NCBI GenBank assembly: GCA_965221775.1 | Contig: CBDCSU010000004.1 | Location: forward strand, 256,001-320,000 | Reading direction: 5' to 3' | Length of the DNA: 64,000 nucleotides | Source: Candidatus Latescibacterota bacterium | Lineage (GTDB): Bacteria > Latescibacterota > UBA2968 > UBA8231 | Shown here: piece after piece, positions 1-64,000 of the stretch | Numbering within the stretch: the first letter of the stretch is position 1 | Layout of the letters: the number at the start of each line of letters is the position of its first letter | The notes under the pieces: model-generated | Database searches by the model: none | Told to the model about the DNA's origin: nothing | What the model saw: only the letters and a program-made list of their open reading frames with translations | Made by a program: the position numbers and the translations under genes

Positions 1-8
1 GGGAGCAG

Positions 9-1331
9 TTGAAGGACTCCGTCTGCGCCTCCGTCGAGGCCAGCCGTGAGCGCATCGTCTCCCTCGGAGAGTCGGTGATGGACGAGCCGGAGGTCGGGTT
101 CAAGGAGCACCGCACCGCCGACCGGGTGAAATCGATATTCGAGGAGGCGGGCCTGCCCTTCGAGGAGGGCCTCGCCCTCACGGGAGTGCGGGCGGTCCTG
201 GAGGGAGGGCGGCCCGGGCCCACCGTCGCCCTCATGGGCGAGCTGGACGCCCTGGTCCTTCCCGGCCATCCGCGCGCCGACGGAACGACCGGCGCGGCCC
301 ACGCCTGCGGCCACAACGCCCAGATCGCCGGTCTCGCGGGTGCCGCCCTGGGTCTGGCCGCGTCGAACGTCGCCCGGCAGCTGTCCGGGCGCGTCGTGTT
401 CTTCGCCGTTCCCGCCGAGGAGTACGTGGAGATCGACTACCGTCTCGACCTCGTGCGCCGCGGCCGGACCACTTTCCTGGCCGGCAAGCCGGAACTGCTG
501 CAGCTGGGCGCCTTCGACGACATCGACATGGCGGTGATGATCCACTCGGGAAGCGCCGACACCCTGGAAGGCTCCTACGCTCTGTCCGAATCGTCGAACG
601 GCTTCCTGGCCAAGAGCGTCCGCTTCCGCGGCAAGGCCGCGCACTCCGGGCTGGCGCCCGAGCGGGGGGTGAATGCCCTGAACGCCGCGAACCTCGCTCT
701 CACCGCCATCAACGGCCAGCGGGAGACCTTCCGGGACGAGGACTGCGTGCGCGTCCATCCCATCCTCACCAAGGGCGGGGACATCGTCAACATCGTCCCC
801 GCCGAGACGCGCCTGGAGACTTACGTGCGGGCGCGCACCGACCCGGCCATGGAGGACGCCGCTGCCAAGGTCGACCGCGCCCTCAAGGGCGCGGCCATGG
901 CCTTCGGGTGCTCGGTGGAGATCGAGACCCTGCCGGGGTACCTGCCTCTTGCCAACGACCCCGGGCTGGCCTGCCTGTTCCGCCACAGCGCCGGACGCCT
1001 GTTCGGCGAGGACGAATACCAGGCCCTTGGCCACGGCGGCGGGTCCACAGACGCGGGAGACCTGAGCCAGATCATGCCGGTCCTGCACCCGGTGATGACC
1101 GGGGCCCGCGGTGCGGCCCACGGCGTGGACTGGCACATCGCCGATGCCGAGGCCGGGTACATGGCGCCGGCGAAGACGCTGGCCATGATGGCCGTCGACC
1201 TGCTCGCCGACGACGCCGAGGGGGCCCGCCGGGTGCTGGCCGAGGCCCGGCCGCCGCTGACCCGGGAGGACTACCTCCGGCAGCAGAAGGCGCGGTTCCA
1301 GTCGGAGGTCTACGACCCCGAAGCCGCATGA
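9..1331 (+). CDS. M20 family amidohydrolase (M20D-like)
   Basis: Motifs ELDAL, HACGHNAQ, VPAEE and GSTDAG; TTG start near the window edge. Confidence 0.85.
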   Translation: MKDSVCASVEASRERIVSLGESVMDEPEVGFKEHRTADRVKSIFEEAGLPFEEGLALTGVRAVLEGGRPGPTVALMGELDALVLPGHPRADGTTGAAHACGHNAQIAGLAGAALGLAASNVARQLSGRVVFFAVPAEEYVEIDYRLDLVRRGRTTFLAGKPELLQLGAFDDIDMAVMIHSGSADTLEGSYALSESSNGFLAKSVRFRGKAAHSGLAPERGVNALNAANLALTAINGQRETFRDEDCVRVHPILTKGGDIVNIVPAETRLETYVRARTDPAMEDAAAKVDRALKGAAMAFGCSVEIETLPGYLPLANDPGLACLFRHSAGRLFGEDEYQALGHGGGSTDAGDLSQIMPVLHPVMTGARGAAHGVDWHIADAEAGYMAPAKTLAMMAVDLLADDAEGARRVLAEARPPLTREDYLRQQKARFQSEVYDPEAA

Positions 1332-1405
1332 AGGTCGCACCCCCGGCCAGGAGGCCGGCCGCGACTGCCCACGACCACCGACTACCAGTAGAGGAGGGGA
1401 CGGAG

Positions 1406-2179
1406 ATGCCGTATCGACTCGGGCTGGTTACCTACCAGCTGGCCAAGGACTGGGACGTGGAGGAGATCATCGCCAACTGCACCGAGACCGGCTTCGAGGG
1501 CGTGGAGCTGCGCACGACCCACGCCCACGGGGTCGAGGTCGAGCTCGACGCCGGGCAGCGTCAGGAGGTTCGGGCCCGTTTCGAAGGCTCGGCCGTGGCT
1601 CTGGTGGGGCTGGGCTCGGCCTTCGAGTACGACTCGGTGGACCCGGCCGAGCTGCGGAGCAACATCGAGGGCACCAAGGAGTACGCCCGCCTCGCCGCGG
1701 ACGTCGGCGCCCCGGGGATCAAGGTGCGGCCGAACAGGGTGCACGACGACGAAGGCGTCCCTCGCGAGAAGACCTTCGAGCAGATCGGCCGGGCCCTGCG
1801 CGAGTGCGGAGAGTTCGCCGCCCAGCTCGGCGTCGAGATCCGTCTCGAGGTCCACGGCCGCGTCACCTGCGAGCCGGCGCATATCCGCACCATCCTCGAC
1901 CACGCCGACCACGGCAACGTCTTCGCCTGCTGGAACTCCAACCCCCAGGACTGCGATGAGTCGGGCTCCATCGATGCCAACTACGCACTGCTGGAGAAGG
2001 AGATCCGTCTCGTTCACATCAACGAGCTGTGGAGCGGGTACCCGTGGTCCCGCCTCTTCCGCCTGCTGCGCGGCTCGGGCTATGAAGGCTTCACCCTCGC
2101 CGAGATCCCGCCGAGCCGGGACCCGCTGCGTCTGATGCGCTACTACCGCGCCCTGTGGCAGGCGAACGGAGCCGGCTGA
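1406..2179 (+). CDS. Sugar phosphate isomerase/epimerase (xylose-isomerase-like TIM barrel)
   Basis: ATG at 1406 after a GGAGGGG RBS; GFEGVELR, RLEVHG and LVHINEL motifs. Confidence 0.8.
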   Translation: MPYRLGLVTYQLAKDWDVEEIIANCTETGFEGVELRTTHAHGVEVELDAGQRQEVRARFEGSAVALVGLGSAFEYDSVDPAELRSNIEGTKEYARLAADVGAPGIKVRPNRVHDDEGVPREKTFEQIGRALRECGEFAAQLGVEIRLEVHGRVTCEPAHIRTILDHADHGNVFACWNSNPQDCDESGSIDANYALLEKEIRLVHINELWSGYPWSRLFRLLRGSGYEGFTLAEIPPSRDPLRLMRYYRALWQANGAG

Positions 2180-3018
2180 TGCCCGAGGTCGCCTACGTCA
2201 ACGGTGCCTTCCTGCCCATCGAGCAGGCCGTGGTCTCCATCGAGGACCGTGGCTTCCAGTTTGCCGACGGCGTCTACGAAGTGGTCGCCACCTACGATGG
2301 CCGCCCGTACGCGATGGAGGAGCACCTGCGGCGGTTGGACCGCAGCCTGCGCGAGATCCGCATCGACTTCGACGTCAGCGGGATCCCGGACCTCGTGGAA
2401 GAGGGGATTCGGCGGTCGGGCTTCGACGAGACCCTGATCTACATCCAGGTCACCCGGGGCGCGGCTCCCCGCAACCACGAGTTCCCCGACCGTCCCCCGG
2501 AACCGACGGTGGTGATGACGGTGAAGCGGCTGGAGCGCCCTGAGTCGGACCTGTACGAGAGCGGCGTCAAGGTGATCACCACCCCGGACCTGCGGTGGAA
2601 GCGCTGCGACATCAAGTCGATCGCGCTGCTGCCGAACATCCTCGCCAAGCAGCAGGCCCACGAGGCCGGCGCCTACGAGTCCCTGCTGGTGGACGATCTC
2701 GGCCAGGTGACCGAGGGATCTTCGACCAGCGCCTTCATGGTCTCCGGTGGCGCCGTGTCCACCTCACCCGCCGGGCCTCACATCCTGCCCTCGATCACCC
2801 GCGGCATCCTCCTGGAGATCATCCGCGATCTGGGGATCCCGCTCCGCGAGAGATTCTGCCGGGTCGAGGAGTACCTGGCCGCCGACGAGGTCTTTCTCGC
2901 CGGAACGTCGACCGAGGCCATGCCCGTCGTGCAGGTCGACGACACCCGGATCGGCTCCGGCCGGCCCGGCCCCCTGACACTGCGGATCCGGGAGGCCTTC
3001 CTCTCCAGGGTCGGCTGA
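2179..3018 (+). CDS. dat: Class IV PLP aminotransferase, D-amino-acid transaminase-like
   Basis: DRGFQFADGVYEV, RCDIKS (catalytic Lys), VTEGSS and ILPSITR; ATG overlaps the upstream TGA. Confidence 0.8.
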   Translation: MPEVAYVNGAFLPIEQAVVSIEDRGFQFADGVYEVVATYDGRPYAMEEHLRRLDRSLREIRIDFDVSGIPDLVEEGIRRSGFDETLIYIQVTRGAAPRNHEFPDRPPEPTVVMTVKRLERPESDLYESGVKVITTPDLRWKRCDIKSIALLPNILAKQQAHEAGAYESLLVDDLGQVTEGSSTSAFMVSGGAVSTSPAGPHILPSITRGILLEIIRDLGIPLRERFCRVEEYLAADEVFLAGTSTEAMPVVQVDDTRIGSGRPGPLTLRIREAFLSRVG

Positions 3019-3030
3019 GCCCCGTACATC

Positions 3031-3063
3031 AAACGAGGGGAACCGGTCCTCCGGTCCCCCTCG
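3031..3063 (-). terminator. Probable intrinsic terminator between convergent genes
   Basis: Hairpin CGAGGGGAACCGG-TCCT-CCGGTCCCCCTCG with a short T run on the minus strand. Confidence 0.5.
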
Positions 3064-3087
3064 CCAGTCCTTCAGGGCCGATTCCGA

Positions 3088-4497
3088 TCAGTGGATGACG
3101 ACCATCTTGGTCTCGGTCATCTCCTGGATCGTGTACTTCGGCCCCTCCTTGCCCATGCCCGACTCCTTCACGCCGCCGTAAGGCATCAGGTCCGCGCGCC
3201 ACTGCGTGCCCCAGTTGATGTGGATGTTCCCGGACTCGACCTGCTGGGCGTACTTCAGGGCCCGGTCGATGTCCTGCGTGAAGATCGACGCCGACAGCCC
3301 GTAGTTCGTGTCGTTGGCCATGGCGATGGCCGCATCGATGTCGTCCACCCGCGTCAGTGCAACGGCGGGGCCGAAGATCTCGTCGCAGGAGACGCGCATG
3401 GCGGGGGACACGTCGGCCAGGATCGTGGGCTGATGGAGGGTGCCCTCGCGCCCTCCGCCGGTGACGAGGCGAGCCCCGCCGGAGACCGCGTCGGAGATCC
3501 AGCCCTCCACCCTCTCGGCATCGGACTCGCGGATCATCGGCCCCATGGTGGTCCCGTCCTTCAAGGGGTCGCCGGTGGACAGGCCTTCCACCTTGGGGGT
3601 CAGGGCGTCGATGAAGTCTCCGTACACGGTGCCCTCCACGAGAATGCGCTGCGCCGAGATGCATACCTGGCCGGCGTTTGCGAACCCCGAGGAGGTCACG
3701 CCCTCGGCGACCTTGTCCAGATCGGCGTCGTCCATGACCACCACGGGCGAGTTCGACCCGAGCTCCATGGTGACCCGCTTCAGGCCGGCGGTCCTGCAGA
3801 TGTGCTCACCCACGTCCCGGGAGCCGGTGAAGGAGATCTTGCGCACCCGCTCGTCGGAGGCGATGGCGTCTCCTATCGCTGCGCCCGATCCGGTGACCAC
3901 GCTCACCGCCTCCGGCGGGAAGCCGGCGTCGAGCATGATCTCCACCAGCTTGACACCCGACAGGGGCGTGTCGCTGGCCGGTTTGAGGAGCACGGCGTTC
4001 CCCGCGGCCAGGGCCGGCCCGACCTTGTGGCAGACCAGGTTCAGGGGAAAGTTGAACGGCGTGATCGCCGCCACCACGCCGCACGGCACCCTCAGGGTGA
4101 AGCCGAACTTCCCGGCCCCGTTGGAGGCGGCGCCCAGGTCGAGGGTTTCTCCCGTCAGGCGCTTGGCCTCCTCCGCCGACAGGGTGATCGTCTCCTGGGC
4201 CCGCGCCGCTTCGCCCATGCCCTCCGGGAGGATCTTCCCCTCCTCGAGAGTGATGGTGCGGCCCAGGTCGTCCAGGCGCTCGGTCATCAGGTCGGCGGCC
4301 TTGTGCAGCAGCTCGTAGCGCTCGAAGGCGGGCATCCGCCGCATGATCTCCGCCCCGCGCACCGCGGTCTCGATCGCTTCGGTCACGTCGCCGGCCCCCG
4401 CCCTTGGCACGGTGTCGACGACGGAGCCGTCGAAGGGATTGAGGACCTCGATCTCATCCTCCTTGCCGATCCACTGGCCGCCCACATGCATCTTCAT
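3088..4497 (-). CDS. NAD(P)-dependent aldehyde dehydrogenase
   Basis: ITPFNFP, FTGS, MELGSN, GQVCIS (catalytic Cys) and EIFGP. Confidence 0.92.
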   Translation of the reverse strand: MKMHVGGQWIGKEDEIEVLNPFDGSVVDTVPRAGAGDVTEAIETAVRGAEIMRRMPAFERYELLHKAADLMTERLDDLGRTITLEEGKILPEGMGEAARAQETITLSAEEAKRLTGETLDLGAASNGAGKFGFTLRVPCGVVAAITPFNFPLNLVCHKVGPALAAGNAVLLKPASDTPLSGVKLVEIMLDAGFPPEAVSVVTGSGAAIGDAIASDERVRKISFTGSRDVGEHICRTAGLKRVTMELGSNSPVVVMDDADLDKVAEGVTSSGFANAGQVCISAQRILVEGTVYGDFIDALTPKVEGLSTGDPLKDGTTMGPMIRESDAERVEGWISDAVSGGARLVTGGGREGTLHQPTILADVSPAMRVSCDEIFGPAVALTRVDDIDAAIAMANDTNYGLSASIFTQDIDRALKYAQQVESGNIHINWGTQWRADLMPYGGVKESGMGKEGPKYTIQEMTETKMVVIH

Positions 4498-4552
4498 GGC
4501 TTTGATCCTGTTGCTGAGGTGGTCGTTTTCGCGAAGACGCGAAGGAAGATAG

Positions 4553-5041
4553 TCACTCCGTCGATTCGAGGTCGAGGTGCTCCGCGTGGACCCTGCTCGG
4601 GCCGATCGTCAGCATTCCCGCCAGCCGGGGCTTCCCGAACCGCTTGCGCCCCGCGCTGGCCGGGTTGAAGTAGAGGACGGGGGTCTCGGGCGGACCCGCC
4701 CCCTGCAGGAAGGGGATGTGGCTGTGACCGAAGATGACGACCCTGGCGCCGGGCGGCAGCGGGTCTTCGGAGGTCCCGCCGCCGGGCGGCGTGAAGATGT
4801 GGGTCATGTAGATCGAGACGCCGGCGACCGAGAGGCTGATCGACTCGGGGAGGTGTGCGAGACCGGGACCCTCGTCGACGTTGCCCCGTACAGCGATCAC
4901 GGGGGCGACGTTGGACAACTCTTCGAGGATCGACGGGTTCCCCACGTCGCCGGCATGGAGAATGAGGTCGACTCCGGCATAGAGCCGCGGCACCCGCGGA
5001 TCCAGGAACCCGTGGGTGTCGGAGACGACGCCGGCCCGCAT
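4553..5041 (-). CDS. Metallophosphoesterase, YfcE/MJ0936 family
   Basis: SDTHG, HAGDVG, RGNVD, FGHSH and NPASA; start taken at ATG 5041. Confidence 0.85.
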   Translation of the reverse strand: MRAGVVSDTHGFLDPRVPRLYAGVDLILHAGDVGNPSILEELSNVAPVIAVRGNVDEGPGLAHLPESISLSVAGVSIYMTHIFTPPGGGTSEDPLPPGARVVIFGHSHIPFLQGAGPPETPVLYFNPASAGRKRFGKPRLAGMLTIGPSRVHAEHLDLESTE

Positions 5042-5046
5042 GCGGC

Positions 5047-5952
5047 TCAAGGATCCATGGCGCACCGGAATCCGATGCGCGGTCCCTTGTCGCGCGGTTT
5101 CCCGAAGGCCCGCATGGCGATGCGGATCTGGTGCGAGGGGGATTTGTAGGACCCTCCCTTGACCACCTTCTTGGTTCCGGTGGACGGCCCCGTCGGATCA
5201 CGGATCGCCTCCTTGCCTCCGCCGGGGTCCCGGGCTTCCGCCAACTGGCGGTAGTAGTACACCGCGTACCAGTCGTGGACCCACTCCTCGGCGTTGCCCG
5301 CCATGTCCATGATGCCGAAGGGACTCACCCCGTCGGGATAGGAGCCCACCGGCGCCGTCCACGTATGGCCGTCCTGGTCGTGCCCGGTCCTGGGGCGGTA
5401 GTTCGCCCACCAGATGCCGTTGGAGTAGGGATGCCCCTCGCCCCAGGGATACTGCCGGTACTCCCTCCCCCGGGCGGCGTACTCCCACTCCGCCTCGGTG
5501 GGCAGGCGCTTCCCCGCCCAGTGGCAGTACGCGTAGGCGTCGTACCAGTTGAGCCCGACCGCCGGTAGCCGGTCCCCACGCAGGTCGTCGTTCAGGTAGC
5601 GCTGCCTGTGCTCCAGGTTCTCCGGCTGATCGGGATGGCTCCACTTGCGGCCGTGGGCGGCGACATCGTCGAGGAAGCGCCCGTACTGGGCGTTGGTCAC
5701 CTCTTGCTTGTCCAGGTAGTAGGCGCTGAGGTGCACCTCGTGCTCGGGCCGCTCGGCGACATAGGTGAGCAGGTGGCCGTCCGGTGCCTGGCTGACCTCC
5801 TCCTCGCGACCCCCCATGGGGAAAGCGCCCTCCGGGATGAGGACCATCACCGAGCCGTCGTCGGCGGTGATCACGGGGTCGGGGCCGCAGCCGAGAACGA
5901 CGAAGCCGGCCAGGGCCAGGAAGAGATGGCGGAGGCGATGTCCTCCTGTCAT
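5047..5952 (-). CDS. FGE-sulfatase (SUMF1/EgtB/PvdO) domain lipoprotein
   Basis: Lipobox-like VLGC; EVTNAQY, RLPTEAEWEYAARG, DMAGNAEEW and GFRC; lacks the FGE catalytic cysteines. Confidence 0.85.
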   Translation of the reverse strand: MTGGHRLRHLFLALAGFVVLGCGPDPVITADDGSVMVLIPEGAFPMGGREEEVSQAPDGHLLTYVAERPEHEVHLSAYYLDKQEVTNAQYGRFLDDVAAHGRKWSHPDQPENLEHRQRYLNDDLRGDRLPAVGLNWYDAYAYCHWAGKRLPTEAEWEYAARGREYRQYPWGEGHPYSNGIWWANYRPRTGHDQDGHTWTAPVGSYPDGVSPFGIMDMAGNAEEWVHDWYAVYYYRQLAEARDPGGGKEAIRDPTGPSTGTKKVVKGGSYKSPSHQIRIAMRAFGKPRDKGPRIGFRCAMDP

Positions 5953-6022
5953 CGTGCGAAGTCTCCTTGGGTTGGCGTGATCAGGATGTAGAATGATGGC
6001 GCCCCCTCAAGGTTCCCGAAAG

Positions 6023-7462
6023 CTACCACCCGAGGCGCTCCCGAAGGGGGATCGGACGGCCGGAGTCGTCGGAGAGCCGGGACGCCGGGGAGGAGACGCG
6101 CGTGAGGCGGCTTGCCGCCAGCAGCGCAGCGAGGGACGGGAGGACGGCGAGCAGGTCGGGGGGCCATCCGGGGGGAAGGGTGTACATGAAGAGCAGCCAG
6201 GAGGCGAATCCGGCGAGGATCGCGGCGAGGGACCCGACGGCGTTCGCTCCTTTCCACCAGATGCCGGCGGTCAGCGGCACGAAGAGGGTGGCGAGCAGGA
6301 CCGACCAGGAGTCGACCATCAGGTCGTAGACCGAGGTCCGATGCAGGGCCAGCAGGAGGGCGAACACCCCGAGGACGACGACGGAGAGACGGGAGGCCAG
6401 CAGGCAGGTCCTCTCCGTGACCTGGGGCCGCAGCGCCCGGAGCAGATCCCAGCCGATCACGCTCGAAGGCGCCAGCAGGGCGCTGTCGGCGCTGGACAAC
6501 AGAGCCGAGACCAGGGCGCCCATGAACAGCACCAGGGCCGCCGCGGGCAGGTACCGCTGGGCGATCTCCATCATCACCAGGTCGGGGTCGGCCAGGTCGG
6601 GGATGAGCACGGCGCCCGCCATGCCGAGCAGTACCGGCAGCAGACCGACGGTCAGGTAGATCAGCCCCGACAGGTAGGCGCTGCGCACGGCCACGCGGTC
6701 GTCACGACTCGACAGGCTGCGTTGGATCAGGTCCTGTCCGGCGAGGTTCCCGAGGCCGATGACCAGCCACTCGCGGGCATAGCCGAACCACTCGGTGGCG
6801 CCGGCTTCCCGGGGATAGAGGTGGAAGCGCTCCTCCGGGATCCGCGCGGCGATCGCCGCCCATCCCCCCATGTCGTGCAGGAGCAGAGGCGTGATCACGA
6901 CCATGCCGGCGATGAGCACGGCGAGCTGCACGAAATCGGTCAGGGTCACCGCCCACATGCCGCCGGCGAAGGTGTAGACCAGGACCACGGCGGCCCCCAC
7001 CAGGATGGCTACCGTGGGATCCAGCCCGGTCAGGGATTCCAGGATGACGCCGAAGGCGACCATGAGCGCCGCCACCCAACCCACGTAGGCCGGAACGGTG
7101 CACACGCTGGCCAGCAGGCCGGAGCGCACGTCGAAGCGGCGCGTGAAGAAGGAGGCCACGGTCATCACCCCGGCGCGGCGCAGGGCCCGGAGGTAGAAGG
7201 CCCCGGCCAGGAACAGGCACAACGCGGCGCCGAAGGGATCGGCGATGACGGCGAGAAAGCCGCCCTCGTAGGCGGCGCTGGCGGCGCCGATGCACAGGCC
7301 CCCGCCGAACCAAGTGGCCGACAGGGTCGCCGTGGCCAGCGGCAGGGACAGCCTGCGGCCGGCCACCAGGTAGTCGGCGGAGCTTGCGACGCGGCGGCTG
7401 GCGTAGATCCCGACGGCGAGCATCACCAGCAGGTACAGGCCAAGACCGGTCATCACGAACAT
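6023..7462 (-). CDS. Sodium:solute symporter family protein
   Basis: DYLVAGRRL, YTFAGGMWAVTLTDFVQ and SALLSSADS; many TM helices; start at ATG 7462. Confidence 0.88.
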   Translation of the reverse strand: MFVMTGLGLYLLVMLAVGIYASRRVASSADYLVAGRRLSLPLATATLSATWFGGGLCIGAASAAYEGGFLAVIADPFGAALCLFLAGAFYLRALRRAGVMTVASFFTRRFDVRSGLLASVCTVPAYVGWVAALMVAFGVILESLTGLDPTVAILVGAAVVLVYTFAGGMWAVTLTDFVQLAVLIAGMVVITPLLLHDMGGWAAIAARIPEERFHLYPREAGATEWFGYAREWLVIGLGNLAGQDLIQRSLSSRDDRVAVRSAYLSGLIYLTVGLLPVLLGMAGAVLIPDLADPDLVMMEIAQRYLPAAALVLFMGALVSALLSSADSALLAPSSVIGWDLLRALRPQVTERTCLLASRLSVVVLGVFALLLALHRTSVYDLMVDSWSVLLATLFVPLTAGIWWKGANAVGSLAAILAGFASWLLFMYTLPPGWPPDLLAVLPSLAALLAASRLTRVSSPASRLSDDSGRPIPLRERLGW

Positions 7463-7468
7463 GTCGGC

Positions 7469-7474
7469 ATTATA
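7469..7474 (-). promoter_or_regulatory. -10 box (TATAAT) 6 nt upstream of the symporter ATG, probably a leaderless promoter
   Basis: Minus strand reads TTTTCTTATAATGCCGACATG; no Shine-Dalgarno. Confidence 0.6.
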
Positions 7475-7529
7475 AGAAAACCGGGGAAGCGGGCCGCAGG
7501 GCCCTCGGCTCCCCCTCGCGCGGTGACCG

Positions 7530-7578
7530 ATGGCGGCCCCCGCCATCCACGGATGGCGGAGTTGGCGGTTCCCGCCGA
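7530..7578. promoter_or_regulatory. Two putative enhancer (UAS) palindromes for the PspF-like activator
   Basis: ATGGCG-N5-CGCCAT (7530-7546) and TTGGCG-N5-CGCCGA (7562-7578), centres 32 bp apart, 100-150 bp upstream of the -24 element. Confidence 0.55.
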
Positions 7579-7678
7579 TTCGCAACGTCACATGACTTTC
7601 CGTTCGTCTCCAGGCAGTACTTGATAAAAGATTGAAGGAGATAACGTTAGGATTCCATCAGAGCCTTCGTAGTGGTCC

Positions 7679-7694
7679 TGGCACCGCTCTTGCT
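7679..7694 (+). promoter_or_regulatory. Sigma-54 (-24/-12) promoter of the pspA operon
   Basis: TGGCAC-CGCTC-TTGCT matches TGGCAC-N5-TTGCW, about 90 bp upstream of pspA; a sigma-54 activator is encoded in the same operon. Confidence 0.88.
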
Positions 7695-7784
7695 CAGCAG
7701 GGATGACAGGTCCCGGACCCCTCGGTGGAGGGGGGGGCACGGAAGGGTTAGTTTTCCACAACTTGGCTACGAGAGAGGCGAGCG

Positions 7785-8480
7785 ATGGCAAAGGGCATGT
7801 TCGCGCGCATGGCAGACATCCTGCGATCCAACATCAGCGAGGCCCTCGACCGCGCCGAAGAGCCCGAGAAGCTCATCCGGCAGATGATTCGCGAGATGGA
7901 GGAGGCGGTGAACAAGGCCACCGCCTCGGTGGGCACGGCGGTGGCCAACCAGAAGCGGCTCGAGCGTCAGCACGACGAGCGCGCCGCCCAGTGCGAGGAG
8001 TGGCAGCGGCGGGCCGAGCGCGCCGTCGAAGCCGGCGAGGACGACCTGGCCCGGCGCGCCCTCGAGCGCCGGGCGGTCCTGCAGCAGGCCGCCGCCGACC
8101 TGGCCCCGGCCCTGGAGGAGAGCCGCCGCACGGCAGAGCAGCTGCGCGAGCAACTCCGGGAGCTCAAGGGCAAGCTCGAGGAGGCCCGGACGCGTCAGGG
8201 GACCCTGATGGCCCGCCACCGGGCCGCCGAAGCCCGCAAGCGCCTGGCGCAGTCGATGCACGGCCTCGGAGACGACGCCTTCTCCAGCTTCGAGCGTTTC
8301 GAGCAGCGGGTGGAGGACACCGAGGCCGAAGCCGAGGCCCACGCCGAGGTCGCCGATGATCTGGGCGAGGTCGAGCGGCGGGTGCGGGACATGGACCGGT
8401 CGGCGGCGGTGGAAGATGAGTTGAAGGCCCTCAAGGACCGGCTCCTGCGCGAGCGCGAGCAGGCTTCGGGGAGCGCGTGA
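7785..8480 (+). CDS. pspA: PspA/IM30 family phage shock protein A
   Basis: MFARMADILRSNISEALDRAEEPEKLIRQMIREME, GEDDLARRAL, FERFEQRV and VEDELKALK; all coiled coil. Confidence 0.93.
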   Translation: MAKGMFARMADILRSNISEALDRAEEPEKLIRQMIREMEEAVNKATASVGTAVANQKRLERQHDERAAQCEEWQRRAERAVEAGEDDLARRALERRAVLQQAAADLAPALEESRRTAEQLREQLRELKGKLEEARTRQGTLMARHRAAEARKRLAQSMHGLGDDAFSSFERFEQRVEDTEAEAEAHAEVADDLGEVERRVRDMDRSAAVEDELKALKDRLLREREQASGSA

Positions 8481-8493
8481 GGGAGTGAGACCG

Positions 8494-8955
8494 ATGGGCA
8501 CCCCCTTGGAGGGATGGCTCCGACGCGCGGGATCCCTGCTGTTCAGGGCGGCGTCGGCCCTGCTCCTGTCGGTGGGCCTGGGGCTGATCCTCTACGGGAT
8601 GGGTCAGCGCATCGACCACGACGACTGGCAGGAGCCGCTGTCCATCGGGGTCCCCGTCTTCGCCCTCGGGGCCGCGGCCTGGTTCTGCTCCGGACGCCTC
8701 GCCGCCTCTGCCCGGCAGGCCCGCGCCCGGCGCATGGAGAACCGCATCCTGCGGCTGGCGCGAGAGCGCTTCGGCCGGCTCACGGTCATCGAGGCCGCCG
8801 TCGAGACCGGTCTCACCGCCGCCGAGACCGAGTCGATCCTTCGGGGCTTGGCCGATGGCGGATTCGTGGAGATCGAGGTCAACGAAGCCGGGGTCATGAG
8901 CTACCGTTTCCCCGAGGTCATCTACTCGTCGAGAGGCGAACGTTCCGCCTTGTGA
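8494..8955 (+). CDS. Two-TM membrane protein with C-terminal winged-helix-like domain
   Basis: Two hydrophobic segments, then ILRLARERFGRLTVIEAAVETGLTAAETESILRGLADGGFVEIEVNEAGVMSYRF (helix-helix-helix-hairpin pattern). Alternative GTG start at 8485. Confidence 0.7.
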   Translation: MGTPLEGWLRRAGSLLFRAASALLLSVGLGLILYGMGQRIDHDDWQEPLSIGVPVFALGAAAWFCSGRLAASARQARARRMENRILRLARERFGRLTVIEAAVETGLTAAETESILRGLADGGFVEIEVNEAGVMSYRFPEVIYSSRGERSAL

Positions 8956-8980
8956 GACAGCCCCGAAAGGACTGCGCCCC

Positions 8981-9337
8981 ATGAGGATTCCGACGATTTT
9001 CCACTGGCCCACGCCATGGTTCTGGGTCGGCCTGACGATATTGCTGCTTGGTCTGGTGGGGGATTCTCCGGCCATGGCGGTCGCCGCCGTGATCGTCCTC
9101 GCCGCAAGCGTGGCCCACGTCGCCAGGGGCAAGGCCGCCCGGCCGCGCCCCGAGGGCCACTGGGACGACGCGAGAGTCGGAGAGCCCCCGGGGCTGGACC
9201 AGCGCCTCACCGAGATCGAGCGGCGTCTCACGGACACGCAGGACGTGATGATCGCCCTGAGCGAGAAGATGGACCGCTGGGAGCGGGAGGGGATGTCCCC
9301 GGCCCCGGCTGGGGCCGCCGACAGGGGGACGGAGTAG
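8981..9337 (+). CDS. Small membrane protein with C-terminal coiled coil (PspB/PspC-like architecture)
   Basis: AAGGA RBS; N-terminal TM pair, then LDQRLTEIERRLTDTQDVMIALSEKMDRWER. Confidence 0.7.
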   Translation: MRIPTIFHWPTPWFWVGLTILLLGLVGDSPAMAVAAVIVLAASVAHVARGKAARPRPEGHWDDARVGEPPGLDQRLTEIERRLTDTQDVMIALSEKMDRWEREGMSPAPAGAADRGTE

Positions 9338-9705
9338 AGATGCTCGTCAGGATCTTCGCCGGGGCCCTCCTGCTTCTGGGCGCGGCCTCTGCCGTCAGCT
9401 TTCTCGTGGGAGCCTTCCCCGTCATCCTCCTCCCCTGGGACGGATTCCATGGCCCCCCTGGGGGGTTCGGAGTCTCGGGCTGGTTCGGTGATGCCCTCGG
9501 GGCCATCGTGCTGGTCACGCTCTTCGGCGTCCTGCTCAATGGGGGTTACTGGATCCACGTCCATCTGGAAGACCGCAGAGCCCGCACGAAGGGCGCGCTG
9601 CCCGAAGGGGACGTGGCCCGGCGGCTGGACGAGCTCGAGGCCCGCACCCGGGACGTCCTCGACGTGATGATCGCCTTGAGCGAGAAGATGGACCGCTGGG
9701 AACGG
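9242..9705 (+). repeat. 45-bp direct repeat (9242-9286 and 9661-9705)
   Basis: GACGTGATGATCGCC(C/T)TGAGCGAGAAGATGGACCGCTGGGA(G/A)CGG; 43/45 identical, both differences synonymous. Confidence 0.9.
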
Positions 9706-9747
9706 CAAGGCGCGCCCGCCGCCGCCGACCGCACCCCCGGGAATTGA
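9340..9747 (+). CDS. Small membrane protein, paralogous C-terminal coiled coil
   Basis: ATG at 9340 after GGAG; MLVRIFAGALLLL... with two TM segments; ends VARRLDELEARTRDVLDVMIALSEKMDRWER. Confidence 0.7.
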   Translation: MLVRIFAGALLLLGAASAVSFLVGAFPVILLPWDGFHGPPGGFGVSGWFGDALGAIVLVTLFGVLLNGGYWIHVHLEDRRARTKGALPEGDVARRLDELEARTRDVLDVMIALSEKMDRWERQGAPAAADRTPGN

Positions 9748-9761
9748 GGAGGAGCGCGATC

Positions 9762-9908
9762 ATGCTTGTCAGAATACTCGGCGCCGCCCTGCTGGCCGTG
9801 GGCGTCGTCCTCGCCCTGGACATGCTGCTGGGGGTGCTCTGGTCGATCCTCTCGGTGGCCTTCGTCGCCGTCCTCCTCTGGGGCGGATGGAGACTGCTGA
9901 AGTCGTGA
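9762..9908 (+). CDS. 48-aa hydrophobic membrane peptide (not in ORF track)
   Basis: GAGGAGGAG RBS; MLVRILGAALLAVGVVLALDMLLGVLWSILSVAFVAVLLWGGWRLLKS*; its stop overlaps the kinase GTG start (GTGA). Confidence 0.75.
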   Translation: MLVRILGAALLAVGVVLALDMLLGVLWSILSVAFVAVLLWGGWRLLKS

Positions 9909-11326
9909 CCTCCGCGGCCTCGGCCGGCCAGCGGGCCCTTCTGGAAGAGGGTCGCCGGCTCTTCCGCCAGGGCCGTCACCCCGAGGCCCGCCAGATCCTC
10001 CAGCGGGCCCTGGAGCCCTCCTCGGAGCAGGCCCCCGGGAACGGTGCCGCCGAGATGCTCTTCCTGCGGGGGATGTGCCACCTGCAGGAGGGCGCCGAGG
10101 CCGACGGCGTGGAGGACCTGGAAGCGGCCGCCGGCCAGGGCTGGCTGGAGGCTCGGTTCCAGCTCGCCCAGCACTACGCGGCCAAGGGCCGACGCGGCGA
10201 TCTGCGCCGGCGGGCCATCTCCCACCTCCGGCAGGTCCTGGCGGCCGACGCCGACGATCCCAGCCTCGCCGCCGGCCGCGACCGTGTCTGCTTCGCCCTG
10301 GGCGGCCTCTACGCCGAAGGCGACGAGCCCGGCGACGTCGACCGCGGCATCGCCGCCTACCGCCAGGGCCTCTCCGTCAACCCCCTCTCCGCCGTCGGGC
10401 ACAACAGCCTGGGACAGCTCCTGATGCGCTTCGAGCCCCTCGGCGCCCTCGGCGAGTTCAAGGTGGCCCTGCAGCTGGACCCGGACCTCCGGGCCGCCTG
10501 CGGCAACCTCGCCCGCCTCCTGGTCGAGCGCATCCCCCCGCGGGAGCTGGCCGCCGAGTACGCCCGCATCGTCGAGGAGTTCGAGGAGCGGGCCCCCCAC
10601 GTGCTCGCCCGCCTGTCCCAGGAGCTGGTGGAGCTGGGGCGCGAGCAGGCCTATCGCGGCCTGTACACCAAGGGCCACCAGCTGAAGAACCTGATCGGCC
10701 TCGTGGGCAGCCGGCTGCGTCGGCTGACCCGCAAGCTGCCTTGCGAGGACGGCGCGGCCGCGGAGCTGCGCCAGGTCGAGCAGGAGCACGCCCGCCTTTA
10801 CGATGAATGGGTGGGCTATCTGTCGGCCATGACCCCCGACCGGGTCGTCACCGGCCTGGTCGATCCCGCCCGGGTCGCCCGCCGGGTGGTGGAAGCCCTC
10901 GGCGCCGACACGCAGGTCGCGTTGGGAATGCGGGTGCAGGAGGGAGTGCCGCGGATCGAGGCGGACGAGCGCCTGCTCCGGGAGGCGGTGACCAACCTGT
11001 GCCTCAATGCCATACAGGCCGTCTCGGGGGAGGCCTTGCCGGGGGAGGTCTCCGTCGGCGTCGGTTTCGACGTCCACGGGGTGTTCATCGAGGTGGAGGA
11101 TTCCGGGCCGGGCATCCCCGCCGACGTGATCGACCACGTCTTCGATCCGGGGTTCACCACCCGGAGCCAGGGCAACGGCTACGGTCTCGCCATCGCCCAG
11201 CGGATCGCCCAGGCCCACCACGGCGACCTCCGGGTCAAGAGCCGCGTCGGCCGAGGCACCGTGTTCCGCCTCGACCTGCCGGTCAACTACGAAGCCGAGA
11301 GCCGGGTCGGCGGGGAGGTTCTGTGA
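9905..11326 (+). CDS. Cytoplasmic TPR-repeat sensor histidine kinase
   Basis: TPR-like helices; H-box GHQLKNLIG; N-box NLCLNAIQA; G1 DSGPGI; F/G2 FTTRSQGNGYGL; no TM segment. Confidence 0.87.
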   Translation: MTSAASAGQRALLEEGRRLFRQGRHPEARQILQRALEPSSEQAPGNGAAEMLFLRGMCHLQEGAEADGVEDLEAAAGQGWLEARFQLAQHYAAKGRRGDLRRRAISHLRQVLAADADDPSLAAGRDRVCFALGGLYAEGDEPGDVDRGIAAYRQGLSVNPLSAVGHNSLGQLLMRFEPLGALGEFKVALQLDPDLRAACGNLARLLVERIPPRELAAEYARIVEEFEERAPHVLARLSQELVELGREQAYRGLYTKGHQLKNLIGLVGSRLRRLTRKLPCEDGAAAELRQVEQEHARLYDEWVGYLSAMTPDRVVTGLVDPARVARRVVEALGADTQVALGMRVQEGVPRIEADERLLREAVTNLCLNAIQAVSGEALPGEVSVGVGFDVHGVFIEVEDSGPGIPADVIDHVFDPGFTTRSQGNGYGLAIAQRIAQAHHGDLRVKSRVGRGTVFRLDLPVNYEAESRVGGEVL

Positions 11327-12747
11327 GCGAGCGGGGCCGCGTCCTCATCGCCGACGATCAGCCGGAGGTGCGCGAGTTGCTGGCCGAGAAGCTGCGGGCC
11401 CGGGGCAAGGAGGCCGAGGTCTTCCACACGGGGAGGGAGTTGCTCGACCACCTGGCCGCCCATGGCGAAGGGGTGGAGCTGGCCGTTCTCGACCTCGACT
11501 TCGGCGCTGCCGAGCCCGATGGCCTGGCGGTCCTCAAGCGGGTGAGGCGGCTCTGCCCGGAGCTGCCGGTGATCATCCTCACGGGCAAAGGGTCCGTCGA
11601 CTCCGCCGTTGCCGCCGTGCAGGAGGGCGCCGCCGACTACATCGAGAAGGACCTCTACGTGGAGGACAAACTCGAGCTCGGCATGGAGAAGGTCGAGCGC
11701 ATGCTCCATGTGCTGCAGGAGAACGCGCGGCTGCGGGCGGAGAACGAAACCCTCGACCGCGACAACCTCTACTACCGCTCGGAGCTGGGAGCCCGCTACC
11801 ACATCGTCCAGGCCAGCGGCCGCGTGGAGCAGATCCTGCGGCAGGTCCAGCAGGTGGCCTCCATCCCGCGGCCCGTTCTCGTGCGGGGAGAGCGGGGGAC
11901 GGGCAAGGAGCTGATCGCCGCGGCCCTGCACTACGGGGGCAGCCGCGCCGAGCGGCCCTTCGTCAAGCTGAACTGCTCGGCCCTCTCCGAGACCCTGCTC
12001 GAGTCGGAGCTCTTCGGCCACGAGCGGGGGGCCTTCACCGGCGCCGGCGACACCCGTCGGGGGCGTTTCGAGACCGCCGACGGCGGTACCCTGTTCCTCG
12101 ACGAGATCGGCAACACCAGCCTCGAGTTCCAGAAGATCCTGCTGCGCGTCATCGAGTACCAGGAGTTCGAGCGCATCGGCGGCTCCCGCACGATCCGCGT
12201 GGACGTGCGCATCGTGGCAGCCACCAACGCCGACCTCGAGAGCGAGATCGAGGCGGGCCGCTTCCGCGCCGATCTCTACGACCGCCTGCGGTTCACCGAG
12301 ATCTCCCTGCCGCCCCTGCGCGACCGGCGCGAGGACATCCGCCCCCTGGTGGCGTTCTTCTCCCACCAGCTGTCCGAGGAAGTCGCCTCGATCCCGGAGC
12401 GCCCCTTCGACGAGCCCAGCCTGGCGGTCCTGGAGTCCTATGCCTGGCCGGGCAACGTGCGGGAGCTGAAGTTCGCCGTGGAACGAGCCCTGTGCGTGGC
12501 CCGGGAGGACCGGGTGACGGTCTCCGACCTGCCGCCCGAGATCGTCGGCGAAAGCGGATCCGCCCTCATCGGGAGGGCGCGCCTGCCCGGGACCTTCGAC
12601 GAGCAGATGGCCGCCGTCGAGAGAGGCCTGCTGCTCGCCGCCCTCGAGCGCAGCGGCCACAGCCAGAAGGACGCCGCGGCCTCCCTCGACCTGACCTACG
12701 ACCGTTTCCGCCACCTCCTGCGCAAGCACGGACTCACCCGGGCGTGA
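11323..12747 (+). CDS. Sigma-54-dependent response regulator (REC + PspF-like AAA+ + HTH)
   Basis: REC domain (IADD, VLDLD, ILTG, IEK); GERGTGKELIA, GAFTGA, FLDEIG and WPGNVRELK; C-terminal QKDAAASLDLTYDRFRHLLRKHGL. Confidence 0.92.
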   Translation: MSERGRVLIADDQPEVRELLAEKLRARGKEAEVFHTGRELLDHLAAHGEGVELAVLDLDFGAAEPDGLAVLKRVRRLCPELPVIILTGKGSVDSAVAAVQEGAADYIEKDLYVEDKLELGMEKVERMLHVLQENARLRAENETLDRDNLYYRSELGARYHIVQASGRVEQILRQVQQVASIPRPVLVRGERGTGKELIAAALHYGGSRAERPFVKLNCSALSETLLESELFGHERGAFTGAGDTRRGRFETADGGTLFLDEIGNTSLEFQKILLRVIEYQEFERIGGSRTIRVDVRIVAATNADLESEIEAGRFRADLYDRLRFTEISLPPLRDRREDIRPLVAFFSHQLSEEVASIPERPFDEPSLAVLESYAWPGNVRELKFAVERALCVAREDRVTVSDLPPEIVGESGSALIGRARLPGTFDEQMAAVERGLLLAALERSGHSQKDAAASLDLTYDRFRHLLRKHGLTRA

Positions 12748-12894
12748 TCGTCCATCCGGCCGAGTGAGGGCCGACCCGACGCGGGGCGTTCTCCACGATT
12801 CGGACGCCCGGCGGGGCTCCCACCTTGACGCGGGTCCCCCTCACGCCTTCTTAGCGGGGTTCCCGCCGCAGCGCCTCCAACCGCGTAGAAGGCG

Positions 12895-13212
12895 ATGATG
12901 GAGAAGCAGTTCAAGGTCGAGACCTTCCTCGGCGGCGACCTGGCCGAGCTCTACGAGGCCGTCATGGAGCAGTTCGAGGCCTCCGGCTTCTCGAGCCTCT
13001 CCGAGATGAACCAGGCGCTGCTGCGCACCGGGCTGCTGCTGCACCTGACGATGCTGACCTCCATGGGTGCGGTCGCCGACGAGCAGCGGCGGCTCCGGTT
13101 GGAGGAACTGGCCGAGAAGGTGGGCCGGGAGAACCTGATGTGGGAGGTGGTGGAGCTGGCCCGGCGCCACTGGAAGGAGGGGGGGGCCGGCAGTATCGAC
13201 CTGCAGGCCTGA
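12895..13212 (+). CDS. Hypothetical protein
   Basis: ORF with normal codon bias and a weak RBS (AGAAGG); no secure family assignment. Confidence 0.6.
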   Translation: MMEKQFKVETFLGGDLAELYEAVMEQFEASGFSSLSEMNQALLRTGLLLHLTMLTSMGAVADEQRRLRLEELAEKVGRENLMWEVVELARRHWKEGGAGSIDLQA

Positions 13213-13287
13213 GACCGAGCCTTCGGGATCTGCGCCCACATAGCATAACATGCTGAATTGACTGGAGTTATGATCCGAATCGGCAAT

Positions 13288-13316
13288 TTGACAGGGGGGC
13301 GCGGGGCCCGTACATT
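13288..13316 (+). promoter_or_regulatory. Sigma-70 promoter upstream of iscU-sodA
   Basis: TTGACA-N17-TACATT. Confidence 0.75.
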
Positions 13317-13328
13317 CCTGCCACTCTG

Positions 13329-13712
13329 ATGGGAATGTACTCCGTGTCGGAAGCCTACAACGAGACCGTCCTCGACCACTACCGGAACCCCCGGAATGTG
13401 GGCGTTCTCAAAGACGCCAATGCCGTCGGCAAAGCGGAGAATTCGGCTTGCGGAGACGTTCTCCACCTCTACTTGGCCATCGACGGAGGCCGGGTGGTCG
13501 ACTCGCGCTTCCAGACCTTCGGATGCGCGGCCGCCATCGCCGCCGGCTCGAGGCTGACCGAGATGGTCACCGGCGCCACCCTCGACGAGGTACGGGCCAT
13601 CCGCCGGCGAGACGTGGTCGAAGCCCTCGGCGGACTTCCGCCGATGAAGGTCCATTGCTCGGTTCTGGCCGAGGACGCCCTTCGCGACGCACTCGAAGCG
13701 TACGAGCACTGA
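13329..13712 (+). CDS. iscU: Fe-S cluster assembly scaffold, IscU/NifU-N family
   Basis: VLDHYRNPRNVG, ACGD, TFGCAAAIA and LPPMKVHCSVLAEDA (three Cys); start may be ATG 13335. Confidence 0.9.
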   Translation: MGMYSVSEAYNETVLDHYRNPRNVGVLKDANAVGKAENSACGDVLHLYLAIDGGRVVDSRFQTFGCAAAIAAGSRLTEMVTGATLDEVRAIRRRDVVEALGGLPPMKVHCSVLAEDALRDALEAYEH

Positions 13713-13760
13713 AGCTCCCCGGAACGACAAACCGACAACCTCCACGAAAGGACGCCTTCC

Positions 13761-14375
<615 letters not shown>

Positions 14376-14456
14376 GCCCCGCGCCGGGAGCCCGCCCGGG
14401 TTCCCGGCGATCACCCATCGGCGGCCTCGCGCCGCCTCACCAGAAAAGGGCTTGCC

Positions 14457-14921
14457 ATGGCGATCCATCCCGGTGATCCGGCTCCGGATTTCACCCTGAA
14501 GAACACGGACCTGGAGGAGGTGACCCTCTCCTCCCTCCGGGGCCGAAACGTCGTCCTCCTGTTCGTGCCGCTGGCCTTCACCGGCGTGTGCACACAGGAA
14601 TTCTGCGAGGTCTCCCGCGGGATCTCGGCCTACTCCGCCCTCGACGCCGAGGTCCTCGGCATCAGCGTCGACAGTCCCTTCGCGCAGAAGGCCTGGGCCG
14701 AGCAGGAGGGGATCACCATCTCCCTGCTGAGCGATTTCAACAGGGAGGTCTGCGGCGCCTACGGTGCCCGGTACGAAGATCTGCTGGGCATGGTCGGCGT
14801 GGCCAAGCGTTCGGCCTTCGTCATCGACAAGGAGGGGACCGTCCGGTACGCCTCCGTCTCCGATGACGCCAAGGTCCTGCCCGACTTCGAGGCGGTGAAG
14901 GCCTGCCTCGAGTCGTTGTAG
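14457..14921 (+). CDS. Peroxiredoxin (AhpC/TSA, AhpE-like)
   Basis: APDFTL, PLAFTGVCTQE, GISVDS and RSAFVID. Confidence 0.88.
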   Translation: MAIHPGDPAPDFTLKNTDLEEVTLSSLRGRNVVLLFVPLAFTGVCTQEFCEVSRGISAYSALDAEVLGISVDSPFAQKAWAEQEGITISLLSDFNREVCGAYGARYEDLLGMVGVAKRSAFVIDKEGTVRYASVSDDAKVLPDFEAVKACLESL

Positions 14922-14957
14922 TCACAGGAACCTTCCCAAGGCCCAGGCCACGCCGCG

Positions 14958-16403
14958 ATGCGCGCTGAAGGGACAGGCCGCCCCTTGGCGGCTCCCGCAG
15001 AGGTCCACGACTCGACCTCTCTGGCCGGTACCCGGCTCCCCGGACAGGGCTGCGCCGACACGTCGGCCCTTGCCACTGCTCTCGACGAGTCTCACCGCGA
15101 CCTCCTCGACGGGGAGTTCTGGCGCACGATCCCCGCCTACGCCGGTCTGGGTGCTGACGAGTTCCACGATCACCGGTTCCAGAGCCGGAACTGCGTCTCC
15201 AGCCTCCAGAAGCTGCGTCAGGTTCTGCGCGGCCTCGTCTCCGAGGCGTTCTACGCCGATGTCGAAGCGGGTCTGCGCAGATCGACGATGAGCCTGCGCA
15301 TCTCGCCGTACTTGATGTCTCTGGTCGACTGGTCGGCGCCTGACGTCGATCCGATCCGCATCCAGTTCCTGCCTCTCGGCTCGCGGCATGAGGCCGATCA
15401 CCCGGAGCTGGCCCTCGACTCCCTCAACGAACAGGCCGATTCACCCGTGCCCGGGCTCACGCACCGGTACCACGACCGGGCCCTGTTCCTGGCCCTGGAC
15501 ACCTGTCCCGTGTACTGCCGCTTCTGCACCCGTTCCTACTCGGTGGGCCTCGACACCGCCGGCGTTGACAAGGTCCACTTCGGGGTCAGCCGCGAGCGCT
15601 GGGAGCAGGCCTTCGACTACATCCGCCGCACTCCCGCCATCGAGGACGTGGTCGTCAGCGGCGGCGACATGTACAACCTCAAGGCCGAGCAGGTCGAGTT
15701 GCTGGGCAGAACCCTCCTCGACATCGAGCACGTACGCAGGTTCCGCTACGCCACCAAGGGCCCGGCGGTGATGCCGCAAAAGCTGGTCACCGATCCCGAC
15801 TGGGTGCGCGCACTTGCCGAGGTCGGCGCCGAGGGCCGCCGCCGCCACAAGGAGGTGGCCCTGCACACGCACTTCAACCACCCCGCCGAGATCACCGCCT
15901 TCACCCGCCGCGCCATGGAAGGGCTGATGGCGCAGGGCATGGTCGTCCGCAACCAGACGGTGCTGCAGCGCGGGGTGAACGACGACGCCGACACCATGCA
16001 GCTCCTGGTCCGGCGCCTGGGCTATCTGAACATCCATCCCTACTACGTCTTTCTGCACGACATGGTCCGCGGCGTCGAAGAGTTGCGCACGAGTCTGCGG
16101 ACCGCCATCGATATCGAGAAGCAGGTACGCGGCGTCACCGCGGGTTTCAACCTTCCCGCCTTCGTTCTCGACACCATGGGGGGCGGGGGCAAGCGCGACG
16201 TCCACTCCTACGAGCGCTACGACCAGGAGACCGGCATCTCCGTCTTCACCAGTCCCGTGGTGAGGCCGGGGCAGCGGTTCCTGTTCTTCGACCCGCTGCA
16301 CAGCCTCGGGCCGAATGCGCGCGCGCTCTGGTCCGATCCCGACTCCAGGGCCGGCATGATCGCCGAGGCCCTGCAGGACCAGGCCGCAGGAGCCAGATCC
16401 TGA
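14958..16403 (+). CDS. KamA family radical SAM aminomutase
   Basis: PVPGLTHRY, CPVYCRFCTR, SGGD, HTHFNHP, NQTVL.RGVND and GGGGK (PLP Lys); start uncertain. Confidence 0.88.
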   Translation: MRAEGTGRPLAAPAEVHDSTSLAGTRLPGQGCADTSALATALDESHRDLLDGEFWRTIPAYAGLGADEFHDHRFQSRNCVSSLQKLRQVLRGLVSEAFYADVEAGLRRSTMSLRISPYLMSLVDWSAPDVDPIRIQFLPLGSRHEADHPELALDSLNEQADSPVPGLTHRYHDRALFLALDTCPVYCRFCTRSYSVGLDTAGVDKVHFGVSRERWEQAFDYIRRTPAIEDVVVSGGDMYNLKAEQVELLGRTLLDIEHVRRFRYATKGPAVMPQKLVTDPDWVRALAEVGAEGRRRHKEVALHTHFNHPAEITAFTRRAMEGLMAQGMVVRNQTVLQRGVNDDADTMQLLVRRLGYLNIHPYYVFLHDMVRGVEELRTSLRTAIDIEKQVRGVTAGFNLPAFVLDTMGGGGKRDVHSYERYDQETGISVFTSPVVRPGQRFLFFDPLHSLGPNARALWSDPDSRAGMIAEALQDQAAGARS

Positions 16404-16487
16404 CGATGGGAGCCTGCCAGGCAGGTTTCCAGGGTGGAGAAGGGCCCCGCGAGGGCGCCTGCTCCCGGAAACGGAAGTGACGACAAA

Positions 16488-18188
16488 ATGGACCCAAAGG
16501 CAGTCACTCTGCCCGCCGACCTGTGGCTGGCCGTCCTCTGCGGCCTCGGGTTGCTGCTGGTGGGCGTCGGCATCGGGTATCTCATCAGCCTCTATCTGCG
16601 GAGGCCCGATCAGAACCGTCTGGAGGAGGAAGCCGAGGCCAGGGCCGTGCGCCGCCTCGCCGAGCAGGAGCGCGCCCAGCGTCTGACATTTCTCGAGGAG
16701 AAGGACGGCTGGTACAAGCTGAAGGCCGATCAGGAGAACCAGTTGGAGACGGCCCTCGAAGAGCAGGGCCGCCGGGAGAAGGACCTGGCCACCCGGGAGC
16801 GGGAGATCGACACCCGGCGGCAGGAGGTGCGCAAGGAGTGGAGCCGCTTCAAGAACCAGGAGCGGCGCCTCAACTCGAGGGAGCGCAGCCTCCGGTCCAG
16901 CGAGGTGGAGATCGAGTCGCTGCAGCGGGAGTACCGGGAGAAACTGGAGCTCGCGGCCAATCTCACCGAGGACGAGGCCAAGGAGCAGCTCCTCGAGCAC
17001 CTGTCCGGCAAGGTGCGGGCCCGGGCGGCGGCCATGATTCGGGCCGAGAGAACGCGGGCCCGGGAGGAGGCGGACCGGGAGGCGCGCAAGATCGTCGCCC
17101 AGGCTATTCAGCGCTGCGCCGTGGAGGAAGCGGAGCAGGCGGCCACCTCCACACTGACGATCCCCAGTGAGAGCCTCAAGAGTCGGATCATCGGCAAGGA
17201 GGGCCGCAACGTGCGCGCCTTCGAGAACGCCACGGGCGTCAAGGTCGTGGTCGACGACACGCCCGACACGGTGTTGCTCTCCTCCTTCGATCCCCTTCGC
17301 CGCGAGGTGGCGGCGCGCTCGATGGAGCGCCTGGTTCGCGAGGGCGGGTTCACCCCCAACCGGATCGAGGAGGTGGTGGCCGAGGCCCGCCGCCTCGTCG
17401 ACAAGGAGATGGAGGAAGCGGGTCACCGCGCCCTCGGCAAGATCGGGGCGAGCGACTATCACGCGGATCTGCCCGCTGCGGTGGGGCGGCTCAAGTTCCG
17501 CTCCAGCTACGGACAGAACCAGCTCCAGCACTGCCTGGAGGTGGGACAGCTCGCGGGGCTCATGGCCCAGGAGATCGGCCTCGACGCCACTCTCGCCCGG
17601 AGGGCCGGGCTGCTGCACGACATCGGCAAGACCGTGAGCCGGGAGATGGAGGGCTCGCACATCGAGCTCGGAGTGGAGATGGCGGAGCGCTTCGAAGAGC
17701 ACCCGGTGGTACGCGAGGTCATCGCCGAGAGCCACGAGGATCACGAGCGCGTCGATCCGATCTGCTTCCTGGTGAAGGCCGCCGACGCCATCTCCTCGGT
17801 CCGCCCGGGAGGCCGCCGGGAGGACTTCGAGGGCTACGCGCGCCGGATCATGAAGCTGGAGGAGATCGCCACTTCCTTCGAGGGGGTGAAGGACGTCTAC
17901 GCCATCAACGCCGGACGCGAGATCCGCGTCATGGTGCGCGGCGAGCAGGTGAGCGACGACGACGCCGAAATCCTGGCCTTCCACATCGCCGAGCGCGTGA
18001 AGAACGAGCTGACCTTCGCCGGCGAGGTGAAGGTGATGGTCGTCCGCGAGACCCGCGCCGCCCGGAGCACCAGCCTGCGGCCCCGCGGACCACGAGGCGG
18101 CAACGCGAGGTCGAGGCGCCGGGCCCGCGATCCCTCCCCCCGCAACGGACGGCATGCTCGCAACGGACAGCCCCGGCCCGGCGGGTAG
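16488..18188 (+). CDS. rny: Ribonuclease Y
   Basis: N-terminal TM, coiled coil, KH domain (RIIGKEGRNVR), HD domain (GLLHDIGK) and YAINAGREIRV. Confidence 0.93.
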   Translation: MDPKAVTLPADLWLAVLCGLGLLLVGVGIGYLISLYLRRPDQNRLEEEAEARAVRRLAEQERAQRLTFLEEKDGWYKLKADQENQLETALEEQGRREKDLATREREIDTRRQEVRKEWSRFKNQERRLNSRERSLRSSEVEIESLQREYREKLELAANLTEDEAKEQLLEHLSGKVRARAAAMIRAERTRAREEADREARKIVAQAIQRCAVEEAEQAATSTLTIPSESLKSRIIGKEGRNVRAFENATGVKVVVDDTPDTVLLSSFDPLRREVAARSMERLVREGGFTPNRIEEVVAEARRLVDKEMEEAGHRALGKIGASDYHADLPAAVGRLKFRSSYGQNQLQHCLEVGQLAGLMAQEIGLDATLARRAGLLHDIGKTVSREMEGSHIELGVEMAERFEEHPVVREVIAESHEDHERVDPICFLVKAADAISSVRPGGRREDFEGYARRIMKLEEIATSFEGVKDVYAINAGREIRVMVRGEQVSDDDAEILAFHIAERVKNELTFAGEVKVMVVRETRAARSTSLRPRGPRGGNARSRRRARDPSPRNGRHARNGQPRPGG

Positions 18189-18203
18189 AGCCCCGGGGTC
18201 TTC

Positions 18204-18644
18204 TTGGCGACGGTGAGCAAGAGGGGCTACGGACTCTTCGCCGGCCTTTGGCGGACGATCGGCCGCCTGGCGTCCAGACGGACTCCTGTGGCCGGACGCA
18301 CGTCGGCCTGCGCCACGCCCCTCAGAGGGACTCCGCGCTTGCGCCAACGCTCCGACGGACGCCCCCGGTGCGTCGCCTGCGCCCTTTGCGCCGCCGCCTG
18401 CCCGTCGGACTGCATTCGCATCGAAGCCTCCGCGCCGCCCTGGGTGGAGGAGGCCGACGTGCCGGCCACCAGTGAACGCTGGCCCGCCGTCTTCGAGCTC
18501 GATCTGGGGCGCTGCCTGCTGTGCGGTCTGTGCGAATCGGCCTGCCCCGAGGAGGCCATCTCCCTCGACCCGCAGGGCCCCGAGCCGGTGGCCGCTGAGC
18601 GCGCGTCTCTTCGTCTGGGGCGCGATGCCCTCCTGCGGCGGTGA
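18204..18644 (+). CDS. NuoI-like 2x[4Fe-4S] ferredoxin
   Basis: CVACALCAAACP and CLLCGLCESACPEEAI; start uncertain (TTG 18204 or GTG 18213). Confidence 0.7.
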   Translation: MATVSKRGYGLFAGLWRTIGRLASRRTPVAGRTSACATPLRGTPRLRQRSDGRPRCVACALCAAACPSDCIRIEASAPPWVEEADVPATSERWPAVFELDLGRCLLCGLCESACPEEAISLDPQGPEPVAAERASLRLGRDALLRR

Positions 18645-19822
18645 CACGGCTCGCCATCCTCGGCAGCACCGGCTCCATCGGGACGACGACCTTCGAGGTT
18701 CTCGAGGGTTTGCGCCGCCAGGACGGGGACGCGGAGTGGGAGGTCGTGGCCCTGGCGGCGGGGCGCCGCGTCGAGGAGCTGATCCACCAGGCGAGGGAGT
18801 GGTCTCCCGGTCTCGTCTGCGTGGCCGCGAGCGCCGACGCCCGCAGGGCCAGGAAAGAGCTGCCCGGCGTTGAGGTCCTCTCCGGGGGACAGGGGCTGTG
18901 CGATCTGGTCGCCGACGGCCGGGTGGATGTCATCGTCAACGGGCTGGTGGGGGCCGTGGGGCTCCCGCCGACGGTGAGCGCCCTGAAGGCCGGCAAGACC
19001 GTGGCCATGGCCAACAAGGAGCCCCTGGTCATGGCCGGGGGGCTGTTGCAGGAGGCCGCAAGGGAGGGAGGGGGAGAGCTCCTGCCCGTGGACAGCGAGC
19101 CCAGCGCCCTCTGGCAGTGCCTGCGGGGAGAGCGTGAGGAGGACGTCTCCCGGTTGATCCTGACCGCCTCGGGGGGAGCCTTCCGCGACCGCAGCCGGTC
19201 GGAGCTTGCCAAGGTGACCCCCGCCGAGGCCCTCCAGCACCCGACCTGGCGGATGGGGCCAAAGATCACCGTCGATTCCGCGACCCTGATGAACAAGGGT
19301 TTCGAGGTCATCGAGGCCGCCTGGCTCTTCGGAGTGGACGTGAACCGCGTGGAGGTCGTGATTCACCGGGAGTCGATCGTTCACTCCCTGGTGGAGTTCA
19401 CCGACGGCTCGATCCTGGCCCACCTCGGACGGACCGACATGAGCCTGCCGATCCAGTACGCCCTCACCCATCCGGTGCGCAAGCCGGGTCCCTTGCCGCG
19501 GCTCGATCTGGCCGAGGTGGGGGCCCTGCACTTCGAGGCCCCCGACCCGGAGCGAGTCCCGGGCCTGTCCCTGTGCCGCGATGCGGCGCGGGCCGGCGGC
19601 ACCACCCCGGCGGCGCTGAACGCCGCCAACGAGGTCGCCGTCTCCGCCTTCCTCGAGGGACGGCTGGGCTTTCTGGAGATCCACGAGTTGAACCTGGCCG
19701 TCGTCGACAGCTGGGATCCAGGGCCGGCCACCGACCTCGAGACCGTCCTCGAAGCCGACCGCCAGGCGCGGACTCGGGCCGCGGAGCACCTGAGTCCTGC
19801 CACCGCCGGGACTCGCCGCTGA
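18641..19822 (+). CDS. dxr: 1-deoxy-D-xylulose-5-phosphate reductoisomerase
   Basis: ILGSTGSIG, ANKE, PVDSE, LTASGG, HPTWRMGPKITVDSATLMNKG and NAANE. Confidence 0.95.
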   Translation: MTRLAILGSTGSIGTTTFEVLEGLRRQDGDAEWEVVALAAGRRVEELIHQAREWSPGLVCVAASADARRARKELPGVEVLSGGQGLCDLVADGRVDVIVNGLVGAVGLPPTVSALKAGKTVAMANKEPLVMAGGLLQEAAREGGGELLPVDSEPSALWQCLRGEREEDVSRLILTASGGAFRDRSRSELAKVTPAEALQHPTWRMGPKITVDSATLMNKGFEVIEAAWLFGVDVNRVEVVIHRESIVHSLVEFTDGSILAHLGRTDMSLPIQYALTHPVRKPGPLPRLDLAEVGALHFEAPDPERVPGLSLCRDAARAGGTTPAALNAANEVAVSAFLEGRLGFLEIHELNLAVVDSWDPGPATDLETVLEADRQARTRAAEHLSPATAGTRR

Positions 19823-19832
19823 GGGAGAGAGG

Positions 19833-20105
19833 ATGTCCGCAAAGAAGCCCAGGCCACCCGCCGAAGCACCCGCCCGGGACCCTGCCGCGCTCTACGAGGC
19901 ATCCCACCGTGTGCTGCGCTTTCTCACCGGCGTGATGATCGTCGCTTTCCTCCTCATCGTGGTGCTCACCACGATCTCCACGGGCCCCTTCGTGCAGGTC
20001 ACCGCCCGGGGGCTCTACTTCCTGATTCTCGCCGTCCCCGTCGCTTCCCTCGTCACCTGGATCCTGCGCCTGTGGGCCCAGAGGCGGGCCGCAGAACCCC
20101 GGTGA
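19833..20105 (+). CDS. Small two-TM hypothetical membrane protein
   Basis: GAGAGG RBS; two hydrophobic segments. Confidence 0.6.
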   Translation: MSAKKPRPPAEAPARDPAALYEASHRVLRFLTGVMIVAFLLIVVLTTISTGPFVQVTARGLYFLILAVPVASLVTWILRLWAQRRAAEPR

Positions 20106-20148
20106 GCCGCGCCGCCTGAGCCGTCCCGGGGCCTTTCCCCTCCGGTCG

Positions 20149-20589
20149 ATGGAAACCCTCACCGCCAAAGGGCACTTTCACGCCGCCCACCGGCAGCTCG
20201 ACTACGACGGCAAGTGCGCCTACGTCCACGGCCATACCTGGCGGGGTTCCTTCGTCGTGCGGGCCGAGCGTTTCCCGCGTCTGGAGGGTATCGACATGTC
20301 CGTCGACTTCGGGGCCCTCAAGGAGATCTTCAGGAGTCTCGACCATCGCATGCTGGTCTCCCGCCGGGACGGGGTCTTTCTCGACAGCCGGCTCTTCGAG
20401 CCCGACGGGATCGTGCTGATTCCCGGCGCCAACCCGAGCGTCGAGAACGTCGCCCGGTACTGCATGGAGCGGGCGGTGGAAGCCCTGTCCAAGCTGTTCC
20501 CCGACCGGGGAATCGACTACGATTTGGAGGTCACCATCCAGGAGACGGACAACAATCTCTTTGCCTTGCGCCGGTCGGTGACCATCTGA
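20149..20589 (+). CDS. queD: 6-carboxytetrahydropterin synthase (PTPS/QueD family)
   Basis: FHAAH, C..VHGH.W, VDFG.LK, LDH, PSVEN and QET. Confidence 0.82.
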   Translation: METLTAKGHFHAAHRQLDYDGKCAYVHGHTWRGSFVVRAERFPRLEGIDMSVDFGALKEIFRSLDHRMLVSRRDGVFLDSRLFEPDGIVLIPGANPSVENVARYCMERAVEALSKLFPDRGIDYDLEVTIQETDNNLFALRRSVTI

Positions 20590-20592
20590 ACC

Positions 20593-20850
20593 ATGCCTCG
20601 CGAAGCGCTGATGACCGTGGCCGAGGTCTCCGATTACCTCGCGTGCTCCGTGTCGCTGGTGAGAAGGCTGGCCCGGCGATCGGAGATCCCCCACTACCGC
20701 CTGGGCCGGCTCATGCGTTTCCGGCGCACCGATGTCGATGCCTGGCTCCAAGCGCGCCACGAGGGCAGTACCTCCCACGGCGGCCGCAGGTCCGCCGCCC
20801 ACCCCGACCAGTTGTTCTTGTTCGAAGGCGATTCCGGGAGCCGCGCATGA
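20593..20850 (+). CDS. Excisionase-like helix-turn-helix protein (HTH_17)
   Basis: LMTVAEVSDYL...IPHYRLGRLMRFRRTDVDAWL. Confidence 0.78.
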   Translation: MPREALMTVAEVSDYLACSVSLVRRLARRSEIPHYRLGRLMRFRRTDVDAWLQARHEGSTSHGGRRSAAHPDQLFLFEGDSGSRA

Positions 20851-20917
20851 GCTTCCGCGGCGATCCGGAGACGGGTCCGGCTCCCCGGGCCGCCGCCGGG
20901 CCGAAGGGCGGCGGCGG

Positions 20918-23203
20918 ATGAAGGACGGCGGCATCGAGAGAGTGGCCGTTCTCGGCGCCGGGGTCATGGGCCGCCAGATCGCGGCGCTCATGGCCAACGC
21001 CGGACTCGAGGTCGACCTGCTCGACCTCCCCGAAGGCTCCGACGGGGCGGGCAGGGCGCGGGCCGGACTCGAGAGCCTGGGGCAGCTTCGGCCGAGCCCT
21101 CTCTTCCTGCCGGAAGCGGCGGAACGGATCCATCCCGGCTCCCTGAGCGGCACCCCGGACCTCGCCCGAGTCCAGTGGGTGGTCGAAGCCGTGGTCGAGG
21201 ACCTCCAGATCAAGCGCTCCCTCTACGAGCGTATTCACCCGGGTCTGGGGTCATCCACGATGCTGACCAGCAACACCTCCGGCCTTTCCATCGCCGCCCT
21301 CGCCGAGGGCCTTCCGGCAGACCTGCGGCGCCGGTTCCTCGGCGTCCACTTCTTCAATCCGCCGCGCTACATGAAGCTCGTCGAGCTGATCCCGGGGCCC
21401 GAGACCGCTCCCTCCCGGATGGAGGAGATGTCCACCTTCCTGCGCAGCCGCCTCGGCAAGGGGGTGGTCGCCTGCCGGGATACGCCGAACTTCATCGCCA
21501 ATCGGCTCGGTCTCTTCGCCGTCATGGACGCCCTGCGGCGCATGGAGGCCGACGGCCTCACCGTGGAGGAGGTCGACGCCGTCACCGGACCGGTGTTGGG
21601 ACGCCCCCGCAGCGCCACCTTGAGGCTGTGCGATCTCATCGGACTGGACACCCTCGTCCACGTGGCCCGCACGGCCCGGGACGGCCTGGAGCACGATCCC
21701 GGCCGCGGCATCTTCGAACCGGGCGACGGACTGCGCGCCATGGTCCAGGCCGGTCTCCTCGGAGACAAGGCCGGGAGCGGCTTCTACCGGAAGGGGGAGG
21801 GGGGCATCGAGGCCATCGACCCCGCCACCCTCGAGTACCGCGCCCGCCGTTCGGTCCGGCTCCCCCTCCCGACCCGGGGGGACCTCGGCGAGCGACTGGC
21901 CGCGGTGGCCGCCTCCGGCGAGGACCGCCTCGCCCGCCTGGCTCGCCACCACCTCTTCGCGACCCTGGGCTACTGCGCTGCCTGCGCAGCGGAGGTGGCC
22001 GACTCGCTGGAGGACATCGACCGGGTACTGCGCTGGGGCTTCCACTGGGAAGCCGGCCCCTTCGAGCAGATCGATCTCATCGGCGCCGGCGCCGTGATCA
22101 AGGGGTTGGAAGAGGCTGGCATCGAGCCGCCGGAGTTGCTCGCCCGCATCGCCGCCAGCGGCGCAGGGCGGGTCTATGGAAGCGAGTCGGGAGAACGCAC
22201 CGTGATGGCCCCGGACGGCGGGGGACACCGCCCTCTCCGCGCCTCGGGCCCCCCGACCGACGCGGAACTCATGGCGGCGGCGGATGTCCTGGGCGAATGC
22301 GAGACGGCGCGTCTGGTGCGGCTCGGTGACGGGGCGGCGGCGATCGAGCTGCGCGGCAAGCTCAACGTCCTCGGCCCCGGGTCCCTGGCCTTCACCCGCG
22401 ACGCGGCCGCCGAAGGCGGTTTCGATCTCCTGGTACTCACCGGGGCGGGGGAGCATCTGTCGGCCGGGGCCGACCTGAGGTATGTCCTGCAACGGATCGA
22501 TGCCGGCGCCTGGGCGGAGCTGGACGCGTATCTGCAGCTCTTTCAGCAGGCCACCGCGGCGGTGCGCTACGCGCCGATGCCGGTGGTCACGGCGGCGCGG
22601 GGCCTGGCCCTCGGCGGCGGTTGCGAGTTCAATCTCTCCGCCGCCTCCCGCGTGGCCGCCGCGGAACTGCGCCTCGGCCTCGTGGAGACCCGCATCGGGG
22701 TCGTGCCCGGGGCGGGAGGCTGCAAGGAGATGGTGCGGCGCTTCGGCGCGGAGGTCGATGCCTTCCTGCCGGCGCTTCAGGAGGGACGGATGTCCGACAA
22801 CGCGCCGCAGGCGCGGGCCTGGGGGTTCCTCGACGAGGCGGATGATATCCGGCTCGATGGCGACCGGCTTCTGGGTGCAGCGGTGACGAGGGCCCGGGAA
22901 CTACTCGTCCGAGGATGGTCCCCGCCGCAGCCACGGGAGCTGGCGGTGGCCGGTCCCGATGTGCTCGAGAGGCTGCACGCCGGGATCGACGCCGGTGCCG
23001 TGGAGGGCCGTCTGGGTGCGCACGACGTGGTCGTTGGCAAGGCCCTGGCCCGGGTCGTCTGCGGCGGCGGCGCCCGCGGCACGATCTCGGAGCAAGGGTT
23101 GCTCGACCTCGAGCGCGAAGCCTTCCTCGAACTCTGCGGAACCGCGGCCACCCGGGCGAGGATCGCCCACATGCTGGAAACCGGCAAACCCCTGCGCAAC
23201 TGA
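20918..23203 (+). CDS. 3-hydroxyacyl-CoA dehydrogenase / enoyl-CoA hydratase fusion (FadN-like)
   Basis: VLGAGVMG, EAVVED, SNTSGL, HFFNPPRYM and DTPNFIANR; crotonase GGGCE; C-terminal RIAHMLETGKPLRN. Confidence 0.88.
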   Translation: MKDGGIERVAVLGAGVMGRQIAALMANAGLEVDLLDLPEGSDGAGRARAGLESLGQLRPSPLFLPEAAERIHPGSLSGTPDLARVQWVVEAVVEDLQIKRSLYERIHPGLGSSTMLTSNTSGLSIAALAEGLPADLRRRFLGVHFFNPPRYMKLVELIPGPETAPSRMEEMSTFLRSRLGKGVVACRDTPNFIANRLGLFAVMDALRRMEADGLTVEEVDAVTGPVLGRPRSATLRLCDLIGLDTLVHVARTARDGLEHDPGRGIFEPGDGLRAMVQAGLLGDKAGSGFYRKGEGGIEAIDPATLEYRARRSVRLPLPTRGDLGERLAAVAASGEDRLARLARHHLFATLGYCAACAAEVADSLEDIDRVLRWGFHWEAGPFEQIDLIGAGAVIKGLEEAGIEPPELLARIAASGAGRVYGSESGERTVMAPDGGGHRPLRASGPPTDAELMAAADVLGECETARLVRLGDGAAAIELRGKLNVLGPGSLAFTRDAAAEGGFDLLVLTGAGEHLSAGADLRYVLQRIDAGAWAELDAYLQLFQQATAAVRYAPMPVVTAARGLALGGGCEFNLSAASRVAAAELRLGLVETRIGVVPGAGGCKEMVRRFGAEVDAFLPALQEGRMSDNAPQARAWGFLDEADDIRLDGDRLLGAAVTRARELLVRGWSPPQPRELAVAGPDVLERLHAGIDAGAVEGRLGAHDVVVGKALARVVCGGGARGTISEQGLLDLEREAFLELCGTAATRARIAHMLETGKPLRN

Positions 23204-23216
23204 AGGGAGAAAGCTC

Positions 23217-24662
23217 ATGGGACTGCGCACGGCGGCGGAGTACATGGAAGGACTGCGGGACGGACGCACCGTGTACTTCCATGGACAATCCGTGGCCGAT
23301 GTGACCGACCATCCCCATCTGGGCGTCGCCGCCCGGCACGCGGCCCTCGACTTCGAACTGGCCGAGGAGGGTCGGCACAGGGAGCTGTTCACCTGGGCCG
23401 ACGACGAGGGCTGCCTCCACAGTCGCTACTACAAGCGGCCCGAGTCGTCACGGGACTTGCTTAACCGGCGCGAGATGATCGAGACGTCGACGCGCCGCGG
23501 CCGCAGCGTCGTGCTCCTGGTCAAGGAGATCGGAACCGACGCCCTCTTCGCCCTCGACCTGGTGACGCGGGTTGTCGACGACAAGGCTGGTACCGCGTAC
23601 AACGACCGGGTCGCTTCCTTTCACCGACGCTGCCGGGACCTCGACCTGACCTTGGCCGTGGCGCAGACCGACGTCAAGGGCGACCGAAGCCTGTTGCCGT
23701 CGCAGCAGGCGCATCCCGACTACTACGTGCGCATCGTCGAGGAGCGCGACGACGGCATCGTCGTACGGGGCGCCAAAGCCCACACGACGGGAACCCCCGT
23801 CGTCGACGAGGTCGTCGTGCTGCCCACGAGGGCGATTGGCGCGGAGGACGCCGCCTACGCCGTCTCCTTTGCCGTGCCGGTCGACAGCCCGGGAGTCAAG
23901 CTCCTGACCAGCCCCTTCGGCGCCGCCGAGGGCGACAGCTCCTTCCACTACCCGGTCAGCTCACGGCATCGACTGGTGGACACCCTCACCGTGTTCGAGG
24001 ACGTCTTCGTGCCCAAGGAGCGGGTCTTCCTGCAGGGGGAGTGGCAGGCGGCCGGCTTTCTGGCCAACACTTTCGTGGAGTTCCACCGGTTCACGGCGGT
24101 CTCCTACAAGCCGCCGTTGTGCGACCTCTTCATCGGCGCCGCGGCTCTGCTCGCCGAGTACAACGGCATCGAGAAAGCCGGCCATGTTCGCGAGAAGCTG
24201 ACGCAGTTGATCGCCTGGACCGAGACCGTGCGCGGCCTGAGCCGGGCGGCGGCCCACGACTGCCGCATCACCGACTCCGGTCTCGCCGTGCCCGACGTGG
24301 TGCTCACCAACCTCGCCAAGTACCACTTCGCCGCCCGCTACCACGACGCGATCCGCTGGGTGCAGGACATCGCCGGCGGCCTAGTCGTGACGGGCCCTTC
24401 GGAGCAGGACATGGACAGCCCCGAGACCCGTCCGTACATCGACCGGTTCCTCGGCGGCAGCGGCGCCGGGGCGTCGGACAGACTGAAGGCGATGAACCTG
24501 GTGCGGGACCTGACCGCCTCCGACTTCGGCGGTTACAACCAGTTCCTCGCAATCCACGCCGAGGGGTCCCTGGAAGCTCAGAAGATCACCATCCACCGGG
24601 ACTACGATATCGACCGCTGCAAGGGCCTGGCGGCCGAAGCGATCGGCGTCGATCGCGGCTGA
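23217..24662 (+). CDS. 4-hydroxybutyryl-CoA dehydratase / 4-hydroxyphenylacetate 3-hydroxylase (AbfD/HpaB) family flavoprotein
   Basis: TDVKGDRS, DGIVVRGAKAHTTG, VFEDVFVP.ERVF and HAEGS. Confidence 0.82.
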   Translation: MGLRTAAEYMEGLRDGRTVYFHGQSVADVTDHPHLGVAARHAALDFELAEEGRHRELFTWADDEGCLHSRYYKRPESSRDLLNRREMIETSTRRGRSVVLLVKEIGTDALFALDLVTRVVDDKAGTAYNDRVASFHRRCRDLDLTLAVAQTDVKGDRSLLPSQQAHPDYYVRIVEERDDGIVVRGAKAHTTGTPVVDEVVVLPTRAIGAEDAAYAVSFAVPVDSPGVKLLTSPFGAAEGDSSFHYPVSSRHRLVDTLTVFEDVFVPKERVFLQGEWQAAGFLANTFVEFHRFTAVSYKPPLCDLFIGAAALLAEYNGIEKAGHVREKLTQLIAWTETVRGLSRAAAHDCRITDSGLAVPDVVLTNLAKYHFAARYHDAIRWVQDIAGGLVVTGPSEQDMDSPETRPYIDRFLGGSGAGASDRLKAMNLVRDLTASDFGGYNQFLAIHAEGSLEAQKITIHRDYDIDRCKGLAAEAIGVDRG

Positions 24663-24678
24663 GGGGAACGAAGGCCGA

Positions 24679-25455
24679 TCAGGCGGCGGTCCAGCCGCCG
24701 TCGACGTACAAGGTGGTGCCGGTGATGTAGCTGGCCGCCTCCGAAGCCAGGAAGACCACGGCCCATGCCACCTCCTCGGGCCGTCCGAAGCGGCCCAGGG
24801 GTGTGCGTTCCTCCACCCAGCCGCGCAGCTTGTCCCGCTTCTTGACCTCCGCCGTCATCTCCGTGTCGATGTACGCCGGGGCCACCGCATTCACCCGTAC
24901 CCCCCGGGAAGCCCACTCCACCGCCAGGGTGCGGGTCAGCGACGCGAGGGCGGCTTTGGAGGCCGAGTACGCGGCCAGCCTCGGGAGGGTCCGGTCGGCG
25001 CCGATGGAAGTCAGGTTGACCACCGAGCCACGGCCTCTGTTGAGCATCGCCGGCCCCAGGTGACGGATGACGCGGAAGGTGCCGTCGAGGTTGACGCGCA
25101 GGACCTCGCTCCACTCCTCGTCGCTCCAGGTCTCGGCGGCTTTCACGAAGGGGCTCACGGCGGCGTTGTTCACCAGTACGTCCACACCTTCGGGCCACTC
25201 TCCCGAGATACGTTCCCCCAGCAACTCGATGCCGTCGGTCGTGCCCAGGTCGGCGGGTACGGCGATGGCCCGTCCGCCCGATGCCTCCACCCTGGCCACC
25301 GTCTCCCGCAACTGGGACTCGGTGCGGCTCGTGACGGCGACTTCGGCGCCGGACCGGGCGAGGGCCATGGCGCAGGCCCGGCCGATCCCTCGGCCCCCGC
25401 CGGTCACCAGGGCCCGCCGGCCCTGCAGACCAAAAGGGGAGGCATGGTCTGTCAT
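24679..25455 (-). CDS. Short-chain dehydrogenase/reductase
   Basis: TGGGRGIG, NNAA, YSASK and VDGG; start at ATG 25455. Confidence 0.9.
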   Translation of the reverse strand: MTDHASPFGLQGRRALVTGGGRGIGRACAMALARSGAEVAVTSRTESQLRETVARVEASGGRAIAVPADLGTTDGIELLGERISGEWPEGVDVLVNNAAVSPFVKAAETWSDEEWSEVLRVNLDGTFRVIRHLGPAMLNRGRGSVVNLTSIGADRTLPRLAAYSASKAALASLTRTLAVEWASRGVRVNAVAPAYIDTEMTAEVKKRDKLRGWVEERTPLGRFGRPEEVAWAVVFLASEAASYITGTTLYVDGGWTAA

Positions 25456-25596
25456 CGTGGTCCTTTCGTCATGCGGTGAGCGCCCAATATAGCCATCGAA
25501 GGTGACTCCCTGTGGCAGCCGCCCTTGGCCCGGGAACCGCTGGACATCCCGAAGGGTCGGAGCGGTGGTTCCCCCTCTCCCGTTCGTCAACAGGGG

Positions 25597-25625
25597 TTGA
25601 TATCCGCCATCCCTGACGTTATACT
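25597..25625 (+). promoter_or_regulatory. Sigma-70 promoter of the sigma factor gene
   Basis: TTGATA-N17-TATACT. Confidence 0.7.
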
Positions 25626-25876
25626 CTCACGGTTCGCGGGGCCCTACCCCCTCCGGTTTCACTCTCCCCGCGCCCCCTTCCTTTCCCTTCGAGCAATCCT
25701 CACGAGTCAGCGCGCCCGTCTCCCGCGGTGCGTGGTCCGGCCCTTCTCCTCCCCCGTGCTCTCCCGGTTCGACAGAGGCTCGGTTTCTCGTAGTCTGTTC
25801 CGAGCCGCTGCCCGTCCTCTCCCTCTCCCGGCCAAGGGGAGGGGGCACACCCGCCAGAATGGAGGGGTGTAATCGC

Positions 25877-26731
25877 ATGTCGTCATCAACGTTGCAGACC
25901 GATACCCTGGTCGATCGCTACTTCCACGAGATCGAGAACTCGGTCGGACTCTCCGCTGCCGAGGAGGTCAAAGTCGCCGAGCGGATCCGGGATGGCGACG
26001 AGGGGGCCTTGGGCGAGTTGGTTCAGGCCAACCTGCGCTTCGTCGTCAGTGTCGCCAAGCAGTACCAGAATCTCGGACTCCCCTTGTCGGACCTGATCAA
26101 CGAGGGCAACCTCGGCCTGATGACCGCCGCCCGCCGCTTCGACGGGTCCAAGGGGTTCAAGTTCATCTCCTACGCCGTCTGGTGGATCCGGCAGGCGATC
26201 CTGCAGGCCTTGGCCGAGCAGTCCAGGATCGTGCGTCTGCCCCTCAACCGCATCGGCGAGCTGACCAAGGTGAACAAGTGCCTCACGCGCCTGGAGCAGC
26301 GCCTCGGCCGCGCCCCCGAAGTCGAAGAGATCGCCGCGGAGCTGAAGGCCAACCCCGACGACATGGAGATGGTCCTGCGCCTGGCCCAGCGGCCCGTGTC
26401 GCTGGAGACACCGTGCGACGAGCAGGAACCGGACCGCCGACTTGGAGACCTGCTTCCGGACGAAACCCTGAGGGCCTTCGACGAGGTCCTGTCGGAAGGA
26501 AACCTCCGCGAGGAGATCCGGACGGCCATGGGCGCCCTGCCCCGCGGCGAGGCGCGCGTGCTGCGCATGTACTACGGCCTCGACGGCCAGGAGCCGATGA
26601 CCCTGGAGGAGATCGGCAAGTACGTGGGGCGCACGCGCGAACGGGTTCGCCAGATCAAGGAGAAGGCTCTGCAGAAGCTCCGGCACCCGAACCGCAGCGA
26701 GGTGCTCAAGGAGTACTACGGAGAGGGCTGA
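25877..26731 (+). CDS. RNA polymerase sigma-70 factor, RpoD/RpoS family (no region 1.1)
   Basis: ANLRFVVSVAKQY, DLINEGN.GL, KFISYAVWWIRQ and TRERVRQIKEKAL; GGAGG RBS before ATG 25877. Confidence 0.92.
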   Translation: MSSSTLQTDTLVDRYFHEIENSVGLSAAEEVKVAERIRDGDEGALGELVQANLRFVVSVAKQYQNLGLPLSDLINEGNLGLMTAARRFDGSKGFKFISYAVWWIRQAILQALAEQSRIVRLPLNRIGELTKVNKCLTRLEQRLGRAPEVEEIAAELKANPDDMEMVLRLAQRPVSLETPCDEQEPDRRLGDLLPDETLRAFDEVLSEGNLREEIRTAMGALPRGEARVLRMYYGLDGQEPMTLEEIGKYVGRTRERVRQIKEKALQKLRHPNRSEVLKEYYGEG

Positions 26732-26761
26732 TCGATCGTCGTTCGAGGGGCGCTCCCTCGG

Positions 26762-26789
26762 TTGACAGGGCACAACCCTCCGGTATCTT
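26762..26789 (+). promoter_or_regulatory. Sigma-70 promoter of tRNA-Asn
   Basis: TTGACA-N16-TATCTT. Confidence 0.65.
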
Positions 26790-26821
26790 TTTTCTGGTTC
26801 GTGCGCCGACTTCCATGCGGT

Positions 26822-26897
26822 TCCGGCGTAGCTCAGTTGGCAGAGCGGGTGGCTGTTAACCACTTAGTCGTAGGTTCGAGTCCTACCGCCGGAGCCA
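26822..26897 (+). tRNA. tRNA-Asn(GTT)
   Basis: 76 nt; acceptor stem TCCGGCG/CGCCGGA, D arm AGCTCAGTTGGCAGAGC, anticodon loop CTGTTAA, GGTTCGAGTCC, encoded CCA. Confidence 0.96.
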
Positions 26898-26936
26898 AAT
26901 AACCACGCCGCTGAGGTTCGCGGTCCTGGCCGGTCG

Positions 26937-26966
26937 AGACCCCGAGGGGATGCCTTTCGGGGTCTT
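26937..26966 (+). terminator. Hairpin downstream of tRNA (possible terminator)
   Basis: AGACCCCGAGGG...CTTTCGGGGTCT; weak T tract. Confidence 0.45.
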
Positions 26967-27007
26967 GCCGTACCTGGACCCCGTCCCATCGATCTCGACA
27001 GGCCGAC

Positions 27008-28225
27008 ATGATCTGGCCGTGCAAGAGACTCGACTTCAGCTGGTCCGACTGGCTCTTCGCCCTGGGGAGATGCCTGAGGCCGCCCCGTGGGCAGGACATG
27101 GCCGCCCGAGTGGAGCGTCTGTGGTCGGCGGAGGGGGACGCCATCGCCTGCCTCACGGTTCGCTCCGCTTTCGACCTGTTCCTGCGGGCGAAGCGGTGGG
27201 GGGCCGGCGACGAGATCATCTTCACCGCCCTCACCGTGCCCGACATGCCACGCATCGCCCGGGAGCACGGGCTGAGGGTTGTGCCCCTCGACATCGATCC
27301 CCTGACCGCCGCCTGGGACTTGGACGCCCTGGAGCGATGCATCGGGCCTCGCACGAGAGCCGTCGTGCTCACGCACCTCTTCGGCGCCCGCCTCGACGTG
27401 GAACCGGCCATGGCCGTCGCCCGGCGGCACGGCATCGCCGTGGTGGAGGACTGCGCCCAGGCCTACCGCGGACCGGGCCGGAATGGCCACCCCGCGGCCG
27501 ACCTGTCGCTCTTTTCCTTCGGTCCCATGAAGACCGCCACCTCCCTGGGCGGCGCCGTGGCCCGCGTCCGCCAGCCCGAGGTGCGCCTGGGAATGGCCGC
27601 GTTCCTCGAGCAGTACCCCATGCAGTCCACGGGCGAGTTCACGCGCCGGGTGCTGCTCTACGGCCTGTTGAAGGCGGCCTCCAATCCAACCCTCTACGGG
27701 GCCCTGGTATTCCTGGCGGAGCTTCTGGGGCTCCATCGGGAGCGGTGGATCCATGGGCTCACCCGCAACGTGCCCCGCCACGACCTGCTGGGTCACATCC
27801 GCCGCCGGCCCTGCGCCGCCCTTCTGAGTCTCCTCGAGCGCAGGCTCCAGGAAGGCGACGCGCCGGTGGCGCGGCGCACCGCACCCGGCGAGATCCTCTT
27901 CCGCGCCCTCGGCGGTGAGGTGCAGGTGCCGACGCGCGCCTCCCGCGCACACGCGTACTGGATCATCCCGGTACTGGCCGCCAACCGCGACGAGTTGAAA
28001 GTCTCCCTTCGCCGCCACGGCTTCGATCCCATGTCGGAACGGCTGAGCGTCGTCTGCGAAGAGGGGATGGAAGCTCCCGGAGCCGGGCGCCTGTCGGAGT
28101 CCGTCTACCTGCCCTTCGATCCGGGCATGCCCGCAGCGGAGCTCGAGCGGCTCGGGGCCCTGGTGACTCGTCTGGCCGCCGTGGACCGCCCCCGCGAGGC
28201 GGCCGTGCCACCGGCGCTCTCCTGA
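27008..28225 (+). CDS. DegT/DnrJ/EryC1/StrS family PLP aminotransferase
   Basis: VLTHLFG, VEDCAQA and FSFGPMKTAT.LGG. Confidence 0.82.
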   Translation: MIWPCKRLDFSWSDWLFALGRCLRPPRGQDMAARVERLWSAEGDAIACLTVRSAFDLFLRAKRWGAGDEIIFTALTVPDMPRIAREHGLRVVPLDIDPLTAAWDLDALERCIGPRTRAVVLTHLFGARLDVEPAMAVARRHGIAVVEDCAQAYRGPGRNGHPAADLSLFSFGPMKTATSLGGAVARVRQPEVRLGMAAFLEQYPMQSTGEFTRRVLLYGLLKAASNPTLYGALVFLAELLGLHRERWIHGLTRNVPRHDLLGHIRRRPCAALLSLLERRLQEGDAPVARRTAPGEILFRALGGEVQVPTRASRAHAYWIIPVLAANRDELKVSLRRHGFDPMSERLSVVCEEGMEAPGAGRLSESVYLPFDPGMPAAELERLGALVTRLAAVDRPREAAVPPALS

Positions 28226-28228
28226 GGA

Positions 28229-29926
28229 ATGGGCCGCGAGGCGATTTCAGGCCTGGGGCGGGTCCGCGTGGGGGCCGCGTGCGAGCGCGATCTGGAGGGG
28301 GCCGGCTATCTCTTCGACGGCTACCTCGTGGCCGACGATGCGCTGCTGGTCGGCGCCGAGGCCTCCGACCACTTCGGGCTTGTGCTGGCCCGCCACGGGA
28401 TCGACGGAGTCCTCGACCGTCTGAACGGTTGCTACCGGTACGTGGTCAAGCAGGAGGGGCGGGTGTGGTTCGGCATCGACCACTTCGGGGGAGCCGCCCT
28501 GTTCTACCAGCTGGCCCCGGAGCTGAGCCTCTTCGACGACCCTTCCGCTCACGTGCGCAACCCGGACTACAGCGACGCCGCGGTCTGTTGTCTCCTGGCC
28601 TCGGGTTTCACCCTCGATGACGAGACCATCTACACGGGGATCCGGGAGTGCGGCTCCGGCGTTCTCTACGAGTTCGAGACCGCCACCGGACAGCTGCGCC
28701 AGAGGACGTGGTTCAAGTTCAACCTCCACCCCCGAAGCGACTGCGATCCGGACGAGCTGGAAGCGGCCCTGCTGCGCTCCCTGCCGCGCCTGGCCCCCCG
28801 GGAGGGGAGCTACCTGCTTCCCCTCAGCGGCGGCCTGGACTCGCGGACCATACTCGCCCTCGCCCTGAAGCGCGGCCAGCCCCTGGAGGCCCTGACCTAC
28901 GGAGTGCCCGGGGCGATGGACTCTTCCATACCCGGCCGGATCTGCGCCGAGCTGGGGCTGCGCCACACCACCATGCCTACGGCAAATGCAGAAGGCAAGG
29001 CCTGGTTCGAGAGCGCGGACATGAGGGAGATGGTGAAGGCCATGCACCTGGGCCGCAGCCTTCCCGAGGAGTCCGACTGGCGGCCCATGGCCCGGCTCGG
29101 CCCCGGTCCCTTCGTCGTCTGCCCGGGCCACGGGGGGGACTGGCTGACGGGCTCCTTCATCGACGCCCGCCTCCTCCACACCCGGACCCTGGAGGGCCTG
29201 GTCGAGTACCTTCTCGACTTTCACTGCAGCCTCACGGCGATCTCGAGCCCCGGCTTCGCGGAGCTGCTGCGGGAGAGGATCCGCCGCAGCCTGGCCGCCA
29301 TCGCCCCCGATTGCGCAGAGGACCCCCTGGCCTGTGCCGAGCGCTGGAACCTGGAGCACCGGCAGAGGAAGTACATCGTCAACTCGGCCAGGAAGTACCG
29401 GTACCTGGGCATGCACACGTACCTGCCGTTCTTCGACCGGAACCTGATGTCGCTCTTCATGAACCTGAAGACGCGGCACCGGACCCGCCAGCGTGCGTAC
29501 GTCGGGTTTCTCGGCGGCCGCCTCTACACCGGATGTCTCGCGGCTCTGCGCCGCATCGACAACACCCGGTGGGATTTCGACGCCGATCTGCCCGGGATGG
29601 GGAGGCCATCGCCGCGGGAGGTGCTGCACCAGCGGCTGCGGGAGCTCGATCGCAGGAAGTACCGCAAGCGCTTCCTCGTCTCCTCATTGGAGGGCTACGA
29701 CGATGCGGCGGCGATGCTGAGTCCCCGGGACAAGGCCTCCTTCCTGCGGCAGAAAGTGGATGAAGCCTTTCCGCTCCTCCACCCCTGCGTGGAGCAGCTC
29801 CGGGGCCTCGGCTGCCAGGAGTCGGCCCGTCACGTGAGCTGGATCCTGAGGCAACAGGTATCCCAGATGAACCCCGTGGGGCTCTTCGTCTGCGCCTTCC
29901 TTCCATACCTGCTCGAGGTCGAATAG
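28229..29926 (+). CDS. Asparagine synthetase-like amidotransferase/amide ligase
   Basis: PP-loop LPLSGGLDSR, PGHGGD and YLPFFD; degenerate Ntn-like N-terminus. Confidence 0.75.
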   Translation: MGREAISGLGRVRVGAACERDLEGAGYLFDGYLVADDALLVGAEASDHFGLVLARHGIDGVLDRLNGCYRYVVKQEGRVWFGIDHFGGAALFYQLAPELSLFDDPSAHVRNPDYSDAAVCCLLASGFTLDDETIYTGIRECGSGVLYEFETATGQLRQRTWFKFNLHPRSDCDPDELEAALLRSLPRLAPREGSYLLPLSGGLDSRTILALALKRGQPLEALTYGVPGAMDSSIPGRICAELGLRHTTMPTANAEGKAWFESADMREMVKAMHLGRSLPEESDWRPMARLGPGPFVVCPGHGGDWLTGSFIDARLLHTRTLEGLVEYLLDFHCSLTAISSPGFAELLRERIRRSLAAIAPDCAEDPLACAERWNLEHRQRKYIVNSARKYRYLGMHTYLPFFDRNLMSLFMNLKTRHRTRQRAYVGFLGGRLYTGCLAALRRIDNTRWDFDADLPGMGRPSPREVLHQRLRELDRRKYRKRFLVSSLEGYDDAAAMLSPRDKASFLRQKVDEAFPLLHPCVEQLRGLGCQESARHVSWILRQQVSQMNPVGLFVCAFLPYLLEVE

Positions 29927-29948
29927 CCCCGAGCCGGCCGCATTATCG

Positions 29949-31478
29949 ATGTCCCTCGACAGGGATCGCGAACTCACAGGCCACTCGGGCCTCTCCCTCG
30001 GCCGGCGGGCCGGATGGCTCACCCTGGGCCGGATCTCCCATACCGCCGCCCTGCTGCTGGTGGGAGCGATCCTCTCGCGCGCCCTGCCACCGGAGGAGTA
30101 CGGGCAGTACCAACAGGCATGGGTCTACCTGAACATCGCGATCCCCCTGTTCCTCTTCGGGATGCCGGTGAGCCTCAGCTACTTCCTGGCCCCCGCGGAA
30201 GGACCCGCCCGGGACCGACGCGCCGCTCGGCATGTGCTCCTGATCCTGCTCTTCGCCGCTCTCTTCGCCCTGTGCGCCGGGGGCCTCTGGATGGGGGCCG
30301 CAGCGTTCTCCATCCCCGCCGAGGTGCGGGCCCTCATGCCGGCGGGCATCCTCATCGGCGCGGGGATGATCGCCTGCGGCTTCCTCGAGCCGGTTCTCAT
30401 CGTCTACGGCAGGCACAGAGTCCTCGCCGGGTCGCTGCTCCTCTTCGCGGCCCTGCACCTGACGGCGGTGCTGGCAGGCTGGTTCCTCGGGGGATCCCTC
30501 GAGTCGATCTTCGCCTGCCTGGGCGGCTCGGTGGTCCTGAGGGTGGTCTGGAGCTACCTCCTCCTCTTCCGGCTCCTGCGGCCCCTGTCCCTCGATCTGG
30601 TCCGGCAGCCTCTCGAGGATCCCCTGAAGTACGCGTGGCGCGTCGGCCTTCGCGACGGGATCGAGGTCCTGTCCCGGTTCGTCGACAAACTGATCTTCCT
30701 CTCCTTCTTCACCACCGCCCAGTTCGCCTTCTACCACAACGGCGCATGGGAGATCCCCGTCGTCATCTTCGTCCACTCCATGCTCGCCGTTCTGCTGCCC
30801 GAGCTGCGGGTGGCCTGCAGCCGCGGAGACATGGGCCAGGTCCTGAACCTGATGCACTTCGCCGCCAGAAGGGTGGCGCTGGTCCTCTTTCCGGCGGCGG
30901 CCTTCGCCTTCTCGGTGGCGCCCGAGCTGACGAGCTTCCTCTTCGGAGAGGACTACCGCGACAGTGGCGCCTACCTGCGGGTCTTCCTCCTCCTGCTGCC
31001 CCTGCGGGTCTCGACGGCCGGACTCGTCCTGCTGGCGGCCAACCGGACGCGGGCGGTGCTCCTGGGCACCGGGGTCGACCTGGTGCTGGCCGCCGTACTG
31101 GGAGTGGCCCTGGTACCGTGGCTGGGGACGCTGGCGCCGGCCGTGGCCCTGGTGGTGAGCACGTCCTGCCAGGTGGGGTTCTACAACTGGCGGGCCTCGA
31201 CGGTCATCGGCCGGCCCCTGCAGGAGGTCCTGCCGTGGCCGGTCCTCGGGAGGCTGGCCCTGCCGAGCGTGGCGGCGGCCCTGGGCGCGGCTCTCTGCGC
31301 GCGCTTCGAATCGGCTCTCCTGAACCTGCTGACCGCCGGTATCGTCTTCGTCCTGCTGCTCTGCGGGCTGGGCCTGGGCCTGCGGCTGTTCGACGCCAGG
31401 GAGCGGGTCCTGCTGGGGACGTGGGCGAGATCCGTGGCGGCGAGGTGCCGGTCGGTCCTGCTCCCCCGCGGCGACTGA
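29949..31478 (+). CDS. Oligosaccharide flippase (Wzx/MOP family)
   Basis: ILSRALPPEEYGQY and FVDKLI; 12-14 TM segments. Confidence 0.82.
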   Translation: MSLDRDRELTGHSGLSLGRRAGWLTLGRISHTAALLLVGAILSRALPPEEYGQYQQAWVYLNIAIPLFLFGMPVSLSYFLAPAEGPARDRRAARHVLLILLFAALFALCAGGLWMGAAAFSIPAEVRALMPAGILIGAGMIACGFLEPVLIVYGRHRVLAGSLLLFAALHLTAVLAGWFLGGSLESIFACLGGSVVLRVVWSYLLLFRLLRPLSLDLVRQPLEDPLKYAWRVGLRDGIEVLSRFVDKLIFLSFFTTAQFAFYHNGAWEIPVVIFVHSMLAVLLPELRVACSRGDMGQVLNLMHFAARRVALVLFPAAAFAFSVAPELTSFLFGEDYRDSGAYLRVFLLLLPLRVSTAGLVLLAANRTRAVLLGTGVDLVLAAVLGVALVPWLGTLAPAVALVVSTSCQVGFYNWRASTVIGRPLQEVLPWPVLGRLALPSVAAALGAALCARFESALLNLLTAGIVFVLLLCGLGLGLRLFDARERVLLGTWARSVAARCRSVLLPRGD

Positions 31479-31508
31479 CGCAGCCACCGGGGGCGGCGGT
31501 TGCGGCCG

Positions 31509-33509
31509 TCAGCCTTCGGCGGCGATGGCCCGCACCGCGTCGACCGCCTCGGGATTGACGAGGCTGGAGGTGTCGCCGGGGTCCTCGCCGAGCCAGGCGG
31601 CCCTGAGGACGCGGCGCATCAGCTTGGCGTTTCGCGTCTTCGGCAGGTCGGGGACGAAGAGGACGCGTCCCGGCCGCAGGGGCCTGCCCATCTCCTCGAC
31701 GATGCGCTCGCCGAGGGCGGCCTCGAGATCCTCTCCGGCGGAGAACCCCTCCTCGAGCACGCAGAAGCAGACGATCTCCGCTCCCTTCAGCTCGTCCGGG
31801 ACACCGACGGCGCCGGCCTCGACCACCGCCGGGTGGGCCACCAGGACCGACTCGAACTCCGAGGGACCGACGCGTTTCCCGCCGACGTTGATCGTGTCGT
31901 CGGAGCGGCCCAGGATCCACCAGTGGCCGTCGTCGTCCACCAGGGCCCAGTCCCCGTGGACCCAGACATCGGGGAAGCGAGACCAGTAGGTCTCCAGGTA
32001 GCGCCGGTTGTCCTCGTCTTGCCAGAAACCCCGGGTCATGCCGATCCAGGGGGTGCGGACGGCGAGCTCGCCCACCTGGTTGCGCACGGGCCGGCCCTGC
32101 TCGTCGAGGACGACCACGTCCATCCCGGGGCAGGGCGCGGAGAACGCGGCCGGCTTGGCCGGCCTCAGGGGGTTGTCCATGAGGATGCCGCCGCTGACCT
32201 CGGTGCCGCCGGAGTAGTTGACGATGGGGATCCGCCCCTCTCCCACCTCCTCGAAGAGCCAGCGCCAGGGCTCCGGGTTCCAGGGCTCACCGGTGGAGCC
32301 GAAGGACCGCAGCCGCGACAGGTCCCGCCGGCGATGGTGCTGCGATCCCCTGGACTTGAGGACCCGCACCAGGGTGGGGGAGAGTCCGATCTGGGTCAGG
32401 CCCCGGCCCTCGGCCATCGCCCAGATGCGACCGGGGTCCGGGTAGTCGGGGGCCCCCTCGTAGAGGAAGCAGGCGGCGCCGAGGAGGCTGGTGCCGAAGA
32501 CCAGCCAGGGGCCCATCATCCAGCCCATGTCCGTGATCCAGTAGACCAGGTCCCCCGGGCGGACGTCGAGTCCGAAGCACATGTCCTGGGCCGCCTTCAC
32601 CGGGAATCCGCAGTGGGTGTGGACGGCTCCCTTGGGGCGGCCCGTGGTCCCGGAGGTGTAGAGGATCATCATCCTCTCCTCCGCCTCCGCGTCGTGGGGG
32701 GCGCACTCCGGAGACTGTTCCGGCACCAGCCGGTGCCACCAGTGGTCCCGTCCGGCGCACATGTCGACGGGATTCCCGGAGTGCCGCAGGACCAGGACCG
32801 TGCGGATCTCCGGCAGCCGGGCGAGGGCGGCGTCGGCGACCGCCTTGAGGGGGACCGTTGCGCCCTTGCGGGAGAAGCCGTCGGCGGTGATCAGGGCCGC
32901 GGCGCCGGCGTCGGAGAGGCGGGAGGCGACGGCCCCGGCGCCGAAGCCGGTGAACAGGGGAAGGACCACGCCGCCGATGCGGATCACCGCCAGCAGGGCG
33001 ACGACGATCTCCGCCGTCATCGGCAGCAGGAGGCCGACGCGGTCCCCGGGCCGGACGCCCAGGGCCCGCAGGGCGTTGGCGCAGCGTCCGACCTCGGCCG
33101 CCAGTTGCGCGTAGGTGAGCGTCCTCACCTCGCCCGCCTCCGACTCGGCGACCACCGCGGTTCGCCCCGCGCTCTCGGGGGACTCGAGCCAGCGGTCGAG
33201 GCAGTTGACGGTGATGTTCATGCGCCCGCCGGGGCACCAGCGGGGGAGGGCGGGCCCCCGGCCCAGGTCGACGACGCCATCGTACGGGGTGGAGAACCGG
33301 AGGCCCAGGAACCGCAGGACCGCCTCGGTGAAGCCGGCCACATCGCGGGTGGACCGGGCCATGAGGTCGTCGAGGTCCGCCGCCCCGTAGAACTCCATGA
33401 ACCGCTTCAGGTTGGCCCGGTCAAGGTGGTGCGGCTCCGGGGACCAGAGGATGCTGTCGGCGTCGGGCAGGGGATGCCGGCCCCGCCGGGATTGCGTCAT
33501 CGCCGCCAC
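31509..33509 (-). CDS. AMP-forming acyl-CoA synthetase (acetate/acetoacetate-CoA ligase-like)
   Basis: YTSGTTGRPKG, STGEPW, YSGGTE, GRSDD and LPKTRNAKLMRR; start could be ATG 33500. Confidence 0.88.
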   Translation of the reverse strand: MAAMTQSRRGRHPLPDADSILWSPEPHHLDRANLKRFMEFYGAADLDDLMARSTRDVAGFTEAVLRFLGLRFSTPYDGVVDLGRGPALPRWCPGGRMNITVNCLDRWLESPESAGRTAVVAESEAGEVRTLTYAQLAAEVGRCANALRALGVRPGDRVGLLLPMTAEIVVALLAVIRIGGVVLPLFTGFGAGAVASRLSDAGAAALITADGFSRKGATVPLKAVADAALARLPEIRTVLVLRHSGNPVDMCAGRDHWWHRLVPEQSPECAPHDAEAEERMMILYTSGTTGRPKGAVHTHCGFPVKAAQDMCFGLDVRPGDLVYWITDMGWMMGPWLVFGTSLLGAACFLYEGAPDYPDPGRIWAMAEGRGLTQIGLSPTLVRVLKSRGSQHHRRRDLSRLRSFGSTGEPWNPEPWRWLFEEVGEGRIPIVNYSGGTEVSGGILMDNPLRPAKPAAFSAPCPGMDVVVLDEQGRPVRNQVGELAVRTPWIGMTRGFWQDEDNRRYLETYWSRFPDVWVHGDWALVDDDGHWWILGRSDDTINVGGKRVGPSEFESVLVAHPAVVEAGAVGVPDELKGAEIVCFCVLEEGFSAGEDLEAALGERIVEEMGRPLRPGRVLFVPDLPKTRNAKLMRRVLRAAWLGEDPGDTSSLVNPEAVDAVRAIAAEG

Positions 33510-33525
33510 GTGGCTGGCGCCGCCA

Positions 33526-34647
33526 TCAGACCGCGTAGGCCACCGAGCCGTCCTGGCGAAGGGGGGTGGCGCCGGTGTTCATCGGCTGGAAGGGCCGCTC
33601 GGGGATGAGCTCGTCCACCAGCTCCACGCCCAGGCCGGGCGCCTCGGGTACCGGGATGTGGCCGCCCTCGCGCCGGTGGGCGCAACGGTACACGGCGTTC
33701 GCCTCGGCTTCGTCGCCCTTGGTGTACTCCTGGGTGATGAAGTTGGGGATGCAGGCGTCGAGATGGACCGAGGCGGCCGTCACCAGGGGGCCGAGGAAGT
33801 TGTGGGTCACCACCGCGCAATGGTAGGACTCGGCGATGGCGGCGATCTTCTTGCAGTGGGTCAGGCCGCCCGCCAGGCCCACGTCCGGGCGCACGTACTG
33901 GGGCCCGCCGCTCTCCAGCAGCTCGCGGAACTCCCAGATCGTGGTCAGACGCTCGCCGTTGCCCACGGGAACGTTGCAGCGCCTGGCCACCTCGGCCTGG
34001 CTCTGGACGCTGTCGATCTGGATCGGGTCCTCGAGGAAGAACAGGTTGAAGGGCCGCAGCGCCTCGGCCAGGGTCCAGGCGGTCATGGGGGTCAGCTTGC
34101 GGTGGACCTCGACGATCAGGTCGAGATCGGGGCCGCCGCCTTCGCGGGCGGCGGCGACGAGGTCACGGGCCCGCCCCACCATGCGGTCGATGCCGGCGTC
34201 GATGTGGTGGACGGGGTCGAACTTCAGGGCCGTGAACCCCTCCTCCACGGCGCCGCGGGCATGGGCGCGCATGGCCTCCGGCGTGTCGGCCCCACCCAGC
34301 AGATGCAGGCGGATGCGGTCGCGGCAGCGCCCGCCGAGAAGCTCCCAGACCGGCGCCTGGTAGTGCTTGCCCTTGATGTCCCAGAGGGCGATGTCGACGG
34401 CGCTCACCGCCCCGGCCAGGGCCGTGCCCCGGAAGGGGGACATGCGGTAGAGGTGCTGCCAGTGATGCTCGATGCGCAGCGGGTCCTGCCCGACGAGGTA
34501 GCGCTCGAAGGCGGAGACGATGCTCTGAACCGCCTCCGGATAGCCCCAGCAGGCGGTCTGCCCGACGCCGGTCAGACCGCTGTCGGTGGTGAGGCGCACG
34601 ACGTATCCGCCGCCGATGAGAAAGGACTCGATGCGCTCGATCTTCAT
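33526..34647 (-). CDS. Enolase superfamily dehydratase (galactonate dehydratase-like)
   Basis: SAVDIALWDIKGK, GFTALK, FLEDP, GERL and PGLGVEL; ATG at 34647. Confidence 0.88.
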   Translation of the reverse strand: MKIERIESFLIGGGYVVRLTTDSGLTGVGQTACWGYPEAVQSIVSAFERYLVGQDPLRIEHHWQHLYRMSPFRGTALAGAVSAVDIALWDIKGKHYQAPVWELLGGRCRDRIRLHLLGGADTPEAMRAHARGAVEEGFTALKFDPVHHIDAGIDRMVGRARDLVAAAREGGGPDLDLIVEVHRKLTPMTAWTLAEALRPFNLFFLEDPIQIDSVQSQAEVARRCNVPVGNGERLTTIWEFRELLESGGPQYVRPDVGLAGGLTHCKKIAAIAESYHCAVVTHNFLGPLVTAASVHLDACIPNFITQEYTKGDEAEANAVYRCAHRREGGHIPVPEAPGLGVELVDELIPERPFQPMNTGATPLRQDGSVAYAV

Positions 34648-34783
34648 CCCGGTGTATATTAGCACCGCCCGCCTCGACAACGCGAACCTCCGGCCCTTTC
34701 ACCGCACCAGGAAGCGCGCCGCCGCGCCTGCGACACCGGCGCGCCATCGACGTGCGCCCGGCCGGGCCCTGACAGAGGGAGCG

Positions 34784-35737
34784 ATGGAATACGTACAACT
34801 CGGGAGACTCGGCGTCCGCGTGAGCCGCATCTGCCTCGGCACCGCCTTCCGCGGCCAGCGCGACGACGCCGTGGCCGCGCGCGTCATCGAACGGGCCGTC
34901 GATCTGGGATGCAACTTCATCGACTGCGCCAACTACTACGGCCGGGGGCGCTCCGAGACCGTCCTCGGAAAGGCGATCGGCGCCCAGCGCGACGACCTGT
35001 TCCTCACGAGCAAGGTGTGGAGCCGGATGGGACCGGGACCCAACGACGCCGGGTCCTCCCGCTACCACATCACCCGCGAGGTGGAACGCAGCCTGCGGCG
35101 CCTCGGCACCGACCGCATCGACCTCTACCTCCTCCACAACTGGGACCCCGACTCGCCCCTGGACGAGAGCCTGCGCGCCATGGACGACCTAGTGCGCCAG
35201 GGGAAGGTCCTGTACGTGGGCGCCTGCAACTTCACCGCCGCCCAGGCCCTCGAAGGCCTGTGGACCGCCGACCGCCTCGGCCTCGACCCCTTCGCCTGCC
35301 TGCAGAACGAGTTCAACCTCCTCCACCGCTGGCCGGTCGAGTCGGAGTTGCTGCCCCTGGTGCGGCGCCGCGGGCTCGGCCTGATGACCTACAGCCCGCT
35401 GGCCGTGGGTCTGCTCACCGGCCGCTACCGCCGCGGCCAGCCGCCGCCGGCGGGGTCCCACTGGGAGGGCCGCAAGGACTTCGAGGGCACGATGGAGGGC
35501 ATCGACGGCGTCGTGCAGTCCCTGATCGCCATCGGCTCCCGCCTCGGCAGGACCCCGGCGCAGGTGGCGCTGGCGTGGCTCCTCGACCACCCGGAGGTGA
35601 CGGCCCCCATGATCGGCCCCGACCTGCCCGAGCACGTGGACGAGGCCTTCAGGGCCCTGGGCTGGCAGTTGCCGCCCGAGGACCGGGCCGCCCTCGACGC
35701 GGCGACGGAGGCGGCCCCGGCACGCCGGTATCCGTGA
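34784..35737 (+). CDS. Aldo/keto reductase
   Basis: DCANYYG, SLRRLGTDRIDLYLLH, YSPLAVG and AQVALAW. Confidence 0.9.
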   Translation: MEYVQLGRLGVRVSRICLGTAFRGQRDDAVAARVIERAVDLGCNFIDCANYYGRGRSETVLGKAIGAQRDDLFLTSKVWSRMGPGPNDAGSSRYHITREVERSLRRLGTDRIDLYLLHNWDPDSPLDESLRAMDDLVRQGKVLYVGACNFTAAQALEGLWTADRLGLDPFACLQNEFNLLHRWPVESELLPLVRRRGLGLMTYSPLAVGLLTGRYRRGQPPPAGSHWEGRKDFEGTMEGIDGVVQSLIAIGSRLGRTPAQVALAWLLDHPEVTAPMIGPDLPEHVDEAFRALGWQLPPEDRAALDAATEAAPARRYP

Positions 35738-37620
35738 CCTCCGAAGGGGGCCGCGCCGCGCCCGGGCCGCCGGATCTGCGGCCGCCGGCGGAGGTCTGGC
35801 TTCACTCCGACCTTCCCGGGCGTTTCGGGCGCTCCTTCCGGTTCTCCCGGATCGAGGCCAGTCTGCGGGCCGACGACCCGGGGCAGGTCACCGGGGTCCT
35901 GGAGGCCGTCGAGGCGGCCGTGGACCGCGGGTTGCACGCCGTCGGCTTCCTCTGTTACGAGGCGGCGCCGGCCTTCGACCCCGCCTTCCCCTGCGGTCCC
36001 CGCGACGCCCTGCTGCCCCTGGCCTGGTTCGGACTCTACGGGCAGAGACAGGCGATCTCCGCCGCCGAGGGTCCGCCCTCCCTGGAGTACAGGCTCGGCC
36101 CTTGGGAGCCGGGGCGCGGTCCCCGGGACCACGCCGGGGCCGTGGGCCGCATCCACGAGTACATCGCCGCCGGCGACACCTGGCAGGTGAACTACACCTT
36201 CCCCTTGTCCGCCTCTTTCGAGGGCGATCCCGGAGGGCTCTACCGCGACCTTCGCCGCTCCCAGGGAGGCGCGGGTTTCTGTGCCTTCCTCGACCTCGGG
36301 AGGTCGGTGGTGGTCTCCGCCTCGCCGGAGCTGTTCTTCGCCCTGGACGGCGGCGGCGGCATCGAGACACGGCCCATGAAGGGCACCCGCCGGCGCGGAC
36401 GCTGGGTGGAAGAAGACGACGAGCTCGCCCGCGAGTTGACCGCCAGCGCCAAGGAGCGGGCGGAGAACGTCATGATCGTGGACCTGCTGCGGAACGACCT
36501 CGGCCGCGTGGCGGCGATGGGGTCGGTCCATGTGCCGCGGCTCTGGCGGGCGGAGGCCCTCGACACGGTCTGGCAGATGACCTCGACGGTCACCGCGACG
36601 CTGCGGGATGGGGTGGGGCCGGGACAGGTCTTCGAGGCCCTCTTCCCCTGCGGGTCGGTCACCGGGGCGCCCAAGGTGCGGACGACGCAGATCATCCGCG
36701 AGCTGGAGGACGCACCCCGGGGGGTGTACACCGGCTCCATCGGTTACCTCTCCCCCGCGGACGAGGGCGCCGATACCCCGCGGGGGATGGAGGCGCGGTT
36801 CTCCGTCGCCATCCGCACCGTCACCCTCGACCGCGCCGCCGGCATCGCCCGGGCGGGGGTCGGCGCCGGCATCACCTGGGGCTCGGAAGCGTCTTCCGAG
36901 TACCGGGAATGCCTGGCCAAGGCGCGCTTCCTCACGCCTTCCCACACGGAGTTCGAGCTCCTCGAAGCTCTCCTGTTTGAGCCGGAACACGGATACTATC
37001 TTCTCGAACGCCACCTGCGCAGGCTGAAGGGTTCGGCGAGGTACTTCGGGTTCCCCTATGACGAGCCCCGCGTGCGCTCCCGGCTCGCCGCCGCCGCCGC
37101 CGGGGCGCGCGGGCCTCGGCAGGTTCGCCTGACGATGGCCCGGGACGGCGGCATGAACGTCGAATCTTCCGAGGTGGGAGCGGCCCCCTCCGAGGTGACG
37201 GCCGTCATCGCCGAGGAAGTCGCTGTGGACGAGGAGGACCGGTTCCACTATCACAAGACCACCCACCGGGGGGTCTACGAAAAGGCTCTCGCCGAGGCTC
37301 GCCGCCGGGGCGCCCGGGAGGCGGTCCTGACAAACCGGCGGGGCGAGATCGCCGGGGCCGCGTCGGGGAACGTGCTCGTGCAGACGGAGGCCGGCTGCTT
37401 CACGCCGCCCCTGGCCAGCGGAGCCCTGCCGGGGACGATGCGAGCCGGGCTGCTGGCCGCGGGCGAGGCGAGGGAGCGCCGCTTGCGGGTCGAGGACCTC
37501 GCTTGCGCGCGGGCGGTCTACCGGATCGATTCCGTGACCCGCCGTGTGCTTCTGAGGATTCCGGACATGGTCCGCGGCGGGGCCGGCCCAATTCGAGAAG
37601 CCGCCGCCTTCGGCCGCTGA
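35734..37620 (+). CDS. pabB: Aminodeoxychorismate synthase component I fused to class IV (PabC-like) domain
   Basis: SASPELFF, PMKGT, ENVMIVDLLRNDL and FPCGSVTGAPK; C-terminal HKTT and LPGTMR. Confidence 0.85.
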   Translation: MTSEGGRAAPGPPDLRPPAEVWLHSDLPGRFGRSFRFSRIEASLRADDPGQVTGVLEAVEAAVDRGLHAVGFLCYEAAPAFDPAFPCGPRDALLPLAWFGLYGQRQAISAAEGPPSLEYRLGPWEPGRGPRDHAGAVGRIHEYIAAGDTWQVNYTFPLSASFEGDPGGLYRDLRRSQGGAGFCAFLDLGRSVVVSASPELFFALDGGGGIETRPMKGTRRRGRWVEEDDELARELTASAKERAENVMIVDLLRNDLGRVAAMGSVHVPRLWRAEALDTVWQMTSTVTATLRDGVGPGQVFEALFPCGSVTGAPKVRTTQIIRELEDAPRGVYTGSIGYLSPADEGADTPRGMEARFSVAIRTVTLDRAAGIARAGVGAGITWGSEASSEYRECLAKARFLTPSHTEFELLEALLFEPEHGYYLLERHLRRLKGSARYFGFPYDEPRVRSRLAAAAAGARGPRQVRLTMARDGGMNVESSEVGAAPSEVTAVIAEEVAVDEEDRFHYHKTTHRGVYEKALAEARRRGAREAVLTNRRGEIAGAASGNVLVQTEAGCFTPPLASGALPGTMRAGLLAAGEARERRLRVEDLACARAVYRIDSVTRRVLLRIPDMVRGGAGPIREAAAFGR

Positions 37621-37637
37621 TCTCAGGAGGTCCTTCA

Positions 37638-38837
37638 GTGTATCGCATGGGAGAGGCAGAGATCCGGAGGATCCGGCGCCTCATCGAGTCGGGGAAGATC
37701 TTCCGCTACGGCTCCGGCGGGGAGTGCGACCGGTTCGAGGCCGACTGGGCCTCTCATCTGGGCGTGAAGCACGCGCGCATGACCCGCTCCGGAACGTCGG
37801 CCCTGTACACCGCCCTCGTCGGCCTCGGCGTGGGGCCCGGGGACCAGGTGGTGGTACCCGCCTACACCTACATGGCGACGGCCCTGGCGGTCCTCTCCGC
37901 CGGAGCCATCCCGGTGGTCGCCGACGTGGACGACTCCCTCACGCTGTCGGCGGCGGACCTCGAAAGCCGCCTGACCCGGCACACGCGGGCCGTGATCCCC
38001 GTGCATATGGTCGGCCTCCCCTGCGACATGGACGGCATCATGAAGGTCGCGCGGCGCCACGACCTGCTCGTCCTCGAAGACGCCTGCCAGGCCGTCGGCG
38101 GGGGCTACCGCGGCAGGGCCCTGGGGTCGATCGGCCACGCCGGCGCCTTCAGCTTCAACTTCTTCAAGAACATCACCTGCGGCGAAGGGGGAGCCTTCGT
38201 CACCGGCTCGAAGGCCGTGTACGACCGCGGCTCGGTGGCCGTCGACTGCTGCTCCTTCTACTGGGACGCCGACCCGGGAGACCCGGAGGCGCCGCGGTCT
38301 GCCGAGGACCTGCAGTTCGCCGGCCACAACTTCCGCGCCTCCGAGTTCGAGGGAGCCATCCTCAACGTTCAGCTCGGACGGCTGGACGGGATGCTGGCGC
38401 GGATGCGCGACCAGAAGCAGGCCCTCACCGAAGCCGGAGAGGCCGCCGGGCTCACCTCGATCCGCAACCACAGCCCGGACCACGAGTGCGGCACCCATGC
38501 CGGCTTCCTCTTCGAGACGGAGGAGCGGGCGCGGACCTTCTCGGCCGATCTCGCCGGCAGGGGCGTGGGCAACTTCCGCCCCCTCGACACGGGCCGCCAC
38601 GTCTATACCCGGTGGGAGCCGATCCTGCGCCAGCAGGGGTCTCACCACCCGGCCCTGGATCCCTTCAAGATCCCGGCCAACCGCAAGTGCAGGGTGAGGT
38701 ATACCCACGACATGTGCGCCTCTTCCCTCGACATCCTCGGGCGGGCGGTCCTCGTGCCCTGCCATCCCGACCATCGGAAGCCGCGCCTGCGATCGATGAT
38801 CAAGGGGCTGGAAGCCGCCGCGGAGGCGGGGGCGTGA
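37638..38837 (+). CDS. DegT/DnrJ/EryC1/StrS family aminotransferase
   Basis: SGTSAL, PVHM.G, EDACQA and FSFNFFKNITCGEGG; AGGAGG RBS before GTG. Confidence 0.87.
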   Translation: MYRMGEAEIRRIRRLIESGKIFRYGSGGECDRFEADWASHLGVKHARMTRSGTSALYTALVGLGVGPGDQVVVPAYTYMATALAVLSAGAIPVVADVDDSLTLSAADLESRLTRHTRAVIPVHMVGLPCDMDGIMKVARRHDLLVLEDACQAVGGGYRGRALGSIGHAGAFSFNFFKNITCGEGGAFVTGSKAVYDRGSVAVDCCSFYWDADPGDPEAPRSAEDLQFAGHNFRASEFEGAILNVQLGRLDGMLARMRDQKQALTEAGEAAGLTSIRNHSPDHECGTHAGFLFETEERARTFSADLAGRGVGNFRPLDTGRHVYTRWEPILRQQGSHHPALDPFKIPANRKCRVRYTHDMCASSLDILGRAVLVPCHPDHRKPRLRSMIKGLEAAAEAGA

Positions 38838-40855
38838 AGAGCTCGTCCGACCTCCTCACCGTCGGTCTGGACCCGGCGGCCGGAGACCGGCGCCTGCTGG
38901 CGCCGCGAGCGCTCACGACTCCCTGCGGGCTGGCGCCTCTCGCCGACCTGGCCGACTGGCGGCGGAGGGCCGCCCACATCCGCGAACGGATCCTCGCCGT
39001 CACCGGCCTTCTGCCATCGCCCCGGCGGTCGCCCCTCAGGGCCCGGGTCTTCGGGCGCGTCGAGGAGCAGGGCTGTTCGGTGGAGAAGGTCCACTTCGAG
39101 AGCCTCCCCGGGTTGTTCGTGTGCGGCAACCTCTACCGGCCCCTCGGTCTCACCGGAGCGGCGCCCGGGATCGCCTGTCCCCACGGCCACTGGTCCCAGG
39201 GACGGTTCCACCAGGACCACCTGGGCTCGGTCCCCGGGCGCGGCATCGGCCTGGCGCGCCTCGGCTGTGTGGCCTTCGCCTACGACATGGTCGGCTACAA
39301 CGACTCGGCTCAGTTCGAGCACCGCCTCGCCTTCGGCCCTCGGGCCGCGCCGTGGGGGGTGGGGCAGCTGGGGCTGCAGCTGTGGAACAGCCTGCGGGTC
39401 ATCGACTTCCTCTGCTCCCTGAGCGATGTCGATCCCCGCCGCATCGGCGTCACCGGCGCCTCCGGCGGCGGCACCCAGACCTTCCTGCTCACCGCCGTCG
39501 ACGACCGGGTGGCCGCCGCCGCCCCGGTGAACATGATCTCGGGACACATGCAGGGAGGCTGCGTCTGCGAGAACCAGGCCCACCTGCGGCTCGACCTGAA
39601 CAACATCGAGATCGCCGCCTGCGCCGCCCCGCGTCCGCTGATGATGGTCTCGGCCACGGGCGACTGGACCGTGCACACGCCGTACCACGAGTACCCCGCC
39701 GTGCGCCGGGTCTACGACCTCTTCGGAGCCGCCGGACGCGTCCACACCTGCCAGGTGGAGGCCGACCACAACTACAACCGGGCGAGCCGGGAGGCGGTGT
39801 ACGGCTTCTTCCGGCGCTACCTCCTCGGCGGCTCGGGCGCGCCGGTCCGGGAGCCGGACCTGGATCCCGTGGACCCCGCCGAGCTTCACGTCTTCCCCCG
39901 GGAGCCCGGCTCCGGCCGGACCGTCATGCCGAAGCGGGCCCTGGCGGCGGGGGACCTGATCGACTCCGTCGAACGCCGGGCCCGGCGGCGCAACGCCCTT
40001 CTGCAGCCGCGGGACCTCGCCGGCCTGCGGCGGCTGCGCTCCCGCCTCGGCCCGGCCCTGCGGCACTGCTTGGCCGCGCGCATGCCGGCCCCCGGAGAGG
40101 TGGACCTTCAGGACCGGGGGAGGGAGCGCCTGCGGCATCGGGGCGGGGAGCTGGTGTACGAGCGCCTGCTGCTGAGGCTCGAAGGCGGCGCCGTCCCCGC
40201 GGTGATGGTCTCGGCGGCTTCCGCCGCCCGGGGGCCGGCGGCCCTGGTCGTGCACGGGGAGGGCAAGGCGGCGCTCTTCACCAACGGCGGCAAACCTCGT
40301 GCTCCGGTGGCGGCCCTGCTGCGGGCGGGCCACAGGGTGCTGACCGTCGACCCCTTTCTGCTGGGCGAGGCCGGGGCTGGGGACCACCCCTACCCGGTCG
40401 AGGGCATCGACCACTTCCACACCTACAACCCGGTGACGCCATCGGCGCGTGTCCAGGACGTGCTCACCGCCCTCGGCTATCTCCGCGACCGGCCCGAGAC
40501 CACCGGCGTTTGCCTCCTCGGACTGGGGCGGGCCGGCCTGTGGTGCCTCTTCGCCGCCGCCGCCGCGGGCCCCGACGGGCCGCGGGCCACCTGTGTCGAG
40601 GTCGGCGGGTTCCACTTCGAGCGCGACTGGGAGAGCTCGTGCCCCATCCCCGCGGTCCGGGCCGCCGGGGACGTGACCACCGCCGCGGCCCTGATCGCGC
40701 CCGGGCGCCTGGCCGTCCACGGGGCCAGCGCCGGCCAGCGCTTCCCGGCGGCCGCCGTCCGCAGGATCTACCGGTCCGCCGCCCGCCCGGAGGCCCTGAC
40801 CATCTCCCGCCGCCGGTGGTCCTCGGAGCGCCAGGTGGGCTGGCTGCTGACCTGA
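38834..40855 (+). CDS. Alpha/beta-hydrolase (acetylxylan esterase-like, duplicated fold)
   Basis: CPHGH, IGVTGASGGGTQT nucleophile elbow, GGCVCEN and HNYN; second, degenerate hydrolase domain. Confidence 0.78.
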   Translation: MKSSSDLLTVGLDPAAGDRRLLAPRALTTPCGLAPLADLADWRRRAAHIRERILAVTGLLPSPRRSPLRARVFGRVEEQGCSVEKVHFESLPGLFVCGNLYRPLGLTGAAPGIACPHGHWSQGRFHQDHLGSVPGRGIGLARLGCVAFAYDMVGYNDSAQFEHRLAFGPRAAPWGVGQLGLQLWNSLRVIDFLCSLSDVDPRRIGVTGASGGGTQTFLLTAVDDRVAAAAPVNMISGHMQGGCVCENQAHLRLDLNNIEIAACAAPRPLMMVSATGDWTVHTPYHEYPAVRRVYDLFGAAGRVHTCQVEADHNYNRASREAVYGFFRRYLLGGSGAPVREPDLDPVDPAELHVFPREPGSGRTVMPKRALAAGDLIDSVERRARRRNALLQPRDLAGLRRLRSRLGPALRHCLAARMPAPGEVDLQDRGRERLRHRGGELVYERLLLRLEGGAVPAVMVSAASAARGPAALVVHGEGKAALFTNGGKPRAPVAALLRAGHRVLTVDPFLLGEAGAGDHPYPVEGIDHFHTYNPVTPSARVQDVLTALGYLRDRPETTGVCLLGLGRAGLWCLFAAAAAGPDGPRATCVEVGGFHFERDWESSCPIPAVRAAGDVTTAAALIAPGRLAVHGASAGQRFPAAAVRRIYRSAARPEALTISRRRWSSERQVGWLLT

Positions 40856-40896
40856 GGGAGCCCGGGGGCGGGGCACCGGCCTACCCGGCACCTGCG

Positions 40897-41730
40897 ATGA
40901 ACACCGAAGAGCTGCGGGCGAAGAAGGAGCGGGGCGAGCCGATCGTCGTCCTCACCTGCTACGACAGCCCCACGGCCGCCTGGCAGGAGGCGGCCGGCGT
41001 CGACGTCGTGTTCTGCGGCGACAGCGTCGGCACCAATCTCCTCGGGTACGACGACGAGCGGCAGGTGACGATGGACGACATGATCCACCACCTGAAGGCC
41101 GTCCGGCGCGGCCTGCGGGGGGGCTCCTACCTGCTCGCCGACCTGCCCTACGGCTCCGCCGACACTCCCGGCGAGGCCCTGGACAACTCCCTGCGCTTCA
41201 CCGCCCTCGGCGCCGACGGCGTCAAGCTGGAGGGATTCAAGCCCGAGGTCGTGGCCGCCCTCGGCGGGCGCGGACTCGACGTGTGGTGCCATCTCGGCCT
41301 CAACCCGCAGATCCACGAGGCGCCGCGAGTCCAGGCCCGTACCGCCCGGGCCGCGGCCCGCCTCGTGGAGCGCGCCCTCCGTCTTCAGGAGGCAGGCGCG
41401 GCTTTCCTGGTCCTCGAACTCATCCCGGAGGAGGTCGGCAGGGCGGTCACCGAACGTCTCGACATCCCCACCATCGGCATCGCCGCCGGCCGCCACACCG
41501 ACGGGCAGGTCCTGATCGTCACCGACGTCCTCGGCGTCCACGAGCTCGACTTGCGCCACGTGCGCCGCTACGCCGAGTTCGCGCGCCAAGGGACCCGGGG
41601 GATCGCCGCCTATGTCGACGATGTGCGCCAGCGGCGTTTTCCGGCCGCCGGGCAGGGGTCGCGCATGAAGGAGGCCGAGGCGGCCGAGTTCGACGCCTGG
41701 CTGTCCGGCCACCCCCCCGCGGACCGCTAG
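40897..41730 (+). CDS. panB: 3-methyl-2-oxobutanoate hydroxymethyltransferase
   Basis: LTCYD, GDS, ADLPYGS, VKLEG, HLGLNPQ, PTIGI and DGQVL. Confidence 0.9.
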   Translation: MNTEELRAKKERGEPIVVLTCYDSPTAAWQEAAGVDVVFCGDSVGTNLLGYDDERQVTMDDMIHHLKAVRRGLRGGSYLLADLPYGSADTPGEALDNSLRFTALGADGVKLEGFKPEVVAALGGRGLDVWCHLGLNPQIHEAPRVQARTARAAARLVERALRLQEAGAAFLVLELIPEEVGRAVTERLDIPTIGIAAGRHTDGQVLIVTDVLGVHELDLRHVRRYAEFARQGTRGIAAYVDDVRQRRFPAAGQGSRMKEAEAAEFDAWLSGHPPADR

Positions 41731-41736
41731 CTCCCT

Positions 41737-43602
41737 CTATCCGGTTTCCCGCAGGTCCACGTGGAGGTCGAGACGCGGCAGGTCCACGTGCCGGACCGTG
41801 GCCGCGTAGAGGCTCCCCGGCCGGCCCCCGGGCGGCAGGCTGACCGGCGTCTCCAGGGCCAGTTCCGGAATCACGAGCAGGCCCCGGCGGCCTCTCGCGT
41901 CGATCAGCTCCGCCCCGCCCTGCCAACCGGGCCGCTGCCGCAGCCGGACCAGGGTCCAGTGGCGGTTGGCGAGCCGCTCGGTGCGGCGCACGGCAACCGC
42001 CGCCGCCTCGGCCTGGGCGGCGCGCTCGAGCACCTGATCTCGCTCCAAGGGGTCGGCCTCCGAGGCCCAGGCGCGCAGTTGCTGGTGGGCGAGGAGGTCG
42101 ACGTAGCGCCGCAGGGGACTCGTGACGCGCACGTAGGCCTGCAGTCCCAGGCCGCGGTGAGGAGCGGGCTCGCCGCTGACGCGGGCCGGAGTCTGGCGCC
42201 GCCGCAGGGCGAAGGCGGCGGCCAGCGAGCCCTCCGGCGGCGGCGCATCCGCCTCGCTCTCCGGGGCTGCTTCCTGCACCGAGAAGGGCATGGCCAGTCC
42301 GCTCTCGACCGCGGTCCGCGCCGTCCCTTCGCCGGCCAGGATCATGGCCTCGGCCACCATCCTGCGGATCGGCGAGGGGACCAGGGGCTCGATGCGGATG
42401 ACGGGCGCCTCCGTCCCGCCCTCCACGCGGATGCGCGCCTCGGGCCACTGCAGGTCCACGGCCCCGGCGGTCATCCTCCGGGAGCGGGCGCGATCGGTGA
42501 GCTCCACCAGCCTCCGCAGGAGCGGGTCCCGGTCGAGGCGTTCCTGGGCGGCTCCATAGGTCAGCCGCTCGACCCGCACCCGCGAAGGCAGGAAGGCGCA
42601 CTCCGCGACCCGGCCCTCCTCGTCGAGAACGAGCCGGAAGGAGAGGGCCGGCGACTCACCTTCCGGGCCCAGGCCCAGCCCCAGCCGATCCACCGCCCCG
42701 CGGGGCAGCATCGGGATCGCGCCGTCCGGCAGGTAGAGGGTGGCGCCGCGGTCTCTCGCCTCGCGGTCCACCGGACTCTCCGGGGGCACGGCGGCGGCGG
42801 CGTCGGCCACGTGGACCCAGAGAGCCCCGTCCTCGTCGAGGGAGACGGCGTCGTCGGGGTCGCGGCTGCCCTCGTCGTCGATGGCGAGGGCCGGCAGGTG
42901 AGTGAGGTCCTCCCGCGGCTCCGGGGACAGGTCCGCCACGGCCGCTCGCGGCGCCTCGGGAGGGAGTCCGGCGCGGGCGGGGTAGGGCACGTCCGAGACC
43001 GACCAGCGCCCCACCTCCAGGAGCAGGGCGTGGGCGTTCTCCGCCGTCTCGGCGCGGCCGAGTTCCTTCAGCACGGGCGAGCCCTCGCGGCGGCCGAGGG
43101 CCAGGTCCTGCAGGGGGCGCAGGAAATCCTCGTCCTCGCCGGTGACGGCTCCGCCCCGGACGCGCTCGAGGAAGGCGGACCAGGCCCGGGCCCTGCGGGC
43201 GGCCTGGCGGCGGCGCTCAGTCTCCTCCGACACCTCCAGCGGGGACCGCGCCAGGACGGCCTCCGGCGATCCCGAGAAGTGCAGGCCGTCGGCCACCAGC
43301 TGCCAGGCCGCCCAGGAGGCGGCGGGGGTGGCACCGCCGAAGAGCAAGTCAGCGAGGGTGGCCAGGTCGCAGGGATCCTCCCCGTGAAGCAGGTCGCGCA
43401 CGGCCTCGACCGGCTCGGCCGGCTCGAGGTCGGACAGGTCGGCCAACGTACAGGGGCCGGCATGCAGCAGGGTCACGTCCTTGGGGCGCACACGGCGGGA
43501 CCCGCCCTCCGTCTCGATCTCCAGGCGGCTCTCCCCGGGTTTCTTGACGCGAGCCGGACGGCCCTTGTAGAGTACGAGCCCGCCTGTGGGCAGCTCACTC
43601 AT
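41737..43602 (-). CDS. RNB domain ribonuclease (RNase II/R family)
   Basis: AIDDEGSRDPDDAVS, VHVAD, RGATLYLP and TSPLRRYVDL; ATG at 43602. Confidence 0.88.
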   Translation of the reverse strand: MSELPTGGLVLYKGRPARVKKPGESRLEIETEGGSRRVRPKDVTLLHAGPCTLADLSDLEPAEPVEAVRDLLHGEDPCDLATLADLLFGGATPAASWAAWQLVADGLHFSGSPEAVLARSPLEVSEETERRRQAARRARAWSAFLERVRGGAVTGEDEDFLRPLQDLALGRREGSPVLKELGRAETAENAHALLLEVGRWSVSDVPYPARAGLPPEAPRAAVADLSPEPREDLTHLPALAIDDEGSRDPDDAVSLDEDGALWVHVADAAAAVPPESPVDREARDRGATLYLPDGAIPMLPRGAVDRLGLGLGPEGESPALSFRLVLDEEGRVAECAFLPSRVRVERLTYGAAQERLDRDPLLRRLVELTDRARSRRMTAGAVDLQWPEARIRVEGGTEAPVIRIEPLVPSPIRRMVAEAMILAGEGTARTAVESGLAMPFSVQEAAPESEADAPPPEGSLAAAFALRRRQTPARVSGEPAPHRGLGLQAYVRVTSPLRRYVDLLAHQQLRAWASEADPLERDQVLERAAQAEAAAVAVRRTERLANRHWTLVRLRQRPGWQGGAELIDARGRRGLLVIPELALETPVSLPPGGRPGSLYAATVRHVDLPRLDLHVDLRETG

Positions 43603-43692
43603 TCCCGACTTCCTTCCCCTCCGTGCAAAGCTGCACCCGCCAGTCCAGGCTGTCCAAGGCGGCCTCCCGCGGCGGCCGACCCTGAACCCGGC

Positions 43693-45186
43693 GTGGCACC
43701 GGACCTCTCTCTCGGCATCGACCTGGGCACCACGAGTGTCAAGGTCCTTCTGGTCGACTCCGGCGGCCGGGTGGTGGGCAGGGCCTCGGCCGGCTACCCC
43801 CTGCACACCCCGAGGCCGGGGTGGGTGGAGCAGGATCCGGAGGACTGGTGGCAGGCCACGTGCGCGGCCCTGCGCGAAGCCGCGCGGCAGGTCGATCCGG
43901 CTCGCATCCGGGGACTCTCCCTCTCGGGGCAACTCAACGGCGGACTCTTCCTCGACGAGGCCCTGCAGCCGTTGCGGCCGGTGCCGATCTGGCTCGACCA
44001 CCGGGCCGCGGAGCTCTGCCGGCGCATCGATGACGGCGCCGCGGGGGACCGCGTCCTCCAGGCGGCCCGGCAGCGCTTGACGCCGGTGAACACCCTGGCC
44101 AAGATCCTCTGGGTGCGCGACCACGAGCCGGCGGTGTACAGGAAGACGCGCGTCGTCGTGCTGCCGAAGGACTGGCTGCGGCTCCGCCTCTCGGGCAGCA
44201 CCGGCACCGACCTGACGGACGCTTCCGTGACCGCCGCCCTCGACCTGAAGGAGAAGCGCTGGTCGTCGGAGGTCCTCGCCGCCGTCGGTGTGCGCGAGGA
44301 TCTGTTTCCTCCGCTGTCCCCGTCGACCGAAGTGGTGGGCGCCGTCACCGAGGCGGCGGCGGCCTCCACCGGGCTTCCGGCCGGCCTTCCGGTCTGCGCC
44401 GGCGGCGGCGACATGCCCTGCCTCGCCGTGGGCAGCGGAGTGGTCCGTCCCGGGATCGTCTCCCTCGGGATCGGCACCGCGGCCCACGCCACGGCTTACG
44501 CCCCGGGCCTGGAGACCGCCTCCGGGCCTGCCACCGAGGGGCTGTGGCCGATGTGCCACCCCGACGGCCGCGGCCATGCCTGGCTCGGGTGCTCCTTCAC
44601 CGGGGGCGAGAGCCTGCGCTGGCTCACCGGGATCCTCGGCGCCGGCTACGAGGGGTTGCTCGCCGAGGCGGAACAAGCCGAAGCCGGCAGTGGGGGACTG
44701 GTCTTCGCCCCCTGGCTGGAGGGCCGGGCCACGCCGGGTCCCGACCCGGCCGCCCGGGGGGCCTTCCTGGGGCTGGACCTGCGCCACGGGCGCGGGCACA
44801 TGGTACGCGCCGTCATGGAAGGTGTGGCCTACGATCTCCGCGAGTGCCTCGAGTGCTTCCGTTGCGCCGGGCTGCCGGATCACGAGATCCGCATCGGCGA
44901 AGGCGGCCTGCGCTCCGTCCTGTGGAGGCAGATCGTGGCCGACGTGGTGGGCGCGCCGGTGCGCGTCCTCGCCGTGGAGGACCTTTCCGCCCTCGGCGCG
45001 GCCCTGATCGCCGCCGTGGGCACGGGCCTGTTCGAGGACTTCGAAGAGGCCTGCGGCGCCGGAGTCCGGCTCGCCGGGACGGTGGAGCCCCGGGACGAGG
45101 CGCGAGCCGCCTACGAGGAGGGATTCGTGGAGTACCAGCAGATCTATCCCGCCCTGCGGGACTGGCACGGAGGGCGCGGCCCATGA
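43693..45186 (+). CDS. FGGY carbohydrate kinase (xylulokinase-like)
   Basis: LGIDLGTTSVK, EQDPEDWW, LPKDWLR, GGGD and RAVMEGV. Confidence 0.87.
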   Translation: MAPDLSLGIDLGTTSVKVLLVDSGGRVVGRASAGYPLHTPRPGWVEQDPEDWWQATCAALREAARQVDPARIRGLSLSGQLNGGLFLDEALQPLRPVPIWLDHRAAELCRRIDDGAAGDRVLQAARQRLTPVNTLAKILWVRDHEPAVYRKTRVVVLPKDWLRLRLSGSTGTDLTDASVTAALDLKEKRWSSEVLAAVGVREDLFPPLSPSTEVVGAVTEAAAASTGLPAGLPVCAGGGDMPCLAVGSGVVRPGIVSLGIGTAAHATAYAPGLETASGPATEGLWPMCHPDGRGHAWLGCSFTGGESLRWLTGILGAGYEGLLAEAEQAEAGSGGLVFAPWLEGRATPGPDPAARGAFLGLDLRHGRGHMVRAVMEGVAYDLRECLECFRCAGLPDHEIRIGEGGLRSVLWRQIVADVVGAPVRVLAVEDLSALGAALIAAVGTGLFEDFEEACGAGVRLAGTVEPRDEARAAYEEGFVEYQQIYPALRDWHGGRGP

Positions 45187-45425
45187 AGCCGGAATTACCG
45201 TTCGAGGGGGAGGGGCTCGGCGACGAGCCGCGGCGGCATCCGCTGATCTGGGTGGTGTACCTGTTGCTGTTCGCCGTGGCCGTTCCCTGGTACTGGCCGA
45301 CGGGATACCGGGGCCCGCTGGTCCTCGGCCTGCCCCTGTGGGCCGCCGTGAGCCTGGGAGCCGTCGTTCTGATGGCCCTGTGGACGGGGTTCGTCATCCG
45401 CCGCTGGTGGCGGGAGGAGGCCTGA
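45183..45425 (+). CDS. Small membrane protein preceding an SSS transporter (DUF3311-like)
   Basis: Two TM segments, VPWYW...VLGLPLW; overlaps the kinase stop and abuts the symporter start. Confidence 0.7.
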   Translation: MKPELPFEGEGLGDEPRRHPLIWVVYLLLFAVAVPWYWPTGYRGPLVLGLPLWAAVSLGAVVLMALWTGFVIRRWWREEA

Positions 45426-46889
45426 GTGGAATCCGGATCGGGCTTCGGCACCGGCGCCCTCGTCGTCATCGGTCTCTACCTGGTGATGATGATCGGCGTC
45501 GGCTGGATCGGCCGGCTGCGGCGCAAGAGCGACAGCATGGCCGACTTCTACCTGGCCGGCCGCTCCATGGGCCTGCCGGTGCTGCTGCTGACCCTCTACG
45601 CCACGCAGTACAGCGGCAACACCATGTTCGGGTACACGGGCAAGGCCTACCGGATCGGCTTCGAGTGGACCGTCTCGATCCTGTTCATGTTCTCCATCAT
45701 CGTCGGCTACCTGCTCTTCGCGCCGCGCCTCGTGGCCCTCTCCCGGCGCCTCGACTTCATCACTCCCGGCGACTACATCCGGCACCGTTTCGGCTCGCCC
45801 ATCCTGACCCTGCTGGCCACCCTGCTGATGGTCTACGCCCTCGGCAACTACACCCTCGCCCAGCTCAAGGCGATGGGGGTGGCCGTGGAGGGGATCACCG
45901 ACGGCGGCATCTCCTCGGCCTGGGGCATCATCGCCCTGGCGGTGATCATGGTCGTCTACGAGACCCTGGGGGGCATGCGGTCCGTGGCCTGGACCGACGT
46001 GATCCAGGGGGTCGTCCTGCTCGCCGGGTTCTCCGTCCTCCTGTTCCTGGTGCCCGGCCTGGGGGGAGGACTGACAGCGGTCGTGGAGGAGCTGAGCGTG
46101 AGCGAGCCCGCCATGGTCGGGGCGCCGTCCCTGGAGGTCTGCAACACCTGGATCAGCTTCGTCTTCCTCCTCGGCTGCGGCGCCGCCATCTACCCCCAGG
46201 CGATCCAGCGGCTCTACGCCAGCCGCTCGGTGAGCGTCCTCAAACGGTCCCTGACGGTGATGGCCTTCCTGCCCCTGACCACCACCCTCATCGCCCTCCT
46301 CTGCGGGCTCACGGGCCGCGTCGTGCTGCCGGGCCTGGAGGGGGTCGAGACCGACCAGATCCTGGGGCGGCTCTGCGGCCTGATCATGGAGCAGTCCCTG
46401 GCGGGGTACTGGCTCGTGGTGGTCATCTTCGCCGCCGCCCTCGCCGCCCTCATGTCGACGGCCGACTCGGCGCTGCTGAGCATCTCCTCCATGTTCACCC
46501 GCGACATCTACCAGGTCCACTTCAGGCCGGAGGCGCCGCAGTCGGAGCTGACCCTGGTGGGCAAGATCGTCTCCTGGGTGGTGGTGGCCGTCCTGGTGGT
46601 CATCGCCATCAGCACCGAGAAGACCCTCGTGCGCCTGCTGGAGCTCAAGTTCGAGGTCCTCATCCAGATCGTGCCCTGCTTCTTCCTCGGGCTGTACTGG
46701 CGGCGGCTGCGGACCTCGGTGATCATCTGGGGCCTGCTCGCCGGTCTGGCAGTCGCCCTCGGCCTCACCGCCGCCGGCCACAGCAAGCTCTACGGGTTCC
46801 ACGCCGGGGTCGTCGGCCTGGGCGTCAACCTCCTCATCTGCGCCGCCGGCCGCCTCCTGGCCCCGGCCAGGCCGGAAGGAGAAGGGTGA
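45426..46889 (+). CDS. Sodium:solute symporter family protein
   Basis: DFYLAGRS, GGMRSVAWTDVIQG and AALMSTADS. Confidence 0.9.
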   Translation: MESGSGFGTGALVVIGLYLVMMIGVGWIGRLRRKSDSMADFYLAGRSMGLPVLLLTLYATQYSGNTMFGYTGKAYRIGFEWTVSILFMFSIIVGYLLFAPRLVALSRRLDFITPGDYIRHRFGSPILTLLATLLMVYALGNYTLAQLKAMGVAVEGITDGGISSAWGIIALAVIMVVYETLGGMRSVAWTDVIQGVVLLAGFSVLLFLVPGLGGGLTAVVEELSVSEPAMVGAPSLEVCNTWISFVFLLGCGAAIYPQAIQRLYASRSVSVLKRSLTVMAFLPLTTTLIALLCGLTGRVVLPGLEGVETDQILGRLCGLIMEQSLAGYWLVVVIFAAALAALMSTADSALLSISSMFTRDIYQVHFRPEAPQSELTLVGKIVSWVVVAVLVVIAISTEKTLVRLLELKFEVLIQIVPCFFLGLYWRRLRTSVIIWGLLAGLAVALGLTAAGHSKLYGFHAGVVGLGVNLLICAAGRLLAPARPEGEG

Positions 46890-46890
46890 A

Positions 46891-48012
46891 GTGAAGATCA
46901 CCTCCGTGGACATCTGGACCGTCGTGGTACCCACGATCCCCGGGCGGGTGCACAGCCCGGAGTGGGTCGCCGAGACCGGCTGGGACCAGGTGCCCAAGCA
47001 CCTGCTGCGGCTGAACACCGACACCGAGCTGCACGGGATCGGGGAGACCGGGCGGGGGGTCCCGTTGGAGCAGGTGCAGGAGGGGGCCCGCCTCCTCCTC
47101 GGCAGCGATCCGGAGAGGCTCTCCCTCCGGGACCTCTACGCCGTGCCCGCGGGCCGGGTCCTCGACGGCAGCGAACGCGGCGTGCCCGGCGTTCAGCAGG
47201 GCCCCGCGTACGCCGCTTTCGAGATGGCCGTCCTCGACCTGGTGGGCCGCGCCCGGCAACTGCCCGTCCACGCCCTTCTGGGCGGCGCCGTGCGCTGGCG
47301 GGTGCGCGCCGACTACTGGATCGGCCACCAGACCCCCGAGGACGGCAGGCGGTCGGTGGAGCGCGCCCTGCGGCTGGGCTTCCACGGGGTCAAGATCAAG
47401 TGCAAGCTGGACGAGCCGATGGAGGAGCGCCTGCGCGCCATGCGCGACGTGGCCGGCGCCGACTTCAAGGTCACCGTCGACCCCAACGAGCGGTTCCACA
47501 CGGCACAACAGGCGATCGAGCTGGCCCACCGGCTCGTGGCCCTGGGCAACGTCGAGGTCTTCGAGGACCCGATCCCCAAGGGGGACCTGGAGGGCTACGT
47601 CCGCATCCACGAGGAGGTGGACGCGCCGATCGCCATGCATCTCGGCGACGGGGCCTCCATGCTGAGGGCCCTGGAGGCCGGGTGCGTGGACTGCTTCAAC
47701 CTCGGCAGCGGCCCGGTCCGGATGCCGGACCTGGCACAGATCGCCGCCGCCGCGGGCATGCCCTGCTGGCACGGCTCCGGCAACGACCTGGGGATCATCG
47801 ACACCTCCTACATCCACGCCGCGGCCCTGGCCCCCGCCTGCACCATGGCCTCCGACTTCGTCGGCAGCTGGACCCGCGAGGACGACCTCATCGTCGAGCC
47901 GATCGAGTTCGTCGACGGCTACGTGAACACCCCCCAGGAGCCGGGCCTCGGGTGCGATCTCGACCTGGAGGCGCTGCCGAGGTACACCCGGGCCCACGAG
48001 GAGATCCGCTGA
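46891..48012 (+). CDS. Mandelate racemase/muconate lactonizing enzyme family protein
   Basis: EMAVLDL, KIK, VDPNE, FEDP and PGLG. Confidence 0.85.
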   Translation: MKITSVDIWTVVVPTIPGRVHSPEWVAETGWDQVPKHLLRLNTDTELHGIGETGRGVPLEQVQEGARLLLGSDPERLSLRDLYAVPAGRVLDGSERGVPGVQQGPAYAAFEMAVLDLVGRARQLPVHALLGGAVRWRVRADYWIGHQTPEDGRRSVERALRLGFHGVKIKCKLDEPMEERLRAMRDVAGADFKVTVDPNERFHTAQQAIELAHRLVALGNVEVFEDPIPKGDLEGYVRIHEEVDAPIAMHLGDGASMLRALEAGCVDCFNLGSGPVRMPDLAQIAAAAGMPCWHGSGNDLGIIDTSYIHAAALAPACTMASDFVGSWTREDDLIVEPIEFVDGYVNTPQEPGLGCDLDLEALPRYTRAHEEIR

Positions 48013-49751
48013 TGGCGCCGCCCTCCGCCTTCAGCGCCGCCCTGGGGGAGTGGCGGCGGGCCTTCGACGACCGCGGCTCCGCCCTCGGCCGCGACCTTCA
48101 GCGGCTCTACGGCGACGAGTCCGAGGCCTGGCGGCTCCGCTACCGGGAGGCCCTCGCCCTCTTCGCCGAGCGCCATCCCGAAGGCGGCGAGGGACGCCGG
48201 GTGGTCATCAGCCGCTGCCCCGGACAGATGAACATCATGGGCATGCACATCGACTACGGCGGCATGCCCAGCCTGCGCCTGGCCGTGCGCGGCCACGACA
48301 CGGTTACGGTGGCGGCGGCGCGCGACGACGACCGGGTGGCGCTGCACAGCATCTACCGCGGCGACGGGGGCGCAGGGCAGGACTTCGAACCCGTGAGCTT
48401 CCGCCTGTCGGACCTGGCCGCCGCCGAGCCGCTGGCCACGCGCCAGGACCTGATGGACTACGCCGGGACCCTGGGCACCCGCCGGGAGCAGGAGACGGGG
48501 AGCGCCATGGACGACGGTTGGGGCATCCTGCCCCAGGGGCAGCTCGTCTATCTCGACAGCTGGCTGCGCCTGCGGGGGCGCCGTCCGCGGGGCCTGGACG
48601 CCCTCCTCTTCAGCAACGTCTCGCCCTCGGGAGGCATGTCCTCCTCGTCGGCGCTGGTCATCTCCACGGCCTTCGCCGTCCTCGGCCTCCACGGCCTGCG
48701 TCCGGGCCGCGACATCTCCTGGGAGGACGTCATCGACGGGGTCGGCACCTCCGAGTGGATCCGGGGCACCCGCGGCGGCACCGCCGACCACGGCGGCATG
48801 GTCCTGGGCCGGTCCGGGCAGCTGGTGAGCGTCGGCGTCTTCCCGGCGCAAAACTGCGGCTCGGCGCCCCTGCCGGAGGAGTACGTGGCCATCCTCCTCG
48901 ACAGCGGGGTCCCGCGAGTCTACGACGAGGCCGGCAAGGAGGAGACCGTCCTCGCCTACCCGCTGGGCACGTACCTGCTGCGGGACGTGCTGCTGCCGGC
49001 GATGCGCGGAGCCCCGGGATGGGAGGGCCTGGTGCCGGACTTTCGCGAGCGGGTCGAGATGATCCGCGATCTGACGCCGGAGAACCTGGGCCTCACCACG
49101 GCGCAGCTGTGCGAGTTGCTGGCCATGGTGCCGGAGCGCACCAGCCTGGCCGAGCTCGAGGCGAGCGCCCGCGGCTCCGGCGGCCTCGAGGCCTACGCCG
49201 AGATGCACCGGCGCGACGTGGGGGAGCGGTTTCCCCATACGCGTTCCGACTCTCCGATGCTGCTGCGGCGGCGGTTCACCTTCGGCCTGGCCGAGCAGGA
49301 CCGGGTGGCCGCCGCCGTCGACCTCCTGGCGGCCGGCGACGCGGCCACCGCCTTCGAGCTGGTCCGCCTGTCCCACGCCGGGGACCGCGATGATGAGGTG
49401 ACCCTCGAGGAACTGGCGGCCGTGGCCGAGGCCTCGCGCCGGGGCGATCCTCGGGGCCGTCTCGCCTTCGTGCCCGGTGGGTATGGACGCATGACCGAGG
49501 CGTACGACCGCGTGGTCACCACCCTGAACGACTTCCTCGCAGGCTGCGGAGAGGACGCCGGGGCGGTGCAGCGGCTGGGCGCCGGATGGGGGGGCAACCT
49601 GGGCGGCCTGATCTCGCGGCGTTTCCTCGCCGGCCCGGAGCGCTCGGCCATGGAGGAGGTGATCGCCGCCCTCGGCCTCCCGGAGGCGGATCTCGACGGT
49701 TCGGTGGCCACGCCGGGGGAGGGCGCTTGCCTGCTGACCCCTCCCTCGTAG
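48012..49751 (+). CDS. Divergent galactokinase-like GHMP kinase
   Basis: PGQMNIMGMHIDYGG, PSGGMSSSSAL and RLGAGWGG. Confidence 0.72.
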   Translation: MAPPSAFSAALGEWRRAFDDRGSALGRDLQRLYGDESEAWRLRYREALALFAERHPEGGEGRRVVISRCPGQMNIMGMHIDYGGMPSLRLAVRGHDTVTVAAARDDDRVALHSIYRGDGGAGQDFEPVSFRLSDLAAAEPLATRQDLMDYAGTLGTRREQETGSAMDDGWGILPQGQLVYLDSWLRLRGRRPRGLDALLFSNVSPSGGMSSSSALVISTAFAVLGLHGLRPGRDISWEDVIDGVGTSEWIRGTRGGTADHGGMVLGRSGQLVSVGVFPAQNCGSAPLPEEYVAILLDSGVPRVYDEAGKEETVLAYPLGTYLLRDVLLPAMRGAPGWEGLVPDFRERVEMIRDLTPENLGLTTAQLCELLAMVPERTSLAELEASARGSGGLEAYAEMHRRDVGERFPHTRSDSPMLLRRRFTFGLAEQDRVAAAVDLLAAGDAATAFELVRLSHAGDRDDEVTLEELAAVAEASRRGDPRGRLAFVPGGYGRMTEAYDRVVTTLNDFLAGCGEDAGAVQRLGAGWGGNLGGLISRRFLAGPERSAMEEVIAALGLPEADLDGSVATPGEGACLLTPPS

Positions 49752-50938
49752 ACGAGGCGCCCCTGCTGGAGGGGGTCCGGGTCCTCGACTTCACCCGCGT
49801 CCTGGCCGGCCCCTACGCGACGATGGTGCTGGCCGACCTCGGCGCCGAGGTGATCAAGGTCGAGCTGCCCGGCAGCGGCGACGAGGCGAGGAACTTCGGA
49901 CCCTTCGTCGGCGGTGTGAGCGCCTACTACGCGAGCGTCAACCGCGGCAAGAAGTCGGTCACCCTCGACCTGCGCACCCCACGAGGCGCGCAACTGGCCA
50001 TGGACCTGGTGGAAGCAGCCGACGTCCTGGTGGAGAACTTCCGCCCCGGCACCATGGCGCGCTTCGGCCTCGACTGCGAGCGCGCCTCGGCGCGCAATCC
50101 TCGCCTGGTGTACGCGTCGATCTCCGGCTTCGGCCAGAGCGGCCCGTACTCCCACCGGCCGGCGTACGACGTGATCGTGCAGGCCATGAGCGGGCTGGCC
50201 TCGATCACCGGCCTGCCCGGTCAGCCCCCGGTGCGGGTCGGCTCGTCGACGGCGGATCTGAGCGCCGCCCTCTTCGCCTGCGTCGGCCTCCTGGCGGCCC
50301 TGGCCAGGGCCCGCGAGACCGGGCGCGGCCGCCACCTCGACCTGTCCATGCTCGACTGCCAGGTGGCCCTGCTGGAGAACGCCATCGCCCGCTACGACGT
50401 GACGAGGGAGGTGCCGGGGCCCCTCGGATCCCGGCACCCGGCGATCACGCCCTTCCAGTTCTTCGCCGCCGCCGACGGCTGGGTGGTGGTGGCCGCCGGC
50501 AACGACCGTCTCTTCGCCCGTCTGTGCGAGGTCGTGCAGCGGCCGGGGCTGACCACCGACGAGCGCTTCTCCGACAATGCCGCCCGCACGGCGAACCACC
50601 AGGCCCTCGAGGCCGAGCTGGGGGCCTCCTTCGCCGGGGACTCCGTGGCCGGGTGGCTCGACCGCCTGGAGAAGGCCGGGGTCCCGTGCGGCCCGGTGAA
50701 CGACGTGGCCGACGTGGTGCGGGACCCCCAGATCCAGGCTCGCGCGATGGTCCGGCGGCAGCCGTGCGAGGGCGGGACGGTGGCCGTGCCCGCCACTCCG
50801 CTGCGGTTCTCGCAGGACCCGCCCCGAGACCCCAGGGCGGCGCCCGACCTCGGCGAGCACACGGAATCCGTCCTGCAGGAGCATCTGGGCCTCGATGCCG
50901 AGGCCCTGGTCTCCCTGCGGCGGGACGGCGTCATCTGA
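49727..50938 (+). CDS. CaiB/BaiF family III CoA-transferase
   Basis: LEGVRVLDF, LADLGAEVIKVE, NRGKKS, ENFRPG and YD; TTG start uncertain. Confidence 0.88.
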   Translation: MPADPSLVDEAPLLEGVRVLDFTRVLAGPYATMVLADLGAEVIKVELPGSGDEARNFGPFVGGVSAYYASVNRGKKSVTLDLRTPRGAQLAMDLVEAADVLVENFRPGTMARFGLDCERASARNPRLVYASISGFGQSGPYSHRPAYDVIVQAMSGLASITGLPGQPPVRVGSSTADLSAALFACVGLLAALARARETGRGRHLDLSMLDCQVALLENAIARYDVTREVPGPLGSRHPAITPFQFFAAADGWVVVAAGNDRLFARLCEVVQRPGLTTDERFSDNAARTANHQALEAELGASFAGDSVAGWLDRLEKAGVPCGPVNDVADVVRDPQIQARAMVRRQPCEGGTVAVPATPLRFSQDPPRDPRAAPDLGEHTESVLQEHLGLDAEALVSLRRDGVI

Positions 50939-50963
50939 ACATTCGATCGAAGAAAGGCGCGGG

Positions 50964-51863
50964 ATGATCCCCCTGATCAGCAGTCAGTGCTACGGCCCCC
51001 TCCAGATCTGTCACCTGCCGCGGCTGTGGTGGAAGGCGTCGCTGAACGCCGCCGGCCGCCTGGCCGAGGACTACCCGGAGTGCACCCCCGTCCTCGACAG
51101 CATGGTCCTCGATCTGCTCGGCCTCGACAAGGAGGCGGCCCTCGGGCACATCCACTCGGGGCGGCCCGACTATCTCGCCTTCGAGGCCTGGGTCCGCGAT
51201 CAGACGGGGGGTGGACCCTCCCGTGAACAGGTCGAGGAGTGGAACGGCTCCATCCGCTCCCGGGTCCACCAGCAGTGGAAGATCGACGACATCTACCCGA
51301 CCCTCGGCTTCGACGGATCTGAGGGAATCACTTCAGCCGTGGTGCTCAACCACCTGGAGGACTGGCACTTCTGGCATGCCCGGGACCTGGGAGGGGAAGC
51401 GCTGGAAGGATGGCGCGGCCGGACCGTGCCGCTGGTCTCATCCCTCGACTACGGTCTCCTGGGCGTCTGCCAGCTGCCGCGCACATGGCACAAGGTGCTG
51501 CTCCAGGCCGCCGGCCTGCTGCACGCCGACTACCCGGGCCTGGGCGGCGGCCTCGACCGGCGCGTGGTCGTGGACGTCCTCGGCCTGGACGCCGATCAGG
51601 TCGTCGAGCACCTGACCTCGGAGCGCCCCTCCTACCTCGAGTTCGAGGACTGGGTGGGGGAGCAGCTGGGGGGGCGAGAGGTGAACGGCGCCGTGGAGGA
51701 GTGGAACGGGTTCGTGCGCAACCGGGTCCACCGGGCCGACAAGCGGGCCGACATCCATAGCAACCTGGGGCGTCCCGACGACGGCTCGCTGCCGCAGTCG
51801 GCGGTGGTCCTCAACCACGTGGAGGACTGGCACCTCGCCCACGGCATCCTGTGGGCGGAGTGA
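50964..51863 (+). CDS. Protein with two tandem DUF5069-like domains
   Basis: Both halves read PL.SS..YG.L..C.LPR.W.K..L.AAG.L..DYP....LD...VVLNH.EDWH..H. Confidence 0.7.
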   Translation: MIPLISSQCYGPLQICHLPRLWWKASLNAAGRLAEDYPECTPVLDSMVLDLLGLDKEAALGHIHSGRPDYLAFEAWVRDQTGGGPSREQVEEWNGSIRSRVHQQWKIDDIYPTLGFDGSEGITSAVVLNHLEDWHFWHARDLGGEALEGWRGRTVPLVSSLDYGLLGVCQLPRTWHKVLLQAAGLLHADYPGLGGGLDRRVVVDVLGLDADQVVEHLTSERPSYLEFEDWVGEQLGGREVNGAVEEWNGFVRNRVHRADKRADIHSNLGRPDDGSLPQSAVVLNHVEDWHLAHGILWAE

Positions 51864-51882
51864 GGCTTCCCCGGGGGCGGGC

Positions 51883-53445
51883 TCAGGGCTGAAAGACCAG
51901 GGCCCGTCCGGGAAGAGGGTCGGCCAGATCGGCCACGGCCTGGCCGCCGTCGATCACGGGCGTCCCGTTGACAAGGACGTGGTCGATGCCCGCGGGCAGT
52001 TGCCGGGGATCATCGTAGGTGGCCCGGTCCGTCACCGTGTCGTCGTCGAAGACGACCAGATCGGCGAACCACCCCTCCTTGACCTGACCCCGCTCCGCGC
52101 ATCCGAAGCGCCGCGCCGGCCGGTCGCTGAGCCTGGCCACCGCCTCCTCGAGGCTGAACAGGCCCTGGTCGCGCACGCACGGCCCCAGCAGGCGCGGCGC
52201 CGAGCCGTACATCCTCGGGTGCACCTGGCCGTCGGGGAAGTAGATGCCGTCGGTGCCCATGACATAGCAGTCGTGGGCGAGAAAAGGCGCGATCAGCTCG
52301 TCGGCGCCGTGGTGGAAGACCAGGAGGACGGCCAGGTTCTCCTCGATCAGCAGTTCGCACAGGGCGTCCTCCGGGGACTTGCCCACCTCGGCCACGTACT
52401 CCGAGAGCAGGCGGCCGATGTAACGCTGGTTCTCCCGTGACGGCAGCCAGGCGATGTGCGCGCTCTCCAGCCGCGTCCGGGACAGGTCGCGGGCGAACTC
52501 GCGCCGCAGCCGGCGGTCGGTGAGCTTGCCCAGAACCGCCAGCGATCCCTCCTCCCACACCTCGTGGGGCAGCAGGAAGTTGAGCATCGTCGACCCCGGC
52601 AGGTACGGGTAGACGTCGAAGGAGAAGCTGACCTCCTGGCGGGCGGTGCCGTCCACGTACTCCAGCAGTCCGTCGATCTGCTCCGGCGTCGTGCCCTTCA
52701 GGTGCGAGATGTGGACGGGCACGCCGGCGCGGCGGCCGATCTCCACCGCCTCGGCCACGCCTTCCAAGGTCCCCTTCCGGTAGCGCACATGGCTGACGTA
52801 CAGCCCGTGGGGCGCCATCGGCTCGCAGACCTCGACCAGCTCGTCGAGGGTGGCGAACCACTGGGGCATGTACTCGATCCCCGTGGACAGCCCCACCGCC
52901 CCCTCGGCCATGCCCTGCTCCACGTCGGCGCGCATCCTCGTCATCTGGAAGTCGTCGGGCACGGCCCGGCTCCAGCCCATGGCCATGGCGCGCACGTTGC
53001 CGTACGGCAGGTGGGTGATGGCATTCTGCGCCGTGCGCCGGTGCAGGCCGGCCATGTAGTCGGCCAGGGAGCGCCAGCCGTCGTACTCCTCGAAGACCAG
53101 CCCGTTCAGGGCCCGCATGTAGTGGACCCACTCCGGCGCCGTCTCCTCGTCGACGGGGGCGTAGGAGATCCCGTCGGCCATGATCACCTCGGTGGTGAAG
53201 CCCTGGGCGGTCTTGGGCACCAGGTGGGGGATCTTGCGCAGCCAGGCGTCGGAGTGGTTGTGGACGTCGACGAAGCCGGGCGCCACGATGAGGCCCGAGG
53301 CGTCGATGCGCCGCCCCGCCTCGGCGCCGGAGAGGTCCCCGGCGACGGCCACGACGCGCTCCCCGCGCAGGCCCACGTCGGCGCGTTTCCGAGGCGCCCC
53401 CGTGCCGTCGATGACGGTGCCGCCGGCGATGACGATGTCGAACAT
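51883..53445 (-). CDS. N-acyl-D-amino-acid deacylase (D-aminoacylase) family
   Basis: APGFVDVHNHSD, GLSTG, HISHLK, DVYPY, HPRMYG and ADLVVFD. Confidence 0.87.
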   Translation of the reverse strand: MFDIVIAGGTVIDGTGAPRKRADVGLRGERVVAVAGDLSGAEAGRRIDASGLIVAPGFVDVHNHSDAWLRKIPHLVPKTAQGFTTEVIMADGISYAPVDEETAPEWVHYMRALNGLVFEEYDGWRSLADYMAGLHRRTAQNAITHLPYGNVRAMAMGWSRAVPDDFQMTRMRADVEQGMAEGAVGLSTGIEYMPQWFATLDELVEVCEPMAPHGLYVSHVRYRKGTLEGVAEAVEIGRRAGVPVHISHLKGTTPEQIDGLLEYVDGTARQEVSFSFDVYPYLPGSTMLNFLLPHEVWEEGSLAVLGKLTDRRLRREFARDLSRTRLESAHIAWLPSRENQRYIGRLLSEYVAEVGKSPEDALCELLIEENLAVLLVFHHGADELIAPFLAHDCYVMGTDGIYFPDGQVHPRMYGSAPRLLGPCVRDQGLFSLEEAVARLSDRPARRFGCAERGQVKEGWFADLVVFDDDTVTDRATYDDPRQLPAGIDHVLVNGTPVIDGGQAVADLADPLPGRALVFQP

Positions 53446-54845
53446 CAGAGCAGCTCCACTTCCAGGTCGTCGAACCAGGAGGTGCCGGCGCCGTCCTGGC
53501 GCAGGACGATCTCCACGGCGCTGACCTCCGGCGGCGAGGGACCGCGGATCTCGACGGCCAGGCGGGTCCAGCCGCAGGTCCCCGTGAGACGCTCGGAGCA
53601 GACCAGGGGATAGCGCTCCGGGTGGTTGTAGATGATCCAGCGCAAGGCCACGCAGGCGCCCCGGCCGGAGACGGATTCGGTGCGCACCCAGAGGCAGACC
53701 CGGAAGCCGGTGTTCGTCTGCCAGCGCTGGGTGAAGGCGCCCTCGCCCTCGCGGTCCATCGACCACTCGGTGACCCCGGCCGTCTCCCGGTGGATCTTCA
53801 GGGAGCAGTCGTCGCTGCGGCCGTGATCCCGGCACCACTCGGCGCCGTCGCCGGCGGGCAGCCACGGCCAGGGATCGAGGTCTCCGGCCGGCTCGTCGAG
53901 GCGCAGGGGCTTCTCGAAGCTCGAGCGGCGCTCGTACCGCGGCAGCTGGCGGAAGCCGGCGTACTCAACCGGCGGCACGGCTGCGGCCCACCGGCGAAGC
54001 TCGGCCACCTTCTCGTCCGGGCACAGGCGGATGCGGAAGCGCTCGCAGATCGGCTCGTAGAGCTCGCCGGCGCCATAGCGGGAGCTCAGATGGATGTCGT
54101 ATCCCCAGTTGCACACCGAGGCGGAGGTCCGGGCCGCGGTGTCGCCGGGGAACTCGAAGGCGGGGTTGTGGCCGGGGTCGGCGGCCAGCACGAAGAGGCC
54201 GCCGGCGCGGAAGGAGCGGGGACTGGGGATGCCCGTGGCCATGTGGTTCAGCGGCATCTGCCAGACCGTGCCGTCGGCCGGCTCCGCGAGGAGGTGGGTG
54301 TAGCCGTGGGCGGACCAGGCCCCCTCGAAGGCGAGGGTGGGAGCGGGGACGTCGCAGTACCAGGGATCGCTGTACTCGAAGGAGACCTGCTCCACGCCGG
54401 GTCGGTGGAAGACCTCGGGGCTGTGCAGATCCAGGTGGCAGGCGAAGTCGTAGACGTAGGAGCCCAGGCCCTCGTCCCAGGTCACGGTGAGGACACGGCG
54501 GGAGGTGGCGACGCCTCCGGGATCGGCGGTGGTCACGGTCACCGTGAGGCGGTCGGTGCCGCGCCCGTCGACGGTGACCTCGATCAGCTCGGTGGTGATG
54601 ATGTGGCCGTCGAAGTTCCAGAACAGCTGCGTGCCGGCCACCAGGGGACGGCCGCCCGGGGAGAGCCTCAGATCCCGCAGGACGACCGGTTTCAGGTTGC
54701 GGTCGAAGTAGCGCAGGTTCTGCTCCGGCTGCTCCACCACCGCCCGCTCGAGGCGGGCGATCGGCTCGCCGCCGTCGCAGATCCACTCCTCGCCGGCCGT
54801 CTCGCCGCCCCGGGTCACGAGGTCGAAGCGGCTCCGGTGGCCCAT
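53445..54845 (-). CDS. Hypothetical protein with C-terminal carbohydrate-binding-like beta-sandwich
   Basis: GGAG RBS; C-terminal LWVRT..V.G...GT.GW.....G.GTSWFDDL pattern typical of CBM4/9-like folds. Confidence 0.62.
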   Translation of the reverse strand: MGHRSRFDLVTRGGETAGEEWICDGGEPIARLERAVVEQPEQNLRYFDRNLKPVVLRDLRLSPGGRPLVAGTQLFWNFDGHIITTELIEVTVDGRGTDRLTVTVTTADPGGVATSRRVLTVTWDEGLGSYVYDFACHLDLHSPEVFHRPGVEQVSFEYSDPWYCDVPAPTLAFEGAWSAHGYTHLLAEPADGTVWQMPLNHMATGIPSPRSFRAGGLFVLAADPGHNPAFEFPGDTAARTSASVCNWGYDIHLSSRYGAGELYEPICERFRIRLCPDEKVAELRRWAAAVPPVEYAGFRQLPRYERRSSFEKPLRLDEPAGDLDPWPWLPAGDGAEWCRDHGRSDDCSLKIHRETAGVTEWSMDREGEGAFTQRWQTNTGFRVCLWVRTESVSGRGACVALRWIIYNHPERYPLVCSERLTGTCGWTRLAVEIRGPSPPEVSAVEIVLRQDGAGTSWFDDLEVELL

Positions 54846-54971
54846 GGAGATCCTCCGTCGAATCGGTGCCATCGAGTCTGTTATGGGGAGGCCGCAAGAT
54901 ACCCCCGCCCCACCCGGGCGGCAACCGCCGTTGATTGACAGGGCCGGAGGCCCGGAGCTTCATATGTCTCC

Positions 54972-55805
54972 ATGATGATCATCGATCCCCATACCCATGT
55001 CTGGGTCAACGACCCACGCTTCCCCTGGCCCGCAGAGAACCCGTCTCCCCCCGCCGAGGACCGCACCGCCGAGATGCTCCTCGAGCAGATGGCCGCCCAC
55101 GGCGTGGAGAAGACGGTGCTGGTGCAGGTAATCCACTACCGCTGGGACAACCGCTACGTCGTCGACGTCATCGGACGCTATCCCGACAAGTTCATGGCCG
55201 TGGGCCGCATCAACCCGGAGGACCCGGCGGCGGCGGACCACCTGAGCGAGTGGACGGAGCAGGGCGTGCACGGCGTCCGCCTGAGCCCCTCCGTCGACTC
55301 CTCGGGCGACTGGTTCGCCGACCCTGCGCGGATGAATCCCATCTTCGCCCGGGCCGAGTCCCTCGGAGTGCCCCTGCTGCTGTTGACGCGGCCGCCTCGG
55401 CTGCGCGATCTGGTGCCCCTCCTCGACCGCCACCCGGACCTCGACGTCGTCATCGACCACATGTCCGACGTCCACCCCGACGACGCCGAGGGACGCCGGC
55501 TCCTGACCGATCTCGCGAGATACGAGCGGGTCTACGTGAAGATCAGCCACACCTGGTCGACGTCGGGAGAGGGGTTTCCCTGGGCCGACACCCACGGGCT
55601 GGTGGAGGAGGTCTACCAGACCTTCGGAGCACAGCGCATCATGTGGGGCACCGACTGGCCGGTCTGCCTGAGCAAGGCGGAGTACGGCCAGACCCTGGCG
55701 GTGGTCCGCGACCACTTCAGTGCCTTCATCGCCCCCGAGGACATGGAGTGGGTCCTCGGGAGGACGGTCCTGAGGCTGTGGCCCTTCGAGGAGAGGGGGA
55801 GCTGA
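54972..55805 (+). CDS. Amidohydrolase_2 family protein (lactonase-like)
   Basis: IIDPHTHVW, VVIDHM, YVKIS and MWGTDWP. Confidence 0.87.
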   Translation: MMIIDPHTHVWVNDPRFPWPAENPSPPAEDRTAEMLLEQMAAHGVEKTVLVQVIHYRWDNRYVVDVIGRYPDKFMAVGRINPEDPAAADHLSEWTEQGVHGVRLSPSVDSSGDWFADPARMNPIFARAESLGVPLLLLTRPPRLRDLVPLLDRHPDLDVVIDHMSDVHPDDAEGRRLLTDLARYERVYVKISHTWSTSGEGFPWADTHGLVEEVYQTFGAQRIMWGTDWPVCLSKAEYGQTLAVVRDHFSAFIAPEDMEWVLGRTVLRLWPFEERGS

Positions 55806-55807
55806 GC

Positions 55808-56677
55808 ATGCTCAGGGTCGGAATGGTGGGCGCCGAGAACAGCCACACCCTGGCCATCGCCAAGGTCCTCAACGTGGACAAGCGCCTCCGGGGCGTGCGC
55901 GCCACCCACGTCTGGGGAGAGAGCCGCCGGTTCGCCAGGGAAGCGGCGGAGGCCGGGCAGATCCCGCGGATCGTCTCCCGTCCGGAGGAGATGATCGGGG
56001 AGGTCGATGGCATCGTCGTGGACCACCGCCACGGCAAGTTCCATCTGCCGGCGGCCCGACCCTTCCTCGAGACGCGGGTGCCCATGTTCATCGACAAGCC
56101 GTTCTGCTACCGGCGGGCCGAAGGCCGCAAGTTCCTCGCCCGGGCCCGCGAGCTCGAGGTGCCGGTCTGCTCGTTCTCGACCCTGCCCAAGCAGAAGGCC
56201 TTCCGCGATCTGAAGCGGGTCGTCTCCAGGCTGGGGCAGATCCACACGGTGATCTCCACCGGCCCCTGCGACATCCGCTCCAAGTGGGGCGGCATCTTCT
56301 TCTACGGCATCCATCAGGTCGACCTGATCCTCCGTCTCGCCGGCTACGACTTCTACCGGGTGCAGATGGTCAAGGGCGCGGGCGCCAACCACAGCGCCAG
56401 CATCCTCTTCCGCTCGGGCACGGTGGCGACGATGAACCTCATCGGCCAAGGCCGGCCCGAGTTCCACCTCTCCGTGATCGGGGAGGGTGGCCGGGTGGAC
56501 CAGCCGATCCCCATGGACGAGAGCCCCTACCTGACCGGCGTCCGCGACTTCGTGCGCATGTTCAGGACGGGCGAGACGGAGGAGACCGAGCAGACCATGC
56601 TCGGCCCCGTGGCCGTGCTCGAGTCGCTGGAGAAGTCGGTGGCCAAGCCTTTCGCACGCGTGGGAGCCGGCGTCTGA
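55808..56677 (+). CDS. Gfo/Idh/MocA family oxidoreductase
   Basis: RVGMVG.ENSH, FIDKP and FYGIH. Confidence 0.75.
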   Translation: MLRVGMVGAENSHTLAIAKVLNVDKRLRGVRATHVWGESRRFAREAAEAGQIPRIVSRPEEMIGEVDGIVVDHRHGKFHLPAARPFLETRVPMFIDKPFCYRRAEGRKFLARARELEVPVCSFSTLPKQKAFRDLKRVVSRLGQIHTVISTGPCDIRSKWGGIFFYGIHQVDLILRLAGYDFYRVQMVKGAGANHSASILFRSGTVATMNLIGQGRPEFHLSVIGEGGRVDQPIPMDESPYLTGVRDFVRMFRTGETEETEQTMLGPVAVLESLEKSVAKPFARVGAGV

Positions 56678-56690
56678 GCCGGCCAAGGCC

Positions 56691-57824
56691 ATGTCGGACT
56701 GGCAACTGAGGTCTGCGCAGGAGACGCGCTACGACGCCGTCTCCCTCGGCGAGGTCCTGATGCGGATCGATCCCGGCGACGTGCCCACGGCGCGGGCGCG
56801 GACGGCGCGCATCTGGCACGGCGGCGGAGAGACCAACGTCACCGAGGGGCTGAGCTACTGCTTCGGTCTGCGCACCGCCGTGGTCACCGCCCTCGTGGAC
56901 GACGGCATCGGCCGCAACATCGAGAACCAGCTGCGCGAGGCCGGCATCGACACGGGCCACATCATCTGGTTCAGCCCCTCGGGCAAGGGGGAGCATTCCA
57001 CCGACGGCAAGGGCACCCTGCACAACGGCATCAACTTCACCTGGGCGGGCAAGGGGGTGCTGCCGTCGGTGACCGAGTACTACCGCGCCCACACCCCGGT
57101 CCGCGAGATCGGCCCCGGCGACGTGGACTGGGACCACCTCTTCGGCCAGCTGGGAACGCGCTGGTTCAGCACCGGCGGCATCTATACCCTGCTGTCGGGC
57201 AAGACGGCCGACCTGGCGCTGGAGGCGATGACCCGGGCCGGGGAGCACGGCGCCGGACGCTCCTTCGACCTCAACTACCGCTCGAAGGTGGAGCCCGACA
57301 AGGACCGAGCCCGCCGGATCAACCGCGGCATCGTGCCCCACGTCGACTTCCTGGTGGGCAACCAGGACGACTTCGACGACGCCCTCGGGTACGAGACCGA
57401 GTCCGTCGACAAGGAGGCCCCTTTCGACGAGTGGCTGGAGATCTACACCGGCATGCTCCGGCAGGTGTCGAAGGACTACCCGAACCTGCGGTACATCGGC
57501 ACCCAGCTTCGCGGAGCCCTGTCCGCGGACCGGATCAACTGGGGCGCCGTCCTCTACGAGGTCGGGAGCGACACCGTGCACCAGGCGGCGGTGCGGACGG
57601 ACGTGGAGATCGCCGACCGCACCGGCGGGGGCGACTCCTTCGCCTCCGGCGTGATCGCGGCGCTGCTGAAGGGGCGGCCTCCCGCCGAGGCCGTGCAGTG
57701 GGGCGCCGCCCACGGCATCCTCGTGCAGGAGACGGTGGGGGATACCTCCATGGTCACGCAGGCGGAGGTGGAGAAGGAGGTCGACCGGGCGCTGAAGGGC
57801 GGAGGGGTATCGGCGCTGCGGTGA
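56691..57824 (+). CDS. PfkB family sugar kinase (2-keto-3-deoxygluconate kinase-like)
   Basis: LGEVLMR, GGGETNV, SFDLNYR and DRTGGGDSF. Confidence 0.87.
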   Translation: MSDWQLRSAQETRYDAVSLGEVLMRIDPGDVPTARARTARIWHGGGETNVTEGLSYCFGLRTAVVTALVDDGIGRNIENQLREAGIDTGHIIWFSPSGKGEHSTDGKGTLHNGINFTWAGKGVLPSVTEYYRAHTPVREIGPGDVDWDHLFGQLGTRWFSTGGIYTLLSGKTADLALEAMTRAGEHGAGRSFDLNYRSKVEPDKDRARRINRGIVPHVDFLVGNQDDFDDALGYETESVDKEAPFDEWLEIYTGMLRQVSKDYPNLRYIGTQLRGALSADRINWGAVLYEVGSDTVHQAAVRTDVEIADRTGGGDSFASGVIAALLKGRPPAEAVQWGAAHGILVQETVGDTSMVTQAEVEKEVDRALKGGGVSALR

Positions 57825-57903
57825 CCGGCAGCGGGCCCACCCCCGCCCGCCGCAGGGTCTGGCGAAGGGGGCCGCGCATCCCGGCTCTTCGCCCGCTCCA
57901 CCG

Positions 57904-59127
57904 ATGAGCGACAGGGGATACGAAGGCTGGCGGCGCAACTTCTACACCCTCTGGGCGGCGGAGCTGACGGCGATCATCGGCTTTCAGGCGATGCAGCCCT
58001 TCCTGCCCTACTACATCCAGGAATTCGATGTCGAGGACCTGACCGAGGCCTTGGTATGGGCTGGCCGCATGGGCACCTCCGCGGGCCTGGCCATGGCGGT
58101 CTCGGCGCCGATCTGGGGAACCCTCGCCGACCGCCACGGCCGCAAGCCGATGGTCGTGCGCTCCATGCTCGGCGGCGGCCTCTGCGTGGTCCTCATGGCC
58201 TACGTGCCCAGCGTCGAGTGGCTCCTCCTCGCGCGGGTCCTCCAGGGCGTCCTCGCCGGCACCGTCACCGCCTGCCTGACCCTGGTCTCCACGTCGACGC
58301 CGCGTTCCCACCTCGCCTTCGCCCTCGGCCTGATGCAGGGCGCCTTCATGCTCGGCGCCTCGGTGGGCCCCCTCATCGGCGGGCCGATGATCGAGGCCTT
58401 CGGCTACCGCAACTGCTTCCTCGTCTCGGGCGGTCTCGTCGTCCTGGCGGGGCTATGCGTCCAGCTGCGGGTGCGCGAGGACTTCAGCCGCTCGCGGTCG
58501 CTGGAGAGCTCCTCGCGCTACCGGCTGCCCGGGCGGGACATGGTTCGGCTCCTCTCGATGCGGCCTTTTCTGGTGCTTGTGGCGACGGTCACCTCCATGT
58601 CCTTCGCCTTCGGCTTCATCATGCCCGTGGTGCCCCTCTTCCTGCAACGTCTGGCGGAGGGGCGGGACATCCTCTCCCTGGCCGGCTTGATCTTCGGTCT
58701 GGCGGGGCTCGTGGGGGCCGTCTCCTCCGCCGTCATGGGCCGGTTCTCCGACCGCCTCGGCCCGCGGCGGGTGCTGGTGGGCGGTCTCTGGGCTGCGGGC
58801 GTCCTCTACCTCGGCCAGGGTTTCTCGACCACCGTATGGGCTCTCGGGATGCTGGTGATCCTCAACGGCGTGGCCACGGGATCGGTGCGGCCCGTGGCCA
58901 ACGCGGTGCTGACGCGGATCATCGATGAGGAGGACCGGGGCAAGGCCTTCGGGGTCATGTCGAGCATGGCCGCCCTGGGCTGGGCCCTCGGACCTCTCGC
59001 CGGCAGCTACCTGGGTGCGGAGTTGGGCTTCCGCTCGGTCTTCTACACGACCTCCGTGCTCTTCCTCATCGTCGGCGGCTGGGTCGGTCTGGCCACGAGC
59101 CGCGACCGGAAAGGATGGAACCGATGA
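57904..59127 (+). CDS. MFS transporter (DHA1/MdtG-like)
   Basis: WGTLADRHGRKPM, RVLQG and GRFSDRLG; 12 TM segments. Confidence 0.88.
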   Translation: MSDRGYEGWRRNFYTLWAAELTAIIGFQAMQPFLPYYIQEFDVEDLTEALVWAGRMGTSAGLAMAVSAPIWGTLADRHGRKPMVVRSMLGGGLCVVLMAYVPSVEWLLLARVLQGVLAGTVTACLTLVSTSTPRSHLAFALGLMQGAFMLGASVGPLIGGPMIEAFGYRNCFLVSGGLVVLAGLCVQLRVREDFSRSRSLESSSRYRLPGRDMVRLLSMRPFLVLVATVTSMSFAFGFIMPVVPLFLQRLAEGRDILSLAGLIFGLAGLVGAVSSAVMGRFSDRLGPRRVLVGGLWAAGVLYLGQGFSTTVWALGMLVILNGVATGSVRPVANAVLTRIIDEEDRGKAFGVMSSMAALGWALGPLAGSYLGAELGFRSVFYTTSVLFLIVGGWVGLATSRDRKGWNR

Positions 59128-60134
59128 CCCGGCCCAGAGTGCTGGTCGACGCCGGACCCTACGCCACCGACCCGGACTGGAAGCGACTGGAGGAAGCCGC
59201 AGATGTGGTGCGGGTCACCGAGGAGCGCGACGAGGCCGGCTTGATCGCGGACCTGGCCGGATGCGCGGGGTTGATCACCCAGGGCGGGCGCCTGCCGCCG
59301 CTCACGGAGACCCTCTTCCGCGCCTGTCCGGAGTTGCGCATCGTCGGTGTGCGGGGGGACCGGTTCGGTACCGGCGTCGACCTGCCGGCTGCCCGCGAGC
59401 ACGGCATTCGCGTCGTCGACACGGACAACATCGCTTCCGCCCCGCCCGTGGCCGAGTGGGACCTGGCGATGATGCTGATCTGCCTGCGCAACGCCGGCGC
59501 CGTGTACCGGCAGATGATGGCCGGTACCGAGACCTGGGCCGTGGCCGGCAACCAGGACTTCGTCCACGGCGAGCTGACCGGCAAGCGGGTCGGCCTCGTC
59601 GGCTGCGGACACGTCGGTCAGCGCCTGATCGAGCTGCTGGCGCCCTTCCGCGTCGATCTGCGGGTGAGCGACCCCTACCTGGAGGAGGAGGTCGCCGAGG
59701 GACTGGGAGTCCGCCGGGGCCGCCTCGAGGAGGTCCTGGACCACGCCGAGATCCTCGTGGTGCAGGTGCCGCACACACCGAGGACGGAAGGCCTCATCGG
59801 CGCCGCCGAGCTGGAGCGCCTGGGCGACGGCGGGATCCTGGTCAACTGCAGCCGCGGCAAGGTGATCGACCACCAGGCCCTGGTGGCGCGGCTGCAGGCC
59901 GGGCGGCTGATCGCCGGCCTCGACGTCTTCGACCCGGAGCCCCTGCCCGCCGACAGCGTCCTGCGCCGCCTGCCGAACGTGTTCTGCACCCCCCACATCG
60001 CCTGGTACGCGCCCCACGTCTTCCACCGCTACTTCGGCAGCCTCGTGGACGAGTTCGTCCGCTTCTTCAACGGGGATGAGCTGCGCTACGAGCTGACCCA
60101 GCGGATGGTGGACATCCGCCACGGCCGGATGTAG
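59124..60134 (+). CDS. D-isomer-specific 2-hydroxyacid dehydrogenase
   Basis: VGCGHVG, VNCSRG, LDVFDPEP and TPHIA. Confidence 0.88.
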   Translation: MTRPRVLVDAGPYATDPDWKRLEEAADVVRVTEERDEAGLIADLAGCAGLITQGGRLPPLTETLFRACPELRIVGVRGDRFGTGVDLPAAREHGIRVVDTDNIASAPPVAEWDLAMMLICLRNAGAVYRQMMAGTETWAVAGNQDFVHGELTGKRVGLVGCGHVGQRLIELLAPFRVDLRVSDPYLEEEVAEGLGVRRGRLEEVLDHAEILVVQVPHTPRTEGLIGAAELERLGDGGILVNCSRGKVIDHQALVARLQAGRLIAGLDVFDPEPLPADSVLRRLPNVFCTPHIAWYAPHVFHRYFGSLVDEFVRFFNGDELRYELTQRMVDIRHGRM

Positions 60135-60145
60135 CACCCGGGTAC

Positions 60146-60190
60146 AAGAAGAAGGGGAGGTGCGCCCCGGGCTTCCGGGAGCACCTCCCC
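60146..60190 (-). terminator. Intrinsic terminator of the minus-strand dehydrogenase (possibly bidirectional)
   Basis: Stem GGGGAGGTGC...GCACCTCCCC followed by TTCTTCTT on the minus strand. Confidence 0.65.
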
Positions 60191-60266
60191 CCGATGACGT
60201 CGGGATCGACATCCGGGACTCCATCGCGCCGTGGCCTGCGCGACGGGCGCAACGCTGACCCGCGGC

Positions 60267-61226
60267 TCAGCTCTTCTTCGCCTTGGCCTTGGCGGCCTTG
60301 CGCTTGCTGGCGGCCTTGGACCTGGCCAGCGCACGGCCGGGGAAGGTCAGTTCGGCGACGCCGGACTTGTCGAGCTCGCCCTTGCCCAAGTCGATCATGC
60401 GGGCGAACTGGGCCTTCGTCCGGCGCGCCAGCGGAAGGTCGAGGCCCTTCTGCCGGGCAAGACCCAGGGCGATGCCGGAGTCCTTGGCCGCATGGGCGGC
60501 GGAGAAGTAGCACTCGTGGTCGCGGGCGACCATGTCCTCGCCGTCCGTCTCCAGGACCCGCGAGTTGGCGCCGGTCTGGGAGAACACCTCCATCAGCACC
60601 TCCAGGTCGAGGCCCAGGGCCTTGCCGAGGCCCAGCCCTTCAGCGAGTCCGGCGGTGTTGATGTTCATCACCATGTTGACCAGGGCCTTCACCTGGGCCG
60701 CCTTGCCGGTGGAGCCGATGTAGCGCAGATCGACGCTCATGCTGTCGAGGAGAGGCTTGCAGCGCTCGAAGACGGCCTTCGGGCCGCCGCACATCAGGTA
60801 CAGGGTCCCTTCGCGCGCCTGGGTGATGGAGCTGGCCATGCAGCCTTCGAGGCTGCGGGCGCCGGCCTTGGAGGCCCGCTTCTCCACCAGCACGTGCGTG
60901 TCGGGGGTGATGGTGGCGCAGTTGATGAAGGTCTTGCCCTCTGCGCCCTGGAGGAGACTGTCGCCGCGCTCGGCGAAGATCGACTTCATGGAGCGGTCGT
61001 CGGTGACCACGGTGATGATGTAGTCGGCCCCTGCCGTGACCTCCGCCAGCGTCCCGGCGGCCTTGGCCCCCAGCTCTCTTGCGAGGGAGGCCGCCAGCTT
61101 CGCGTTGACGTCGTGGACGGTGGTGACGGGGAAGCCGTCATCCTTCAGGTGGCGGGCGATGTTGGCGCCCATGCGGCCGACTCCGACGACTCCCACGGAG
61201 TAGTCGGCTTTCCTGATGCTTGGCAT
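60267..61226 (-). CDS. Beta-hydroxyacid dehydrogenase (3-hydroxyisobutyrate/tartronate semialdehyde reductase family)
   Basis: VGVGRMG, catalytic K in VKALVN, AKDSGIA; Lys/Ala-rich C-terminal tail; ATG at 61226. Confidence 0.87.
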   Translation of the reverse strand: MPSIRKADYSVGVVGVGRMGANIARHLKDDGFPVTTVHDVNAKLAASLARELGAKAAGTLAEVTAGADYIITVVTDDRSMKSIFAERGDSLLQGAEGKTFINCATITPDTHVLVEKRASKAGARSLEGCMASSITQAREGTLYLMCGGPKAVFERCKPLLDSMSVDLRYIGSTGKAAQVKALVNMVMNINTAGLAEGLGLGKALGLDLEVLMEVFSQTGANSRVLETDGEDMVARDHECYFSAAHAAKDSGIALGLARQKGLDLPLARRTKAQFARMIDLGKGELDKSGVAELTFPGRALARSKAASKRKAAKAKAKKS

Positions 61227-61395
61227 CTGGCGGCTCCTGGCTGCAACAGGTGCGGTGAAGGGGTCGGAGGGCCGGGAAGATAGCCCGCCTTCCCAGGGGG
61301 CACAACGAGAAGCTCCGGTCGTCCGGAGCTCCGGAAATCTGGACACCTTCACACCTCCCCGATTACCTTTGCCCTCCCTCCACCGGGAGTCACGC

Positions 61396-62190
61396 GTGAG
61401 AATCGGACCTACCCAGATCATCCTGCCCGGCATGAGCCTCGATGACACCCTGGCCCTGTGCGTCGAGGCCGGGTACGACGCCGTAGAGCTCACCTTCACC
61501 GCCTCGGGCAAGGACCTCAACGTCGAGATGAGCGACGACGAGCTCCAGACGGTGTCGAGACGTTGCCGGGAGGCGGGGGTGACCATCGCCGCTTCGATCG
61601 CGCACTACGCCGAGCGCGGCAACCTGATGAGCCGCGACCCCACCGAGCGCCGGGCCTGCAGCCGCTGCCTGGCCCGCTCCGTGGAGATCGCCGGCCGGAT
61701 CGGCACCGACGCCGTGCTCCTGCACCCGGGACAGCTCGAGGCGGAAGGGACCTACGCCCAGGCCTGGGACGATCTCGTGGGCGCCTTGCGGGAGCTGGCG
61801 CCGCTGGCCGAGGGGCACCGGGCGGCGATCGCCGTCGAGAACGTGTGGAACAAGTTCATGCTGAGCCCGCGCGAGGCGGTGCAGCTCACCGACGAAGTCG
61901 GCAGCGACTGGGTGGGGATCTACCTCGATACGGCCAACATGATGGCCTACGGCCACCCCGAGCACTGGATCCGCGATCTCGGGAGCCGCATCCGCAAGGT
62001 GCATCTCAAGGACTTCGACCGCGGAGCAGGGCGCTTCGTCGACCTGATGGACGGCGACACCGACTGGCCGGTGGTGATCGCCGAGTTGCGCGCCGCCGGC
62101 TACGACGGCACCCTGATCCACGAGGTCGGCGGCGACCGGGCCAGGCAGATCGAGATGGCCGCGCGCATGCGCCGCATCGTCGCCGGCTGA
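61396..62190 (+). CDS. Sugar phosphate isomerase/epimerase (TIM barrel)
   Basis: AGYDAVEL, VENVWNKF, DTAN and VHLKD. Confidence 0.85.
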   Translation: MRIGPTQIILPGMSLDDTLALCVEAGYDAVELTFTASGKDLNVEMSDDELQTVSRRCREAGVTIAASIAHYAERGNLMSRDPTERRACSRCLARSVEIAGRIGTDAVLLHPGQLEAEGTYAQAWDDLVGALRELAPLAEGHRAAIAVENVWNKFMLSPREAVQLTDEVGSDWVGIYLDTANMMAYGHPEHWIRDLGSRIRKVHLKDFDRGAGRFVDLMDGDTDWPVVIAELRAAGYDGTLIHEVGGDRARQIEMAARMRRIVAG

Positions 62191-62199
62191 GAGACGGCC

Positions 62200-62928
62200 A
62201 TGAGCGGCATCTACACGAGAAACTGGCGCGACTTCCAGCCGAAGATCGCCCACCTCAGCGCCGTCCACTGGGGCGGGCTGAGGGCCGTGGAGCGGGACTC
62301 CGGGGACGAGCGCGACCGGCTCACGCGGCTGGGTGGGTTCGCCCGGCACGCCCTGCAGGGCCGCAAGACCTCCGATCACCACAAGCACGAGAGCATGGAG
62401 CAGGTCTACTACGTGCTGTCGGGCGCGGGGGAGGTCCTCTACGACGGGAGCCGCTACGCCGTCGAGGCCGGAGACGCCATCTACCTGCCCTCCGGCGTCC
62501 ATCACCAGATGTTCAACGACGGCAGCGACGACTGGCTCGAGCACCACGTGATCTCGCAGCGGGTGGACGGCAACGGCGGCCGCTTCTGCGTGCGCCACTG
62601 GCGCCAGGCCTCCCCGGACGGCGACGGCGGCGGCGCCGTGCGCTGGCGCCAGCTGGATCCCGAGGACGGCGGCGGCCCGGGGGCCTGTCTGCGCGGCATG
62701 GCCTTCATCGAGCGCTGGGCCGTGCAGCCTCACAGCGCGAGCGCCGAGCACGTGGAGGAGGAGCTGGAGCAGGTCTGCTACGTGCTCGGCGGCCGTGGAG
62801 TCCTGCATGCCTCAGGATCGGAGCACCAGATCAGCGAGGGCGACATGGCCCACCTGCCTCCGGGCACCCGCCACGCCGTGCACAATCGGCACGACGATTG
62901 GCTCACCTTCCTGGTGATGGCGGCGTGA
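62200..62928 (+). CDS. Bicupin domain protein
   Basis: HHKHESMEQVYYVLSG...GD.IYLP.GVHH, and a second EQVCYVLGG...GD..HLP.GTRH repeat. Confidence 0.82.
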   Translation: MSGIYTRNWRDFQPKIAHLSAVHWGGLRAVERDSGDERDRLTRLGGFARHALQGRKTSDHHKHESMEQVYYVLSGAGEVLYDGSRYAVEAGDAIYLPSGVHHQMFNDGSDDWLEHHVISQRVDGNGGRFCVRHWRQASPDGDGGGAVRWRQLDPEDGGGPGACLRGMAFIERWAVQPHSASAEHVEEELEQVCYVLGGRGVLHASGSEHQISEGDMAHLPPGTRHAVHNRHDDWLTFLVMAA

Positions 62929-62930
62929 GC

Positions 62931-63161
62931 ATGTCCACGGAGACGGCCGTGTTGCAGCGAACCCTCGAGAGCCTGATGGCCGCCATCCGCAGCGGCGATG
63001 GGGAGGCCCTGCGCCGGGACCTGGCCGCCGTCGACCGTCACCGCGACGCCCTGGGCGAGGACGCCCCGCCGATGCTCCGGCACTACCTCGAGAGGCGCAG
63101 CTACGAGAAGGCTCTCGCCTTTCTCGAAGGCGGTGACGAGAGCCCCGAGGCAGGGGGCTGA
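62931..63161 (+). CDS. Small hypothetical protein
   Basis: ATG two nt after the cupin stop; helical, contains LRHYLERRSYEKALAFL. Confidence 0.65.
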   Translation: MSTETAVLQRTLESLMAAIRSGDGEALRRDLAAVDRHRDALGEDAPPMLRHYLERRSYEKALAFLEGGDESPEAGG

Positions 63162-63510
63162 GCGCCTTCGAGGGGCAGCCGCCCTGGCCCCCCGCCGCAC
63201 CGCCGGATCCCGCTGGCAGGACTTCTACGAGGTCATCGCCCGCATCCCCCGGGGACGCGTGGCCACCTACGGTCAGATCGCCAGTCTGGCGGGCCACCGC
63301 GGCCATGCCCGCCAGGTCGGGTATGCCCTGGCCGCCGCACCGGATACGCCCGACCTGCCCTGGCACCGCGTCATCAACGCCCGGGGGGAGGTCTCGCCGA
63401 GGGCCCGTTCCCAGGCTCACGGGTATCAGCAGGCGCTCTTGCAGGAGGAAGGGGTGGAGTTCGTGAATGGCCGCGTCGACCTGGGGCGCTACGGCTGGGA
63501 GGGCCGGTGA
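63133..63510 (+). CDS. Alkyltransferase-like protein (ATL/YbaZ, MGMT family)
   Basis: IPRGRVATYGQIA, ARQVG and PWHRV (Trp in place of the catalytic Cys); start uncertain. Confidence 0.85.
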   Translation: MTRAPRQGAERLRGAAALAPRRTAGSRWQDFYEVIARIPRGRVATYGQIASLAGHRGHARQVGYALAAAPDTPDLPWHRVINARGEVSPRARSQAHGYQQALLQEEGVEFVNGRVDLGRYGWEGR

Positions 63511-64000
63511 GGTTCGGAATCCCGGCCGGCAGCCTGGACCGGCCGATTCTGCAGCTGGCGATCCCCGGTCTGCTCGCATCGGTTTCCGTACCCCTCATCG
63601 GCATCGCCGATACCGCCATGATCGGCCATCTCCCCGAGGTCGCTCTCCTCGGGGCGGTTGCCACGGCCAGCGTGCTTTTCGACGTCCTGTTCTGGGGCGC
63701 CGGCTTCCTGCGCATGGGGACGACTTCGATCGTCTCACAGCACCACGGCGCCGGCGACCGTTGCGGAAGCGCCGCCGCCCTCTTCCGGGCCCTGTTGCTC
63801 GCCGCCGTCATCGGCCTGCTCATCCTGACGATCCGTGGACCGGCCGCCGAGATCGGCTTTAGCCTCGTCGGTGGTTCCGAGCAGGTGCAACTGTGGGGAC
63901 GGCAGTACTTCGACATCCGTGTTCTCGGCGTGCCCCTGGTGCTGGGCACCATGGTCCTCAACGGCTTCTTCCTCGGATCGGCCAATGCCTGGGCCCCTCT
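63507..64000 (+). CDS. MATE family efflux transporter (DinF-like), 3' truncated by the window edge
   Basis: ILQLAIP...SVPLIGIADTAMIGHL and GFLRMGTT; open to the end of the window. Confidence 0.85.
   Translation, partial: MRFGIPAGSLDRPILQLAIPGLLASVSVPLIGIADTAMIGHLPEVALLGAVATASVLFDVLFWGAGFLRMGTTSIVSQHHGAGDRCGSAAALFRALLLAAVIGLLILTIRGPAAEIGFSLVGGSEQVQLWGRQYFDIRVLGVPLVLGTMVLNGFFLGSANAWAP

Follow-up and report, generated by a model that had tools for sequence, protein, structure and literature searches.

In the phage-shock (Psp) system of Escherichia coli PspA acts as a direct brake on the activator of the response; NtrB is a soluble kinase/phosphatase whose state is set by a protein partner bound to it. 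According to the available part of one report PspA docks on PspF at the YLW patch, made of Y51, L52 and W56 (PMC3791423), and the accessible text of another states that E. coli PspF with Ala in place of W56 no longer binds PspA and that PspF has a second, C-terminal PspA site (PMC6003685). The LiaFSR-liaIH systems, the actinobacterial pspA-pspAA-HK-RR clusters and the PspC-kinase fusions are described, in the portion of the source at hand, as having membrane kinases and regulators of the REC plus wHTH/HTH type (PMC11237479). For HisKA kinases the consulted part of a further paper gives an acidic residue at H+1 as required for autokinase activity and N/T at H+4 as governing phosphatase activity, with DrBphP, whose H+1 is non-acidic, acting as a phosphatase (PMC8292422). 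The literature search retrieved no PspA residues contacting PspF and no description of a wiring made of PspA, a TPR kinase and a receiver-bearing PspF.

The window, a stretch of 64,000 nucleotides from a Candidatus Latescibacterota bacterium with a GC content of roughly 70%, contains seven ORFs, all on the forward strand and co-oriented, in the order pspA, four small ORFs, kinase and activator, and all with GC3 values of 0.86–0.94. The first-pass annotation had described a co-oriented sigma-54 pspA operon with four small membrane proteins, a soluble TPR kinase and a REC-AAA+ regulator; every one of these parts was found, as were the GTGA start/stop overlaps given for the last two junctions, at 9905–9908 (48-residue protein/kinase) and 11323–11326 (kinase/activator). 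No convincing terminator or sigma-70 promoter was found in the operon interior. Contigs from RNA libraries (four runs, two studies) overlap portions of the stretch, some of them across gene junctions; since the flanking genes are covered too, these contigs cannot show transcription or a single transcript. This sigma-54 pspA operon belongs to a single class of the Latescibacterota. Among the 94 genomes with both pspA and activator, the two genes stand together with the activator co-oriented downstream in 90, the other four having them on different contigs, and the kinase gene is directly upstream of the activator gene in 39 of 40 fetched loci; that the pair stays with pspA speaks for the earlier interpretation.

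The sigma-54 −24/−12 promoter TGGCACCGCTCTTGC lies at 7679–7693 (+) and is a perfect match to TGGCAC-N5-TTGC, the sole one within the window; rpoN is present in the genome. Since a search of the window with one mismatch gave two matches against a shuffle mean of 2.5, no better than chance, the call rests on conservation: the box, with 0–2 mismatches, is found upstream of pspA in all 37 related loci having upstream DNA. Two putative upstream activator sites precede it on the same strand, a palindrome TGGCG-N5-CGCCA at 7531–7545, 148 bp before the −24 box and with no mismatch to the consensus TGGYG-N5-CRCCA, and a second copy with one mismatch at 7563–7577, 32 bp after the first. The start of 7530 chosen in the earlier annotation coincides with the first copy of this tandem palindrome, which was unnamed there. 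All 37 orthologous promoters have a site with at most one mismatch, against a shuffle mean of 0.6, and 32 of the 37 have at least two sites, spaced mostly by 21–22 or 31–32 bp. Between enhancer and promoter an AT-rich tract (7608–7658, +, 61% AT), also seen at the equivalent place in the printed orthologous promoters, is a candidate IHF bending site, and the genome has three IHF/HU-family genes. Genome-wide, palindromes accompany 4 of 52 sigma-54-like sites (0.09 expected), and a second pspA operon is preceded by tandem palindromes in three genomes (G000, G155 and G023). Upstream of E. coli pspA two matches were found, with one and two mismatches, at −100 and −80, which we take to be the mapped E. 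coli UASs; the palindrome with at most one mismatch is present in 6 of 19 canonical PspF loci. The palindromes are probably the binding sites of the locus's own PspF-like activator, and autoregulation of the operon is plausible.

The pspA gene (7785–8480, +) encodes a PspA/IM30 protein, a bacterial ESCRT-III, matching PF04012 along its whole length (155.9 bits, cut-off 33.9, E 1.6e-45) and scoring under the equivalog cut-offs of TIGR02977 and LiaH. Helix 1 carries an E[DE]TLVEV[RK]-type motif in 28 of 28 canonical PspAs and EEAVNKATASVGT in the Latescibacterota clade, where no part of the protein is conserved more strongly than this segment (0.93).

The four small ORFs, each with one or two hydrophobic segments, gave no match over cut-off in Pfam and NCBIfam, and the first-pass annotation had regarded all four as unassignable. 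This holds for the 48-residue two-TM protein (9762–9908, +), for which a pattern search of 39 loci yielded 27 orthologue ORFs and 20 members showed no consistent Pfam family. The other three can be given an architecture. Two of them (8981–9337 and 9340–9747, +) are paralogues, 69% identical over the coil and sharing a C-terminal coil motif, short TM proteins with a cytoplasmic coiled coil encoded next to pspA, as in the architecture of PspB; their copy number differs among loci. None of 24 members of this family matched Pfam PspB (PF06667), and the hhalign value of 83% over 37 coil columns against PspB is one that generic coils can also give. The remaining protein (8494–8955, +; model pLDDT 79.7) has two TM segments and a cytoplasmic winged-helix domain (residues 76–141), and its gene, present in all 39 loci that have pspA, comes after pspA wherever the locus is intact. 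Neither the PspB-like proteins nor the 48-residue and winged-helix proteins could be placed in a Pfam family; for the winged-helix protein Foldseek gave no match at E ≤ 0.001 and the Atlas unnamed clusters only. Fold matches of the winged helix were tied at Z 9.6–10.6, among them ESCRT-II Vps22 (10.2, rmsd 2.0, 68 aligned), Z-alpha (10.6) and ArsR (10.1); an ESCRT-II identity was inseparable from other winged helices by structure match.

The activator (11323–12747, +) has a REC-AAA+-HTH architecture, with D57 encoded at 11491. Its best NCBIfam match was TIGR02974 (PspF) with 351.8, below the equivalog cut-off of 443.55. In 62 activator sequences D11, D12, D57, T87 and K109 of the receiver and the Walker motifs are invariant. 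The AAA+ tree placed the domain as sister to canonical PspF (99/91, canonical PspF itself 100/99), with a bootstrap that is not fully settled, and a grouping with NtrC/ZraR/AtoC was rejected (p-AU 0.003), in accord with the PspF-type output first proposed. From the first tree 30 of 179 aligned activator sequences were left out as short or multi-domain, and three extracted orthologues were unmatched. The genome contains 15 strong sigma-54 activator domains, and among those entered in the trees only that of the locus joined PspF. W56 is kept in 34 of 35 canonical PspF loci, the remaining one being unreadable; among 121 orthologues of the locus activator Y51 is kept in 109 and L52 and W56 in none, and the window's protein has Ala at the W56 position of the equivalent loop (HYGGSRA, from 11929). 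The activator is part of a wider receiver-bearing sister clade of PspF that reaches at least Myxococcota; gene context was read within Latescibacterota. When metagenomes were scanned with the alignment of the wide clade, most of what came up was canonical PspF or generic activators; 3 of 80 loci fell in the receiver-type clade (six had no extractable activator), and the sole receiver-bearing one, L090, ends at a contig edge. A plasmid search gave nothing above 49% identity, and the E. coli region taken as a further reference had no activator inside. Of the "third, hybrid design" postulated earlier the sigma-54 output of PspF type stands; a hybrid descent is unsupported, since the analysis turned up no Lia component and the activator sits in this wider clade.

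The kinase (9905–11326, +; model pLDDT 90) is predicted to be a soluble TPR-DHp-CA histidine kinase/phosphatase, with H258 encoded at 10676. Its fold matched ZraS best, with HK853 alike; the His, N, G1, F and G2 boxes of HisKA are conserved, and H258, N364, N368, D399, G401, G403, G425 and G427 are invariant in 67 sequences. The window protein has no hydrophobic segment and 3 of 96 orthologues have one. A scan of named genomes gave four close orthologues and six generic kinases, and the sensor region had no usable match in the Atlas. The H-box is atypical, H-[QR]-[LI]-K-N, with Q (54) or R (13) at H+1, an acidic residue in none of the 67 sequences, and N at H+4 in all. At position 360, in the N-box helix, E or D is found in 67 of 67; ZraS, AtoS and NtrB have Q there and E at H+1, where the locus kinase has Q. 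This swap looks like a relocation of the catalytic base to the ATP-binding domain. The cytoplasmic TPR kinase of the first-pass annotation is thus borne out in its architecture, and its driving of the output by phosphorelay is less secure: since the H-box is atypical, autokinase activity is not assured, and the protein may be mainly a phosphatase. Phosphotransfer between kinase and activator may take place.

Complex modelling covered PspA and the kinase with three controls and predicted a contact of PspA with the TPR domain, the PspA hairpin lying on that domain with a score of 0.68 versus 0.00 for the best control. Among solved pairs 116 of 157 attain this mark, among mismatched ones 2 of 215; the yardstick is a rough one here, where own alignments were used. 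Contacts agreed by at least 94% between runs, with a partner pLDDT of 84. Alignment, complex model and conservation together mark hairpin residues 41–62 and 105–123 as the predicted kinase-binding face. At the interface 16 of 26 kinase columns (50 of 209 elsewhere) and 20 of 25 PspA columns (53 of 106 elsewhere) are conserved at 90% or more, values counted in the model's own alignments and so not independent of it; canonical PspAs match 2–7 of the 25 PspA residues. The predicted model fixes the contact and is silent on the sign of regulation, and its best reading is that PspA brakes the kinase, not the activator.

We give about an even chance to a Psp membrane-stress operon in which PspA governs its activator by way of a sensor kinase and not directly. 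As long as the cell is free of stress, the hairpin flank of free PspA would lie on the inner TPR repeats and, if binding is inhibitory as we infer, hold the kinase off or in a phosphatase state, leaving the activator unphosphorylated. Upon membrane damage PspA would be recruited to the membrane, presumably aided by the PspB-like and winged-helix proteins, and its polymerisation would release the kinase, which would then phosphorylate D57. The phosphorylated activator would assemble on the tandem TGGYG-N5-CRCCA sites and, helped by an IHF-type bend, open the sigma-54 promoters of the locus operon, the second pspA operon and small HTH genes. Newly made PspA would rebind the kinase and switch the response off.

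The H-box would also suit a different part for the TPR protein, that of a PspA-regulated phosphatase only: acetyl-phosphate or another kinase would phosphorylate the activator, which the PspA-bound protein drains until stress stops the drain. The uniform lack of an acidic H+1 and the invariant N at H+4, the position setting phosphatase activity, fit this, as does DrBphP (PMC8292422, available part). H258 and all ATP-binding boxes are nevertheless invariant, and E/D360 would suggest a base swap into the ATP-binding domain, which makes the idea rather improbable. It is likewise unlikely that PspA is merely an effector, the kinase sensing, for example, misfolded proteins, the cytoplasmic coils of the PspB-like proteins or the winged-helix protein, and the contact in the model being a false positive. 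TPR domains bind helices broadly, PspA was the one ligand modelled, and the PspA motif persists where no kinase was found, in G069 (one contig, 97% complete), which keeps pspA and the small partners and in which neither kinase nor activator was found, and in G047 and G048, where PspA homologues occur and no kinase orthologue or sigma-54 box was found. Since the PspAs of the latter two keep 16–19 of the 25 interface residues (background identity 61–66%), genomes with the kinase are not alone in having the motif, which also weighs against the indirect brake. Against the effector-only view stand the separation of the score from the controls, the rarity of such scores among mismatched pairs, and a TPR face that is nearly invariant where the model uses it.

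A contact without a sign would also suit PspA as an activator of the kinase, for instance by clustering it on membrane-bound polymers in a positive feedback, and a kinase without a membrane anchor could be recruited by PspA. Because pspA leads the induced operon, runaway would be expected absent another brake; moreover, the hairpin flank mediates subunit packing in PspA/Vipp1 polymers, so that we hold this for quite improbable. Direct inhibition of the activator via some surface outside the W56 loop, with the two-component input as a second, independent switch, could draw on the retained Y51 and on the second PspA site of PspF; the loss of L52 and W56, the latter needed for PspA binding according to the same partial source (PMC6003685), and the replacement of the helix-1 motif typical of PspF-linked PspAs make it very improbable. 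Least credible is that kinase and activator are conserved neighbours controlling other genes while another sigma-54 activator serves the pspA promoter. The genome offers many such domains, and two families have the pair as far as 8.6 kb away from pspA, an ECF sigma gene occupying part of the interval; yet of the domains entered in the trees the locus activator alone falls with PspF, the E. coli pspA promoter has its two matches to the palindrome, and four genomes without the activator also lack a locus-type pspA. Against the main reading stands also G155, which has the activator without the kinase and without a locus-type pspA.

The indirect brake through the kinase, in an uncultured bacterial group, would connect the parts of a well-studied stress response in a new way. 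It bears on the means by which Psp detects damage to the membrane and on how polymerisation of PspA is linked to signalling; the sensor predicted here is a soluble contact of two proteins, for which interface residues can be named, such as S48 and T51 of PspA and G183, V187 and Q190 of the kinase. A broader reading is tentative, and we would sooner doubt than accept it: bacterial ESCRT-III PspA would be a direct ligand of the TPR sensor, its unpolymerised pool being read by phosphorelay as a membrane-damage signal, with the catalytic base shifted away from H+1 into the N-box helix; the clade that bears receivers may keep the older state, canonical PspF arising by receiver loss and gain of the YLW patch, an order that the trees permit without demonstrating it. 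If the predicted sensor is borne out, two unrelated devices would read the free pool of PspA: in Proteobacteria an AAA+ loop, and in this group the TPR domain of a kinase. There would also be a cue on the way in which PspF lost or never had a regulatory domain, and a histidine kinase family that naturally does without an acidic H+1.

The locus shares with enterobacterial Psp (E. coli, Yersinia) the sigma-54 promoter before pspA, an activator of PspF lineage, two upstream palindromes of similar sequence, small TM and coiled-coil partners, and PspA as effector and, as predicted here, negative regulator. It differs in that the activator has a receiver, is encoded downstream and co-oriented instead of divergently and lacks L52/W56, in the added soluble TPR kinase as predicted PspA target, and in that no PspC, PspD or PspE was recognised at the locus and the partners are not Pfam PspB. 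With Firmicute LiaFSR-liaIH, actinobacterial pspA-pspAA-HK-RR and the PspC-kinase fusions it has in common a PspA homologue under a two-component system of the same cluster, whereas its kinase is soluble with TPR repeats, its output is REC-AAA+-HTH and no Lia component was recognised. Like NtrB/NtrC, ZraS/ZraR and AtoS/AtoC it pairs a kinase, with a ZraS-like core fold, with a REC-AAA+-HTH regulator and, like NtrB, would have a soluble kinase/phosphatase under a controlling partner protein; it departs from them in the AAA+ lineage, in the H-box without an acidic H+1, and in having an ESCRT-III protein as the predicted controlling partner.

All seven ORFs of the locus and both GTGA overlaps were present as described in the first-pass annotation. 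PspA was over the Pfam cut-off, TPR and HATPase domains were found in the kinase by Pfam and NCBIfam searches, and the activator was composed of a receiver, a sigma-54 AAA+ domain and a Fis-type HTH, its top NCBIfam model being PspF, under the cut-off. The nearest named kinase records (84–94% identity) had titles naming Candidatus Latescibacterota or Gemmatimonadaceae MAGs. In addition, the genome contains rpoN, three IHF/HU-family genes, a second pspA and 15 strong sigma-54 activator domains. The activator gene is followed on the + strand by a gene for a 105-residue protein of no known family (window 12895–13212), which 10 of the initial 20 loci have at this position, each of them in the window's family, and then by an ordinary cluster (window 13329–18188, +) coding for a NifU-like scaffold, an Fe/Mn superoxide dismutase, an AhpC/TSA protein, a lysine-aminomutase-like radical SAM protein and RNase Y.

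The PspF-type output proposed from the sequence was borne out by AAA+ phylogeny, where the activator group was separate from NtrC, ZraR, AtoC, NorR, FhlA and TyrR, and from the other activators of the genome that were included. The activator was placed with E. coli PspF in a 43-tip group (FastTree, 149 sequences), and the grouping with PspF had a support of 99/91 in an IQ-TREE analysis of 57 sequences (bootstrap not fully settled), in which the PspF group divided in two, with canonical PspF on one side (100/99) and, on the other, a clade whose members mostly have a receiver (93/88). In the smaller tree used for p-AU, canonical PspF fell inside the receiver-bearing group, unsupported (26). A forced grouping of the activator within NtrC/ZraR/AtoC was rejected (p-AU 0.003). 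Across 62 orthologues, the receiver, Walker and GAFTGA residues showed little or no variation.

The wider receiver-type clade takes in proteins named from Kofleriaceae. Divergent receiver-bearing PspF-like activators were seen beyond the window's class (P0140, P0146, P0147, P0150, P0151, P0159, P0163–P0165, P0171, P0180, P0187 and P0207), one cluster among them being named from Kofleriaceae. Two loci contain receiver-less members of the activator clade (L101:2670–4190 and L105:890–2410), followed on the same strand by an ORF of 112–118 residues resembling the PspA hairpin alone.

Orthologues of the kinase were found in 28 of 41 relatives, of pspA in 103 of 153 phylum genomes, and of the activator in 96 of these 153, all within three families of the window's class. 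The association of pspA with the two regulatory genes, suggested previously for this single locus, recurred among the relatives: pspA and the activator gene lay on the same strand, 2.6–8.6 kb apart, in 90 of the 94 genomes having both (in the remaining four they were on different contigs), and the order pspA, winged-helix gene, kinase, activator was kept in 39 of 40 loci, of which 20 were picked via a kinase match and 20 via an activator match, the genomes being kin and not independent samples. The exception was genome G155, where the activator gene is 5′-shortened and kinase and pspA are absent nearby (locus L192). In families f2 and f4 the kinase gene is separated from pspA by extra genes; an ECF sigma factor and a Band-7/flotillin protein with a likely NfeD partner are inserted in L065, L069, L070 and other loci of these families, some with a DUF2807/Toastrack protein. 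In L069 the products of the inserted genes are a DUF2807/Toastrack protein, an ECF sigma factor, a membrane protein that matched no Pfam family and that we read, by position, as NfeD-like, and a Band-7 protein. In another locus (L073, G021:C35) the operon is present, and frameshifts or stops, due to either decay or assembly error, break kinase, activator and pspA.

The gene content of three genomes counts against a strict module. Genome G069 retains pspA, and neither kinase nor activator was found there; its locus (L212) has the small partners and a weakened sigma-54 box. In G047 and G048, which belong to a different class, PspA is 55–59% identical, and neither a sigma-54 box nor a kinase orthologue was found. 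Only distant PspAs (22–29% identity), with the sigma-54 box absent, were detected in the four activator-less genomes examined. The distant PspA type was seen at L201–L205 of module-less genomes, and in L202 its gene lies beside two others, one small and chaperone-like, the other a spermidine-synthase-like membrane gene, a layout which, on our reading of the ORFs, resembles the CesT/Tir-PspA operons of Ravi et al. (PMC11237479).

A sigma-54 box was present in all 37 loci having upstream DNA. The palindrome TGGYG-N5-CRCCA, a candidate upstream activator site, was found with at most one mismatch in 37/37 promoters and in at least two copies in 32/37 (0.6 in shuffles), a count which is partly circular because the consensus was drawn from the same promoters. 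The following checks were independent of that source. Matches were found at −100 and −80 of E. coli pspA, for which two UASs and IHF control are reported (PMC3709507). In the window's genome, a tandem pair occurred at 4 of 52 sigma-54-like sites (0.09 expected): one at the window operon, one at the second pspA operon, and one at each of two small HTH genes, which are paralogues and were counted as one event. The sigma-54 promoter of the window operon is very probably driven by the receiver-bearing PspF relative and its kinase.

The second psp operon (L190:7500–10090, corresponding to G000:C5:47500–50090, − strand), with a sigma-54 box and tandem palindromes, codes for PspA2 and for two proteins that share a PspB-like coil, one a TM2-domain protein that ends in it and the other larger. 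The same promoter arrangement precedes the second pspA in G155 and G023; in the latter (L193) the second operon lies directly behind the activator. Stand-alone HTH proteins of about 55–67 residues have 11 copies in the window's genome, two of which (L225:413–613 on G000:C6, and G000:C5:50367–50553, the C5 copy being frameshifted) sit behind a sigma-54 box with a tandem palindrome. In this family a sigma-54 box was found at 11 of 30 loci and a tandem pair at 7 of 30; as a speculation, these proteins could be competitors for the sites of the activator.

In E. coli, inhibition of PspF goes through Y51, L52 and W56 (PMC3791423). In the equivalent loop of the window's activator, HYGGSRA, Ala stands at the W56 position; L52 and W56 are missing in 121/121 activator orthologues, and W56 is kept in 34 of 35 canonical PspF loci. 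Helix 1 is of the E[DE]TLVEV[RK] type in all 28 canonical PspAs; the window's clade has EEAVNKATASVGT.

Modelling of kinase residues 78–312 with PspA residues 20–150, each with its own alignment, gave a complex score of 0.68, the top of three controls being 0.00; of the solved complexes 116 of 157 attain the score mark, and of the mismatched pairs 2 of 215, rates that are rough with own alignments. The runs shared at least 94% of contacts, with a partner pLDDT of 84, and placed TPR residues 149–191 and 221–229 against PspA residues 41–62 and 105–123. Conservation at the interface exceeded that of the rest (0.86 vs. 0.66 for the TPR face, 0.91 vs. 0.78 for the PspA face), the same alignments having been fed to the model. 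At the 25 PspA interface positions, canonical PspAs match 2–7, second-operon PspAs 10–14, and those of the kinase-less G047, G048 and G069 16–19. The 13 solved PspA-like sequences were named Vipp1 or PspA, and a solved structure of a PspA-TPR complex, which the model might have memorised, is not known to us. The predicted complex supports binding of PspA to the kinase, which we consider probable.

In the kinase model (pLDDT 90), helical repeats (4–209) lead, by way of a long helix, to the DHp hairpin, and the CA domain comes next; ZraS was the top structural match of the core. The outer TPR repeats are variable (conservation 0.31) as compared with the inner ones (0.71). In HisKA kinases, an acidic residue at H+1 is required for autokinase activity, and N or T at H+4 for phosphatase activity (PMC8292422). 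Counted from H258, H+1 is Q or R, never acidic, and H+4 is N in all 67 aligned kinases, a pattern by which the TPR protein may be a phosphatase only. Position 360, in the N-box helix, is always E or D (Q in ZraS, AtoS and NtrB), which, together with the Q or R at H+1, we read as a catalytic base that has moved. Among the 14 pattern-found kinases of the genome, only that of the window combines Q at H+1 with E at 360. For the full chain, with PspA acting as inhibitor of an active kinase, we consider the chances even.

The product of the first gene after pspA has two TM segments and a winged helix; its top structural matches were tied, ESCRT-II Vps22 among them, a result that does not assign it. 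Two of the small membrane proteins are paralogues; each has a conserved coil and one or two TM helices. Their layout is similar to that of PspB (hhalign 83%), and Pfam PspB was matched by 0/24 members of the family. The neighbours of the second-operon pspA share the PspB-like coil motif, one being fused to a TM2 domain. A Pfam search gave no family assignment for the 48-residue protein. We infer the roles of the membrane partners solely from gene position.

No printed description of this wiring was found in the freely available papers searched; such neighbourhoods could occur in the Ravi web app, the external data files of Popp or subscription papers. In the portion of Ravi et al. (PMC11237479) covered, the listed partners of pspA are kinases of the membrane-bound kind and regulators of the REC-wHTH type, and the PspF variants listed have no receiver. 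The locus is a real, conserved Psp variant: it is not Lia, and it works like the PspF/PspA system but is not a member of it.
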